In this document: positions 1 through 64,000 of the stretch, piece by piece
Position numbering within the stretch: position 1 is the stretch's first letter
How the letters are laid out: every line of letters starts with the position of its first letter
IMG/VR virus record: IMGVR_UViG_3300014205_000182
Location: 1 to 64,000 of that record
Direction: 5' to 3' (one strand)
From: a virus
Taxonomy: Duplodnaviria; Caudoviricetes
Length of the DNA stretch: 64,000 bases
Notes under the pieces: model-generated
Seen by the model: only the letters and a program-made list of their open reading frames with translations
Databases searched by the model: none
What the model was told of the DNA's origin: nothing
Made by a program: the position numbers and the translations under genes

Positions 1-329
1 CGGAGAACGCTGAAGATCGTGCCGGGGCGAAGGCCCGTAGCATCAAGCTCGCCGTGCGTGGTGCCAGCAGAGTCAATCCAGGCGCGTGCGAAGTTGTGGT
101 TATGGACGACGATGCCCATAACACTGTCAGTCTCACCGGTAGGCAGAGTGACGTCACGGTCGTGGGTCGGAGTGCTAGGATCCCAGACAACGGCCTTGCC
201 GAACGGGATCGAGGCCGAAGACTCGGAGCTACGCGCCGTGATAAGCGTGTGGGGGTATGCGGTGTCTAGCGTGCCGGCGTATCCTTCAAGAGGTGCGACG
301 GATACAGAAGTCTGAATGCTCATTGCCAT
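1..329 (-). CDS. Head decoration/minor head structural protein (runs off the window edge)
   Basis: Open frame MAMSIQTSVSVAPLEGYAGTLD...SIPFGKAVVWD..., directly downstream of the DUF2213 gene; not in the ORF track because it is truncated. Confidence 0.6.
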   Translation of the reverse strand, partial: MAMSIQTSVSVAPLEGYAGTLDTAYPHTLITARSSESSASIPFGKAVVWDPSTPTHDRDVTLPTGETDSVMGIVVHNHNFARAWIDSAGTTHGELDATGLRPGTIFSVL

Positions 330-366
330 GGTGGTTTGTCCTTGTTACTTCAGTCAGGCGACGTAA

Positions 367-1704
367 TTAGCGCCAGCGATTCTTGCGCGCGGCCTCTGCG
401 GCTTCGCGGATTTCTAGTTCAGCCTTGATGGGGTCAGACTTAACGGCCTTCTCGGCGTCAGTCTTGTTCTCGACGAGAACCTGGCGAACTTCGGCAAGCG
501 ATGCGCCCGCCTTGGTGTGGCGCTTCATCGCGCCTGCATACATTCCGTTGACGTAGTCAGCAGAGTGGTTGTCTTCAATGTCCATCTCGTCGACCTTCTT
601 GACGATGGCGACCTTGATCTCACGATCAGTCTTGGACTTCGCATCTTCGATTCCGACCGCAACAGCGTCAGAAAGGAGGTCAACGCGGGCGTCGACAGCG
701 GCAGCGAAAGCAACGGCGTCAGCGTCTGCGCGAGCAGTCTGAGCAGCGTCAACCTTTGCCTGAGCGTCAGCCTTGACAGCCTCGATCTCGGCGGCTAGCT
801 TCTCGACAGTTGCGTTAGCAAGCTTGAGGTCAGCAGCGGCCTGGTTCTGAGCAAGCTTGTTAGCTTCGTCCAGCTTTCCGGCGGAAGTCTTGAGTTCAGC
901 AATCTCCGTCTTCAGCGTCGCAACTTCTGCGGTTGCTGCTTCTAGATTCTTGGTGAGCGTTTCGAGGTCCATATTGGTAACTCCAGTATTATGCACGATG
1001 GCATGATTTTTGCAAGCGCAGTCGGCATGCTCGGTAGTTCCTGCCGCCAGAGTGGTAACAGGTTCAGTAGAAAGCTGGCTGAGCGTGCTCAAGATCTCCT
1101 TGGACTTCTCGTCCAAAGTAACCGTCAGCCCGACGTTCATGTCAGCAAGCTTCATTGAAGGAGTTGTAGCAGCTGGCACGGATTGTGCAAGCGAGCATGG
1201 GCACTTGGCGTCCAGAGCGTCCGAACGAAGGCTACAAGTCGGGCCGCAACGAGCGCGAGGAACCACACTTAGGTGGTCCAAAATGATGCCACGCTGAAAG
1301 CGCTCGGCGTCAAGAGTACAACGATATCCTAAGGATAGCTCGTTGGTACCGTCTTCAATTTCATGAAGGGCACCCTTGTCGAAGATGTAGATGTCCGCGT
1401 CAGCCCTACCGTCGTCGGTTAGGGTTGCTCCGAGTACACGGCCAATCTCGTGGTACTCAACACCACTAATAATCAGATTCGACGGGTGTCCGAGCGGGTG
1501 CTCCGAGTCAGGCTCGATCGCCGTGACGACCGGAAGTCCGGGAAGCTGGTCGACGATGCGCTGAAGCTCCGCGAGATCGCGATGCTCTGGCCCTGTCGTG
1601 TAATTTAGAGCGTCGTCGACAGAATGCAGGCGAGCGACCGTGCCCTTGAAGATCTTGGGCTTGGTCTTTGCTACGAGCGTGCCTCTATCGAAACGCGTAT
1701 CCAC
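367..1704 (-). CDS. DUF2213-family head maturation/scaffold protein
   Basis: ELSLGYRC and DHLSVVPRARCGPTCSLRSD motifs plus a C-terminal coiled coil; likely internal start at 972 (MDLETL) with a GGAG RBS. Confidence 0.8.
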   Translation of the reverse strand: MDTRFDRGTLVAKTKPKIFKGTVARLHSVDDALNYTTGPEHRDLAELQRIVDQLPGLPVVTAIEPDSEHPLGHPSNLIISGVEYHEIGRVLGATLTDDGRADADIYIFDKGALHEIEDGTNELSLGYRCTLDAERFQRGIILDHLSVVPRARCGPTCSLRSDALDAKCPCSLAQSVPAATTPSMKLADMNVGLTVTLDEKSKEILSTLSQLSTEPVTTLAAGTTEHADCACKNHAIVHNTGVTNMDLETLTKNLEAATAEVATLKTEIAELKTSAGKLDEANKLAQNQAAADLKLANATVEKLAAEIEAVKADAQAKVDAAQTARADADAVAFAAAVDARVDLLSDAVAVGIEDAKSKTDREIKVAIVKKVDEMDIEDNHSADYVNGMYAGAMKRHTKAGASLAEVRQVLVENKTDAEKAVKSDPIKAELEIREAAEAARKNRWR

Positions 1705-1739
1705 TCCCCTAGTATGGGGCTTGGCACGCTATTTGCAAA

Positions 1740-1973
1740 TCAGAGAGTAATGCGAGCTTTGATGGTCAAACGTCCGAGCATCTTGTGTGCAGCCAGCCGA
1801 TGTCTGCCGTCGACAAGTACCGGACCTTCTGGGCTCATTCTGACGAGGATAGGCGGGAACTTGGCAGGGATGTCGGCTTCCATAAGCTCCGCATAATCCT
1901 CAGCCTTCTCCTGGTTCATCGGCTGCTTGTTTATCCGAATGTCTGCGCAGCTAAGTTCGACAAGGTCATCCAC
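1740..1973 (-). CDS. ParB/Srx N-terminal-like protein
   Basis: FPPILV...LVDGRHRLAA motif; probable GTG start at 1973 overlapping the upstream stop. Confidence 0.65.
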   Translation of the reverse strand: MDDLVELSCADIRINKQPMNQEKAEDYAELMEADIPAKFPPILVRMSPEGPVLVDGRHRLAAHKMLGRLTIKARITL

Positions 1974-2202
1974 GTTCGGCCAGGATTTCCGCACAACGTG
2001 CAAGTACTTGCTGTTTCGCTTCAGGAATTTCGTGCTCGGCCGCACAAGAAACGCCAACAAAGGTGTGTTCGTCCAGGTAGATATGAACGGACCACACGCC
2101 TTCGAGCCCTGACCATTCTGCCGTAATCCGATCAATCGACAACAAAGCCAAGCTCCCCAGCGATAGCGGCACCCGGCTCGTCGCGTTCCCACTGACAATC
2201 AA
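1966..2202 (-). CDS. Hypothetical protein
   Basis: 78-aa ORF coupled to neighbouring genes. Confidence 0.4.
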   Translation of the reverse strand: MIVSGNATSRVPLSLGSLALLSIDRITAEWSGLEGVWSVHIYLDEHTFVGVSCAAEHEIPEAKQQVLARCAEILAERG

Positions 2203-2421
2203 AGTGCCCGCAGTCGACGTTCAGACAGGGGAATGAATCGCCGCAAGTAGTACACTCCAAACGCTTACCACCACGAACGAGTCGGTCGGTGTGCTGTCCG
2301 TGCTTGCACTTCTTACGTTTCGTTGCTTCTTGCTCTGTCTGTTCGTCCATGAGATCAGTGTAACCATCGTTTGAAGCAAAGCAAGGAGTTGACTTCGCCG
2401 GGTGAGTGGTTATCATGAGGT

Positions 2422-2625
2422 ATGCGAGTTCATCCAAGGACTGAGATTGTAGAGTTAGCCTCGCGAGAGTTAACCGGCTTCATGCTTGATCTCGAAATCA
2501 AACACGGCCTAACATATACGGAAGCGTTTGCTTTGATCAGCCGACAGATGGCCACGCTTGTGAGGTACGCAATTCGTGCGGAACGACATGGGCCTAATTC
2601 TGACAAAGGTGGAGACGAAGCGTGA
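2422..2625 (+). CDS. Hypothetical protein
   Basis: Follows a TTGACT..TATCAT promoter; GTGA overlap with the next gene. Confidence 0.6.
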   Translation: MRVHPRTEIVELASRELTGFMLDLEIKHGLTYTEAFALISRQMATLVRYAIRAERHGPNSDKGGDEA

Positions 2626-3287
2626 GAATTGTTCACTTCTCAGACTGGCACTGGAACTTCCAAAAAATTCCAGAGGCAGACCTCTACATCTGCTCCGGGG
2701 ATATGTACCCTGACTGGCACATGCCTTCTCAGAAGGTGAAGATCAAGCAACTTGGGCGCGTTTGGAAGTTCACCGAAGAGGGATATCCTGGGTTCAAGCA
2801 GTATCTGGGCTCGCCGGAAAGTCCGATCGTTTGCCTACGTGGCAACCATGACCATGCTGACATGGCTCCGCTGTTCAAGGGCTGCAATCTGATTCACGAG
2901 TTTATCGACAACGAAGTGATTGAGGTCGAGGGCTTGCGCATCACAGGCCATCGTGGCGTGCCGTACATCAACGGCAGCTTCTCGGACGAGGTTCTGCGCT
3001 ACGACCTGATCGACAAGGTTCGCCAGATGGCTGACGACTGTGATATCTACGTAACCCACTACCCACCGCAGGATCGTTGGGATAACGGGTACGGGCTCGA
3101 AGGGATGCTCAACTGGTTTGAATACTCGACGAAGAACAAGAACGTGTTGCACTGCTACGGACACATCCACGAGGAAGGTGGGCAAGTGCTCAGCGACGGA
3201 CATGTCACGTACTCGAATGCTGCTACTACTTACAACATTCTCGAAGGTAGCCCGGAGACGGGCTGGAAAGATGTGAGTCCACCGTGA
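2622..3287 (+). CDS. Calcineurin-like metallophosphoesterase
   Basis: SDWH, GD, GNHD, THYPP and GHIHE motifs. Confidence 0.9.
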   Translation: MRIVHFSDWHWNFQKIPEADLYICSGDMYPDWHMPSQKVKIKQLGRVWKFTEEGYPGFKQYLGSPESPIVCLRGNHDHADMAPLFKGCNLIHEFIDNEVIEVEGLRITGHRGVPYINGSFSDEVLRYDLIDKVRQMADDCDIYVTHYPPQDRWDNGYGLEGMLNWFEYSTKNKNVLHCYGHIHEEGGQVLSDGHVTYSNAATTYNILEGSPETGWKDVSPP

Positions 3288-3499
3288 CAAATCAGAGTGC
3301 ATACGCAACACTCGTCAGCTTTCTCAAAAAAGAAATCCAGGACGCAATCAGTCGTACCGGAATTCACAGTGTGGCCGACGAGTTAAATCTACTCCCGGTC
3401 GGCGTTGAGGTACTTCTGGCTAACCCTATGTGGTCGATCGAGACAACGATGAACACGGCCGAGGCGCTGGGTTATCGCATTTCGTTTGAGGTTCACTGA
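3284..3499 (+). CDS. Small HTH-like protein
   Basis: 71 aa, ..SIETTMNTAEALGYRISF resembles the C-terminus of XRE-type proteins. Confidence 0.45.
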   Translation: MTNQSAYATLVSFLKKEIQDAISRTGIHSVADELNLLPVGVEVLLANPMWSIETTMNTAEALGYRISFEVH

Positions 3500-3738
3500 T
3501 GAAGCGACATCCAGACGGAACAATTGAAGGCACCCCTGAAGAGATTAAGGAGTACGAGCGGACGCATCAGACCACAAAGACATCCGGTCGAGCAAACCCT
3601 ATTCGTCACGGAAACGATTACGTCTGCGATAAGTGCGGCGTCGGATGTTACTACGACGGACGAATGGGCGATGGTGCGATCCTTATGTGCAAATGCAACG
3701 CAGCTGAGGATGCGTACTGGGCAGGAGATCGACGATGA
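3499..3738 (+). CDS. Hypothetical Cys-containing protein
   Basis: Translationally coupled ORF with CxxC and CxC. Confidence 0.55.
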   Translation: MKRHPDGTIEGTPEEIKEYERTHQTTKTSGRANPIRHGNDYVCDKCGVGCYYDGRMGDGAILMCKCNAAEDAYWAGDRR

Positions 3739-3929
3739 CCTGCCTACACGATAACACTAAACGAGGCAAGGACATTCCGCTTCGCTACGGATCTTGGCAA
3801 TCGCTCGTGTGTCGCGACTGTGGTGCGTTCCAGCGTCGTGGCCATAACGGATATGTTATCGATGGGATCTGGTTACCAGCTTCTAACTACGAGGCCGAAA
3901 CAGTGGAGCGTGATGACAATGATTACTAG
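3735..3929 (+). CDS. Hypothetical protein
   Basis: ATGA overlap; CxxC. Confidence 0.55.
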   Translation: MTCLHDNTKRGKDIPLRYGSWQSLVCRDCGAFQRRGHNGYVIDGIWLPASNYEAETVERDDNDY

Positions 3930-3934
3930 CCCAC

Positions 3935-3963
3935 TTGACAAGCTGCCCAAGGGTGGCTATGAT
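3935..3963 (+). promoter_or_regulatory. sigma70-type promoter
   Basis: TTGACA-17 nt-TATGAT upstream of the Pth2-like gene. Confidence 0.75.
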
Positions 3964-3975
3964 GGTTGAAGATGC

Positions 3976-4365
3976 ATTGACCAAAACGCGATAGAGCGCA
4001 CCGCTTCGGCGGATAACATTGTCCCGGTTGCCTGTCCTAAGGCTTCCAAACTCTTCCACTACATCGTCGTCCGACGAGACATCCCAGCAGGAGCACAACT
4101 CGCGCAAGCGTGTCATGCCGCTGGCGAGAGTCCTGGACCTAGGCCCGAGCCTGGCTGTACGGTCGTCGTCCTGCACGCAGCAGATGAAACGCACCTGCGT
4201 TTAATCGCAGCCAGGCTAGACCGTGCCGGCATCGCGTACGGACAGGTCATCGAGTGTCCTGATGACGACGAGTGGCCCAGCCAGCTTATGTCGATTGGTC
4301 TTGCGCCGACCGAGAATCGTGAGCAGGTTATAAAGGTGCTAAGCAGTCTACCTCTGGCGCGATAA
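3976..4365 (+). CDS. pth2: Peptidyl-tRNA hydrolase Pth2-like protein, start unresolved (missed by the ORF track)
   Basis: Hand translation: KLFHYIVVRRDIPAGAQLAQACHAAGES...TVVVLHAADETHL...SIGLAPTENREQVIKVLSSLPLAR*; no in-frame ATG/GTG/TTG near the 5' end. Confidence 0.8.
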   Translation: MDQNAIERTASADNIVPVACPKASKLFHYIVVRRDIPAGAQLAQACHAAGESPGPRPEPGCTVVVLHAADETHLRLIAARLDRAGIAYGQVIECPDDDEWPSQLMSIGLAPTENREQVIKVLSSLPLAR

Positions 4366-4390
4366 CGTTCACGCTCCTTCGGGAGCACAT

Positions 4391-4467
4391 GCGACCATAG
4401 CTCAACGGTTAGAGCACTCAGACTAATGACCTGGGGGATAAGGGTTCGAATCCCTTTGGACGCGCTA
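4391..4467 (+). ncRNA. tRNA-like RNA with a 9-nt anticodon loop (AAT if read as a 7-nt loop)
   Basis: D arm GCTC-AACGGTTA-GAGC; T arm AAGGG-TTCGAAT-CCCTT; CTCAG/CTGGG stem around ACTAATGAC. Confidence 0.65.
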
Positions 4468-4546
4468 AGGATCTCTAGCTCAACGGTAGAGCGTGTCGCA
4501 GTGAAATGTGGCAAGGTTGTAGGTTCGAATCCTCCGAGATCCTCTA
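4468..4546 (+). ncRNA. tRNA-like RNA with a 7-bp anticodon stem and 6-nt loop
   Basis: Acceptor AGGATCTC/GAGATCCT; canonical D and T loops; TGTCGCA-GTGAAA-TGTGGCA. Confidence 0.65.
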
Positions 4547-4942
4547 ATGGACGAGCTAGTAGCTAACTGGGAATCTGCAATCGCAGACCTGAGATTCCGT
4601 CACCCGGATCCTTCGGTTAGCGTGCGCATCAGCGTCGTCCAGCGCCCGCGTAACGTGAGGATCCTTTTTACGCTCGACGGTCTTCCGGATTCCACGCTGA
4701 CGGTTAAGCACGACGGGTTCGAATACTACTTCTACGCCGGCCACTTCCCTGGCACAGATAAGGCTCGCATGTGGGCGCTCTCTGTCTGGGCTCTGTTTGC
4801 CGAGCATGAGGCTCTTGAGCTTACGCTACTCAACGGGGAGCAACTAGCTAACCCTCATATGAGTGAGTGGTGCGTCGGCCATCGTAAGACCCTAGACAAG
4901 CGCCACGATATGGATTACATGCTGGCACGAATTTGGGGTTGA
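4547..4942 (+). CDS. Hypothetical protein
   Basis: 131-aa ORF with EHEALE motif. Confidence 0.6.
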   Translation: MDELVANWESAIADLRFRHPDPSVSVRISVVQRPRNVRILFTLDGLPDSTLTVKHDGFEYYFYAGHFPGTDKARMWALSVWALFAEHEALELTLLNGEQLANPHMSEWCVGHRKTLDKRHDMDYMLARIWG

Positions 4943-4972
4943 CAGACTCCTAGTGGTGCTTACTATGAGAGC

Positions 4973-5191
4973 ATGAAGCCACTCGCAAAACTCCACAAGC
5001 ACCCAGAATACGACGACCGCATCATCAACACCGGCAAGAAGACCTACATCTACGGCTATCAGTTAGAGCCGGGTGACGAGATTGAGGCTACCGATGTATA
5101 CGCTTCTACTAGCGGAGCGTGGGAGCCGGCGCCGGTCAGCGGGATAAAGCTTGGCGACGGCAATACTGTCGTCTGGGTTCGACCGTCGTGA
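4973..5191 (+). CDS. Hypothetical protein (leaderless)
   Basis: TTGACA-16-TACTAT-6 nt-ATG. Confidence 0.65.
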   Translation: MKPLAKLHKHPEYDDRIINTGKKTYIYGYQLEPGDEIEATDVYASTSGAWEPAPVSGIKLGDGNTVVWVRPS

Positions 5192-5562
5192 GTGTAAGTA
5201 AACCAAAGACCTACCAGATTCCCTTCGCTGCTGACGATAAGCACATCAACATGCTGGAGTGGACGTCGGCCAAGCCTGGACAAGTACGTCAGCCAGGCGG
5301 ACCTGGCTGGAATATGCCAGACGAATGGCGTGATGTTTACGAATTCGATGCCGAGCTTGTGATGACTAGCTGGAGTAAGGGTCGTTCATCTGCACGATTC
5401 AATGTGCAGAACCACAAGCTCAAGGAAACCTACTCCCTGGCCATGTCCGGGTTCTACGACGCTATCAAGGCGTTTGGCATGCTACCTGGCGGGATTATCC
5501 AGGGACGCTGGACGTTCCGTAAGCAAGGCTCTAACTATGCTCTGGTTCCGGTGATCGTATGA
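5188..5562 (+). CDS. Hypothetical phage protein
   Basis: GTGA-coupled; GRSSA...GRWTFRKQGSNY. Confidence 0.65.
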   Translation: MSVSKPKTYQIPFAADDKHINMLEWTSAKPGQVRQPGGPGWNMPDEWRDVYEFDAELVMTSWSKGRSSARFNVQNHKLKETYSLAMSGFYDAIKAFGMLPGGIIQGRWTFRKQGSNYALVPVIV

Positions 5563-6500
5563 GGGTAAAAATGTGGACCGACGTAGAACGTATTCGTAGT
5601 TCAGACAAGAACGTCTTGAAGTACGTCTTCAAGAACAAGACGGCAGTTGCCGAGTCGGTACTCTACAAGTACCCAACCTATGAGGAGCGCACCGTCGTGT
5701 GCTGCTCTACGCAGTCTGGTTGCCCGGTTGGCTGCCGGTTCTGTGGTGCTGGAGATAGCTTCGTACGCTCTCTCACGGCAGCAGAGATCTACGAGCAACC
5801 AATGCGCCTATTCGAGGATCAGCAGATCGATCCTAACGCCGTGAAGCGTTTGCAGATCATGTTCATGAGCATGGGCGAGCCGATGCTCAACTTGAAGGAG
5901 CTAATCCCGGCGCTGTACGCCCTTCATGCCCAGATCCCAGGCGCTGCGCTGCTTGTCAGTACTTCCGGTCCGAGGATTGAATATGCTCCGTTCCGAAAGG
6001 TCTCGCAGGTAATCCCGACGGTTGGCCTGCAATTCTCCGTACACGAGAGCACGAACGAAGCACGCGATAAGCTGATCCCGTTCAAGGCTAAGCTGACTCT
6101 GGAGGAGATCGCTCAAGAAGGCACTGCCTGGTACGCCGAGACCGGTCGCCAGCCGTTCTTCAACTACTGTGCTCACGAGGGGAACACGTCAGAAGCTGAC
6201 GCAGACCGCTTGGCTGCGTTGTTCCGTCCTGGTTTCTGGCAGGCCACCATCTCGGTAGTCTGCGAGCGCGACGAGTCGGTAGCAGCTGCCAATGAACGTC
6301 AGCGTACGCTCGCTAGTGGTTTCCAGTCACTGCTTCAGCAGCGAGGGTTCAGCACTCGCATGTTTGATCCTGCTGGTCAGGATGACATCGGTGGAGGCTG
6401 TGGGCAGCTGTGGTTTGTCCAGGACTGGATGCGCCAGAACCCTCAGCTGGCGAAGCCGAGTGTCGGTCGTAGTCTTCCGGTGATCCATGCCCCTCGCTAG
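5559..6500 (+). CDS. RlmN/Cfr-like radical SAM RNA methyltransferase
   Basis: STQSGCPVGCRFC (CxxxCxxC), FMSMGEP and C-terminal GQDDIGGGCGQL. Confidence 0.85.
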   Translation: MRVKMWTDVERIRSSDKNVLKYVFKNKTAVAESVLYKYPTYEERTVVCCSTQSGCPVGCRFCGAGDSFVRSLTAAEIYEQPMRLFEDQQIDPNAVKRLQIMFMSMGEPMLNLKELIPALYALHAQIPGAALLVSTSGPRIEYAPFRKVSQVIPTVGLQFSVHESTNEARDKLIPFKAKLTLEEIAQEGTAWYAETGRQPFFNYCAHEGNTSEADADRLAALFRPGFWQATISVVCERDESVAAANERQRTLASGFQSLLQQRGFSTRMFDPAGQDDIGGGCGQLWFVQDWMRQNPQLAKPSVGRSLPVIHAPR

Positions 6501-6835
6501 TAAAGGCTGGGGTCCGTGGCGTTGTGAATGGTATTCCATTTGCTCTAGACACCGGCACGGCAGACCAGACGATCCGTGTACCCTGTGTCAAACAGGCTTC
6601 TGGTATAATTGCTGGGGCGGTGCTGTTAGCCGTGCCGTTCACGCTATTAGCCCCAGGTTCTGGCGCTGGTGGGTTAATCGATGAAACAGAGTAAAGACGA
6701 GTACTGTGAAGGGTGCGAAGACGAACACCCTTTGACCCGAGATCCTGTCACTGGACTTCTCTATCACACCAGCAAGGATCCGATCAGCGGTCGTACTTAT
6801 CAAGAAGTTTGCACACGCAGATCTGTTCAATCACG

Positions 6836-7231
6836 ATGACTACCTGGTACCGATATAACGACGTCGCCTACTCTACAGGGTACGACGAGTATCGCGACTG
6901 TAGTTCCGGTACTCGAATTGAAGTCGAACTTACAGAGTACGAAGTCCTTCGTTACACCCCGAAGGGTGCGTGGATCAACGCTAGCCCGTATCGCAGCGCT
7001 ACATCCTTTAAGCACATGAAAGATGAGAAGTTCGTACTGCTATCGGCACGTAAACGCTTCGCCCATCCAACCAAGGAGGAGGCGATGACGTCGTTCATCG
7101 CTCGCAAGAAGGCTCAGATTAGGATTTACAAAGCTCGGGTCAAACATGCCGAGGAAGCGCTAAAGCGAGCCGAGGAACTTACTCATGCTTCCCACGCTCA
7201 TAGTCACGCCAACGCCAGCGTCGACCTGTAA
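6836..7231 (+). CDS. Hypothetical phage protein
   Basis: ..TPKGAWI..KRFAHPTKEEAMTSFIARK..; start chosen at MTTWYRY. Confidence 0.6.
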   Translation: MTTWYRYNDVAYSTGYDEYRDCSSGTRIEVELTEYEVLRYTPKGAWINASPYRSATSFKHMKDEKFVLLSARKRFAHPTKEEAMTSFIARKKAQIRIYKARVKHAEEALKRAEELTHASHAHSHANASVDL

Positions 7232-7842
7232 GGTGACATGTCACACGATCCTCCGGGACGTCGATACTTCGTACCTTATCTCCGCGTTGACCCGACCCTA
7301 CTTGCTGCCGTCGCTGTGAGTCTCGCTCTTGCCCGAGGGTGGCGTTCCGCGCTTCGACGATCCTTGCTCGGAGCACGGCCATCGCCGTCTCCTTGTTCAG
7401 GGCTTGCGACCGCTCGGATTCACAGCGAACGACGACGCCGGTCGGTAGGTGCGTGATGCGAACCGCCGAGTCGGTCACGTTGCGATGCTGACCGCCAGCA
7501 CCGCTACCACGCATCGTTTCGATTTCTAGATCCTGATCCAGGATCTTAAGCTCGTGCTCACGGGGTTCTGGGAGCACTGCCACCGTAATCGTGCTCGTAT
7601 GCACGCGCCCCTTGCGATCTGTAGGGCTAATCATCTGCCAGCGGTGTCCACCGGCCTCGTGCTCGAAGACTTTGTCTACACCCTTGCCGTTCACACGGAG
7701 AATGATGTAGCCGTCTCGATGCTCGACTACTTCGAGGTCAAAGACCCCTCTTGTTGCAAACCTTTACGTAGATCGACAACTGCTGCTCAACGATGTAATC
7801 ACTATGCTTACCGCCCTCGGCGGATCGGATTTCTATAATCAT
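7179..7842 (-). CDS. Short class-I peptide chain release factor (about 220 aa) translated via a programmed +1 frameshift at 7737-7743
   Basis: ORF1 MIIEIRSAEGG...KRGL* ends AAGAGG-GGT-CTT-TGA-C; the +1 frame continues to HRWQMISPTDRKGRVHTS and GSGAGGQHRNVTDSAVR. Confidence 0.88.
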
Positions 7843-7846
7843 GACG

Positions 7847-7936
7847 CGGATAGTTGAGGAATCGAACCCCTCCCCAGCATTTAGCCAGGGCGAACTCCTT
7901 AGCAGGGAGCCTCTGTGCCTTACAGATTAACTATCC
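7847..7936 (-). tRNA. tRNA-Ser(GCT)
   Basis: Cloverleaf, loop CTGCTAA, long variable arm. Confidence 0.85.
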
Positions 7937-7938
7937 AT

Positions 7939-8024
7939 TGGCGGCAGGAATAGGAGTCGAACCCGGCCCCGAAGGGCACCTAGTTTTCAAGACTAGTAGG
8001 TCGCCAACCGACCTCTTTCCTGCC
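7939..8024 (-). tRNA. tRNA-Ser(TGA), atypical Sec-like fold
   Basis: 8-bp acceptor, 6-bp D stem, loop CTTGAAA, variable arm, GCCA end. Confidence 0.75.
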
Positions 8025-8274
8025 AGAATAGCAGCGCTCAACTCGTCTACGACGAGGAGCGCGAACTAGAACTGTGTGAGGATAGAGTGTACATAAAATG
8101 ATCCGGGGTTTAACGAGGGTGCCGGTACCTCGCAGCCATCGTGGGATGACCTCGTGGGCCAGGCCCACTATCTATATAGCGATGATGCTGATGTTTGTCA
8201 AGGAGCCCGGCGTTGAAAAGTCCGTACGAAAATTCCAACTCCCGGTAGGCATCGCAAGCGAGGCCGGGCATAAG

Positions 8275-8346
8275 TAGAGTATGAGGGAATCGAACCCTCA
8301 TTAATTGCTTGAAAGGCAACCGTCCTAGCCGTTGAACGAATACTCC
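8275..8346 (-). tRNA. tRNA-Glu(TTC)
   Basis: GTTGC-CTTTCAA-GCAAT. Confidence 0.85.
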
Positions 8347-8347
8347 A

Positions 8348-8421
8348 TGGTGGGGAGGGCTGGGAATGAACCAGCAAACACGGCCTTTTGCAGCCGCCGC
8401 TTTCTATTAGCGTACCTCCCC
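8348..8421 (-). ncRNA. tRNA-like RNA with a 6-nt anticodon loop
   Basis: Acceptor GGGGAGG/CCTCCCC-ACCA; CGGCT-GCAAAA-GGCCG. Confidence 0.6.
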
Positions 8422-8590
8422 GTAAAATGACCGGCCACGAACGAGCCCTGACCGGTTCTGTTAAGTGCCTAACACCACGACCGGTGCTTCGGGCCAAATC
8501 TCCTAGCAGGTTCGTTGCTAACCAATCCGTGTCCGTGATCAGCGGGCGTTATTGGACGTGGCTTGTTCTAATGGTTAAAGCCACGGGATC

Positions 8591-8661
8591 TAGTACCTCC
8601 AGCTGGTATCGCGCCAGCTTTCCGACGTTCGAAGCGTCGGGCTCGATCTTTCGTTGGAGGC
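8591..8661 (-). tRNA. tRNA-Arg(TCG), reduced D arm
   Basis: CGACG-CTTCGAA-CGTCG; acceptor GCCTCCA/TGGAGGT. Confidence 0.7.
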
Positions 8662-8666
8662 ATATC

Positions 8667-8736
8667 AGTGCAATCTAGCGGAATCGAACCGCTCCGTCAG
8701 ATTTAGGAAATCCAAGTCCTGTCCATAGGAGAGTGC
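8667..8736 (-). tRNA. tRNA-Arg(CCT), reduced D arm
   Basis: TGGAT-TTCCTAA-ATCTG; TTCGATT T loop. Confidence 0.75.
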
Positions 8737-8867
8737 ATATCCCTTACCTATCACCGATTCGTCCTAGCCTCGTTTAGCGGCGAGTATGGGGAAGGCTGCG
8801 TGCGCACGCTTTACCTACGAACAAGCTTCAGGGTCCCGTCTAAATCCCACTAGGGCGCGTGGGCGGT

Positions 8868-8938
8868 TGGCGTATCACCCAGGAATTGCACCTGGCACTG
8901 TCCGATTAGAAGTCAAACGTCTGTCTATCAGGTGATAC
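8868..8938 (-). tRNA. tRNA-Arg(TCT), reduced D arm
   Basis: TTTGA-CTTCTAA-TCGGA; GCCA end. Confidence 0.75.
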
Positions 8939-9014
8939 ATAGTCGTCGTGCGTTGTACCAGATTCCCGCCGTAGGGCCGTTAGGTACTTCCCTGTATCGA
9001 CGAACGCACGACGT

Positions 9015-9088
9015 TGGAGCACTCTGTCGGATTTGCACCGACGATCAACGGGTTGCAGCCGTTTGCCTTTCTACTTGGCCAAGAGTGC
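9015..9088 (-). tRNA. tRNA-Cys(GCA)
   Basis: AACGG-CTGCAAC-CCGTT; U73 followed by CCA. Confidence 0.9.
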
Positions 9089-9207
9089 AGAAACTAATGA
9101 GGGCGTTCCACCGTCATCGCCGGGTTTGCCGTCTTACGATCAAGACGTAGAGTGTCGCCATTGCGGGCAGGTAGCCACCGGACTACGAACGCGTATACAC
9201 GTTCCAG

Positions 9208-9298
9208 AGTGTAAGGCGGGAGTCGAACCCACAAAGACCCGAGCCCCGTTATCTCACGACAACTCACTCAGTATGTCTGCCAATTGCATCACTTACAT
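9208..9298 (-). ncRNA. tRNA-like RNA with the anticodon arm replaced by a long GNRA-capped hairpin
   Basis: Canonical D/T loops; CTGAGT-GA-GTTGTC-GTGA-GATAAC-GGG-GCTCGG. Confidence 0.65.
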
Positions 9299-9301
9299 TC
9301 G

Positions 9302-9375
9302 TTCGGGGTGAAGGTTACGATCCCTCGTCTCTCGCTTCAAAGGCGAGCGTCTTAGCCCATTAGACAGAACCCCGA
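9302..9375 (-). tRNA. tRNA-Gln(TTG)
   Basis: CTCGC-CTTTGAA-GCGAG; U1:A72. Confidence 0.85.
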
Positions 9376-9449
9376 ATGGCGCCTTGTTCCGACTTGCCAC
9401 GGCTCGCCACCATTGCTGGCCACGGGTCCCCTGGGCTAGGACCGGCGCG

Positions 9450-9521
9450 TAGTGCTCCCACTCGGAATCGAACCGAGCCTCCACCCATACCAAGGGTAGG
9501 TACTCACCAGACGTCAAGAGC
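9450..9521 (-). tRNA. tRNA-Thr(GGT)
   Basis: TACCC-TTGGTAT-GGGTG. Confidence 0.8.
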
Positions 9522-9593
9522 ATGGTGATCACACACGCGCTGGTTAAGCATCGATCACCTGGGAACCACCCTATGATCCTGCGTGTGCTTTCG

Positions 9594-9661
9594 TGGAGTA
9601 TGACGGTAGCGCGCCGTCTCTAAACCGGTGCAAGCGGTTTGCTCAGTCTTCTGTATACCCC
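9594..9661 (-). tRNA. tRNA-Ala(TGC), degenerate D/T loops
   Basis: AACCG-CTTGCAC-CGGTT; G3:U70. Confidence 0.75.
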
Positions 9662-9670
9662 AAAGTGTCG

Positions 9671-9743
9671 TGGAACTGGTCGGGTTCGAACCGACTGCCT
9701 CTTCGATGCCATCGAAGCGCTCTCCCAAGTGAGCTACAATCCC
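9671..9743 (-). tRNA. tRNA-Ala(GGC)
   Basis: CTTCG-ATGGCAT-CGAAG; G3:U70. Confidence 0.9.
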
Positions 9744-9771
9744 ATGTTGACCTTCCATCAACTGGCAGGAG

Positions 9772-9954
9772 TCACACCTGCTTTTGACTCTCGTTTACAC
9801 GAGACCCTACTGATCTTGCTGCTTCCTCCGAGAAGGAAGGTACCCCGTCGAGAGAGCGATTCATCGCTCCCATCCGAGTCTTATACCACTTGAAGAACTC
9901 CTTTGCACAGAAGGTGCAGTCAGGATGACAAGCGCCGAGAGCATTAACCACCAT
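9772..9954 (-). CDS. Small hypothetical protein inside the tRNA array
   Basis: AGGAG/GAGGT RBS; CxxxCxxC; 60 aa. Confidence 0.55.
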   Translation of the reverse strand: MVVNALGACHPDCTFCAKEFFKWYKTRMGAMNRSLDGVPSFSEEAARSVGSRVNESQKQV

Positions 9955-9972
9955 ACCTCACTCCTATTGTTG

Positions 9973-10044
9973 CGGAATTGACGGGAATCGAACCCGCCTC
10001 GGTGTGTAGACAGCACACCAGCCTCACCAGATGCTTACAACTCC
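9973..10044 (-). tRNA. tRNA-Asp(GTC)
   Basis: GTGTG-CTGTCTA-CACAC; G73. Confidence 0.88.
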
Positions 10045-10122
10045 ATGGGTGGGAGCACGTCGGCTTTGCGGCCTACGGTTTGCCTATATCTCTTCACGGA
10101 GAAGCTCCAAAATCTCAGGTTA

Positions 10123-10196
10123 TCCTGATACGCCCGCCCGGGGCTTTACATCGCTAGGCGGTACGCGTTTCACCCTTCCGGGATCATCAGTCAGGA
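10123..10196 (-). ncRNA. Type I hammerhead ribozyme
   Basis: TCCTGA-CTGATGA-TCCC-GGAA-GGGT-GAAA-CGC...GCG-TA-TCAGGA; GUA cleavage triplet. Confidence 0.8.
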
Positions 10197-10197
10197 A

Positions 10198-10524
10198 CTA
10201 TGGGTTCAGCTTGCAGAGGCCGTATCGGCAGCGCTCACCAGAATCACAGTCATCATCACAATCACAGCGTTCGTAGCACTTACCGCTATGACATCTCTCT
10301 CCGTCATCACAATCATCGTCGCAAGTACAAGGAGGAGGCACGTATGCATCAGGTGGACAGACTTCGGCATCTGGTTGTAGGACTGGTGCATCTGTTGCTC
10401 CGGCGTCGGGTCTCTCATACTCACCACCGGGTGGTGTACTTGTTGGCGGGACATCGGTATCATAATCACGTTCTAGGTTAGCGCAACCCACTAACGCACA
10501 GAGAAGGAAGATTGTGTAACGCAT
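10198..10524 (-). CDS. Cys/Asp-rich lipoprotein with CxxDDDC repeats
   Basis: Lipobox LVGC; two CxCDDDCxxGERCxxGxC repeats. Confidence 0.75.
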   Translation of the reverse strand: MRYTIFLLCALVGCANLERDYDTDVPPTSTPPGGEYERPDAGATDAPVLQPDAEVCPPDAYVPPPCTCDDDCDDGERCHSGKCYERCDCDDDCDSGERCRYGLCKLNP

Positions 10525-11207
10525 TAGAACCTCACCGATCCAAACAGACTTGCCGAGCTACCGAGGGTCCACTGCGCACCCTCTTCCGAGTCGTCGTGCA
10601 GCATCCCGAGAACGAGTGGGGCCAGATTCAGATGGAACATCACCGGGCCAAGCTTCTGTCGAACGCCGATGGTGGCGTCGAGCGTAACGTAGCTGCCGTC
10701 AATCTCGCCGTTCTCTGGCGAGCCGTTGATGTTTAGAAGGCCGAGACCGACACCGAAGGTGGCATGGTCGAGCTTCCTAGCAACTCCAAGTCGAGCCGTG
10801 AAACCAGATTCTCGGTCGCTGGTAGCGCCCATTGCTAGACCGCCCATCAGCGATGCCTCGTAGTTCTTGGAAACCATTCCGCGAACCTGAAGCGCTGGGC
10901 CCCATGCCCAGTCACCGTGCTTACCCATATATGTTCCGAAGACACCGAGATCGAGTGGGAACTTACCTGCACCACGCTCGACTACTCTGGTTTCCCGGAT
11001 AACTTTTCCGTCCTTACCGGGCGGACCTTCAGGCCCACGTGGTCCCGGTTCACCCGGAGTCCCACGAAGGACTTTGCAATACGATGTCGCAGGAGTTCGC
11101 TTCTTCTTTTTGACCTTAGGCTTCGGGGCTTCAGGACAAGGTGTTGCGTCGGCTGCTGCGGTGCCAGCAAACGCTGCGATTAGAGCAATGGTTAGTGTTT
11201 TATTCAT
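10524..11207 (-). CDS. Secreted protein with a short collagen segment and a beta-barrel-like C-terminus
   Basis: Signal peptide, (Gxx)6 stretch, alternating hydrophobic strands, C-terminal Phe. Confidence 0.65.
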   Translation of the reverse strand: MNKTLTIALIAAFAGTAAADATPCPEAPKPKVKKKKRTPATSYCKVLRGTPGEPGPRGPEGPPGKDGKVIRETRVVERGAGKFPLDLGVFGTYMGKHGDWAWGPALQVRGMVSKNYEASLMGGLAMGATSDRESGFTARLGVARKLDHATFGVGLGLLNINGSPENGEIDGSYVTLDATIGVRQKLGPVMFHLNLAPLVLGMLHDDSEEGAQWTLGSSASLFGSVRF

Positions 11208-11227
11208 CCACCAGAAAACTGGTGAAG

Positions 11228-11761
11228 CTAGTCGTCCGACTCCAGAGAACCGTTCCAGTACACATAATCATGCCACTGCTCTGGGATCGTCTTTCCAGTG
11301 AATTCAAACTCTACCTTCGGGACTGATCTGGGACGCACCGGCTTGCTAAGCAGTTTCATCTTAGCCTGCTGGGGCGTTCTGCCACCCTTCTTGCTGTTAC
11401 AGTCGTAGCAACAAGAGACGATGTTCTCCCAGACCGTCGTTCCGCCCTGAGAGCGTGGGATGACGTGGTCGTACGTAAGCTCGTCTGTACGGCACTTTTC
11501 CCCACAGTACTGGCACTTGTACCCGTCGCGTGAATAGACGTTTACGCGAGAGAACTTGAGCGCCTTCACTGGCTTCTTGACGAAGCTGTTCAGACGAACA
11601 ACGGCAGGTACTCGCATCGTTAAGTATGCGGAACGAGCCAGTGTGTCGTACTCTTCAACAACCGTCATCTTAGAGTTGTGAATTCCCGTTACAGCCACAT
11701 CCCACGGGACGACGCCGAGCGGTTCGTAACTAGCGTTAAGGACGAGTGTAACGTGATTCAT
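11228..11761 (-). CDS. HNH endonuclease (McrA-like)
   Basis: LVLNASYEPL; RDGYKCQYCG; DHVIPRSQGG; WENIVSCCYDCNSKKG. Confidence 0.92.
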   Translation of the reverse strand: MNHVTLVLNASYEPLGVVPWDVAVTGIHNSKMTVVEEYDTLARSAYLTMRVPAVVRLNSFVKKPVKALKFSRVNVYSRDGYKCQYCGEKCRTDELTYDHVIPRSQGGTTVWENIVSCCYDCNSKKGGRTPQQAKMKLLSKPVRPRSVPKVEFEFTGKTIPEQWHDYVYWNGSLESDD

Positions 11762-11799
11762 GGTAACTCCAAGCTAAGCACTATTCGAAGATAAGTCAA

Positions 11800-11875
11800 T
11801 GGGGTGTCTGACGGGTTACGCTCCCGCCTTGCTGGAATCACAACCCAGCGCCTTCACTAGACGGCAACAGACACC
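11800..11875 (-). tRNA. tRNA-His(GTG)
   Basis: G-1:C73; CTGGG-TTGTGAT-TCCAG. Confidence 0.88.
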
Positions 11876-11939
11876 ATATTCTTCTGTGGCCACTCAGAAC
11901 GAGTGGTAGTCACTACCTGCGTGTGGGTAGCTCACATCG

Positions 11940-12011
11940 TAGACCGTGAAGGACTTGCACCCTCGTGACTCGCTAATAAGGCAAGCGTACTGGCTGCTGT
12001 ACGAACGGTCC
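11940..12011 (-). tRNA. tRNA-Ile(TAT), atypical
   Basis: CTTGC-CTTATTA-GCGAG; T at position 37. Confidence 0.6.
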
Positions 12012-12013
12012 AT

Positions 12014-12088
12014 TAGTCTCCCATTCCGGTTCCGACCCGGATTCGATCGCTTATCGGGCGATTGCACTAGCCACTGTGCTAATGAGAG
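12014..12088 (-). tRNA. tRNA-Ile(GAT)
   Basis: ATCGC-CCGATAA-GCGAT (C33). Confidence 0.75.
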
Positions 12089-12089
12089 A

Positions 12090-12165
12090 TGGTAGGGAGT
12101 AAGAGGATCGCACTCTTCGCATACTGCATGTAAAACAGTCATCACCACTAGGTGGCCTACTCCCC
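12090..12165 (-). tRNA. tRNA-Val(TAC)
   Basis: ACTGT-TTTACAT-GCAGT; ACCA end. Confidence 0.82.
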
Positions 12166-12171
12166 ATATCG

Positions 12172-12244
12172 TACTGGTACTCGGACTCGCACCGAGACTA
12201 ATTAGTTCCTAAGACTAACGCCTCTACTTTTGGGCTATACCAGC
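12172..12244 (-). tRNA. tRNA-Leu(TAG), no long variable arm
   Basis: TTAGT-CTTAGGA-ACTAA. Confidence 0.8.
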
Positions 12245-12248
12245 AAAC

Positions 12249-12324
12249 TAGTACTCCAGGTCGGATTTGCACCGACACTTCGCGGGATTTAAAGCCGCTG
12301 CCTCTGCTGTTGGGCTACTGGAGC
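12249..12324 (-). tRNA. tRNA-Leu(TAA), no long variable arm
   Basis: GCGGC-TTTAAAT-CCCGC. Confidence 0.75.
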
Positions 12325-12325
12325 A

Positions 12326-12399
12326 TGGTATGTGTCCGAGGATTCGAACCTCGATCGCCAGGTATCACCCCGGAGTTTTACCAGTTAAACTAGACACAC
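12326..12399 (-). ncRNA. tRNA-like RNA with a 6-nt anticodon loop (GTGATA)
   Basis: Canonical body with ACCA end; CCGGG-GTGATA-CCTGG. Confidence 0.65.
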
Positions 12400-12494
12400 C
12401 AACGACTATCGAAGTGCCTTCACGTATTAGCGGTACGCTTAGGTCTCTGTGATGGTCGCCGGATTCCATCGTGCCGCTAAGCTTGATGGTTTCG

Positions 12495-12563
12495 TCGCAA
12501 CGGGTGGAGTCGAACCACCGTCGTACGCCTTATGAGAGCGTCGAGCATCCTATGCTCGCTGCG
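12495..12563 (-). tRNA. tRNA-Met(CAT), reduced D arm
   Basis: ACGCT-CTCATAA-GGCGT. Confidence 0.78.
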
Positions 12564-12630
12564 ATGTGTGACTGCCAGGTATCCAGCCTGGAAGGGAGGT
12601 AGGGGCTCTTGCGATCCACACTCAGTCACT

Positions 12631-12700
12631 TGGCAGGCAGCCCCGGTATCGCGCCGGGCTAATCGGTTTTGGAATCCAATGTGATCCTTGATCGCCGCCT
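12631..12700 (-). tRNA. tRNA-Trp(CCA), reduced D arm
   Basis: Loop TTCCAAA; acceptor AGGCGGC/GCTGCCT-GCCA. Confidence 0.75.
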
Positions 12701-12784
12701 ATGGTGGACATCTATACTTGAACGGGAGGCCCTCCCCGGAGTAAATCGGCTCAAGTTGCCTAGAAGCGTTGACCGCCTCGCTCG

Positions 12785-12852
12785 TACGCCCACCAGGAGT
12801 TGAACCTGGTCACCAACCTTCGCAGAGTCGGGTCGAATCCCTTCGTGGGCGC
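12785..12852 (-). tRNA. tRNA-Arg(GCG)
   Basis: CGACT-CTGCGAA-GGTTG. Confidence 0.75.
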
Positions 12853-12856
12853 ATAA

Positions 12857-12927
12857 TGGCGCCAGGCTGAGGAATTATACCTCACCGCTCCCTCTTAAAT
12901 GGAGAGTGCTCGTCAGAGCTACCCGGC
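12857..12927 (-). tRNA. Degenerate tRNA (TTT, Lys-like)
   Basis: CTCTC-CATTTAA-GAGGG with A33; GCCA end. Confidence 0.5.
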
Positions 12928-12934
12928 AAAAAGT

Positions 12935-13007
12935 TACGGAGACTGTTCGTAAACGGTGTTTGTGTCCAATTTTAAGTTAGAAGTAACCGTTCACTATCAC
13001 TGCCGTA
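12935..13007 (-). ncRNA. Y-RNA-like stem-loop
   Basis: TACGG/CCGTA closing stem; CAGTGATAGTGAACGGTTACTTC...CCGTTTACGA; resemblance judged from memory only. Confidence 0.45.
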
Positions 13008-13010
13008 TCG

Positions 13011-13082
13011 TAGTCTCCACGGGTTTTGCGCCCGTCTTCTCCGCGTGAGAGGCGGATGTCCACACTAGCTGACTCGGAGACC
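13011..13082 (-). tRNA. tRNA-Glu(CTC)
   Basis: TCCGC-CTCTCAC-GCGGA. Confidence 0.78.
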
Positions 13083-13146
13083 ATGTTTGCCTGAGGGAAG
13101 ATCGGTAACCCTCTTATCCCGCTCGTGTAACTCCGCAGGTCGGTCG

Positions 13147-13217
13147 TGCATCCAGAAGGAATCGAACCTTCTTATGGGACAAGTCAAATCCCTAACTCAC
13201 CATTTGTTCTTGGATGC
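13147..13217 (-). tRNA. tRNA-Val(GAC)
   Basis: GGGAT-TTGACTT-GTCCC. Confidence 0.72.
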
Positions 13218-13220
13218 ATT

Positions 13221-13307
13221 TAGAGTACCCCGCAGGTAACGATCCTGCCTAGGACTTTCGTCCCCAGGTTAACAGCCTGGCGCGCTCTCCATGAGTGCTA
13301 GAGGTAC
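13221..13307 (-). tRNA. tRNA-Asn(GTT) with a long variable arm
   Basis: CCAGG-CTGTTAA-CCTGG; extra GGAC-GAAA-GTCC arm. Confidence 0.75.
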
Positions 13308-13313
13308 ATTCAG

Positions 13314-13382
13314 TGCTCCCACCAGGAATCGAACCTGGCTGACTCGCATTACAAGTGCGTGTCGATACCCAGAACTAAGAGC
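13314..13382 (-). tRNA. tRNA-Thr(TGT)
   Basis: CGCA-CTTGTAA-TGCG. Confidence 0.78.
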
Positions 13383-13383
13383 A

Positions 13384-13453
13384 TGGTGCCCACTCGCGGA
13401 ATCGAACCGCGTTGCTTCCCTTACGAAAGGATGCTGTTTCCAAAACAGCGGGC
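13384..13453 (-). tRNA. tRNA-Thr(CGT)
   Basis: TCCT-TTCGTAA-GGGA; ACCA end. Confidence 0.75.
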
Positions 13454-13619
13454 ATTCTGGCGTTTTACGTTGGTGCGCCACACGGTAGATTGATCCTCTA
13501 TTCGGGAGTTCTAGAATTCCCTAAAGACGGTCGACTACTACGAGTCACCACGAAAAGTCGTGGCCACAAACTGTCCTGAGTAGTTTCGCCCTCCCTGGGC
13601 TACCGCATTCAAGACATCG

Positions 13620-13692
13620 AGCGGGTCAGGGGAATCGAACCCCTCTAAACAAGTTTGGAAAACTTGTGACTTCCCAGATGACCTAGACCCGC
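13620..13692 (-). tRNA. tRNA-Gly(TCC)
   Basis: CAAGT-TTTCCAA-ACTTG; U73. Confidence 0.88.
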
Positions 13693-13693
13693 A

Positions 13694-13727
13694 TGGCGCC
13701 CCGCCCCAGGATCAACCGGAGCAGAGC
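13694..13727 (-). ncRNA. 12-bp tRNA minihelix ending in GCCA
   Basis: GCTCTGCTCCGG-TTGATC-CTGGGGCGGGGC-GCCA. Confidence 0.5.
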
Positions 13728-13734
13728 ATAATCG

Positions 13735-13803
13735 AGCGGGCGACCGGTAACGATCCGGCTTCCATAAGAGTGGCACTCTCGTGGGCTTCCTAAACGCACC
13801 CGC
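13735..13803 (-). tRNA. tRNA-Gly(GCC)
   Basis: GAGA-GTGCCAC-TCTT; U73. Confidence 0.75.
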
Positions 13804-13922
13804 AGTTTCTGGATCGCTTCGTCTATCGGGCATCATCACATCCGGTTGCCCGGTGCGGCCTCGCGTCATGCCTCAGCATTTACACTATGCGTCCATAGTG
13901 CTGGCCAACCAGATGGCCGTAG

Positions 13923-13995
13923 TCGAGCTTGTGGGAATCGAACCCACCAAAGTCCTGGTCCCAAACCAGGCGTCACACCTTGCAACTTAAGCTCG
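13923..13995 (-). tRNA. tRNA-Pro(TGG)
   Basis: CCTGG-TTTGGGA-CCAGG; C1:G72. Confidence 0.88.
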
Positions 13996-14080
13996 ATAGT
14001 CACGTAAGTTTTACAACCCCGAAGGGCAGCTGAGTAGATCGCGAGTCCTCCAAAGCCTAGTCTTCACTTATCACTTACGC

Positions 14081-14154
14081 TAGTGGAACTCCTGGGAATC
14101 GAACCCAGCCCTCATGGCTTAAAAGGCCAGTGAGCCACCTTGGCCCAGAGATCC
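14081..14154 (-). tRNA. tRNA-Lys(TTT)
   Basis: TGGC-CTTTTAA-GCCA. Confidence 0.85.
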
Positions 14155-14194
14155 ATTGGCGCCTTTTTACATGATTGCCCAGCATGTTCGTCGG

Positions 14195-14265
14195 TGGATC
14201 TCCTGAGAGTCGAACTCAGGCAAGCCGGGTAAGAACCGGATGGACTACCGTAATCCTTGAGATCC
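14195..14265 (-). tRNA. tRNA-Lys(CTT)
   Basis: CCGG-TTCTTAC-CCGG. Confidence 0.82.
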
Positions 14266-14269
14266 AAAC

Positions 14270-14343
14270 GAGAGTTGTGCTCCTGTTACACTAGCCAGCA
14301 GCTGTTAGGCCCCTGGTGCGGATTCGCACCGCTCTACTCTCTC
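14270..14343 (-). ncRNA. Circularly permuted tRNA-like RNA (T arm 5' of D arm)
   Basis: GAGAGT..GCGG-TGCGAAT-CCGC-ACCAG..CTGGC-TA-GTGTAACAGGAGCAC-A-ACTCTC. Confidence 0.65.
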
Positions 14344-14345
14344 AG

Positions 14346-14418
14346 TGCCTCTCCTCGGTTTCGCGCCGAGTTCTCAGTGGCTTCAGCACCGCGCTTTTAC
14401 TAAATTAGCTTGAGGGGC
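14346..14418 (-). tRNA. tRNA-Phe(GAA)
   Basis: CGGTG-CTGAAGC-CACTG. Confidence 0.82.
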
Positions 14419-14425
14419 ATATTCG

Positions 14426-14498
14426 TTCGGGACCCAGGATTCGAACCTGGAACCTACTGCTTCAGAAACAGCTGCACAGCCAATTGTGCTAGTCCCGA
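14426..14498 (-). tRNA. tRNA-Gln(CTG)
   Basis: GCTGT-TTCTGAA-GCAGT. Confidence 0.88.
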
Positions 14499-14538
14499 AT
14501 ATCGTGACCCCACAGGCGGGTCACATTTGCATCATCAC

Positions 14539-14560
14539 TATTCGATTGTAAAGGAACGAG
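14539..14560 (-). promoter_or_regulatory. boxA-like antitermination element
   Basis: CTCGTTCCTTTACAATCGAATA resembles rRNA-operon boxA and lies just after the first tRNA. Confidence 0.5.
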
Positions 14561-14563
14561 CGG

Positions 14564-14645
14564 TGGGAGTCGTGAGAGTCGAACTCACAATGGTTGGTAC
14601 AACTGCTTTACAGGCAGCCCCAGTGACCGTACTGGCAATACTCCC
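14564..14645 (-). tRNA. tRNA-Tyr(GTA), first tRNA of the array
   Basis: GCTGC-CTGTAAA-GCAGT; extended variable region. Confidence 0.85.
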
Positions 14646-14683
14646 AGAAATAGAAAAGCCCAGCTGGTTTCCCGGCTGAGCCC
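14646..14683 (-). terminator. Intrinsic terminator of the tRNA-array attenuator
   Basis: GGGCTCAGCCGG-GAAA-CCAGCTGGGCTT followed by TTCTATTTCT; its 5' arm overlaps the antiterminator strand at 14679-14689. Confidence 0.8.
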
Positions 14684-14707
14684 TAATCTGGTTCTATCTG
14701 AAGATAG

Positions 14708-14830
14708 TTAGATTAGGGCCTCCACGGGAAAGATCGCATTGGCCTGGCGGTAGTCATGACCCGGCACGCACCACAGCCCGACGCTGTAAATGCGTCCCTG
14801 TAGTTTTTCTGTGGTCGTTGGCCGGGTCAT
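14708..14830 (-). CDS. 40-aa attenuator leader peptide
   Basis: MTRPTTTEKLQGRIYSVGLWCVPGHDYRQANAIFPVEALI*; all 20 amino acids; the last codons form the antiterminator strand. Confidence 0.75.
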   Translation of the reverse strand: MTRPTTTEKLQGRIYSVGLWCVPGHDYRQANAIFPVEALI

Positions 14831-14839
14831 TGTATTCTC

Positions 14840-14868
14840 TTTATAACTCTTCTTGGTTAGCTTGTCAA
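14840..14868 (-). promoter_or_regulatory. sigma70 promoter of the tRNA/RF operon
   Basis: TTGACA-17 nt-TATAAA; a second TTGACA-16-TATAGT lies at about 14907-14934. Confidence 0.75.
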
Positions 14869-14930
14869 GTGGCAGGTTCAAGGTTTGTCGTTTCCGTCTC
14901 TCAAGCACTATAACCATCCACGGGGCGCTG

Positions 14931-24973: not shown

Positions 24974-25411
24974 TTAGTCCTCGGTGATTGCAGTCGCCGT
25001 CGTCAGCTGCGGCGTAACTCCGTTGCCACACACGATATTTGGCGTAACGGTGCCCTTGTAGAGCAACACGCCAGCACCAGACACTGCGGTACCGAGACCG
25101 AAGTGCGTTGCAGTGCCAGAGCCACCAGTTCCCGCAGGAAATGTGACAGCGGCAACCGGAGACACCGAGTTACCGGTGACCGTGAAGCCTGCGCCAGAGC
25201 GAGCGACAGCTACGCGAGCGTACGAGGTGTACGCGATCTCGCTGGTGGTCTGGTCGCCAGCTTCGCCCGGGTCAGCGGTGTGCAGCGAGAAGTACAGAGA
25301 GCCGGCAGTAGCCGAGTTCTGAAGCCCACCGGCGTCACCGATGTTGGCGATGTCGGTGTTGTTGAACACCAGGAGAAGGAGAGAGTTTTCGAAGCTGTTG
25401 GTCTTAGACAT
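24974..25411 (-). CDS. Phage tail-associated structural protein
   Basis: LYFSLHTADPGEAG..EIAYTSYARVAV..THFGL; AGGAG RBS. Confidence 0.75.
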   Translation of the reverse strand: MSKTNSFENSLLLLVFNNTDIANIGDAGGLQNSATAGSLYFSLHTADPGEAGDQTTSEIAYTSYARVAVARSGAGFTVTGNSVSPVAAVTFPAGTGGSGTATHFGLGTAVSGAGVLLYKGTVTPNIVCGNGVTPQLTTATAITED

Positions 25412-25528
25412 TTAGAGTACTCCTGGGAGGCAGGTGAAAGCTGGCATGTATGTTGCAGTATGTCAGTTTCTTGCGTCTCGTCAACCTCCACCCTAGACAC
25501 CCCTTGCAGTCTCTGGTAAGCTGGCTCG

Positions 25529-25771
25529 ATGACTAACAAAGCAGAAGCAAAAACCCTGTATCTTCCACAGTTTGTAACTCCTCCTGGCGGCGAGGACAGG
25601 GATGACTTGTCAACTGTACAATGTACTGACTTCACCCACGACCGTGCTGATGTGGTCGCAATTAACGTGATCGCGGCTATGAGTAAGATGGAAGTGAACG
25701 AACTTTCCTCAGACTTGATTACTCTGGCGTTTGCTTACATAAGCCTGCGAAACTCAACCACCTCTAAGTAA
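25529..25771 (+). CDS. Hypothetical protein (leaderless)
   Basis: TAGACA-17-TAAGCT-6-ATG. Confidence 0.5.
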   Translation: MTNKAEAKTLYLPQFVTPPGGEDRDDLSTVQCTDFTHDRADVVAINVIAAMSKMEVNELSSDLITLAFAYISLRNSTTSK

Positions 25772-26020
25772 CTCAGCGACCCTTCTCGCGATTTTCTCGA
25801 TGTCTTCTGGACTTAGTCCAGGGGTTACCGGGTTCGTGTCAGGTGTTGTGATTGTTATCCAAGGTGCTGTAGTTCCAGGGTTATGTACTGGGCAGTACGG
25901 TGGGACAACACCCCACCAAAATTGTGGGCACTGGCATGCCGGTTGAAGCTGCTGGTACCAGTCGTTAGGCCAGGTACTACACAAAGGGCACGGAATACTC
26001 GTACAACCGTGACAACTCAT
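25754..26020 (-). CDS. Hypothetical Cys/Pro-rich protein
   Basis: Coupled ORF. Confidence 0.55.
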   Translation of the reverse strand: MSCHGCTSIPCPLCSTWPNDWYQQLQPACQCPQFWWGVVPPYCPVHNPGTTAPWITITTPDTNPVTPGLSPEDIEKIARRVAELLRGG

Positions 26021-26232
26021 CGCGCCGCCAGTAGAAGCTCGATGGCTTCTTCAGTAAATCCTAGGTTATCAATCAGTTTCATTAGTTCACTCTTTATACG
26101 GTTGACTTCAAGGGTCAGAGGTTGTACCTTGGCAGCCTCTTCCTCAGCATTAGCTAGCTTTTTCTTGGCAACAGCCAGAGAATCTACGGTGGAGTGAAGT
26201 GAGGCACGAAGGACAGGATCAGTGAAATTCAC
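26017..26232 (-). CDS. Hypothetical coiled-coil protein
   Basis: Coupled ORF. Confidence 0.55.
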   Translation of the reverse strand: MNFTDPVLRASLHSTVDSLAVAKKKLANAEEEAAKVQPLTLEVNRIKSELMKLIDNLGFTEEAIELLLAAR

Positions 26233-26486
26233 TCCTCTAGCTTAGCTGTTTTACGCATGCCTAGCAACGTCCCGAACCCGAGCCCAAGCATTTCAAACGG
26301 TAGTAACCACAGCGAAACTTTTACTGCGACGACGAACGCGACGGTGGCTGCACTCCACTGGAGCATTGACCACATTGCTGCGGTCCAGGCCTTGTTCTCC
26401 TGAACACTGCGAACGTAACGTGTGTGACAGAAGTCCAGGCAGGTTGCGGCTGTGAACACGAGGATTCCCAGAAGAACAGTCATCAT
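26229..26486 (-). CDS. Small membrane protein
   Basis: Three hydrophobic segments. Confidence 0.65.
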   Translation of the reverse strand: MMTVLLGILVFTAATCLDFCHTRYVRSVQENKAWTAAMWSMLQWSAATVAFVVAVKVSLWLLPFEMLGLGFGTLLGMRKTAKLEE

Positions 26487-26665
26487 GTCTTTTTCTTCTT
26501 TCTCGGCGTCTGCGCTGCGTCATGGCACTTCTCGCAGTCGACTTTCTCGAATGACACTTTCCACCCAGAGCAAACCTTGCCACACTGCGTGCGGGTCGGA
26601 CTCGTCAACGACGTCATATGCACGAGTCCGCCACTTTTGGGTGTTACAGGGGTCCAGTTCGCCAT
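26483..26665 (-). CDS. Small Zn-ribbon protein
   Basis: CGKVC..VDCEKC. Confidence 0.55.
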   Translation of the reverse strand: MANWTPVTPKSGGLVHMTSLTSPTRTQCGKVCSGWKVSFEKVDCEKCHDAAQTPRKKKKT

Positions 26666-26794
26666 CCCTAAAGGTACGGTCGTTAGGATTCCTCAGCAAC
26701 TAAGCTAAGTTAGCTTGTCATTACAGGCTCGTACGATTGACGATTATTACCGGTTCAGGCTTGACAAGGGACGGACGGTGGTTACCTTGACACC

Positions 26795-27202
26795 GTGAAC
26801 TCCTACAAAGGCCGTAAGTTGAACCTCCACGAACGCGTTGAGGTTTATCGCAACCTGAACATGTCTGGTGCAGGTGCCTGGTATTCGGTGCGCCAGGGCG
26901 GTTACGTTGTAGGGCACACGTGTGATATCACGTTGATGGACGCTAAGTTTGTCGTGCGCAAAGGTGGGCGAGACCGTGTCCTGAAGACAGGTCGAAAGAA
27001 CGTTCATGCGTGGGTAAGTGGTCTGGTGTGTCCGCGTGCCTACGATGAAGAAGGCCAAGGTGTAAAGGTGATGTACCGACCTCAGACCGGAGACAGCTTC
27101 TACACACACTACGCCGGTGATATTACGGTGTCTCTTCGTACTGCATTTCTGGTCTCACTAAGAATAGACGGTGTTACTGCTTGGCGAGTTAATGAATCAT
27201 GA
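26795..27202 (+). CDS. Phage hypothetical protein
   Basis: VYRNL..WYSVR..GR.RVLK..RKNVHAW; leaderless promoter. Confidence 0.7.
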   Translation: MNSYKGRKLNLHERVEVYRNLNMSGAGAWYSVRQGGYVVGHTCDITLMDAKFVVRKGGRDRVLKTGRKNVHAWVSGLVCPRAYDEEGQGVKVMYRPQTGDSFYTHYAGDITVSLRTAFLVSLRIDGVTAWRVNES

Positions 27203-29791
27203 AAACTCGAATTCCCATCAAGAAGTACGTGGACGACCCGTCACTTTCGTGGGAGGATCGTTACCGTAAGCTTGAGGCACACCACAAAGAAGAAACTGAG
27301 TTTTTGATTGGTCGGATCGAAGAACTTGAATACGAAGTCGACAACCTAGAAGGGATCGCCAGTGGTCCCGGATATCAGTGGTAATCATGAATTGGTCAGA
27401 AGACGGTACGGCACGAGCCGGCCACCTAAAGTTTCGAGTCTGGGATAACGTGCGTAGCTACTGGGAGGTCTCATGTGGTGCGCACGTACTTGGTACGGGT
27501 GTGAGCAAGGATTTGGCTATGGCTAAATTTGACGCAAGCGCTCATGCTTACGCTCTTTTGAAGGTTGTAGAAGAGGAGTTGTTGTGAATGATAACGAAGG
27601 CATAATTGTTGCTACGGTAGCCGGATTTTTTCTGGCAGTGTTCTTGATTATCGCAGCGCTAACGCGCAAGGAGCCTTGCACGGGCTACGGAGGTCACTGG
27701 GAGGATCAGAACTGCCAGACACATCGCCACTTTGTCTGTCGTCCCTCGATTCAGAAGGCCGAGTTGGCGTGCAACTTCGAGAAGCGCACGCGATGCGACA
27801 AGGTTTGCGTGGGTGCCAGTGAGTAAACATCGTCACCGGTACTCTCCTGCTCGCCGAGAGGAGGCAGCCTGGATTCTAGACATCTGCGCCTCGTCACGTC
27901 GAGACCGCTACGAATGGGAGTGGGAGTCCAAGCTATGGGACGGGCCAGATGGTCGTCTGGTAAACACACGTGACGTATCGCTGGCGCTCGATGTCCACTG
28001 GCGTTCTGTATCGCTAGCGGATAGTGCGTTTTACGCCACGTTTACAGACGGTGTTGGTAATAGCCCGTTTCATTATGAATCGACATATCTGGAGGCAGCG
28101 CAGCGCCTGCGTGAAGGTTGGCAGTTGACAGGAGACAAATACTGCCCATTATGGAAGTATGAGTAACGTCATCATCCCAAAAGCCCAGGCTGGGGGGCTA
28201 CTGACTCGCGACGAGTTTTACACGTGGGAGGGGCTGGGCGGGAAGCTTACGGATCCTACACCTTGGCGGACCACATGACAGTTTTCGTCATTCATATGGA
28301 GATCTGGAAAGAGTACGAGGCGAGGTACACCGACGGCTCCACCAAGATGATTACTTACGAAGTATCCGTGGTCGGAGACGTCTACTCCACCCGTAAGGCC
28401 GCTGAAGACGCGCTGCTTGCTGACGGGTTCGGACACGCCTCGATCGCGTGGTTTGATTGTGACTATGAGCGTAAGGCACGTGTCAAGGAACCCTTCAAGT
28501 GGGACGAGGCGGATATTGTGGAGAGGGAGATCAAGTGACCACGCGCTGGTACAGAGGCGACGAGACCGAGGGTTGGCAACCGTTCCCGGGGTACAAGCAC
28601 ATCTACGTCGACAAGGACGGCTTGCTTTATTTCTGGGACGAGACCGAATCTGAGGCATTTGGACCTTTCCAAACGCTCGTGGAGTGCTCACTATCTATGG
28701 GCCGATACGCGAGTTCGTTGTGAGCTACCAAGCCTACAGCGCAGCATTCAAAGCCTGGATTGCTGCTCAGCGTGAAGCAGACAAAATCTTGACCAGGGAC
28801 CACCCGTGCCTAGACTCAAATTGCTGTTACCGCAATCCACCGTGTGAGAACTGTGAATTCGTTACGAAAACGGTTAGGTTGTGTGTCGGTCCTGCACCCG
28901 ATCACCGAGATTATGGTCTGGTGCTATTGCACATGCGACCACTCGTGCCTAAGTTGGTACCTGAGTACTTCCACCTAACTCTAGAACTACTTCAATCATG
29001 GGAAGAATATGAAGCGATCCATCGATAAAGCCCTAGAACAAGCGGCGCATCTTTATGTGGATGCGGCCGACAGTTGTCTTCCAGACAAGCCGTACCAAAA
29101 TCGGGTAAAGAACATCGCACGCTTCCGCCTTCAGAAGGAGGCGCTTGAGTTTGCGGCAGACTTCATGGAGCAGTGGACTCAGAACCTCCTGGACGGCGGC
29201 GACCGCAAGCGAGCGTGCGCTGCGGGTGTTGCCCAGCTGAGGGAGTCTGTGCTTGACATTGAGCGGGTTATCAAGGAAATTGAGGCGCGAAATGTTTGAC
29301 ACCCCGTACGAAAGCTGGTGCGCGAACGTGGCTTTTCTGATGCAGAAGTCTCCGAAAGCTGCTGTACGTGGTAGTGAGGAGCATGCGGTTCACTATCTAG
29401 AACGCATATTCGGAAACTACATGCTTACCCGTACCTTCCTAGAGACTGACACCACCCCAGAAGAGTTCGTCAAAGAGTTAGGGTACGGCACATGAAGATC
29501 GCCGTAGACGTCTGCATAGGTCGTGACGGTGCCAAGCTCCTGCGCTACTTCGGCCACGAAGTGATCGAGGCTGAGCACGCCGAGAGTGACCGTGATTGGT
29601 TTGCTCGTGCGATTACTGCCGGTGCGGAGTACTTCATATCTGCCGACGCTGACATTGAGATCCTGGCGTACGATGCTAACGTGCGCTTCTTCCGTGCCAA
29701 ACAAGGTGTAAGTGGATTAGTTACCGCGCAGCGGTTTCTTTCCAGAGACAAAAGGCGCGAGAAGCTTGACAGGCGCACCAAGGCTGATTAG
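27199..29791 (+). other. Run of about 11 small translationally coupled hypothetical genes
   Basis: ATGA/GTGA overlaps (e.g. 27199, 27584, 28535, 29009, 29492); the last gene resembles a PIN-like fold. Confidence 0.6.
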
Positions 29792-29803
29792 ATTGCAGGT
29801 ACC

Positions 29804-30289
29804 TTGAAGACCAGACTGAATCATCAAATCAACGCTCCTGAAGTTCGCATCACCGAAGGCCCTGCCACAGGTGTCATGACACACGGTGCTGCAATGCTAC
29901 TAGCCACCGAACACGGGATGGATCTCATTGAGATTGCACCGGGTGCTAAGCCGCCGGTCTGCATCATCCAAGAGCTAGGTAAGTGGAAGTACGACCAGGC
30001 AAAACGCGAGAAGGCGCAGAAGCAGACGGTCGTCGAGACCAAGCAGATTCAAATCCGCCCTGTCACGGAGCAGCACGACCTTGATTTCAAGACGCGCCAG
30101 GCTAAAGAGTTCCTCGAAGCCGGTCATCGGGTTCGCATTGTAGTGAAGTTCCACGGGCGCGAGCTTGCTCACCCGGACGAAGGTAACCAAGCTCTCGACA
30201 GACTGATCGAAGCATTGGACTGCAAGGTCGACTCACGTACGGGCCTTGAGGGTAAGCAGATTATTGCGAATGTGAGTAAGAAATCGTGA
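29804..30289 (+). CDS. infC: Translation initiation factor IF-3
   Basis: NHQINAPEVR, GMDLIEIAPGAKPPVC, HDLDFK..AKEFLEAGHRV..FHGRE. Confidence 0.92.
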   Translation: MKTRLNHQINAPEVRITEGPATGVMTHGAAMLLATEHGMDLIEIAPGAKPPVCIIQELGKWKYDQAKREKAQKQTVVETKQIQIRPVTEQHDLDFKTRQAKEFLEAGHRVRIVVKFHGRELAHPDEGNQALDRLIEALDCKVDSRTGLEGKQIIANVSKKS

Positions 30290-30416
30290 CCGTCTACGTG
30301 GTTGGGGTGTGGTCTGGTAGCGAGTATGGCATTCAAGGTGTGTACAAAACAAAGGAGCGAATGCTTAAAGACTGGTCTGGCAAGGGTAACTGGACTTACT
30401 GGCGAAGGAAGCTCAA

Positions 30417-30668
30417 ATGAGTAACAACGGACCTGTGGATCCTTACCGCACACCCGGACGTGTAGCTGATCTAGCAGATCCGGAACCGGAATATGAACGC
30501 TGCACGTTGTGTGACGGTACGGCGCTAGTGTTTGTGGGCTATGAGTTCGCGTGGGCACAAATTGATTGCACGTGCCACAAAGGAGTTACTTGGGATTCCT
30601 ACATTGAAGTTGAACGCTGGATCTATCGAGATAGGAAAGTGCCGTGGAAATCACATTCACAAAAGTAA
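30417..30668 (+). CDS. Hypothetical protein
   Basis: GAAGG RBS; CxxCxG. Confidence 0.5.
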   Translation: MSNNGPVDPYRTPGRVADLADPEPEYERCTLCDGTALVFVGYEFAWAQIDCTCHKGVTWDSYIEVERWIYRDRKVPWKSHSQK

Positions 30669-31132
30669 AGCTACCTTGGGGCTGGCTCTCTAACATGAGC
30701 CCACACCCAATCGACATCCTAGGTACGGTCTGGCCAACGGCAGAGCATCTGTTCCAAGCACTCCGCTTCGACGTTCATTCTCCGATTCGTGAGGAGATCC
30801 GAGCGCAGAAGTCGCCCATGACTGCGAAGATGGTTGCGAAGCGTTACGTAGATCAAATGACCAAGGTACCTCGCAGCCGGGAGGATCTAGACTCGATGCG
30901 TCTTGTTCTCCTACTTAAGGTGGAGGAACACCCGGACCTCAAGACCAAACTACTTGGGACCGGAGACGCCGTTATCATCGAGAACGTCACTGCGCGTCCG
31001 AATGAGTCTGGGCTCTTCTGGGGTGCGGCTCGTAATCCAGACGGTACCTGGCGCGGTAACAACGCGCTGGGCAAAGAGTGGATGACGGTTCGTTGGACGC
31101 TTAGGCTACCGCGCCCCGTGGAGTCACCGTGA
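30644..31132 (+). CDS. NADAR (YbiA/DUF1768) family protein
   Basis: LSNM..HPI..WPTAEHLFQA, LLGTGDA.IIE, FWG..GNNALGK.WM. Confidence 0.9.
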   Translation: MEITFTKVKLPWGWLSNMSPHPIDILGTVWPTAEHLFQALRFDVHSPIREEIRAQKSPMTAKMVAKRYVDQMTKVPRSREDLDSMRLVLLLKVEEHPDLKTKLLGTGDAVIIENVTARPNESGLFWGAARNPDGTWRGNNALGKEWMTVRWTLRLPRPVESP

Positions 31133-31437
31133 CACGTGACGAAGCGATCACCTGGCTCCAAGCAAACGGTTGGCCTAACGCAAGCGCTCATTTCTGGAAC
31201 AGTAAGAAAGGGCACACCATCTGTTTACCGATGGGGTCTAAAGAAGACCTGGACAACGGCATCAGTCTATACGCCGGTATGTTGTTCATCACCCTGCATG
31301 AGGGTAAATGGTTGGTCGAGGATCATCACATGATGAGCCGATCGTTCTCGACTCTAGAAGAGGCGTGTCGTGAAACGCTGATTCTGGCGAAGTACCTAAT
31401 GCCCTGGATCAGGCTACCGCGCCCCGTTGCAGAGTAA
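31129..31437 (+). CDS. Hypothetical protein
   Basis: Coupled ORF flanked by 17-bp direct repeats. Confidence 0.55.
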   Translation: MTRDEAITWLQANGWPNASAHFWNSKKGHTICLPMGSKEDLDNGISLYAGMLFITLHEGKWLVEDHHMMSRSFSTLEEACRETLILAKYLMPWIRLPRPVAE

Positions 31438-31612
31438 CGGGCACACACGTGCAGAGCGTATAGCTGCCGTGCGAGGCGCAGTCTCTGTCATGCAGCACCA
31501 GCGCCTCGTCCGGACCGCTAGTTAAAAACCACTGCTCTATGAAATCCTCATACTCTTGATCTTCTTCATCAAGCTCGGGCTCAGGCGCGGGTTCATGAAG
31601 AGAACCACTCAC
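31409..31612 (-). CDS. Small acidic protein
   Basis: Coupled to the portal stop; HDxxC..CTC. Confidence 0.5.
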   Translation of the reverse strand: MSGSLHEPAPEPELDEEDQEYEDFIEQWFLTSGPDEALVLHDRDCASHGSYTLCTCVPVTLQRGAVA

Positions 31613-33372
31613 TGCTGACCCTCAGCGCACAGCATGCATTCTTTGCAGTGATCACAAAGTGGATCATCTGTTTCTGGATGCTCACCGTTGCAGTGATCCT
31701 CTGGTGTTTCTAATTCGTCAGCCTTACCGGCCGTGTCGCCGCCTGCTGTGGTGTCAGAACCGGCCATGCTCGTGTGACGAGGGTTACGACGTGAGTAACC
31801 GCCGACGCCGTGTGCTCCTGCACCGCCGCCTGACGTCCCGCCTCCGGGCTTACCCTTGCCGCCAGGCTCTGGGGGAAGAACCCCTGGCGGAAGCCCCGTC
31901 TTCGGATCCATGCCGTCCACGAGCACACCAAGCGGTGGCAGTGCCATGAAGCCCGGCGACTTGTAGCCTGGCGACAGGCTCGTGTCGAACGAGTATTCGC
32001 CACCGAAGCGAAGCTTAGCGACGGTGTCCGTGTCGAGCACGCCGTGCTTGATGTAGATTGCATCTACGCGTGCCTGCGCGAGACGAGCGTTCGCCTTCTG
32101 CTCGTCGGTCAGCTGCCAGAGTGGATGCCACTTAACGCCCCACTTCTTCGGGATCTTGCGCTGGCGTAGGCCACGCATGATCATCTCAGCAAACAACCGA
32201 ATGATAGGCCCGATTTCATCTCTCTGTAGAGACGACAACTTATCGTAGTAATAGCGAAGATCGTCTCCCATTTCGGAAGCATCGCTCTTGGCACCGCCGC
32301 CCATCAACACACTTAGAGGAGTGTCAATAGTTGCAGCGAAGCGACGAGACAGTTGGTTTAGAAGGTCCGGAAGACCGGCAACGTTCACCGACTGACGTTC
32401 AAACTTCTCGTTATTGTCAATCAGGATTGCGCGGGCGACAGACCGTCCGAGGTTCATCGCACGCATCTTCGCGTTGAGCTTGTCTTCCTCGCGCATCACG
32501 AGGTGGTTCAGCCCCTCGATGGAGAAGACGGCCTGTGAGAAGTCAGTGACGATTAGACCGGCTGCCGACCACGCGATGTTGAAGTCACGAAGGATTTCAT
32601 AGATCTGTGTGTAGATCGAGAGACCCCAGTACGCTCCACAGTCATTGTGGGTTTGTGAGTACTTAGAGATCGAACCGTCGTTGAAGATAACCAGACGCGA
32701 TTCGTGGATTAGTACGTCTTTAGCTTGTGGCTTTGTGGCAGCAGTTTTTACCGAGTGGCCCTGTAGGAAACCGTTTGTGTAGCGCTGAAGCTGCCAGAGC
32801 TTTACTTCACCAAACTTAGGCTCTAGCTCGTTCTCGTAGAACGTGTGCGGGGTTAGATCCATTGGCTCCAGGTTTGTGAGGAACTCAATGTTGCTGACCT
32901 TACTACGGTCGAGCGGGCGATCCATTGTCTTGTTGTCTCGGACGCCAATTAGAATCGCGGCTCCTCCGAGTGCTCGCTTCTGAGCCATCGCCTTCTTGAT
33001 GACCTTGTCGACCTCTAACTCACGAAGACGGTTCTCAATCTCTTCCTTGAGATCCTCAAACTGCCCCTCGTCGGCGATGCTGATTTCGTACCCCTGACGG
33101 AAGGCGTCTTCAACCGGGCCACGGGCTGCTCGCTTGCCTAGATCATCACTTTCGTAAATCTCTGTACACTGCGTGTAACTTAGGTGAATAGGCGTGAAGT
33201 CGTGCGTGACACGCTTGTCGTGTAACGCCTGGCCGATTCCGGTGATTGCGGAACCCCAGCCGTCTAGCCTACTATCCTGCCGTGTGTTCGACTTAGGCCG
33301 ACCGCGCTTATTCCCGCTAACCCCCTTAGGAAAAGTACCCTTGGGTGTGCGAGGAGGTTCCTGATTGCTCAT
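31609..33372 (-). CDS. Portal protein (DUF1073/HI1409 family)
   Basis: GGAAIL, IHESRLVIF, WGLS, TPLSVLMG, DLRYYYD, W.PLWQ.TD.QKA. Confidence 0.88.
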   Translation of the reverse strand: MSNQEPPRTPKGTFPKGVSGNKRGRPKSNTRQDSRLDGWGSAITGIGQALHDKRVTHDFTPIHLSYTQCTEIYESDDLGKRAARGPVEDAFRQGYEISIADEGQFEDLKEEIENRLRELEVDKVIKKAMAQKRALGGAAILIGVRDNKTMDRPLDRSKVSNIEFLTNLEPMDLTPHTFYENELEPKFGEVKLWQLQRYTNGFLQGHSVKTAATKPQAKDVLIHESRLVIFNDGSISKYSQTHNDCGAYWGLSIYTQIYEILRDFNIAWSAAGLIVTDFSQAVFSIEGLNHLVMREEDKLNAKMRAMNLGRSVARAILIDNNEKFERQSVNVAGLPDLLNQLSRRFAATIDTPLSVLMGGGAKSDASEMGDDLRYYYDKLSSLQRDEIGPIIRLFAEMIMRGLRQRKIPKKWGVKWHPLWQLTDEQKANARLAQARVDAIYIKHGVLDTDTVAKLRFGGEYSFDTSLSPGYKSPGFMALPPLGVLVDGMDPKTGLPPGVLPPEPGGKGKPGGGTSGGGAGAHGVGGYSRRNPRHTSMAGSDTTAGGDTAGKADELETPEDHCNGEHPETDDPLCDHCKECMLCAEGQQ

Positions 33373-33461
33373 GCACAGAGTGTGCCATGTAACCTGATCT
33401 TTGGCAGAACAGGGCCTGTTATCAGGGAGTCTCAGGGCGTCGGCCGTAGTTATCCAAGTAC

Positions 33462-33741
33462 AATGAGAGTACTAGGTAAAAACGTATTAATCCAACAGGA
33501 TGCAGCTATAAACATGTCAGCTGGAGGGCTGCATTTGATTCAAGGGAAAGAGGAATATCCAAACTTCGGGACGGTCCTTGAAATCGGTAAGGAAGTCAAG
33601 TGTGTGCAGGTAGGCGACCGCGTCGTCTTCCAGCGCAAGCCGGGTTCCGCCATCTCTCCGGAAGCACGCTCTGGTGATGAGTACTTCGGTCTTCTAGTGC
33701 TGCCCGACGAGCACATTCTGGCGGTGGTCGATGAAGGCTAA
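33462..33741 (+). CDS. groES: GroES-like co-chaperonin
   Basis: MRVLGKNVLI..SAGGLHL..GTVLEIG..VQVGDRV..ILAVV. Confidence 0.85.
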
Positions 33742-34424
33742 GGTATCGGAACTAATCCAAGAAGCGAAGAAGCGTTCGTATGAGCAGGCGATGATTCGCC
33801 ACGGACGTGAGCCCACTGTCCACGAGGTGGAGTCAGTGTTCTTCAACGCTCAACTAGCGATGATTGCTGCCCTACTATGTGAAGACGACGACATGCTAGG
33901 TGACTACTGGGCCGGGGTTATCACGGTGATTCGCGGCGGTGAGCAGTCGGAGGCGTCGTGACGGGCGAAGAGCTTTATCGGCTAATCAAGCTGTCTTACG
34001 ACCACGTAGGCAAATACGGTCGGGAAGGCGCCCGCATTTATCGTGCGGTCGTCGAACTAGACGGACTTTTTCGCATGTGGAAGAAGCGTGCAGAGGATCT
34101 AGGTTACCGAGAGCCTGAAGACGAAAAGCCTGCTGTAGAGTAGACTTATGTGTGAAACCTGGTAACGGTCGCAAAGCTCAGGCTCCGTGTGGTCACCCCG
34201 GAGAAGTGGTTGTCGGTACGTTCGTAGCATGCCTCAGGGGCTGCGAGACTTCGGCTGAAGAGGCTCCATCAATCGAGCACTGCCCTTCTTGTTGGGACGA
34301 TGATGTTGATCAGGACTACGAGCTTGACCCGATCTACTTGATGTGGAACCCTGGTGCCACACGTTTCAATCGACGTTGCTGGGAGTGTGGGCATCTGTGG
34401 GTCTACTTAGGCCTTGGCCGGTAG
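33731..34424 (+). other. Three small hypothetical genes
   Basis: ORFs 33731-33961, 33958-34143 and 34152-34424. Confidence 0.55.
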
Positions 34425-35069
34425 GCGCGACACGACGGCCTTCGGGTCGACGGTGAACCACTTGGCTCTACGAGCCGTACCTCGGTTCAGCAGCTGCATA
34501 TCGGAGCGCTGAAGAGCAATCAGAGCGCCACTCACGCGACTCAGACGTGCTCCCGTAAAGTGCATCAACTCCTGAGTTGTCATCGGGCGCTCCGCGATTA
34601 GGCGCCTAATCTCGGCATTGAGGTCCTTGGTGCTCGCGTGATCCCCGATTCGGGCGGTCCACTGCGGGAAGTCTTCGGACCCGACATTGACAACACGCTG
34701 ATCAGAGCGCAGAGTGCGAATGGCTTCGGTGACCTTGTTCACCGATAGCCCGGTAGCTTTCGCAATGTGCATGATGTTCATCGACACCCCTTTCAGGGCT
34801 GCTTCCACTTGCTCCTTGGGCTGCCTGGGGGCGCGTGCCTGACGTGGCTGACGTGCCGTCTTGGCTTGCTCGGTGTGGTCTCCGGTACCACGAGCAATCT
34901 GAAGCTTCTCGATTAGCTCCAGGGCCTGTGCTTCAAGCTCCTTGGCCTGCTCCTGCACGATGTGAAGGTTCGCTTGAATCAACTCTACACTCTTCTCGGT
35001 CTGCATTTCCACGGTCGTCTCCTGGGTAAGGGTTGCGGTTTCAGTGATTTCATTGTCTGGATTCAGCAT
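34407..35069 (-). CDS. Tandem winged-HTH-like DNA-binding protein
   Basis: IAKATGLSVNKV and MTTQELM.FTGA.LSRVSGAL; sigma54-like box TGGCACCGCATCTGCA 12 nt upstream. Confidence 0.6.
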   Translation of the reverse strand: MLNPDNEITETATLTQETTVEMQTEKSVELIQANLHIVQEQAKELEAQALELIEKLQIARGTGDHTEQAKTARQPRQARAPRQPKEQVEAALKGVSMNIMHIAKATGLSVNKVTEAIRTLRSDQRVVNVGSEDFPQWTARIGDHASTKDLNAEIRRLIAERPMTTQELMHFTGARLSRVSGALIALQRSDMQLLNRGTARRAKWFTVDPKAVVSRLPAKA

Positions 35070-35221
35070 GACTTCTCTCTGTGCAGATGCGGTGCCATGT
35101 TGCGTCTGTGTGGGTTCAGGGGGTTAGGCGCACCGGGGTGTGCGCCGTGTTCAAATCTTGTTGCGCAGTGCGTCTTGGGCGCACCTCTTGACGAGCAATC
35201 AAACGTGCTTATTGTAGTTGC

Positions 35222-38200
35222 ATGGACGAATATGACTGGATCCTGATTGCAGAGCGAGAGATCGCTCGCCCCATTGCCTGTGAGATTCTCAACACATGCG
35301 CCTCGACACGATCAGACCGCCTGATTGCTGTAGCCGACGAGCTAGGACACGACGCCAATAGCGCCGCTGCCGTGCTGGCGGAAATGGCCTGGGGCGAAGC
35401 GGCTCTACATAGAGGGTGGGTGCAAGGCTCGAAAAACATGAAGCTGTACTATGAAATTTGTGCAGAAGCGGAGTCCTTGCTCAGGTGTGGCTGGTTTCCT
35501 GGAGAACCCGTGTTTCTCTATTATGGTGAAGGTGTGATGGTGACCACTCATGACTAAAGGTTGTCACGGCAAACTTCGTACCCCGCTGGGGAACCGACTA
35601 CTCGTTGCTCTTTCTACGAATCTTGAAGACCCGGAGCTTGTCGAGTGTATGGATAAGCTCAGAACGGTGCCTGCGATGGCAGGAAAGACGGAGGCTGAGA
35701 TGCGAGAGTTCCTGGAACAGTTGATTAGCAGGGTGCCAAACAAGTGCCCGGATTGTGGTGGAAAGAGTGACTAAGTACTTTATTCAGTTCAAGGGTACGT
35801 GCAAGAAGTGCAAACGTGAGGTTGACGTGGTCTCAACAAGCGCTGGCGAGGGGTTGTTCCTATCATACCACTTCAAGCCTGGCACGCTTTCTTTTTGTGA
35901 ATCTTCGCTAGAGGGGTTTAGCCGTGTTTGAATTTTTCTTGGTTTGGATATTGATTGCTGCTATAAGCGGCCCGCTGGTTGCTATGACGTTACATCAGGA
36001 TTACAAACGCCCAGTAAATGAGGCGGTAGCCGCAGGTCTACTAAGTGCTGCGTTTTCTCCGCTTATCTTAGTCGGCTTGTTTTGCTTTGGTTTGTACAAA
36101 GGTGTGCCTGAGATTGGGCGTGGCTTCATCGGCCTCTATAGACTGATTCCACGCAAGCCGAAGCTGCCGAAGGCGAGGGTTGTGTAATGTTTCCCGCACT
36201 TGTCGGTTTGTGGTTGGTTGCTGGGACCGTTGGCGTGATGTGTGTGATCTTGAGTGACGCAGGGATGCGTAGACCAGCTGAGGAGAATCTGGCACTTAGT
36301 TTGCTGATGTACCTTATCTGGCCTGTCTTCCTTGTGTGGAAGGGACTGCCCTTCCTTTGTCGTGGGTTCAAGGGGCTACTTAGGAGAGATTCATGATTAC
36401 TCCAAGTGAATACAAGATAATGTGCCACAACGGTGATGCTGAGATCGAGCAAGCTATTGATGCTGCGATCCGTAACTCGTCCCGGCGAGGCATGGGCATT
36501 ACGATTCAAGTGCGTAGGCACTGGTCCCGTGAAGCCATCGACACGGTTCTACGTAGTTACCAGCTGTTAGGCTGGCGTGCGAATTATGTTGACGACTGGC
36601 GTGACGGTGATTACCTTGCACTGGAGGCACCGTGAAGCTAGAGCGAATCACACTGGGTACACAGCGAACGCGACGCGTTACCTTGAAGCCTGGTCAGTAC
36701 AGTGACGGGAATGAGATTGTTATTCTCAAGGAGCCGGTAGATATTGACCTGGTGGAACGTTTTCACTACCAGTGGGATGTCCTCAAAGAGGGCTCCCTTG
36801 ACTGGTACCCTTTGCGATATCTGTGGTCCACAGCTACTCCCGTCGGCCAGAAGTCTGCTCCAGAACGAACCGTAACGAAGCTAGAACTGCCTTGGTACAA
36901 GCGTTGGTTCGCTCCCAGGATTCCTCAAGCTAAGGTTGTGAAAGAGTGACCGCTATCACAATTATTCTGGTGATCTTCAGCCTGCTGTGCCTGTGTGCGT
37001 TGTTAGTCATGTGGGGCGTCATGATCGGTATGCGCATCATGTGTGAGATCTGGGCTCCGCAAGAGACCTACGAGAATCTGTACGGTCCAAAAGGTACGAT
37101 TCAGCCTGGCTGGCTTGAAACTAAAGTGTTCAAGATCCTGAGGCGCCCATGAGTCGCGGTGATCTAACTCCGTACATGATTGAGGTGAATCGAGTCGCTC
37201 TGCTTCTCGAAGCGGAATGGCAACGTGTAGATCCTAAGTCCGGTGTTGCCAAGCATCCGGTTAGTTATCGTGCCAATTTCGCAGACATGGCTAAGGTCGT
37301 GGTGAACGACAATATGGCACGCGGGCTATTCCCACCAGACACTCGTGAAATCGGAGTGCGTATAGAAGAGATGTTGCGTGAGCGTCCGATGTATACGTCC
37401 GAAGTGATCACACGTTTAGGCGTCCAACATACTACGGTTATTCGCCAGAACGTTGAAGACATGATCTACGACTTTGTTCAGGCGGGCGCGATTAGTATCG
37501 ATCCTGAATCACGTTTACATTGGATTGGTGTATGAAGGAATTCACACGCGATAGTATCGCTCGCCATCTCTTCGGTATCATGAACGGCGAGCGTTTCGAG
37601 AAACTGCGTTCCACGCCAGGGTATCATGCAGGCATGATGCGTCGCCCTCCTTCTACAGAAAGTGCGCTAAACGACATGTGGAAGTACTATGTCGAGCACG
37701 GGTGGGATGCTGGCTACCTGCGGTTAGCCGACGAAATAGTTTCGAAAGGATACAAGCCATGAGTAAGCATGTTCAAAAAGCTACGCGTTCGGGCGCGCTG
37801 TGTAAGTGTGGGTGTGGTGGTGAAGTTCCACAGGCACCTGGTGCCGGTCGCCCCGGTGTTTGGATCCCGGGTCACAAGCCCGGTCGTGCGCTTGCACGCA
37901 ACTGTGGTTGTGGTTGTGGGTTGCCAGTAGTTCGTATGAGTGTGCGTGGACCACTGCCCAAGTTCTTCCCTGGACACTCTCCTTCTGCCAAGAAGTATCC
38001 AACCAGGAACAAGGTACCGTGAGCCAGTTAGATTTACCTGCTAACGCACTGTTACCTGGTGACGAAATCGTCGGCTGGCGTTCTCCAGGGACTACCGGCT
38101 GGAGCACTCCCAGTCAGGCTCCTGCGGGAAAGTGGACCATTGGTCACTCTAAGGATGGTGATTGGTACGACGCGCTGAGTGGCGGTTACATGTTTCCGGT

Positions 38201-38868
38201 GACTCACAATTACATCTTTAGAGTAAAGCGTGGTGATTCAACGGCTACTGGAGAGGTCATCATCACTGCCAACGAGATTAAGGTTGGTGATCACGTTATT
38301 GGTTATCAGAACCCGGGGGTTTCGGAGTGGCGCCTAGTCGATTGGGTTATTGCTGAGGTACCTAAACCGGGACGTAGTTATCACATTACGATTAAAGGTG
38401 AGTCCGTGATTGACACCAGTTATTCCGGGAAGATTAAGGTCATTCGCGGTACCACTAAGCCTAAGAGTCAGTGGAATGGGAAGTGTCTACTCTGCAACAA
38501 GAACACGCTGACGCTCTTCCAGTCTGTTGAGCATGAGGGTGGACAGTGTCTGTAACTATTATGATGGCAGACCTTGCGGACGCCGATGAACGTACTTATG
38601 GTGAGTGTGTGGAGGAGACAGTATGATTGCCCTCGTAGTCGGTTTTGTGTTGTCTTGTTGTGCTGGTTTAATCTGGCTTTTTGGTGAAGTTGAGCGAGCA
38701 GATGCTAGCCGAGATCCAGTTAAACTGGAAGTATTTGCTATCGGGCTCATGGGTGCAGCGGCTTTGATTGCGTTTGGCGTAGCTTTGCACCTGAGCTATG
38801 AGCAACCCGATCCTCCCAACTACGTTCCCATCCTAGTTCGTGTTCCACTTCAAGCGGAGATTCCGTGA
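35222..38868 (+). other. Run of small hypothetical and membrane genes
   Basis: Coupled ORFs from 35222 to 38868, including the CxCGCG-repeat protein at 37759-38022. Confidence 0.6.
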
Positions 38869-39028
38869 TCGAACTTCCTGATCCCGATCAGACCATGCTT
38901 CTTCGTAAGATAGCGCAACTAGATACGCTGCTTCGTGAGCTTCTAACAAGTTCAACCACCCCCGTCCAGTTTAATCTGGCAAGTCGGGCTATTGAACTCA
39001 ACCGTTCAATCTACACACAGGTAAATAA

Positions 39029-40147
39029 ATGATCCATCCAACTCTCTATAAGCTCAGCAGCAAAGGCGCACTACAGTCCTGGCAAATCCAGGTCGAAGGA
39101 ACTACCATTGTTACCACCCATGGTCAGGTTGGCGGGGCGCTGCAAGTTGCTCGTGACACCATCACGAAGGGTAAGAACGAAGGCAAGAAGAACGCTACTA
39201 CGCCAGAGCAGCAAGCCCTTGCGGAAGCAGAAGCAAAGTGGACCAAGCAACTCAAGAAGGGTTACGTCCAGTCCGAAGAAGCGGCTCGTGCCGGTGAAGT
39301 CGACGCGCTGATTACGGGTGGCATCTCGCCGATGCTGGCTCACAAGTTCTCGGAGCATGCAGACAAGATCACGTTCCCCTGCTACGTACAGCCCAAGTTG
39401 GATGGGCACAGGTGTATTGCTCAGGTCGATATGAAGGGTGACGTGAGTCTATGGACTCGTACGCGCAAGCCCATTCACTCGATGCCTCATATCGAGACGG
39501 CGATTGCGTCCTTAAACCTGCCGCGAGGTACAATTCTCGACGGTGAGCTTTACTCCCACACCCATAAGGACCAGTTTAGTAAGCTGACCTCGCTGATTCG
39601 TGGTTCGACTCCGAAGCCTGAAGGTGAGATTGTGGAGTATCATGTCTATGACCTGGCCTCTTCGGAGGATGACTTCTCCAACCGACACACCTCGCTCCAG
39701 TTCCTGCTCAACATGATTGGTACCGGTCCGCTGGTTCTGGTCCAGACCGAGTTTGCGAACGACGAGATCGACCTGGAAGCAGCATTTCGTGCGTACCTCG
39801 CGCAGGGTTACGAGGGTGCGATGGCCCGCAACGCCGACAGCAAGTACGAGAACAAGCGCTCGTTTGGCCTTCAGAAGGTCAAGGAGTTCATGGAGGGTGA
39901 CTTTACGGTCGTCGGCATTGAAGAGGGTCGTGGTAAGCTCGCCGGCCACGTCGGCGCGTTCGTCTTCGAGGCACCTAATGGCGAGAAGTTCCGAGCCAAG
40001 ATGAAGGGTGACACGGCTCTACTCAAGACCTATTTTGAGAACCCGGAGACGGTCATCGGTCGTCTGGCCGAGGTCCACTACTTCGAGCTTTCGGAGTATG
40101 GGATTCCCCGGTTCCCGGTTGCACACCGGTTTAAGGAGTTGCTGTGA
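39029..40147 (+). CDS. ATP-dependent DNA ligase with a WGR-like N-terminus
   Basis: QPKLDGHR (motif I), LDGELY, YHVYD, GYEGAM, KVKEF. Confidence 0.93.
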   Translation: MIHPTLYKLSSKGALQSWQIQVEGTTIVTTHGQVGGALQVARDTITKGKNEGKKNATTPEQQALAEAEAKWTKQLKKGYVQSEEAARAGEVDALITGGISPMLAHKFSEHADKITFPCYVQPKLDGHRCIAQVDMKGDVSLWTRTRKPIHSMPHIETAIASLNLPRGTILDGELYSHTHKDQFSKLTSLIRGSTPKPEGEIVEYHVYDLASSEDDFSNRHTSLQFLLNMIGTGPLVLVQTEFANDEIDLEAAFRAYLAQGYEGAMARNADSKYENKRSFGLQKVKEFMEGDFTVVGIEEGRGKLAGHVGAFVFEAPNGEKFRAKMKGDTALLKTYFENPETVIGRLAEVHYFELSEYGIPRFPVAHRFKELL

Positions 40148-40503
40148 GTAACATCAAGGTAGTTGTGCAGCGGTCAAAGTGGCTGCGTGGCGAGGGTACT
40201 TCGGCCAGTAAACTTCTTCGCCCTTCGGACGGTAAGATGTGCTGTCTTGGTTTCGCTTGCCTCGCTCTCGGTGCGACCGAAGCTCAGATTAAGGGTGCAG
40301 CCTCGCCGGCTGACGTTGTGGATGTATCCGAAAACTTGTTGCCAATTAGGCATCGAGTAAGGGAAAACGGTCGTTGGCACCCAGAAGCGATCAGTGACGC
40401 AATGGTCATCAATGATGCACAAGGTATTACCGATGCCCAGCGAGAACCCGAGTTGGTTGCGCTGCTGGCACGGGTCGGTATTGACCTGGAGTTCGTAGAC
40501 TGA
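40144..40503 (+). CDS. Hypothetical protein, paralog of 53829-54224
   Basis: KWLRGEG..S.LLRPSDGKMCCLGFACLA is shared. Confidence 0.7.
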   Translation: MSNIKVVVQRSKWLRGEGTSASKLLRPSDGKMCCLGFACLALGATEAQIKGAASPADVVDVSENLLPIRHRVRENGRWHPEAISDAMVINDAQGITDAQREPELVALLARVGIDLEFVD

Positions 40504-40997
40504 TGTTTGGTATGTTCGACGTACTCGACGATGCGAAGAGGCTCTTTCACGACTTCCATGTGAAGGAGTGGAAGACCTTAGACATTAACTATGAGCAGCC
40601 TCGCGTGGAACGTCTGTGGGTGCAATTGGGTAGCTACCGCATCTACCTACACGTGATCCACAAGTGCAACGGTGGGGCGCTCTACCACCCTCACCCTTGG
40701 GAGTCGGCGGTCGAGATTCTCGCTGGCTCTTACCGAATGGGCCTAGGTCGTGAGATCTACGGCGAGCCTCCTGTTACTGCCACGCTGGTTCTCGGCGCCG
40801 GTTCTCAGTACGAGATGCGCGACCCTTCGGGTTGGCACTACGTCGAGCCTATCACGCCTGTGGTGCTTTCGATTATGGTTACCGGCGAGCGCTTTGCTAG
40901 GTCTATTCCTGCTTCCACGGTTCCTAAGACTTCACTCGGACCTCTGCCGGAAGGTCGTGCTGAGGAGATTTACTCGATGTTTAAGGGGTTACTATGA
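40503..40997 (+). CDS. Cupin-like protein
   Basis: YHPHPW..ILAGSY..WHYV. Confidence 0.6.
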   Translation: MFGMFDVLDDAKRLFHDFHVKEWKTLDINYEQPRVERLWVQLGSYRIYLHVIHKCNGGALYHPHPWESAVEILAGSYRMGLGREIYGEPPVTATLVLGAGSQYEMRDPSGWHYVEPITPVVLSIMVTGERFARSIPASTVPKTSLGPLPEGRAEEIYSMFKGLL

Positions 40998-41604
40998 GCC
41001 TAGCTGAAGAACTACGCAAGATCTCCGACGCTGCTCCTGCCGAGCTACGTGCGCTCGCTAATGCAAAGGCTGCTACCGCAATCAAAGAGATTGTTGGTGC
41101 GTGTGAGCAAGCCGCACGAAAAGCGGCGGCGCTGGGCACGTACTATGCTGTTTATGCCTGCCCTCCTCCACGTATTGCTGGTGTGGAGTGGGACCCACTT
41201 GCCAAATCTATTATGGCTTATCTGATGGGACAAGGTTTTAGAGTCCATCTGGAGACTAAAGCTTCTCCGTATTCTGGTCGACAATATCTCTACATTAGAA
41301 TGGACTGGGACAAGTAATGCCTAGTATTAACATCGAGCGATTTGCGAAACCGCTGCCTAACTCGGGAGATACTCGTAGAGTTTACGAGCGTGTGAAGAAG
41401 GGTTCAGTCATTTATCTTAAAGGTAAGGGCATATACGAGCTAACAACTACAGTCGAGATGGAGGTCACCAGAATATATAAGTACGGACGATGGGAGTTTG
41501 AGGATTACCATCCGGAGACTGCGCGCACTGTCACTAGTAACTGGCAACGCTTCAAACTCTGGCTGATGGGTCCTAAGCTTCCTAAGGCAAAGGCGCTGCG
41601 ATGA
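40994..41604 (+). other. Two hypothetical genes
   Basis: Coupled ORFs 40994-41317 and 41317-41604. Confidence 0.55.
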
Positions 41605-42062
41605 AGACAATTGCTCTAGTGTTCGGCGAGATGGGTGCTGGTAAATCCTACCTAGCCCAGAAGTTCGCCAATGCCCACGATTTCACGTTCATCGAAGGTG
41701 ACGCTCTATTGCCTGTGGAGATGGCAGAGCGTGTTGCTCGATTCAAAGGTCCCGATGCTGAGATGTTGGAGGACCTGGTTTGGGCGCTGCGTATCAGCGG
41801 GGCTGCGCTAAGTCGTGCCTCTGCGCGTGGGATTGTAATCTCACAAGCACTCTATCGCGACTGTGATCGCAAGAAGATTATCGATTTCTGGAAGCGCTCC
41901 GGCTTCTTCGTCGACACGTATTGGGTACGCGCTCCGTTCTGGAAGAACCTTCGTCAGCTGTGGTCGCGTGAGCGAGGGCTGCGTTGGATCTGGTTCTGGT
42001 TAAAGAGTAAGCTTTTCTTTCAAAAGCCTACGCATTCACACGAGGTATGGGACAATGAGTAA
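41601..42062 (+). CDS. P-loop kinase (gluconokinase/AAA_33-like)
   Basis: GEMGAGKS; FIEGD; SQALY. Confidence 0.75.
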   Translation: MKTIALVFGEMGAGKSYLAQKFANAHDFTFIEGDALLPVEMAERVARFKGPDAEMLEDLVWALRISGAALSRASARGIVISQALYRDCDRKKIIDFWKRSGFFVDTYWVRAPFWKNLRQLWSRERGLRWIWFWLKSKLFFQKPTHSHEVWDNE

Positions 42063-42608
42063 GCCACATCAAGATTCTATGGGTGTCGACATTCGCGTGG
42101 GTGACTTCCTGGTGTTTGCTGCACCGTCTGGTCGTTCGTCAGCAGAGCTACGTTTTGGGTTCGTCAAAGACCTTCGCTATGAGCGGAAGGACCCAAACGG
42201 TACGCCGAAGCTGGCTGCAATCGTCGCTGAGAAGGGGTATCTGCACGACCCAAAGGGCGGTTATGTGCGAGACCCTTCGGGCGGGCTAGTCCGTGACTGG
42301 GTGCTTTCTCGCACCGGCAGCCTGTGCTCGCTTTACACTCACTACACGCTGGTGGTTCCACCGGAGGTTGTTCCGGGTCGGATTCGTAAGATGATGGTGG
42401 AGGCATGATGGGCCACTACGAATGTCGTAAGTGTGACCAGCGTTATGACAAGTGCAGTTGTACTAGGCCGGTTTATCGCCCAGCAGGTGAGGTCAGACTT
42501 TCGCCCGAGCAGATAGTCGATAAAATAATCGATATCCTAGAATCCGAGCCTGCTGAAGAAGCTGTCAAATTGATTAAAGCCAAGTTCAATTACGGTGAGT
42601 GGTACTAA
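42055..42608 (+). other. Two hypothetical genes
   Basis: ORFs 42055-42408 and 42405-42608. Confidence 0.55.
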
Positions 42609-42740
42609 GTAACTGAAATAACTTGTAAAAAATTTTTTGACTTCTACTATTTGAGGAAAATATTTTACATATATAGGGATTTTTATTGTCGTTGCGCCCA
42701 GCCGGGTGGGTCTTAACGTACCCAGGTGCCTTGAACGAGC

Positions 42741-42895
42741 TGGCACGCTTCTTGCACACGTGGCCTTGGCACGCTAGATGCTAGGGGTAAGGTGTTGGCA
42801 CGCAACATTTGAGCTCGCCATGTTGGCACACCCCTTGCCGCGCCCTACCCTTGGCACACTACATGCCCATGGTACTACTTGGCACGAGCATTGCC
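42741..42895 (+). repeat. Six phased TGGCAC-N5-(T/A)TGC-type boxes
   Basis: Starts at 42741, 42767, 42796, 42824, 42852, 42880, next to the AT-rich tract 42610-42690. Confidence 0.8.
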
Positions 42896-43241
42896 ATGGC
42901 CGACCATGGTGCCCGGACCACGAACGGGCGACGCATCGCGGATCGCTTTGTTCGTGTAGTACGCTTCACACAGGGGAACCCACTCCATACCATAGATGCG
43001 AGCGTACTCAGCACGGGCATTGTCATCGCACGCCATAGCAACATCAAGCATGACTGCCAGGGTAGACGGTGCGCTATCCGACTCCGGGCAGTCGCAGATC
43101 AGACCAAGGCAGGGACAGATAAAGAGCGATTCGTAAGCGCCTTCGGTGTTCATACGATGACTCTACAGGAAACAGGTTCCAGTGAAACGAAAAACGACCG
43201 AGAGATCTCGGTCGTTACCCCGGACATAACCGATAGGCCGG

Positions 43242-44603
43242 TTAGGTAAGCTCCAGCATCATAGCGCGCTGAGAAGTGTTATCCAGAGCGGTCACCACGA
43301 GCGCATCGCACGCAGCGATCCGGGCGAGGAAGGCGGAAACGGTATCGGCACCGAGCAGGGTAGCCAGACCATTGCACTCCGACCGCATACGCTCGATACG
43401 CTCGATAAGAGACGCGCCAGCGATACGCTTGAGATCGCCAGACTTGGCTTCGCAATCCTTCTCAAGCCGCGCCAGATCGGCGGTAAACGATTCCGTGAGC
43501 GCGCTTCCGATCGACTCGGTATCCATGTGCGACCAAGCGTAGATCCCACGTCCCATGATCGGCCGGAGGGCAACCACGAGATCGAGCGCGCGAGCGGCAT
43601 TGAACGGCTGAACGTAGATCCCGAGATCCGTGTCACGAGCGCCGTAGTGGTTCACGAGACACGCCATCACACGAGTCTGGAGATCGTCGGATGCGATCAG
43701 GGTATCGCGCACCCGGCGGTTAAAGTCAGCGAGGACCATACGCGCACCCTCGTGATCCGGAGCGTCACACTCGATAACGCCATCGTGCGAGAGGGTGATC
43801 AACGCCTCTTTCGCTCCGAGCGAATCGCTCGCGAGATCGTTATCGAAAAACCCGATCTTCCACGCGCTAGCGTACTTGCCAGCGGTAGGAGCGTTGCGGG
43901 CGACAAAGCCGCCATGGTTGAGGATCTGCGTCGCCTTTCCGAGCAGGCCGACGAGACCGGGTGCGCGGCCAAAGGCCTTCTCAGGCAATCCCAGAGTAAC
44001 GCGCACACTCTCGACGGATGCCCATTCGATCAGTGACTGGCGAGACTTGCCGGAGATCGAGTCAATGACCGTGCGAACCTTGCCAAAGGCGACGATGGTT
44101 CCCACGCCGCTAGCCAGCGTCGGATCAACCACTCGACCATTGTAACCGGCCTGCGTTGCGCCAGCGATGCGAGCCATCGCGGTCGCGGTCGCGATAGCGT
44201 CGGCTGACTGGCTACGAGTCTGCGAACCACCGCGACGGGTGCGGGCGGCACGCGCCGCAACATTCGCGGCACCCTCGTTCGCAACGTTCGTGAGCGCACC
44301 CGTGAGGGTAGACGCGTCAACCGTGCGGGCGATCTGAACGGGTGCAACGGGTGCGACCGGTCCCGGGATCGAATTCATGGTGATCACCATGCGCCGCGTT
44401 TGGCCGGCCAGCTTGACCACGGCACGATCCGACGGAGCGAGAGCAGAGTACACGCTACCAATGGCGCGGAAATCGTTGGAAACGCGGTCACAATCGGCCA
44501 TGGTCTGACAAGCGTTGACGAGCGCCAGACACTCAGAGAGCAGCGACGGGCGAAAAAGGTTGCCGAGGTTAGCGAGGGACATTCCGAGGATCGTGAGGGA
44601 CAT
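43242..44603 (-). CDS. 453-aa hypothetical protein
   Basis: Long ORF with AAAGGA RBS; helical C-terminus. Confidence 0.7.
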   Translation of the reverse strand: MSLTILGMSLANLGNLFRPSLLSECLALVNACQTMADCDRVSNDFRAIGSVYSALAPSDRAVVKLAGQTRRMVITMNSIPGPVAPVAPVQIARTVDASTLTGALTNVANEGAANVAARAARTRRGGSQTRSQSADAIATATAMARIAGATQAGYNGRVVDPTLASGVGTIVAFGKVRTVIDSISGKSRQSLIEWASVESVRVTLGLPEKAFGRAPGLVGLLGKATQILNHGGFVARNAPTAGKYASAWKIGFFDNDLASDSLGAKEALITLSHDGVIECDAPDHEGARMVLADFNRRVRDTLIASDDLQTRVMACLVNHYGARDTDLGIYVQPFNAARALDLVVALRPIMGRGIYAWSHMDTESIGSALTESFTADLARLEKDCEAKSGDLKRIAGASLIERIERMRSECNGLATLLGADTVSAFLARIAACDALVVTALDNTSQRAMMLELT

Positions 44604-46193
44604 TTTGATTTCCTTTGTTCCGGGTTTCGAGTGGCAAGACCATCCTAGGGATCCTTGTTTCCCACGTCAAGCGCCTAAGAAACTATTTCGTGAGGATCCC
44701 TAGTTCCCTTTTGAAAACCGTGCGGATCTCGTCGACAACATCACAGGCCGGATGATTCGTTTGGAGCCATGCCAGGAATGCGATCCCTAATGTCGCGAAA
44801 CACGCGACCACATACAACCACATGAGGCGAGGATCCGGGATTGTCGCAACCACGGTAGGGTTTTTCCCCGGGCGAACGATCGCGCCATGCCAGGGATCGA
44901 GCCATACGACCACGGCACCCGGACGAACGGTGATTCGGTATGGTGTGCGGGTTTTCAGGACATGTGCGATTTCGTCGCGAGTCAAGATCCTACAGGACAA
45001 ATGGCACTCCACATGCGAGGAGGAAATGGTTGCGTTCCTGGCTAGTACACAAGTCATCCGCTAGCGCATGTGCGACATGGTACACACCGAGCAGGTAGGT
45101 CGGATCCTGACTTGTGCGTCGCGCGCGGTCAATCGCTCGCGCGAGATCGATTTGCTTACGGTTGATCACATGTCACCCGTGGCGTAGCGGATTGCGTGAT
45201 CGAGCCGCACATGTAGCATCGGCCGACTCTGGAATGGATCGCAGATCCGGATTGCCTCGTCGAGTGTGACATGTGCGCCAGCGTAGTTGTTGTTCGTGTA
45301 GACGATACAGAGGGGATTACGCTTTTTCATGTCTCCAGTGTAGGCATGTTTTCACTTCACTGGAAACCCTTTTGGGTTATGTGTGGGGTAGCGAATGATT
45401 TCAACAGGTTACACTCGAGCTCGCGATTTCAGCGACTTAGCCTGGCGAGATTCTTGCATTGGTCCGACCGGCTATTTTCCTGCGAATTCGGCAGGATTCT
45501 ACAGTGCCAAACTGGCAAACCTGCGGATTTGGCAGTTCACACTTTACTGTGAACGCCCGTTCATAGTTCAGCGTTATTTGTGTATCGAACCATACCAAAC
45601 AGAGCAGTTTGGGTAGCGTCGGGAAAATATCAGGTACTTAGAGTGTAGGGAATCGCGATCGGACCTAGGGTGTCACCTAGTGACGGGATTATTTTCGTTC
45701 AATGGTGGGCATTCTGTAGCGTCTGAACGAAGGTCCGTTTTTTAGTAAGATGGCACACTAGGAATTCCCTACAGGACACAAATGTCGTGTCGCAGGGTAT
45801 CGGAGCACCCGGGGGTGGGTCCAAACGGACACGGGTCTACCTGGACCCGGATCACCGTGTCATATGATCCGTATGCCATGGGTTCTTTACCCGGGTATAA
45901 AACTACCCACCCGGGTGACACGATACCCTGGTATTTCGATCATATGACATTTCGATCCGGGTCTAAATGGACTCGGGTCCACCGAGACCCGGGTCTAAAT
46001 GGACCCGGACATTCTTGTCCTAGGATCGTAATGCCAGAGTAGATCTTTACCCGGGTGTCTGGTTACCCTGGCATTTGTGTCATAGGATCTAAATGTCATG
46101 TAGGCAAACCGGCGACCTGTACGTGTAGCAGCTTCCGTGCCAAACCGGGTCTACATTCAAGTATTGTGCCAAATTCGCGAGCTCAAAATCGGA

Positions 46194-46341
46194 TACTGAA
46201 CACTTGTTCAGTGTGACATCAGGATCATACTGAACGGATGTTCAGGTACTGAACGGATGTTTAGGTACTGAACGGATGTTCAGGTACTGAACGGATGTTC
46301 AGGTACTGAACGGATGTTCAGGTACTGAACGGATGTTCAGT
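46194..46341. repeat. Tandem 19-bp palindromic repeats TACTGAACGGATGTTCAGG
   Basis: Six copies from 46228 plus one variant at 46194. Confidence 0.95.
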
Positions 46342-46574
46342 GGACATGCAAGCTGCGTGCCAGCGAGCGAGGGCGCGACGGGGCCGAGCGCGGATTTTCG
46401 CCCGGGAATCGCACGAAATTACCCACTACGCACTGCGTCACGCCTAGTAATTCCAAGGGTTTGAGCTCGCTAATTTCGAGCATTAGCGCACGAATTTCCG
46501 CCTATGGCACTCCGGGCGCCCGACGGTGCGAAACGCTCGCAAATCGAAGCCTATCGCGTCTGAGAGCAAATGAG

Positions 46575-46604
46575 AAAACCCGCCGGGATTTCTCCGGGCG
46601 GGTT
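46575..46604 (-). terminator. Intrinsic terminator
   Basis: AACCCGCCCGG..CCGGCGGGTTTTCT after the 46626-47352 genes. Confidence 0.6.
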
Positions 46605-46625
46605 AGGTCGCGCTAAGTAGCTGAT

Positions 46626-47352
46626 TTAGTACCAGTAGACTCGCACCGAGTCATCCTCGAAAACCTCGTCGGAGATCGGTTCAGCGACGGAGATGTAACG
46701 AGTGTAACAACGCTTTCCATCGCGCACATGAGCCCAGATCTCCTCACACATGGCCATGTGTCCCGAGGTGGGAGCATTCTCGCGAATCCACACGAGACCG
46801 GCAGCGCACACGAGGGATAGCAGAGTGATTTCGAGGTTGTTGGTTTCCATTCCTCTTTGTCGCACGGAATACCCTACGGGGTCAATACCTTTTGTGCGCG
46901 ATCGTATGCCTCTGAATTGCTCTGCTCAAACTCGGCTTTGGTCGCGCCCATATTCCAGGGCAGTGCCCAACGGTTACGTGCGTTGAGTACCGGCGTACCG
47001 TCTTCGTCGCCACAAACCGCAACGATCGTTGCGACCGTAACCCAAGCGGTTGGAGTAGGGCAGGAATGCGATAGGAGCAGACTGATCGCCCACTGGCCTA
47101 GGATGTTCACGCTAGACTCTCGTACAGATCAAAGAGTTGGTCGAGTGACATCCGCTTGAGACGCTTACGCGAAACCTTCGAGGTTTCCCCTGTGAGGTAT
47201 GCGAAAGCATCCTGATCGCTCGTCTCGACGAGGATCGAGTCGATCAGCGCACGCTTGCGCGCCATGCGATCAGACTTGTCAACGGGCAGAACCATCGGGG
47301 AAAACTGCGTAGCCTCGTAAGACTCGCAACGGTTACCGGTACACTTGCTCAT
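46626..47352 (-). other. Three small hypothetical genes
   Basis: ORFs 47107-47352 (AGGAG RBS), 46874-47110 and 46626-46849. Confidence 0.55.
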
Positions 47353-47519
47353 ATGCTCCTATGACGCGTTGAGGGTTTGGGTTCTGACAGGTCCAGGTTA
47401 CGAATAATCGGCGTTACATCCGGGCGCCCACGAGTTGTCGCACGTCCGGACTCTGGCGTCTACAAAAATCGCAGAAAGATCGCCAGAAACGAGCTCGCCA
47501 GCCTAACCCCTCGAGATTA

Positions 47520-48338
47520 CTAGGGAATTACTGCCAGAGCCGCAACGCGCTTTGCTTTGCTCTGGGATCGCATTCCATGCTCTACGAGGTAGACGCTTGC
47601 ACGACTGCTCTTACCCTGCACTCCGTTACAGATTCCGCAACGGTCGCACGTAAGCGGGTTCTGCTCTCTGGTAGCAGGACACTGGACCATGCCAGCGGGG
47701 ATCTCAGTACCCTCGGGCACTGCCAGGAATTTACGCCAGCCGAGCATGTCGGCGGTAGCAACATCCCGAGTGGAATCACAGCTTGCCATGATGTTATCGC
47801 GAAACCAGAATGCCGATTCCATGTGGCGTGCGCTCATACCGTCGACGAGATCGGTAATCGGTCCGCACGGAATCGAGCGCCACTGGTGCGTGTACCCGAC
47901 GACACTACGAGGCATGAGAGCAGAGATCAGATCCTGCCAAACCTCGAAGGGAACCGCCATCGGATCCCCGTAGCTACCGAGCCGCAGGCCATGGTCGCGC
48001 GCGTCCTGCGTCATACGGAGGATTTGCGTAGGGTCCGCCCAATTACTGCCAGGGAATCCCGATCGCTCCCACGCAAGCCAAACGCTACGTGGTGCGTGTA
48101 CGATTTGCACGTAGCAATCCCCTCCCAAGGCATGGCGACGAGGACACAGGCCGCACACCGATTCATCGGCTTTCGTAGCTGAAGCTTCAGAGGGATGCAT
48201 ATCGGCACGCATGATCCAAGTCTGAACCATGCTACCCGTCTTGACGTTCGAAGATCCGACGCTTGCCAGGCAAACGATCGGCGAACCATCGATCATGCTC
48301 GGGCCATGGTAGATCACGATGGGAGTGGTCACAAACAT
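47520..48338 (-). CDS. Cys-rich phage protein (gp88-like, possibly Fe-S)
   Basis: GPSMIDGSPIV, NVKTGSMVQTWI, C..CP...CYV, RLGSYGDP, GYTHQW; AGGAG RBS before MFVTT. Confidence 0.7.
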   Translation of the reverse strand: MFVTTPIVIYHGPSMIDGSPIVCLASVGSSNVKTGSMVQTWIMRADMHPSEASATKADESVCGLCPRRHALGGDCYVQIVHAPRSVWLAWERSGFPGSNWADPTQILRMTQDARDHGLRLGSYGDPMAVPFEVWQDLISALMPRSVVGYTHQWRSIPCGPITDLVDGMSARHMESAFWFRDNIMASCDSTRDVATADMLGWRKFLAVPEGTEIPAGMVQCPATREQNPLTCDRCGICNGVQGKSSRASVYLVEHGMRSQSKAKRVAALAVIP

Positions 48339-48699
48339 GCTCCTAGGCAAGAATCTCCGACGATCATTGCGAGAAAAACCGCGACCGACGCGATGGCACG
48401 CGTCCATTTCTGATCCACTAGTTCACTCCAAGATCTTCGACAGGAGGAACCCAGGAATCCGCGTAACCCTCGCGCGTTTCCGGTCCGTTGATCGGTGCAG
48501 CTTGCACGTAGGGGACCGGCTGATCATTCTCGTCGAGAACGGTAACACGAGCAGCAATCGAATTGCTCGCGTTAACCATACCAGCGTCGAGAAGATCCAA
48601 CGCGAATTGCATGAGGATCAGACACCGAGGACAATCACAGTATTTGAGGGACATGGGATCACCTTAGAGACGTGGTGAGATGTTGTCAATGGGCGAAAT

Positions 48700-49169
48700 T
48701 CAGCGAGGAGCGATCACTCGGTGGTTCCACCATGGCGGAAGCTGACGATCTGCCAAACGCAGATGCATCGCGTTGCAAGCGGCAAGCGGTACACCATGCG
48801 TGTTTCGCTTCGCACCGATCGCTGGGTCACAATCTAGCGTCACGATCTCCAATTCGTGACCGTACGCCAAAGCCAGAGCGGCATACGGCGCGATTTCTGC
48901 CACGGTCGTGTTCGTGTTATCGACCACAACATCCGGAATCCAGGTACCGGATTTCCAGTCTGCCGTGATATGTCCCACGAAATCCCGGAGGCATTTTGCG
49001 TGCGCCTTTGACAGTAACATCGCGTTGAAAATTGGCGTAGCTTGCATCTTATCATCGGTGTACAAACCGGGATACTTATCGGCCGAACAAACCAGAGCAT
49101 CCGGTGGTTCTTGCGCGTGTATGTCGACTTACCAGATCCGGGAATGCCGCAAAGAATTGTGATCTTCAT
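48700..49169 (-). pseudogene. AAA_33/PNK-like kinase interrupted by a 1-nt frameshift near 49104
   Basis: GIPGSGKST in one frame; PDALVCSADKY..VVVDNTN..RNTHGVP in the -1 frame. Confidence 0.7.
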
Positions 49170-49315
49170 GTGCAGACCACACTACGCATTGCGGGGATCG
49201 CTGTCAAACGAAAAATCGCCTCCATGGCGAGCTCGAGCGCAACCTGCTGTAATCACTAGCGAATTACGATTGTGTCTTGACAGATCCCTGCGTCGTTTCC
49301 AGAGTGGATCGCACA

Positions 49316-49828
49316 ATGGAAACGCAAAAAATGCTCGTCGAGATCACGATTCCGGCCGACATGTCAGACGGTGAATTGCTGGAGAAAATCCAGGAGCTTG
49401 CGCAGGAATGTGCAGAGGCTTTTTGGGAGGGAGACGAGGATTTCCCATCGACACTGGCAAGTGAAATTTCCGACTCGTGTACGGTAGTTTCTGAGGACAA
49501 CTGGGAGATCGTCTCGCGCGAGTAACTGATCCTTCGTTCAGTGGCTACTCGACCTTCCAGTGACGTGACAAGTAGTCACATACCCTGCCAGTGAAAACCA
49601 AAAGTTAGCTCTGGCATAACGACTGCACAAAGAATCCTCATGACCAATCCCGCCGATAAGAAGCGCGACCACGAAAACACTGCCCTCGCCTGGCTCGCTG
49701 TTTGGCGTACGTGCGACGAAAGCACGATCGGTGCCAAGCAACTTGCTCTGGCTCTGGCAGATCTTCACATGGACGCTGCCGACGAGTGTGCTATTGACGC
49801 ATACTGTCAGGAAGTCAGCGCACGCTAG
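49316..49828 (+). other. Two small hypothetical genes
   Basis: ORFs 49316-49525 (acidic) and 49640-49828. Confidence 0.5.
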
Positions 49829-50323
49829 AAAAACTCGAAATCCTCCGCGCCCGTGCCAAGCGTGCGCAACGTAGCATGGATCGTGCCACGCTCGCCCTGC
49901 AGCGGCACTACGTGAAGTCTGGCATGGATATTGCCAGAGCGGGCGGCGCTCGACGACTTGGCCTAGCAAGCCCCGTGCCAACCGGAAATAAGGAGGTCCT
50001 TATTCAAAATCCGGGCCAAAAGTTGTGGCACGATTTTTGCACCGGCGTGCGGGTCGCGCGGGCGCCCGGCCGGCGCGGCGGTCGACCAAAGCCCGGCACC
50101 TGTTATTTAGGGAGGTCACGTCTGTATATATAGCGCTAGCGCTTATTTACTATATAGGGGCGCCAATTTCCTTATATATAGCGCTGGGTTGTCAATAAAT
50201 GCGCAAGTTGTGCATTAATAGGGTTTGTGTCAGGTTTAGTGTTAGATTTGAGACCCCACCAGGGGGTTTTAGGTGTGGTTTGGATTTCGCCTCAAAATCA
50301 ACACAAATTCCTCCTCTGCCCAG

Positions 50324-50444
50324 AGTGACCTCGGTTAGAAAAGTGACCTTGGTTGGAAAAGTGACCTTGGTTGGAAAAGTGACTCGCGCTAGAAATCTAA
50401 CAGTGACTCACGTTAGAAATCCAGCAGTGACTCGTGTTAGAAAT
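50324..50444 (+). repeat. Iteron-like repeats AGTGAC-N4/5-TT(A/G)GAAA
   Basis: Copies at 50324, 50342, 50360, 50378, 50402, 50426; outliers near 50579 and 50723. Confidence 0.85.
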
Positions 50445-50739
50445 CTCCCATGATTGCTCGCAATCGCGCAAGTGATTCATCGCAGCGTTTCTGCCAGGCG
50501 GTGAACCAGGTTAGAAAATCTTGGTCGGTCTGGATTCTGGTGATGGAAACCACTTCAATAGTTGTTGTAGTTCGCATGAGTGACTTTCGTTAGAAGTTTC
50601 AGGTGCTTTCAAACTTCATTGAAACTTTTAAAAGGTTTGAATGCTATGTAACAAAACGTTACTATTGCTGGGAAAATTGGATCAAATCAAGTACTTAGAC
50701 CTGCTCCAAAATGGAGCAGTTCGTGACCTCGGTTAGAAA

Positions 50740-51576
50740 TTAGTCATCAGCGCTCGTATATCGTTTGGGCTCCCACTTCCTGCTAGAAGAGTTGTACTCC
50801 CAACCAAGATAGGTCATGTCGTTACGTAACACCTGCTGGATTTTCGTAGAACTGATGAACTTACCGTGATACGCAACTACTACATCCTGAAACTTCACCT
50901 GATAAATACCTGCTTTGATGTAGTCGGATAGAACTTTCGCAGTACGTTCTCGACGTAACTTAATCAAGTGAGGGGTGATGGATTTTATTGGAGTATTTCG
51001 TTCTGATGGTGTTTGGTAGTGCTTGTACGGTCTGCCTGTTAAGGTGTGTTTCTTCAACGGGTTCCAGCGCCAGACAGAGTGAATTGTCTTAGATTTTCCT
51101 GAGTCAGACTTCCTGTATTCCAGCATGGGGTACCAGTGAAGGCTATTTAGTAAAATCTCAGGTTCCATGTCCATGTACTGCTTTGGCCATGTACCTGCCC
51201 AGGCTTTCATCGTGAAGGCCGGATTAGCTTGTAGCCACGCTCTACGGTCGTGACCAGGGTTAGGGTCATGGTCGATTAGCACTGGAGTACCCTCCCAGTC
51301 GCTCCTAGTGACCGTGGTTCGATTTTTAGGGTCTGCCGCGTCGTAGTCCGCCACCCACTTCCAAATCTGCTCAGGCGTCAGCTTATCGACGCCCCAGGTC
51401 CACGCGTGCTCCGAAAGCTTGGCCAGGTCGTTGACCATCTCAGCCGTAGGATTATTAGACGACATTGCCAATTCTAAGGTACCTGTCGAGACACCTAGCG
51501 CTCTGGCTATGACAGGCACTGTCAGTTTGCCTTGACAGAAATGTTTGAGTAAGTGGAGTCCGAATGATTCAGTCAT
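50740..51576 (-). CDS. Hypothetical DNA-binding protein with an N-terminal HTH-like segment
   Basis: IARALGVSTGTL; basic C-terminus; adjacent to the repeats. Confidence 0.6.
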   Translation of the reverse strand: MTESFGLHLLKHFCQGKLTVPVIARALGVSTGTLELAMSSNNPTAEMVNDLAKLSEHAWTWGVDKLTPEQIWKWVADYDAADPKNRTTVTRSDWEGTPVLIDHDPNPGHDRRAWLQANPAFTMKAWAGTWPKQYMDMEPEILLNSLHWYPMLEYRKSDSGKSKTIHSVWRWNPLKKHTLTGRPYKHYQTPSERNTPIKSITPHLIKLRRERTAKVLSDYIKAGIYQVKFQDVVVAYHGKFISSTKIQQVLRNDMTYLGWEYNSSSRKWEPKRYTSADD

Positions 51577-51822
51577 ACCTGTGTAACTGCCGAAGGTGAG
51601 CTATGACTCCCACGAAGGTATGACACGCGAAACTCCAGGATCGGAGGTTCTACAAATCCTAGCCATAACAGATTGCAGAGATCGTTGTAAGCCAGCTTAC
51701 TACACAACATGCAATCTATTCTCCATACACTTTGTACGAATGATAGGTAAGTAGTTCTTTGGGTCATAGCTTCGTCGATTAATTATTGCACAGTTTGCGC
51801 AAGAATCTCTAGAATTCGAGAA

Positions 51823-52889
51823 TCAATCAGCTTTCTCAGACGGCGTAATTTCACCCTCGTTGGAGAATTTCTCCATTTGATTTATCTTCGCCCTATCTAT
51901 TTTTATTCTCTCCATCAAAGAATTAAATGTCGCCTCGGAAATAATATCTTGCTGGTACATTTCCCTGGCGAGATTAATCATTTCCTCAATCGGGTCATCC
52001 AATTCCATCGAAAATACCTTTCTTAGGCGGTCGCCGATAATCCCTCAATGCTCGAAATGCCCTGACTTGCACACCATGTGCATTAATTGCTGCGTCAGTC
52101 AAAGGCTTGACCTTGCACTCACAGGAGTTCTTCACAGCATCCTGTCGCTTACTCGCGGCTTCGAAAGCTGCCTGCCGAGCGTCAAGATACGCGTCTACCA
52201 GAATTTCGAGCTTACTCTTACCCATATCCAATTACACCCTTCGGAAACGTGAACCCAGCCTCGATTAGCAATTTCTCCAGCTTCTCCAGCCTGGCAAGAC
52301 GCAGGTCATTCCAGCGGTTATGATCCTGCACCCTCGTATTCTCGTGGTCAAGGTCTCGCAGAAAATCAAGCAAACGCTCGACGTGATCCACGTAATTACG
52401 AGCCCTATCGAGACTGTTCCCTAGCTGAACAGCCCGAATCTCGTCCTGAAGTTTACGAACCGCTTCCCAGGTTTCGTCAGTCATGTGTCCTCCTTCGGAG
52501 CAGGTCAGCAACAACCTGTGCATCCGTCTTTCCAAACAAATCTGCGACCAGTGATGCAGTAACCGATAGTGATGCATCCGACCCATCATCCAGCCAGTCG
52601 CAGTCGTCGTTATCCAGCAACCACTGAATGGCCTCGCGATAGCCGGGTCTCTTCACACCGCCACCAGGTTCATCTGCAACTGCGCCCGACGATTCCACTC
52701 GCGGTCACACTTACCGCAGTAAAAATGAACATCAACAACCATCAGTGGTGCCAAGCGAGGGTAAGACAGATAACTCTCGTCCGAGTAATCAGTCTCAACA
52801 ACCTCCCCACACTTGCAAGTGTCCGTACACTTGAATGGCAGATGCTGGCGCTTGTCACCCTCGACCGCGTCCGTACTTTCGATCTTCAT
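51823..52889 (-). other. Five small hypothetical genes
   Basis: Overlapping-stop ORFs at 51823, 51995, 52218, 52477 and 52653. Confidence 0.55.
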
Positions 52890-52909
52890 GTAATGAAGGT
52901 AATCACGTC

Positions 52910-53539
52910 TTAAGGTGCGTCAAGAGGTAAAACCAGAGAGTACAGAGCATCCCTAAAAGCCACAGGTGTCAGCAATTTCTCAGAGCGCAAGAGTCGAGCA
53001 ACCGGCTTCTTACCAGCGTCCCTAGCAGCCCTACGTTCCTCTGCCGTGTGGAACCCCTCGTCCAAGCGTACGCCAGAGCTAGGACCCCAGATCAAATCAG
53101 CGGGCTTAGGGCCAACGTAATAAAGCCACGTGGCCTTACGAGCACGGTGACCGTAGTGCCCTTGCTCGACGCAACACACCCACCCCTCGGGCGCAGGAAT
53201 CCACCCACCCGTCTTAGGTGGTGCCGGTAATCCAAAGGCAGCAAAAGCATGACTAGCCTCAGGATGTTCCAGAACACCACCGTAACGTCGCACACTAGCG
53301 AGAGCGGATGCGAAACACCCACCATCATCGCCTAACACTCTCCGAACTTTAACCGAAGGACCACCGAACCAGTAACGCCCCCACCGCTCACACGGAGGAT
53401 GCGCTATCACTGGCCCAGGACCGGCGTACAACCGAGCATCACGAGAAATGTCCCACAAGTCTACCGGTAACGCCGAGTAGGGTCCACGTTTCTCAACAAA
53501 CAGGGCAGCAATCACCCTCCATTGTAGCAGCCCTGACAT
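52910..53539 (-). CDS. DNA cytosine methyltransferase-like protein
   Basis: AALFV, PVIAHPPC, VLEHP, GHRARKATWL. Confidence 0.7.
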   Translation of the reverse strand: MSGLLQWRVIAALFVEKRGPYSALPVDLWDISRDARLYAGPGPVIAHPPCERWGRYWFGGPSVKVRRVLGDDGGCFASALASVRRYGGVLEHPEASHAFAAFGLPAPPKTGGWIPAPEGWVCCVEQGHYGHRARKATWLYYVGPKPADLIWGPSSGVRLDEGFHTAEERRAARDAGKKPVARLLRSEKLLTPVAFRDALYSLVLPLDAP

Positions 53540-53542
53540 AGG

Positions 53543-53797
53543 TTACCGATAAATAGCGGTAACCGACCGACCTAGAGCAGCCACCGACTCAGCGTAAACA
53601 ACGAGAGCGTCGTGGTAAGAATTGCTAGCCATTAGGACAGCATTCGCACGCTTCTCGATGACAGCCTCGTCGCCAGAGTAAGCCTTCGCGGACGCAAAAT
53701 CCAGCTTAGCCTTGTTGAAGGCGACGCGAGCCACCTCCACAGAATTTTCAGTAAGGGTCAATTCTTCGTATGCTTGAGCGGCTGACATCTTGTGCAT
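53543..53797 (-). CDS. Hypothetical protein (leaderless)
   Basis: TTGACA-17-TAGGTT-6-ATG. Confidence 0.6.
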   Translation of the reverse strand: MHKMSAAQAYEELTLTENSVEVARVAFNKAKLDFASAKAYSGDEAVIEKRANAVLMASNSYHDALVVYAESVAALGRSVTAIYR

Positions 53798-53828
53798 ACA
53801 AGCAACCTAAGCACGCTAGAGCCCACTG

Positions 53829-54224
53829 TCAATTGACGAAAGTGACTTCGAACCCGATCTTAGCCAGCAACTCCACGATACGCTTCTCGCGAGCAGCCTC
53901 AAACTCTTCCTCAGTCAGAGTCATATCGGAATCTGCATAGCGCTGGTCGTTGGCCTGAAAAGCCTCGTACACATCCCAGTTCTCGTACTTAGACGGTTCG
54001 TCCAAGTGCCTAGGGATAAACAGCGGCTCAATATTCGGCTTTCTACCGAACATATCAGTAACCTGCTTAACCGTGCTCTTGTTCTCGATGTTCACCGGAG
54101 CATACCCGGCAGCCAGGCAAGCAAAGCCCAGGCAGCACATCTTCCCGTCCGACGGACGCAAAAGACGCGACGCATCAGAACCCTCACCGCGAAGCCACTT
54201 TGTGCGATCAATTTCAAGTTTCAT
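53829..54224 (-). CDS. Hypothetical protein, paralog of 40144-40503 (leaderless)
   Basis: Shared MCCLG block; TTGACA-16-TAGGTT-6-ATG. Confidence 0.72.
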   Translation of the reverse strand: MKLEIDRTKWLRGEGSDASRLLRPSDGKMCCLGFACLAAGYAPVNIENKSTVKQVTDMFGRKPNIEPLFIPRHLDEPSKYENWDVYEAFQANDQRYADSDMTLTEEEFEAAREKRIVELLAKIGFEVTFVN

Positions 54225-54254
54225 AGCATGAACCTAAGCACGAAAGAGCAGCTG

Positions 54255-54867
54255 TCAACCGTCAACATACTCCGGTCGACAAGAAGCCTTGCAGAAGCAG
54301 CGCGAACCTAGATAAGCAGGCCCACCACATCCGTAGCACTTATGTGGCCACTTATTCTCCGTCTTAGCAACCGTTTTTTCGACCGGAGCAACAGAATCCC
54401 ACCTCGGGATAAACGTCACCGGAGTAGTGCTTTTTGTTGCCCAGTGATCTCCTTGGAACCAACCCGTCCTACCGTCGTTACTAGGAAAACCAGCCGGTAG
54501 AGTATCTATACAATAGTAGAACTTGCTTGGCTTTTCCGGGTAGAAGTAACACTCACCGAGCTTGACATCGCTTCGTGTAGAAGTGCCCGAAGTACGAAGG
54601 CTCACCGGTGGTGCAGAAGTAATGCTCACCGCAGGTGCGGCAGAGTAATGTGGAATCAACTCCACCAGCGCAGAGCCGTCATACCCAGCATCGTACTGAA
54701 GCTTACCAGGACCGTGTGAGTTACTCCAGTACCCCATTAGGCAACGCAGGCACACCCTTACCGGCGATAAGCATCTCAATGCAAACACCCTGCTGGGTAC
54801 CGCCCATGTGCTTGTAACACTCACCAGGCAGAACTTCATCACGACGCACGACACCAATTCTACTCAC
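54255..54867 (-). pseudogene. Repeat-family protein with a Zn-ribbon tail, +1 frameshift at GGGG 54732-54735
   Basis: GTG 54867 gives RRDEVLPGECYKH; removing one G joins it to ..GYWSN..LRTSG..RSDVKLGECYFY..FIPRWD..KWPHKCYGC. Confidence 0.65.
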
Positions 54868-55085
54868 GGCAACTCCTTCACAAACACGAGCACTGCATCC
54901 GCGTGATTACGCAGACGATCAGCATACAACCCGGCAGCAATGCGCAGATTCTCCTTCGCCTGCGACTGAATCAGCGGCGAGAGCCCCCAATTCTTGGCAT
55001 TCGAATACGCACACTGTGCGGAATGAAACCCAGCCTTAGCAAAGCCGAGGATCTCGATCGACTCGAAGTAGTTATCCATCGTCAT
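54864..55085 (-). CDS. Hypothetical protein (leaderless)
   Basis: TAAGGT-6-ATG. Confidence 0.55.
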   Translation of the reverse strand: MTMDNYFESIEILGFAKAGFHSAQCAYSNAKNWGLSPLIQSQAKENLRIAAGLYADRLRNHADAVLVFVKELP

Positions 55086-55214
55086 ACACCCACCTTAAGC
55101 ATCGCCTTAGCGAGCGCAAGCCTAAATCCGGTTAAATGTGACTCCTCAGACAGAGTCATCACCCACGGCACAGACGAAGCCAGCAATCCAAAGACGACAT
55201 CGGCATCCCAGGTT

Positions 55215-55925
55215 TTACGCAGCACGACGCCGATCCCCTACGCGTGACTTCTCAGCCCAACGCTCACGAACCAGTACCGCAAGGTCAGCAACCGGCGTAC
55301 TATCAACAGGCCAACCAAAGAACTCATCTTCACCGGGCCAATTGTCACACCCGTCATAGTAAACACCAGAGCACTCGTCGCACGTACAACCAACGTGATC
55401 ACTGGTAGCGTAATAGTGCTCCACAGATAGCATCGACATACGATGCTCGTACTCTTGTTCCTCAACAGACACAGGAGCGTCAACACGACCCTCCAACCAG
55501 AGAGGCACCCATTCAGGATCCCTGGGCTCTACACGGTCACGCCAATGATCGTAGTCGTCATCGTAAGGACTATAGTCGTAATCCCAACACCGGTCACAAT
55601 CGCAACCATCATAACAACCACAATACTTACAAGAGTCAGAACCATAACGCAGGTACGACTGATAACCCTCGTCAGCGTAGCGCTGATATTGCTGCTCAAG
55701 CGCCAGAGCAGCGACCTTACCGTAACGTGTGAAGACATCAGCCCAGCAATCGGCACCTTCTGGCAGAGCCATGTCCACTAGCTCTGATTGAACGTCGACC
55801 GAACGACGAACATCGCGAGGAGCATCAGAGAAAGGCAGGACGTTCCTACGCATCCACCGACGTCCAGCAAGCTTTGGAGTACCCTCACCGCGAATGTGAA
55901 CATCAGGGTGCTTGGTGCGACTCAT
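55215..55925 (-). CDS. Hypothetical Asp/Tyr/Cys-rich protein (leaderless)
   Basis: TAGGTT-6-ATG; CxxCGCxxGCxC. Confidence 0.65.
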   Translation of the reverse strand: MSRTKHPDVHIRGEGTPKLAGRRWMRRNVLPFSDAPRDVRRSVDVQSELVDMALPEGADCWADVFTRYGKVAALALEQQYQRYADEGYQSYLRYGSDSCKYCGCYDGCDCDRCWDYDYSPYDDDYDHWRDRVEPRDPEWVPLWLEGRVDAPVSVEEQEYEHRMSMLSVEHYYATSDHVGCTCDECSGVYYDGCDNWPGEDEFFGWPVDSTPVADLAVLVRERWAEKSRVGDRRRAA

Positions 55926-55985
55926 ATGATCAACCTAAGCACTCAGAGGAGTGCGTGCAAGAGCCATCGGCGCCAATTAACGAAA

Positions 55986-56504
55986 TTACTCCAACCCGCG
56001 CCAGCACCGCCGTAAATACTTACGCAGCCGACGCAGACGCAGAGTTTCCTCAGCAGCAGCACGCCGAGCCCGAGTAACTTCAGTAGGGATGCCCGTGTTA
56101 TACGGAGCCCAAGGATCCATTCCCCAGTCTGCCACAGGTGTTAGCCACGCAGCATCAATCAGAACCACACGTGGCTTACGTACCCAGTTAAACCGACGGT
56201 CGCGAAGCACACGAACCTTACACAGGTCGCTGGTACCCTTGCGACGCTCCCGAGAAACGACAATACCATAACCCTTGAGACATCGCAGGCGTACAAATTC
56301 CATCTTAGTGCGCCCCGCTCGTGCAAGTGCCTCGGACTTAACCCAGTGACCAAGACGATGCCAGAACCAAATGAAGTACTGCCACTGCTGACACTCTTCT
56401 GCGTATAGGCCACCAATGCGTGCCCACATGATACGCGTGTCCCACCAGTAAGTAAACTCCGGTGAGCCTCTGAGGGGAGCAGGACCTATCCAGAACGGAA
56501 TCAT
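55986..56504 (-). CDS. Hypothetical Trp/Arg-rich protein (leaderless)
   Basis: TTGACA-16-TAATGT-6-ATG. Confidence 0.6.
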   Translation of the reverse strand: MIPFWIGPAPLRGSPEFTYWWDTRIMWARIGGLYAEECQQWQYFIWFWHRLGHWVKSEALARAGRTKMEFVRLRCLKGYGIVVSRERRKGTSDLCKVRVLRDRRFNWVRKPRVVLIDAAWLTPVADWGMDPWAPYNTGIPTEVTRARRAAAEETLRLRRLRKYLRRCWRGLE

Positions 56505-56788
56505 ACACCTACATTAAGCACTGGTTAGCGTTTGTCAACGCACCAACGAACCAACCAGTACAAACGAACCGCGCATAAGTTCACGGTGCTGGTAGGTAAG
56601 TGTAGGACGAACAGTAGTACGCCAACCTTCACGTGACCAGGTGGCCGTCGGTAGAGGCGTCATGAGCATCACAGAGACGTGGTCAAACCCCTCGATAGAA
56701 TCAGCGAAAGTCATCGCCGATTCAAAATCGGAACCGGCCCAAGCAATGTCATCGCCTTCGTAAACATAACCCGTATAGACCACGTAAA

Positions 56789-57079
56789 TCATTGCCACAC
56801 CATAAGAAGCATAAGAGCCTTAGCCCGCTTCGAAGGCTCAGCAGTGAGAAATCCCCTGCCTCTGCCCTTGGAGTAATCAGGCACCGTAGTAAACTGCGAA
56901 GCAGTAGGGTCAACAATCACCGACGTTTCAATCCCGAGCCCGTCAGTCTTGGTAGTAAGCACCAGATACCAGTGAACATCACCCTCATGCCTGACAGTAT
57001 GTGGAACATACCCAGCCTTCTTACCACCGAGCAAGTGATAAAGAGCCTCGCAGGTTACGTAGCAATTACCGCGCGGCAT
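56789..57079 (-). CDS. Permuted papain-like protein
   Basis: GNCYVTCEALY...HWYL...VDPTASQF (Cys-His-Asp). Confidence 0.6.
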   Translation of the reverse strand: MPRGNCYVTCEALYHLLGGKKAGYVPHTVRHEGDVHWYLVLTTKTDGLGIETSVIVDPTASQFTTVPDYSKGRGRGFLTAEPSKRAKALMLLMVWQ

Positions 57080-57176
57080 CACACCCTCGGTAGGCTGCGA
57101 ATGAACTTTGCGATCTTGTAGTCCATATAACGTGCGCCAAGAAAAAACCCTAGCGCGAAGGAAACAACGACCAGCA

Positions 57177-57479
57177 TCACCGCTGACCACGAGGAACAAA
57201 CGTGCCCAGCCGAACACACTCGGCGCGGTGAACGTCGCAGAGATCCTTGCTGACACGCAGCCCCGGCATCTGACCGTCAACGAGAACGCGACCACGGTAC
57301 GACTTGATAGCCGGGATCATCATGTCGAACTGCACCATACGCTTCTCGTCATCGCTGAGCGCAGGCCACTTAGGCTCAGGAGGGTTACGACGAAGAAGCT
57401 CTGCCGCCACTTCGTCGCGAAGCAATTCGAGGGTCCAATCGGGGAGGTTCTTGATGTCCAGAGTCGTTGTGATCAGCAT
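57177..57479 (-). CDS. Protein with an L7/L12 C-terminal-like motif (leaderless)
   Basis: IPAIKSYR...GLRVSKDLCD; TTGACA-17-TAAGGT-6-ATG. Confidence 0.5.
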   Translation of the reverse strand: MLITTTLDIKNLPDWTLELLRDEVAAELLRRNPPEPKWPALSDDEKRMVQFDMMIPAIKSYRGRVLVDGQMPGLRVSKDLCDVHRAECVRLGTFVPRGQR

Positions 57480-58025
57480 ACATTTACCTTAATCATCGCT
57501 GGTAGAGGTGTCAAGGTACCAGGCCAGTGCAGCCTCGTAATCCTCAACCGACTTCTTATCGTCGTAGCTAGTGACATAAAACGAGCCAGGCATCGAAGGC
57601 TTTACCTTCTCACGAGCCAACCGCAACCGTTCCTCTAACACACCCAATTGCTTGGCAGCAGCCAGCGGAACAACTACCTGGAGAATCCGGACCAGCTGCC
57701 CAGTCCAATACATCTTCTCGTACGGGCTAGCCGGGTAGTCTGCGAAACCAAAGCGGTTGACGGTCATACATACCTCCGCATAGGAATCTGACCACAGCAC
57801 TCACACCTATCAGGCTCCTCGTTAACCTGAACGTCATGCCGCCCATTAATGAACACACACCACACCGGCTCGTCCGATTCGTCCGATGGTTCGAATCGAA
57901 TCTCGATGTCGTTACGCACGAAATCATCGTCCCAATCACAATAAAGGAACATGTCCCTTGCGATAATTAGAGCAACGTCCAAGCTAGGAATGCCCATCCC
58001 AGCAGGACCGCCCATCGTATCGATG

Positions 58026-58526
58026 CTATAGGTCTTCATCACAACTCCCACAACCCAGTAAACACGCAGCAGCCTTGACGTCAAGCTCAGTTATCACATC
58101 TGAAGTGGGTTCCGGTGTCATAATCGACGCCCCGTGGATGCTGTCGGAGTGTCCCAGACCGATAGCATGACCAAACTCGTGTAAAAGAATGGCCGGGTGG
58201 TCCAGCAAACGGTGATTGATGATGAAGAATGGGACACGCACCTTGATCCCGTCCGAAGTAGTAACGCCTCTAATATTGCTATTAGCAGGCCAATTACTGT
58301 ACCTCACCAGCGTCACAGGGTTCCCGTTAGCCCCCATGACAAAAGGCGCAGTACACCCCACGTTGACCATGACCGTGTTCCAGGAATCCATGTCCTTAGT
58401 TACTTGCTCAGACCACCCTGTGGTGTGTTCAGGGTATTCTGAGTGGGCAGTAACGATGGCAGTAGGGACATCATCCCACGCATAATCTGTGGTGCAAGAC
58501 GCTAACAAAAGAAGTAGAACTCTCAT
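58026..58526 (-). CDS. Metzincin (matrixin-like) metalloprotease lipoprotein
   Basis: Lipobox LASC; HEFGHAIGLGH; SIM Met-turn. Confidence 0.85.
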   Translation of the reverse strand: MRVLLLLLASCTTDYAWDDVPTAIVTAHSEYPEHTTGWSEQVTKDMDSWNTVMVNVGCTAPFVMGANGNPVTLVRYSNWPANSNIRGVTTSDGIKVRVPFFIINHRLLDHPAILLHEFGHAIGLGHSDSIHGASIMTPEPTSDVITELDVKAAACLLGCGSCDEDL

Positions 58527-58790
58527 TGGTTTGCCTTGAACCACCACGACCACGCAGAGCGTCGCAGAGGTTCGTAAATGGTGACCTGCTTCAAAGCGTA
58601 CGCAGCTTCGGCCTGCTCAAACCGGGTATCAGGGGGCGACATCTCAGGATCGAACCTGATCTCTCCACAAACTGCACACTCTTGCGCAGCAGAACCACGG
58701 TAGATGGGATCGTTGTGTCCGCAGGGCCAGGGCTGTTCGAACCATTCACTCATGCAATGAACGTAATCACCCTACAGCCCGACGCAAGAG

Positions 58791-64000: not shown

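What the first reader, a model, noticed from the sequence alone, without database searches (positions are those of the whole stretch)
7179..7842. Phage release factor expressed through a prfB-type +1 frameshift at the end of the tRNA operon
Seen in sequence: ATG 7842 starts 4 nt after tRNA-Ser(GCT). ORF1 (34 aa) ends AAGAGG-GGT-CTT-TGA-C, and the +1 frame encodes the GGQ domain. Established: E. coli prfB uses an internal SD plus CTT-TGA-C so RF2 is made only when UGA termination is weak. The product (about 220 aa) lacks RF domain 1, and its specificity loop is SPT, a mix of RF2 SPF and RF1 PxT. Inference: a back-up or rescue release factor that senses low RF2 activity. The ORF track reports only the truncated 171-aa part.
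Basis: partly seen in the sequence, partly recalled or inferred. Interest (0 to 1): 0.75.

Follow-up and report, generated by a model that had tools for sequence, protein, structure and literature searches.

The report
Frameshift-gated short phage release factor
An uncultured 144-kb phage carries, right after its tRNA genes, a shortened RF1-type translation-termination factor that can only be made in full if the ribosome slips one base forward at an internal CUU-UGA-C, a switch described so far only for bacterial RF2; over a hundred related phage genes keep the same switch.

Summary
On the minus strand, ATG 7842 lies 3 nt after tRNA-Ser(GCT). A 34-codon ORF ends AGAGG-GGT-CTT-TGA-C, and the +1 frame continues to 7179. 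The joined 220-aa protein aligns without a break to domains 2-4 of RF1. It has GGQ, no domain 1, and SPT in place of PxT.

It is not an assembly error. An independent assembly of the likely source sample is identical. A contig from another study that differs at 19 of 258 bases keeps the site without an indel.

Among 135 distinct relatives from viral and metagenome contigs, 109 need the same +1 shift. Their consensus is C-GGAGG-N3-CTT-T(GA/AG/AA)-C. Thirteen more carry an in-frame stop at or next to that codon, and 12 are continuous. The gate codon is TGA in 75, TAG in 31 and TAA in 3, and it changed at least 23 times on the tree. This contrasts with bacterial prfB, where TAG is never seen.

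The family is a single clade derived from RF1 and is almost absent from bacterial genomes. I found no paper describing it. This scan has already found the same family on at least eight other genomes. Stop-codon specificity and biological role remain inferred.

The parts
7846..7936 (-). tRNA-Ser(GCT), the last tRNA of the minus-strand tRNA array. Its 3' end lies 3 nt before the release-factor start codon.
   Evidence: ARAGORN; sequence
7738..7842 (-). ORF1 (frame 0): ATG 7842 plus 34 codons and the TGA gate. It encodes strand 1 and the alpha-5-equivalent helix of RF domain 2 (MIIEIRSAEGGKHS...KRGL). No SD-like sequence lies upstream, because the tRNA abuts it.
   Evidence: It aligns with RF1 residues 89-121. 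The AlphaFold model has E2-9 and H12-31 with pLDDT >90.
7804..7815 (-). Codons for G10-G11-K12-H13, the tip of the helix that reads U1 of the stop codon in RF1/RF2. Bacterial RF1 has GG(E/D)E and the phage family has GGxD. This gene has H at the position of the universally conserved Glu.
   Evidence: Alignment columns
7747..7751 (-). Internal Shine-Dalgarno-like AGAGG, 3 nt (GGT, 7746-7744) upstream of the shift codon. The family consensus is GGAGG at the same 3-nt spacing.
   Evidence: GGAGG at spacing 3 in 65/109, AGAGG in 2/109
7737..7743 (-). Shift site CTT TGA C: P-site Leu codon CUU, in-frame UGA gate, and C at +4 (a weak termination context). tRNA-Leu re-pairs on UUU and reading continues with GAC.
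   Evidence: Positions -3..0 are 99-100% invariant in 109 distinct homologs, and +4 is C in 84%.
7179..7739 (-). ORF2 (+1 frame): 186 codons from GAC 7739 to TAA 7181-7179. It encodes the rest of domain 2/4 and the GGQ domain 3.
7620..7628 (-). Codons for S72-P73-T74, the 'tripeptide anticodon' position (RF1 PxT, RF2 SPF). The local context QMISPTD resembles RF2 ISPFD, while the third-base elements stay RF1-like (Q69, H81-T82).
7488..7496 (-). GGC GGT CAG, the catalytic GGQ motif (residues 116-118)
   Evidence: invariant in the family

Best explanation
This is a real phage gene for a class I peptide release factor of RF1 descent that has lost domain 1. Its synthesis is gated by a prfB-type programmed +1 ribosomal frameshift.

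**How the gate works**
- Ribosomes start at AUG 7842, on an RNA that most likely comes from the tRNA-array transcript. The start abuts tRNA-Ser and has no SD.
- They translate 34 codons and stop with CUU in the P site and UGA-C in the A site.
- If termination at UGA is fast (host RF2 is ample), a useless 34-aa peptide is released.
- If termination is slow, the AGAGG element 3 nt upstream pairs with the 16S rRNA tail. tRNA-Leu then slips from CUU to UUU, and the +1 frame yields the 220-aa factor.
- Output therefore rises when termination capacity in the infected cell falls, and the potentially toxic factor stays scarce otherwise.

**What the product probably does**
- It most likely acts as a stop-codon-dependent release factor that works without RF3 or L11-stalk contacts.
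- It would top up termination for a phage whose own genes end mostly in TGA, as part of a phage translation module (about 27 tRNAs on the same strand).

**Shown**
- The gene architecture.
- Homology running across the junction.
- Conservation of the cassette.
- RF1 ancestry and loss of domain 1.
- The site is not a sequencing error.

**Inferred**
- Frameshifting actually occurs and responds to RF2.
- Codon specificity of the product.
- Co-transcription with the tRNAs.
- The benefit to the phage.
For: **Anatomy and product**
- Anatomy is as described.
- The joined product hits prfA best (2.3e-65, profile positions 115-323 of 361). It also hits Pfam PCRF plus RF-1.
- The alignment to Thermotoga RF1 runs 2-205 against 89-298, straight across the junction.
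- The AlphaFold model (pLDDT 85) matches ribosome-bound RF1 at TM 0.81-0.84. That is better than RF2 (about 0.75) and PrfH (0.65).
- The junction lies in the loop between the first helix and the next strand.

**Census of 135 distinct relatives**
- 109 need a +1 shift: CTT in 108 and TTT in 1.
- 13 have an in-frame stop at or next to the same codon, and 12 are continuous.
- The logo is C-GGAGG-N3-CTT-T[GA][AG]-C. The synonymous third position of the Leu codon is 100% T.

**Phylogeny and distribution**
- The family is monophyletic against 26 bacterial RF1 (support 0.993). The frameshift is held throughout a crown clade of 127.
- In one genome for each of 185,579 bacterial and archaeal species, 79 of the 80 best matches are ordinary full-length prfA. 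Only one is a family member.

**Read-level check**
- An independent Logan contig of the likely source run matches with 0 differences and 0 gaps.
- A contig from a different study (an aquifer metagenome) covers 7681-7938 with 19 substitutions and no indel. No listed difference falls in the cassette.

**Context in this phage**
- It has a single RF-domain gene.
- Stops of 222 long ORFs are TGA 122, TAA 67 and TAG 33.
- No sigma-70-like promoter was found between the tRNAs and the gene.
- Same-strand tRNAs lie within 300 nt upstream in 30 of 135 relatives.

**Established knowledge**
- The prfB mechanism and the toxicity of ungated RF2 are described in PMC12421855.
Against: - There is no expression, proteomic or reporter evidence. 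No RNA run holds the stretch.
- The product looks RF1-type at the third-base pocket (Q69, T82). A UGA gate therefore need not be relieved by the product, so classical autoregulation as in prfB is not established.
- In the family, TGA and TAG gates occur with identical PPT loops. The gate codon does not follow local stop-codon usage or GC. What the gate measures is thus unclear.
- This gene's SD-like element (AGAGG) is weaker than the family consensus.
- The decoding elements deviate from invariants at three points: E/D13 to H, R70 to M, and P72 to S. Canonical stop recognition cannot be assumed.
- The start codon has no SD.
Confidence: 0.75

Rival explanations
1. True autoregulation by a broadened (omnipotent) factor. 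The SPT loop (Ser as in RF2 for the second base, Gln/Thr as in RF1 for the third base) lets the product read UGA as well as UAA and UAG. The factor would then shut off its own synthesis at the UGA gate exactly as RF2 does. More generally, the family would read all three stops, which would explain why any stop codon can serve as the gate.
For: - The loop is QMISPTD, against RF2 RISPFD and RF1 QRVPATE.
- SPx arose in at least 5 separate clades. It co-occurs with Lys/Arg at the helix tip: 6 of 8 against 5 of 127, Fisher p = 1.6e-6, not corrected for phylogeny.
- The gate codon changed at least 23 times between TGA, TAG and TAA with unchanged loops. In prfB, none of 8,164 motifs has TAG (PMC12421855).
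- The tripeptide rule comes from Ito et al. 2000 (from my memory; the paper is not held).
Against: - Most family members have PPT, a PxT-type loop, with TGA gates. The loop alone therefore does not predict UGA reading.
- Experimentally evolved RF2 variants that gain UAG reading also terminate on UGG and are toxic (PMC7530605).
- No biochemical data exist.
Confidence: 0.25
2. A PrfH/ArfB-like rescue factor for damaged, non-stop or toxin-jammed ribosomes. It would be made when ribosomes stall and would act independently of a stop codon.
For: - It lacks domain 1, as PrfH does.
- The universally conserved Glu at the helix tip is replaced, and the conserved His before Thr-Ser is Gln in about half of the family.
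Against: - The PrfH model scores 106.5 bits against a cut-off of 166.65.
- The ArfB model matches only 35 residues.
- No RtcB is present in the 143.7-kb genome.
- Most RF1 codon-reading residues are kept and shared as invariants with bacterial RF1: G10, G11, Q69, T82, S83.
- The fold match is better to RF1 than to PrfH.
Confidence: 0.1
3. A host-manipulating competitor rather than a helper. A domain-1-less factor that RF3 cannot recycle would occupy stop codons to alter host termination or readthrough, and the gate would keep its dose low.
For: - Domain 1, the GTPase- and RF3-interacting domain (PMC6514570), is absent.
- The tight gate suggests that dose matters.
Against: - GGQ and the whole catalytic domain are invariant, which argues for catalysis and not for blocking.
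- The gene is linked to tRNA arrays that support translation.
Confidence: 0.07
4. No recoding. The gene is a pseudogene or carries an assembly error, or the functional product is the 171-aa protein started at GTG 7694 and ORF1 is an unrelated upstream peptide.
For: Gene callers report only the 171-aa piece, both here and in close relatives.
Against: - ORF1 is homologous to the first strand and helix of RF domain 2 and is continuous with the rest in 12 relatives.
- The cassette is conserved at synonymous sites in 109 distinct genes from many studies.
- An independent assembly and a diverged relative show no indel.
- A 171-aa product would lack the helix that reads U1.
Confidence: 0.03

Closest known systems
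Bacterial prfB (RF2) autoregulatory +1 programmed frameshift, SD-N3-CUU-UGA-C (surveyed in PMC12421855)
   Same: - The cassette has the same architecture: an internal SD 3 nt before CUU, a stop in the A site and C at +4.
- The short ORF0 is of similar size (about 34-38 codons here, about 25 in prfB).
- The gated gene is a class I release factor.
   Different: - The gene is RF1-derived and lacks domain 1.
- It is viral.
- Across the family the gate is TGA 69%, TAG 28% and TAA 3%. In prfB it is 98.6% TGA, with none of 8,164 motifs carrying TAG.
- That survey found no programmed frameshift in prfA.
- Feedback by the product itself is unproven.
PrfH (RF-H), the domain-1-less release-factor homolog paired with RtcB (PMC1586002, PMC6514570; PDB 9mor, 7sa4)
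   Same: [quoted passage not shown] It keeps a codon-recognition-type domain plus GGQ.
   Different: - The score is below the TIGR03072 cut-off.
- There is no RtcB partner.
- The loop is RF1/RF2-like, not the SxY of PrfH.
- Sequence and fold are closer to RF1.
Full-length RF1/RF2 genes reported in huge and stop-codon-recoded phages (PMC7162821; bioRxiv 10.1101/2021.08.26.457843)
   Same: These are phage-encoded class I release factors that lie near tRNA or 'code-change' genes.
   Different: - Those reports describe RF1 or RF2 presence only, with no frameshift gate and no loss of domain 1.
- This phage shows no sign of recoding: coding density is normal under code 11 and no suppressor tRNA was found.
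Mimivirus/Megavirus class I release factor gene, read through one frameshift and one readthrough (PMC3521657)
   Same: A virus-encoded termination factor whose own synthesis passes through internal stop codons. This family likewise has both frameshift and in-frame-stop versions.
   Different: That gene is an eRF1-type protein of a eukaryotic virus, so the origins are independent. Here each gene uses one event, at one conserved codon.

Membership tests
Bacterial class I release factor RF1 (prfA, TIGR00019) | Score at or above the curated NCBIfam cut-off over the full length | tested here: not met
   220.9 bits against a cut-off of 423.25. Only profile positions 115-323 of 361 are covered.
Bacterial class I release factor RF1 (prfA, TIGR00019) | N-terminal helical domain 1 (contacts RF3 and the L11 stalk) | tested here: not met
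   The protein starts at the RF1 position equivalent to about residue 89-113, and a tRNA gene lies directly upstream. By contrast, 79 of 80 bacterial hits have more than 80 aa of open frame upstream.
Bacterial class I release factor RF1 (prfA, TIGR00019) | Catalytic GGQ in domain 3 | tested here: met
   G116-G117-Q118. The motif is invariant in the family.
Bacterial class I release factor RF1 (prfA, TIGR00019) | PxT tripeptide and RF1-type third-base pocket (Gln before the loop, His-Thr after it) | tested here: inconclusive
   Q69 and H81-T82 are present. The tripeptide is SPT, not PxT, and R70 is Met. Most relatives have PPT.
Bacterial class I release factor RF1 (prfA, TIGR00019) | Gly-Gly-x-Glu helix tip that reads U1 | tested here: not met
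   The tip is GGKH here and GGxD in 94% of the family. Bacterial RF1 has 100% Glu.
prfB-type programmed +1 frameshift | SD-like element 3 nt upstream of a CUU P-site codon, followed by an in-frame stop and C | tested here: met
   The site is AGAGG-GGT-CTT-TGA-C at 7751-7737. The family logo is GGAGG-N3-CTT-stop-C.
prfB-type programmed +1 frameshift | Homology to the protein family continues across the junction in the +1 frame | tested here: met
   Single HMMER and PDB alignments span residues 2-205.
prfB-type programmed +1 frameshift | Conservation of the site among homologs | tested here: met
   109 of 135 distinct relatives carry it. Shift-site positions are 99-100% invariant.
prfB-type programmed +1 frameshift | The gate codon is read by the gene's own product (negative feedback) | not testable with these tools
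   The product is RF1-derived with a hybrid SPT loop, and UGA recognition is unknown. TGA and TAG gates both occur with PPT loops.
prfB-type programmed +1 frameshift | Frameshifting demonstrated in vivo or in vitro | not testable with these tools
   No RNA or proteome data are available. Only DNA contigs hold the stretch.
PrfH (TIGR03072) | Score over the cut-off and an operon with rtcB | tested here: not met
   106.5 bits and 95.3 bits against a cut-off of 166.65. The phage genome has no RtcB match.
ArfB (NF006718) | GGQ domain alone plus a basic C-terminal tail, with no codon-recognition domain | tested here: not met
   The ArfB model matches only residues 96-130 (35.7 bits against a cut-off of 100). 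The PCRF domain is present.

The most novel reading that the evidence does not exclude
Phages have evolved a compact, RF3-independent release factor with broadened or omnipotent stop-codon reading. It would be a hybrid of the RF2 second-base reader (ISPxD) and the RF1 third-base pocket (Q...HT). Bacteria apparently cannot afford such a factor because of UGG mistermination. The conserved stop-codon gate, which can be a frameshift or an in-frame stop and can use any of the three stops, would be the safety device that keeps this dangerous factor at the minimum dose. It would do so through direct negative feedback.
Probability: 0.2. Interest if true: 0.9.

Novelty: new variant of a known kind. Interest (0 to 1): 0.7.

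Why it matters
- The prfB frameshift is the textbook case of translational autoregulation. A 2025 survey of more than 12,000 genomes concluded that it is exclusive to RF2, never uses UAG, and has no counterpart in prfA (PMC12421855).
- Here the same cassette gates an RF1-derived factor in a large, purely viral family. It uses UGA, UAG or UAA interchangeably and is sometimes replaced by an in-frame stop at the same codon. The device is therefore a general 'termination-capacity gate', not a peculiarity of RF2.
- The family offers natural minimal release factors of 220 aa without domain 1, with hybrid decoding loops. These bear on two questions: how stop-codon specificity is encoded, and why bacteria keep two factors.
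- Such factors could also be useful for genetic-code engineering.
- In practice, gene callers truncate these genes to 170-215 aa, so phage annotations systematically miss them.

Tried and rejected
- **The look-up of encoding contigs:** DNA of the closest relatives (70-85% identity, P0003-P0008) could therefore not be fetched. Their cassette is inferred only from +1-frame N-terminal residues (GGVFD, GGLFD) and from the aquifer contig.
- **Megablast of 6500-9500 against deposited phages:** no match.
- **tblastn against deposited phages:** no cultured phage matches at 50% identity or more. The top rows are unannotated or mislabelled bacterial contigs. The 202 Mycobacterium-phage records were not examined.
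- **RNA evidence:** no RNA holder is listed.
- **Gate codon against tripeptide:** no association. PPT occurs with TGA 50 times and with TAG 19 times.
- **Gate codon against local GC or stop-codon usage:** no difference, Mann-Whitney p = 0.37-0.82.
- **Recoding as the explanation of the in-frame-stop relatives:** a crude ORF-coverage test shows normal density (about 0.9) under code 11. Global recoding is therefore unlikely, but this was not tested rigorously.
- **Promoter and terminator scan of 6600-8400:** no promoter, and no convincing terminator after the gene.
- **Quadruplet tRNA:** the phage tRNA-like gene at 4469-4544 has a UGAA anticodon. It would read UUCA, which is not in the shift site, so I rejected it as a frameshift helper.
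- **Papers not held:** Ito et al. 2000 and Mora et al. 2003. What I say about them is from memory.
- **Literature searches:** five searches found no description of a frameshift-gated or domain-1-less phage release factor (papers read).
- **prfB site in L256:** a pattern search for the Acetobacter prfB site printed nothing, and I did not pursue it.

Full report
**1. What is in the sequence**

- On the minus strand, tRNA-Ser(GCT) occupies 7846-7936. It is the last of about 27 same-strand tRNA genes between 7846 and 17393.
- Three bases later, ATG 7842 opens a 34-codon frame ending AAG AGG GGT CTT TGA C, with CTT at 7743-7741 and TGA at 7740-7738.
- The +1 frame is open from GAC 7739 to TAA 7181-7179.
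- Reading CTTT as one Leu step gives a 220-aa protein, P0001.
- The ORF list shows only the GTG-started 171-aa piece.
- RAGG-N3-CTTTGAC occurs once in the window, against 0.1 expected by chance.

**2. What the protein is**

- NCBIfam ranks prfA first at 2.3e-65, covering profile positions 115-323 of 361. prfB follows at 4.7e-44 and prfH at 1.2e-30. All three are below their cut-offs. ArfB matches only 35 residues.
- Pfam finds the C-terminal half of PCRF plus the RF-1 (GGQ) domain.
- Against solved structures the best match is Thermotoga RF1 (5e-50). The alignment runs 2-205 against 89-298 straight across the junction, with KRGLDLEVVE under ERKGWNLEVAE. S72-P73-T74 lies under P-V-T.
- An AlphaFold model (mean pLDDT 85) places ORF1 as strand 2-9 plus helix 12-31, with the junction in the following loop.
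- The model superposes best on ribosome-bound RF1 (TM 0.81-0.84), then mtRF1a, RF2 (about 0.75) and PrfH (0.65).
- The product is therefore domains 2-4 of an RF1-type factor without domain 1.
- ORF1 encodes the helix whose tip reads U1, so the 171-aa product would be crippled.

**3. Not an error**

- The stretch is held by a landfill metagenome run, which is probably the source. An independent Logan contig of 17 kb from that run matches 7100-8000 with 0 differences and 0 gaps.
- A contig from a different study (an aquifer metagenome) covers 7681-7938 with 19 substitutions and no indel. No listed difference falls in 7737-7751.

**4. Relatives**

- A protein search returned thousands of hits. 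The best 120 fall into two groups. One covers the full length (about 220-230 aa, 50-58% identity). The other starts at query residue 34 and is preceded by '+1-frame' residues such as GGVFD, GGLFS or GGLFN.
- I fetched 173 loci from IMG/VR and JGI metagenomes. I assigned frames with a family HMM and built conceptual products.
- Of 135 distinct products:

| Class | Count | Detail |
|---|---|---|
| +1 frameshift | 109 | P-site codon CTT 108, TTT 1; gate TGA 75, TAG 31, TAA 3 |
| In-frame stop at or next to the same codon | 13 | includes a clade of eight, seven reading TAT TGA CTG and one CTA TGA CTG, with one further TAG member |
| Continuous | 12 | |
| Odd | 1 | L045, a near-copy of L011 with an extra frame change |

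- The nucleotide logo is C-GGAGG-N3-CTT-T[GA][AG]-C. Positions -3 to 0 are 99-100% invariant, including the synonymous third base of the Leu codon. The +4 base is C in 84%, G in 14% and never T. GGAGG sits at exactly 3-nt spacing in 65 of 109.
- The window's AGAGG-GGT-CTT-TGA-C is a weaker-SD member of this pattern.
- ORF0 length is 33-42 codons, with a mode of 36-37.

**5. Phylogeny and distribution**

- With 26 bacterial RF1 sequences (domains 2-4) as outgroup, the viral family is one clade (support 0.993).
- The basal branches are continuous genes. A crown clade of 127 taxa holds 108 frameshift, 12 in-frame-stop and 7 continuous members.
- Fitch parsimony on this single FastTree topology gives 10 changes of architecture and at least 23 changes of gate codon.
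- In one genome for each of 185,579 bacterial and archaeal species, 79 of the 80 best hits are ordinary prfA at 49% identity or less with a long N-terminal domain. Only L178 (a MAG contig) belongs to the family.
- Earlier notes of this scan mention myxobacterial copies. I did not test that.

**6. Decoding elements**

- The family shares with bacterial RF1 the invariants G10, G11, Q69, P72, T82, S83 and GGQ, among others.
- It differs at fixed positions:
  - The universal Glu of the helix tip is Asp in 94%.
  - HRVQ becomes HRWQ.
  - V65 becomes Gly.
- The His before Thr-Ser is Gln in about half of the members.
- This phage's subclade departs further, with GGKH at the tip and QMISPTD in the loop.
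- Aligned with RF1 and RF2 taken from two bacterial genomes, ISPTD matches RF2 ISPFD at four of five positions. Q69 and HTST stay RF1-like.
- Relatives of 72-85% identity whose loop is seen (P0003-P0008) all keep SPT, with R70 replaced by Met or Ala.
- SPx arose in at least five places on the tree. It goes with Lys/Arg at the helix tip: 6 of 8 against 5 of 127, p = 1.6e-6, uncorrected for relatedness.
- By the tripeptide rule (Ito et al. 2000, from memory), Ser-x-Thr would permit A or G at both the second and third positions. That predicts a broadened factor. It is a lead, not a result.

**7. What the gate senses**

- In prfB the gate is TGA in 98.6% of 8,164 motifs and never TAG. That fits strict RF2 feedback. 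No programmed shift exists in prfA (PMC12421855).
- In RECODE, all CUU-stop sites are prfB (PMC10885494).
- In this family, TGA and TAG gates carry the same PPT loops.
- The gate codon is unrelated to local GC or stop usage, and it flips often.
- Two readings remain:
  - The gate reports general termination capacity through whichever weak stop context is present.
  - The factors read more than RF1's two codons, so that any stop gives feedback.
- For this phage the gate is UGA-C. By the established prfB mechanism it responds to RF2.
- The phage ends 122 of 222 long ORFs in TGA and has no other RF-domain gene.

**8. Context**

- No promoter-like site lies between the tRNAs and the gene, and no clear terminator follows it.
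- The gene is the last one on this strand, facing a 172-aa ORF and a radical-SAM gene on the other strand.
- The ATG has no SD-like sequence. In contrast, 60 of 109 relatives have an SD-like 4-mer upstream of the ORF0 start.
- tRNA 3' processing would leave a near-leaderless mRNA. This is inference.
- Linkage to tRNA arrays recurs. A same-strand tRNA lies within 300 nt upstream in 30 of 135 relatives and within 30 nt in 8.
- No RtcB is present, and the PrfH model is below its cut-off. This argues against a PrfH-type repair-coupled rescue role.

**9. Literature**

- Huge-phage and recoded-phage papers list RF1 and RF2 genes but mention no frameshift and no domain loss (PMC7162821; 10.1101/2021.08.26.457843).
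- The release-factor evolution survey does not treat phages (PMC6514570).
- The large recoding review has no mention of RF1 or prfA (PMC5009743).
- The nearest conceptual parallel is the Mimivirus eRF1-type gene, which is read through a frameshift and a readthrough (PMC3521657).
- Omnipotence is costly for evolved RF2 because of UGG termination (PMC7530605). That cost would give a reason for a tight gate.

**10. Verdict**

It is too narrow about 'RF2 sensing', and 'rescue' is unsupported.
- This scan has reported the same family on at least eight other genomes. My census was made before I saw those notes and agrees with them.
- New for this window:
  - the RF2-like ISPTD loop together with helix-tip changes;
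  - the tRNA-abutting start without an SD;
  - the weak AGAGG element;
  - the read-level check.

Noticed in passing
L096, L097, L099, L102, L103, L110, L001/L081/L094, L005/L083 (release-factor gene near the locus centre): A clade of relatives has an in-frame stop exactly where others frameshift. Most read GGG TAT TGA CTG, one (L001 with its duplicate loci) reads CTA TGA, and one member (L005) has TAG. The gene sits between tRNA-Glu(CTC) and tRNA-Glu(TTC)-tRNA-Met. Coding density is normal under code 11, so this looks like gene-specific readthrough and not a recoded genome.
   Followed up: partly
window 7840-7846 (minus strand): The release-factor start codon follows the tRNA-Ser 3' end after only GTC, and no Shine-Dalgarno sequence is present. 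tRNA 3' processing would create an almost leaderless mRNA, a 'tRNA punctuation' arrangement.
   Followed up: partly
family alignment, P0001 positions 13 and 81: The Glu of the GGxE helix tip is invariant in the bacterial RF1 outgroup and present in the two RF2 aligned here. It is Asp in 94% of the phage family. The His of the His-Thr-Ser motif, present in 25 of 26 outgroup RF1, is Gln in about half of the family.
   Followed up: partly
window 4469-4544 (+) and 12326-12399 (-): ARAGORN calls two tRNA-like genes with abnormal anticodon loops, one with a 4-nt 'tgaa' anticodon and one with a 2-nt 'ga'. The first would read UUCA, not the shift site.
   Followed up: no
This would be a possible second TGA-C +1 site, and I did not examine it.
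   Followed up: no
window 6713-7231 (+): A 172-aa ORF with no Pfam match converges on the 3' end of the release-factor gene and overlaps it by about 50 nt. A radical-SAM-type gene lies upstream at 5559-6500 (weak Pfam match, below the cut-off).
   Followed up: partly
L045 against L011: L045 carries the same CTT TAG C cassette as L011 but needs a further frame change downstream. This is probably a sequencing error or a decaying copy.
   Followed up: no
L073: This is the only relative with TTT instead of CTT as shift codon (GGAGG-TCA-TTT-TAG-C). UUU to UUU re-pairing would be perfect.
   Followed up: no

Follow-up and report, generated by a model that had tools for sequence, protein, structure and literature searches.

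A 230-nt element directly upstream of a phage tRNA array probably functions as a ribosome-dependent transcription attenuator with a leader peptide in which all 20 amino acids are maintained. Our case is built by comparative analysis from the anatomy of the element, its conservation, the conservation of its reading frame, selection on its 20-amino-acid content, and the co-variation of both of its alternative helices. The window, which denotes here the whole 64,000-nucleotide stretch that was analyzed, comprises the first 64 kb of an IMG/VR virus record of 143.7 kb, the completeness of which is estimated at 90%. ARAGORN identifies 30 tRNA genes in the window, 26 of which form an array on the minus strand from tRNA-Tyr at 14645 down to 7846. 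An extra tRNA-like gene detected with Rfam (8351–8421) brings the array to approximately 27 genes, and the array tRNAs serve 18 or more amino acids. The element lies directly before the first gene, tRNA-Tyr (GTA; 14562–14645, minus strand). A first-pass annotation of this DNA had proposed that the leader gates the whole tRNA set, but two Leu tRNAs (17243–17393) and two tRNA-like genes (4391–4544) are located outside the array and would not be included. No cultured relatives of the phage were found, the portal protein being at most 30% identical to those of cultured phages.

The element, which is encoded on the minus strand throughout, opens with a promoter, P2 (14840–14868), composed of a TTGACA −35 box (14868–14863), a 17-nt spacer, and a TATAAA −10 box (14845–14840). 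An ORF of 40 sense codons and a TAA stop (14710–14708) follows at 14708–14830. Both features stand where the first-pass annotation had placed them, and translation reproduced its count of all 20 amino acids and 32 different codons. P2 was absent from our consensus promoter scan, the rule of which requires a T at position 6 of the −10 box. Within the homologous loci described below, a CTTG-C core of the −35 box is invariant in seven aligned homologues, with variable spacers. Only 9 nt separate the −10 box of P2 from the ATG (14830), pointing to a leaderless transcript or a very short leader. Across loci this distance spans 6–19 nt, with 6–10 nt in eight of the 12 complete loci (window counted) and 14–19 nt in the other four. 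No conserved Shine-Dalgarno sequence was found for the leader ORF across loci, and its AUG lies in or beside a stable hairpin; translation of such a leader would have to proceed in leaderless fashion during transcription. Phage-wide, a rough survey of 106 long ORFs, the start sites of which are uncertain, gave little Shine-Dalgarno enrichment. The ORF contains a GGAGG motif (14719–14723), with 5 nt between it and the final sense codon. This motif is nearly invariant: the A is retained in 11 of 12 sequences, and the other four bases, among them the G at the wobble position of the preceding codon, are identical in all 12. An 80-codon version of the ORF starting from TTG at 14950 was rejected based on homologous locus L004, which carries an in-frame stop four codons before the ATG and an indel that shifts the upstream frame.

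The RNA encoded here is highly structured, with the 196-nt stretch folding much better than its shuffles (z = −5.0). A long hairpin, H1 (14756–14830), spans codons 1–25 and holds the start codon in its basal stem (−39.4 kcal/mol, z = −5.3). H1-like topology recurs in all 11 homologues tested (z of −1.2 to −5.3), while RNAalifold run on the sequence alignment did not recover H1 as a column-wise consensus; what is conserved is only its architecture and per-sequence stability. H1 is self-contained and does not involve the downstream strand C. Strand C (14710–14720), which comprises the final four codons plus the first base of the stop, is the 5′ arm of a second hairpin, H2. The H2 inner stem-loop (14694–14707) consists of 5 bp and a UUCA loop and is present in all 11 sequences with unrelated letters in each. 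The 3′ arm of H2, strand D (14679–14689), can alternatively extend the stem of the terminator hairpin, H3 (14658–14681), a 10-bp imperfect stem with a GAAA loop (5′ arm 14681–14672, loop 14671–14668, 3′ arm 14667–14658). A U-rich tract (14646–14657) then abuts tRNA-Tyr. The pairing suggested at first pass, in which the last codons and the stop meet a segment overlapping the 5′ arm of the terminator before tRNA-Tyr, is recovered as 11 bp between 14720–14710 and 14689–14679, including one G·U pair.

Strand D therefore has two potential partners, being either C or the terminator 3′ arm together with the U-tract, and 4–11 positions are shared between the two pairings in 12 of 12 sequences. When H2 is formed in full, H3 is cut to 6–8 bp and unpaired bases separate it from the U-tract; when C is removed, H3 extends to 10–15 bp and reaches the U-tract. 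The stop codon of the window's leader is situated at the end of the H2 5′ arm, and at every locus it falls directly after strand C or no more than two codons beyond.

Eleven complete homologous loci and one truncated locus (L035) were recovered from metagenome or IMG/VR contigs, along with 15 further peptides. L004, an NCBI metagenome contig, was reached through portal homologues (portal 81% identical), and L006, L007, and L008 through homologues of the adjacent HD-domain protein. Scanning metagenome contigs for the combined H2 and H3 motif yielded L028, L035, and L037 (three true among 36 hits), and a later motif scan of IMG/VR added L059 (one true among 34). Searching 1.84 billion proteins with a profile HMM built from seven peptides produced 18 short proteins (35–48 residues) and nothing else credible; four of these were traced to contigs (L047–L050). 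In viral contigs, no relatives were retrieved by way of the neighboring small proteins, the sigma factor, or the portal, an exact 21-mer of H1 had no match, and the first RNA-motif scan gave false hits in coding DNA only. A permissive Rfam scan of 7000–18500 matched no family to the leader element, the only hits there being tRNAs, and the leader peptide has no Pfam family or known relatives.

All loci share the order promoter, ORF, H2 with the stop codon, GAAA-loop terminator, U-tract, and first tRNA of the array. That tRNA is Tyr according to ARAGORN at 10 of the 11 homologous loci; at L049, ARAGORN made no call and Tyr was assigned by eye. The terminators consist of a GAAA-loop stem of 10–15 bp and a U-rich tract ending 0–1 nt before the first tRNA, a gap without room for a promoter. 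The element can also be placed inside a tRNA region while carrying its own promoter, as at L028 and L049, where further tRNAs directly precede it. The homologous ORFs comprise 36–42 codons, and the frame is open in all 11 complete homologues, while the five other frames of the same DNA contain stops in most cases and encode only 10–18 amino-acid kinds. Spacings among the nucleotide anchors (ATG, a TGGTGCG block, and GGAGG) differ only by multiples of three, and gene callers have annotated the ORF in several metagenomes. Comparing the window with L004, the adjoining protein gene is approximately 45% identical whereas the leader is nearly identical, which places the leader under strong constraint.

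The outer and inner stems of H2 as well as H3 form in every sequence with differing letters, and RNAalifold reports compensatory changes in 8 of 13 consensus pairs. Co-variation thus extends to both pairings of strand D, heavily so in H3, and the two partners of D also co-vary with and resemble each other, for example in L047 and L050. Besides pairing, the outer stem of H2 is conserved in sequence. Several recurrent peptide motifs map onto these helices: within H1, KR.ER corresponds to the GCGC/GCGC hairpin at the apex, and WCV and the Thr-rich start to the two arms; the tail P.EAL(V/I) corresponds to strand C of H2. In L047 and L050 the tail Ala is replaced by Gly, and strand D carries a base change that compensates for the underlying substitution. 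Much of what looks like conservation of the peptide is conservation of the RNA, and outside the RNA-constrained motifs mean column identity is 42%.

We next consider the 20-amino-acid content. Within the genome of the window, all-20 coverage is reached by 0.19% of stop-free stretches of 40 codons and by 0.5% of random peptides of the genome's composition. A single ATG-initiated ORF among 770 of 20–40 codons is complete, and a second complete ORF has 45 codons. On these numbers the leader exceeds chance only weakly, one in 770 being about the yield of the whole genome. Striking as the position of the ORF is, coverage in one genome is not decisive because the feature was chosen after being seen; comparison across the family makes it so. 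The non-redundant set contains 21 peptides of 35–41 residues that are 30–60% identical to that of the window. Fifteen of them are complete; five have 19 kinds and one has 18. In a peptide-independent subset, six of seven are complete (window, L006, L007, L028, L037, and L059), with L008 at 18 kinds. The peptides derived from the HMM search may be mildly biased toward consensus-like, and hence complete, members.

Four null models were evaluated. Random residues at the family composition give 0.11 complete peptides of 21. When residues are instead shuffled inside alignment columns, the figure is 1.25, with no run out of 20,000 exceeding seven; this null is the most informative of the four. Nucleotide shuffles that keep the base pairs and composition of each sequence are complete in 0.3% of cases, and neutral drift from an all-20 ancestor to 39–51% identity, with conserved positions fixed, leaves 2–4% complete. 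Controls overall range from 0.3 to 6%, and 16–17 amino-acid kinds are what chance would give. Judged by these comparisons, all-20 coverage is maintained by selection, well beyond the four nulls. His, Phe, Ser, Tyr, Asp, and Lys usually occur once per peptide in columns that vary between members, and because the column shuffle gives far fewer complete peptides, these rare residues relocate rather than vanish. For instance, the window and L004 differ by Ile-to-Asn at codon 14 together with Asn-to-Thr at codon 31. The comparison of related arrays proposed at first pass, which looked for diverged leaders with 20-amino-acid coverage and hairpin covariation, has therefore given both, in the form of 11 loci with co-varying alternative pairings and 15 complete peptides of 21.

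The same annotation had pointed to the 32 different codons, which we do not retain as a signal: 31.7 ± 1.9 codon kinds are expected given the peptide and codon usage (P = 0.53 for the window, 0.81 pooled). Matching of leader codons to array anticodons was likewise discarded as a signal, with 140 matches observed against 137.5 expected. As codon diversity and array matching are both as expected, selection acts on amino-acid kinds and not on isoacceptors. The leader has no codon runs, with every amino acid present once or twice.

To model the effect of a translating ribosome, each transcript was folded as far as the last base of H3 while 28 nt, the ribosome footprint, were kept single-stranded. 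In these equilibrium models, a ribosome with the stop codon in its A site makes the full terminator the minimum-energy structure in 10 of 11 sequences. With the ribosome at codon 14, the terminator is gone in five of the 11 (window, L007, L008, L028, and L050) and shortened at its base in four (L006, L037, L048, and L049). It is unchanged in L004 and L047, and no equilibrium switch is seen there. The masked co-folding suggested at first pass thus behaves as anticipated for the ribosome at the stop (10/11) and, through abolition or shortening, at codon 14 (9/11); the design appears compatible with the proposed polarity in 9 of 11 sequences. In a scan of ribosome positions, the pairs at the base of the terminator appeared only once the A site was within approximately seven codons of the end.

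From this arrangement we infer that the ORF is translated and that transcription terminates at the U-tract, along with the polarity and physiological trigger of the switch, as follows. Transcription would start at P2 a few bases before the AUG, leaving the leader leaderless or nearly so. A ribosome would have to load while the 5′ end is free, before H1 closes over the start codon; this closure, some 70 nt later, would limit translation to a ribosome loaded during transcription. A ribosome that finishes the 40 codons in step with RNA polymerase would cover strand C while the terminator is being made. Strand D would then be free to pair with the terminator 3′ arm and U-tract, and the full hairpin would stop transcription 1–12 nt before tRNA-Tyr. 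If no ribosome is loaded, or if one stalls in the first 30 or so codons, where 19–20 amino acids are represented, C would pair with D and H2 would form. The terminator would lose its base or be replaced, and polymerase would read into the tRNA genes. Synthesis of tRNA would in this manner be raised when any charged tRNA, or translation generally, fails, constituting feedback on tRNA supply. Since H1 does not compete with H2, an untranslated leader should also read through, and the element would therefore respond to failed initiation as well as to failed elongation. Internal promoters may also be present in the array.

Regarding the trigger, we advance more tentatively, and at lower confidence than attenuation itself, the idea that the pangram leader is a universal sensor of charged tRNA, in which tRNA loss (by anticodon nuclease or starvation) or a shortage of free ribosomes favors the antiterminator and turns the phage tRNAs on. 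An anticodon nuclease as the trigger is speculation, and the leader shows no bias toward codons read by the phage's own tRNAs. A single codon per amino acid would confer low gain to mild starvation and the best response to near-total tRNA loss, which fits a nuclease trigger.

The first-pass annotation had further supposed that a stall anywhere upstream of the stop would release the antiterminator. Our models agree for upstream stalls but not for the last seven or so codons, where a stalled ribosome is equal to one at the stop. Coverage anywhere in the ORF maps imperfectly onto the sensing window, because a stall in the tail cannot free strand C. Twelve of the 21 family members have their sole Leu codon in this tail, which suggests either that Leu is not sensed in those phages or that the sensing rule is not exactly as proposed. 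The location of the Leu tRNAs may bear on this point. In the window and L008, Leu tRNAs occur in the regulated array and the leader has early Leu codons; in L006, L007, L028, and L059, Leu tRNAs form a separate upstream cluster and Leu is found only in the leader tail. These six loci are non-independent and too few to carry much weight, and L049 is perhaps an exception.

Other readings of the element were weighed against attenuation. We consider it unlikely, yet worth keeping in view, that the switch is ribosome-dependent with a different output. Leader translation might govern how the tRNA precursor is processed or how stable it is, H2 being a nuclease site; the product might be the terminated leader RNA itself; or the polarity might be reversed, so that finishing the leader promotes read-through. 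Conservation of both the ORF and the structures is in keeping with such a switch, the sequence conservation of the H2 outer stem suggests contact with a protein or the ribosome, the GGAGG motif is almost invariant, and the folds of L004 and L047 display no terminator switch. What speaks for attenuation instead is that H2 has no U-tract of its own, that the shared strand and the terminator 3′ side mimicking C have the look of an antiterminator/terminator pair, and that masking a ribosome at the stop restores the full terminator in 10 of 11 sequences. We give a still lower probability to the idea that a conventional small protein gene, which has its own promoter and ends in a leaky terminator, stands before the array by chance and encodes a peptide with a function of its own. 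A conserved ORF that gene callers annotate in several metagenomes would be expected of such a gene, but its peptides share little outside the RNA-constrained motifs (the 42% mean column identity given above) and have no Pfam family or known relatives. The conserved motifs moreover coincide with helix arms, the tail Ala-to-Gly change is compensated in strand D, and a folded or binding peptide would leave unexplained why rare residues move with all 20 kept.

The converse reading, in which the frame is incidental to a non-coding structured leader or small RNA (a pre-tRNA 5′ leader, a processing signal, or an sRNA), strikes us as highly improbable. It would account for the strong fold (z = −5), for the conservation of H1, H2, and H3, for the paired AUG without a Shine-Dalgarno sequence, and for the many peptide motifs explained by helices. 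Against it, every homologue keeps the frame open and changes its length only in multiples of three, with stops and 10–18 amino-acid kinds in the other frames; structure-preserving shuffles reach all 20 in only 0.3% of cases; and no Rfam family matches. Chance, meaning a random short ORF with fortuitous all-20 coverage beside an ordinary terminator, has a negligible share. A genome with several hundred short ORFs should yield roughly one of this kind, as was found here (1/770), but the recurrence of all-20 coverage in relatives sharing only 30–60% of residues refutes it.

Attenuation by a leader peptide has well-studied precedents. Like the trpL, hisL, pheL, thrL, ilvL, and leuL attenuators, the element combines a promoter, a short leader ORF, an intrinsic terminator, a shared strand, and a stop codon placed to block the antiterminator. 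Approximately 60 nt separate the stop from the termination point, and in the trp leader this distance is about 70 nt. The element on these grounds has the structure of a leader-peptide attenuator, except for a hairpin of the trp 1:2 type: H1 is not competing, and the predicted outcome without translation is read-through rather than super-attenuation. Unlike trpL-type leaders, where a run of one or a few amino acids provides the classical sensitivity, the leader here contains one or two copies of each. It also differs in that the regulated genes are tRNAs and not enzymes, in being phage-encoded, and in its leaderless or very short 5′ end without a Shine-Dalgarno sequence.

Leader-peptide attenuators that sense antibiotics also precede vmlR-type ABCF genes. 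A further example is the attenuator of the mef/mel(msrD) resistance genes (PMC4335068). The likeness is that a ribosome stalled on a short ORF prevents the terminator and that a translation defect turns on repair genes. The difference is that those leaders rely on a drug-dependent stall at a specific motif, whereas here there is no evident arrest motif and full amino-acid coverage is selected. T-box riboswitches are comparable in sensing tRNA charging and in antitermination of translation-apparatus genes, as proposed for this element. They bind uncharged tRNA without a ribosome through a specifier loop and T-box sequence, unlike the present element with its conserved ORF and no Rfam match.

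Large tRNA arrays are found in lytic phages such as T4, T5, and the cluster C mycobacteriophages, interspersed with small RNAs and homing-endonuclease genes. We know of no leader-peptide control of phage tRNA clusters, and a full-text literature search found no published description of such control or of this element. To our knowledge, the whole-alphabet content, the tRNA-gene target, and the phage owner are all new. If our reading is true, this would be the first known attenuator of tRNA genes and the first with the whole amino-acid alphabet as its regulatory content. Why and when large phages use their tRNA arrays is currently answered by codon-usage matching and by escape from host tRNA-cleaving defenses. 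A conserved switch before the array would make tRNA expression conditional on the state of translation, and a 230-nt element renders the question of array use testable. It would extend leader-peptide attenuation from single-amino-acid to general sensing and would represent a rare case of selection on a set of residues rather than on their order. As a compact reporter of any charged-tRNA supply, the element could also serve cell-free and synthetic biology.

Two minor observations concern the surroundings of the element. The HD-domain protein, a sigma-like protein, and the tRNAs were confirmed in the same genome. A second promoter-like site, P1 (TTGACA-16-TATAGT; 14907–14934, minus strand), is located just upstream of P2 and overlaps the end of a 90-codon ORF (15203–14931). 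It was detected by the consensus scan with 11 of 12 matches, a better fit to consensus than P2. Among the homologues, L004 retains both P1 hexamers and L008 retains the −10 box, with diverged spacers.

A GGAGG motif lies within the leader (the 40-codon ORF containing all 20 amino acids; 14830–14708, minus strand) at 14719–14723 (minus strand) and is kept in 12 sequences. Across this set only the A varies, being retained in 11 of the 12; the other four bases, among them a G at the wobble position of the preceding codon, are identical throughout. The last sense codon of the leader begins 5 nt after GGAGG, and anti-Shine-Dalgarno pairing with the motif could hold a terminating ribosome at the leader end. 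As an alternative, pairing of GGAGG with the U-tract of the putative terminator (14657–14646, minus strand) closes a three-way junction in several predicted folds. The base immediately 3′ of the stop codon (14708–14710, minus strand, and homologues; 11 loci) is C in seven, G in three, A in one, and never U. C, G, or A after a stop codon are weak termination contexts, owing to which a ribosome would be predicted to dwell longer at the end of the ORF.

Upstream of the leader, there is a separate cluster of two to three Leu tRNA genes, with a Met tRNA gene added in some loci; it lies at 17243–17393 (minus strand) in the window and at 14174–14546 (L004), 1329–1569 (L006), 2793–2944 (L007), 2309–2612 (L028), and 815–1042 (L059) in homologous loci. 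Because of this position, the cluster falls beyond the predicted control of the leader. When all Leu tRNAs lie outside the array, Leu in the leader is confined to the RNA-constrained tail (its last codons); when the array itself includes Leu tRNAs, as in the window and L008, early Leu codons occur in the leader.

Using ARAGORN, Phe and Trp tRNAs were not found in the array of the window phage; both are present in its relatives. Three tRNA-like genes were either missed by ARAGORN or given abnormal anticodon loops: two match the Rfam tRNA model (12326–12399 and 8351–8421, both minus strand), and the third (4469–4544, plus strand), situated outside the stretch scanned with Rfam, was detected by ARAGORN alone. 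Far from the array and outside the window, ARAGORN also called a tRNA with anticodon TTA (G000:C1 106830–106903, plus strand), a candidate ochre suppressor.

A promoter-like site, P1 (TTGACA-16-TATAGT; 14907–14934, minus strand), overlaps the stop codon of a 90-codon ORF (15203–14931) and is stronger than P2, the putative promoter just before the leader (14868–14840, minus strand). Downstream of P1 is the block GACGGAAACGA (14888–14898, minus strand), which is also present in L004. Judged from sequence, P1 and P2 would constitute tandem promoters, and the two may differ in timing or in sigma factor. Transcribed divergently from the leader are two phage genes, one for an ECF-sized sigma-70 family protein with regions 2 and 4 (15692–16168, plus strand), the other for a (p)ppGpp-hydrolase-type protein with an HD_4 domain (16178–16693, plus strand). 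Conservation of the HD protein beside tRNA arrays is wide among related contigs. The array of the window phage is interrupted by an HNH endonuclease gene and a second ORF with a weak collagen-repeat match (together 10524–11761, minus strand); HNH genes also sit beside the arrays of L007 and L008.
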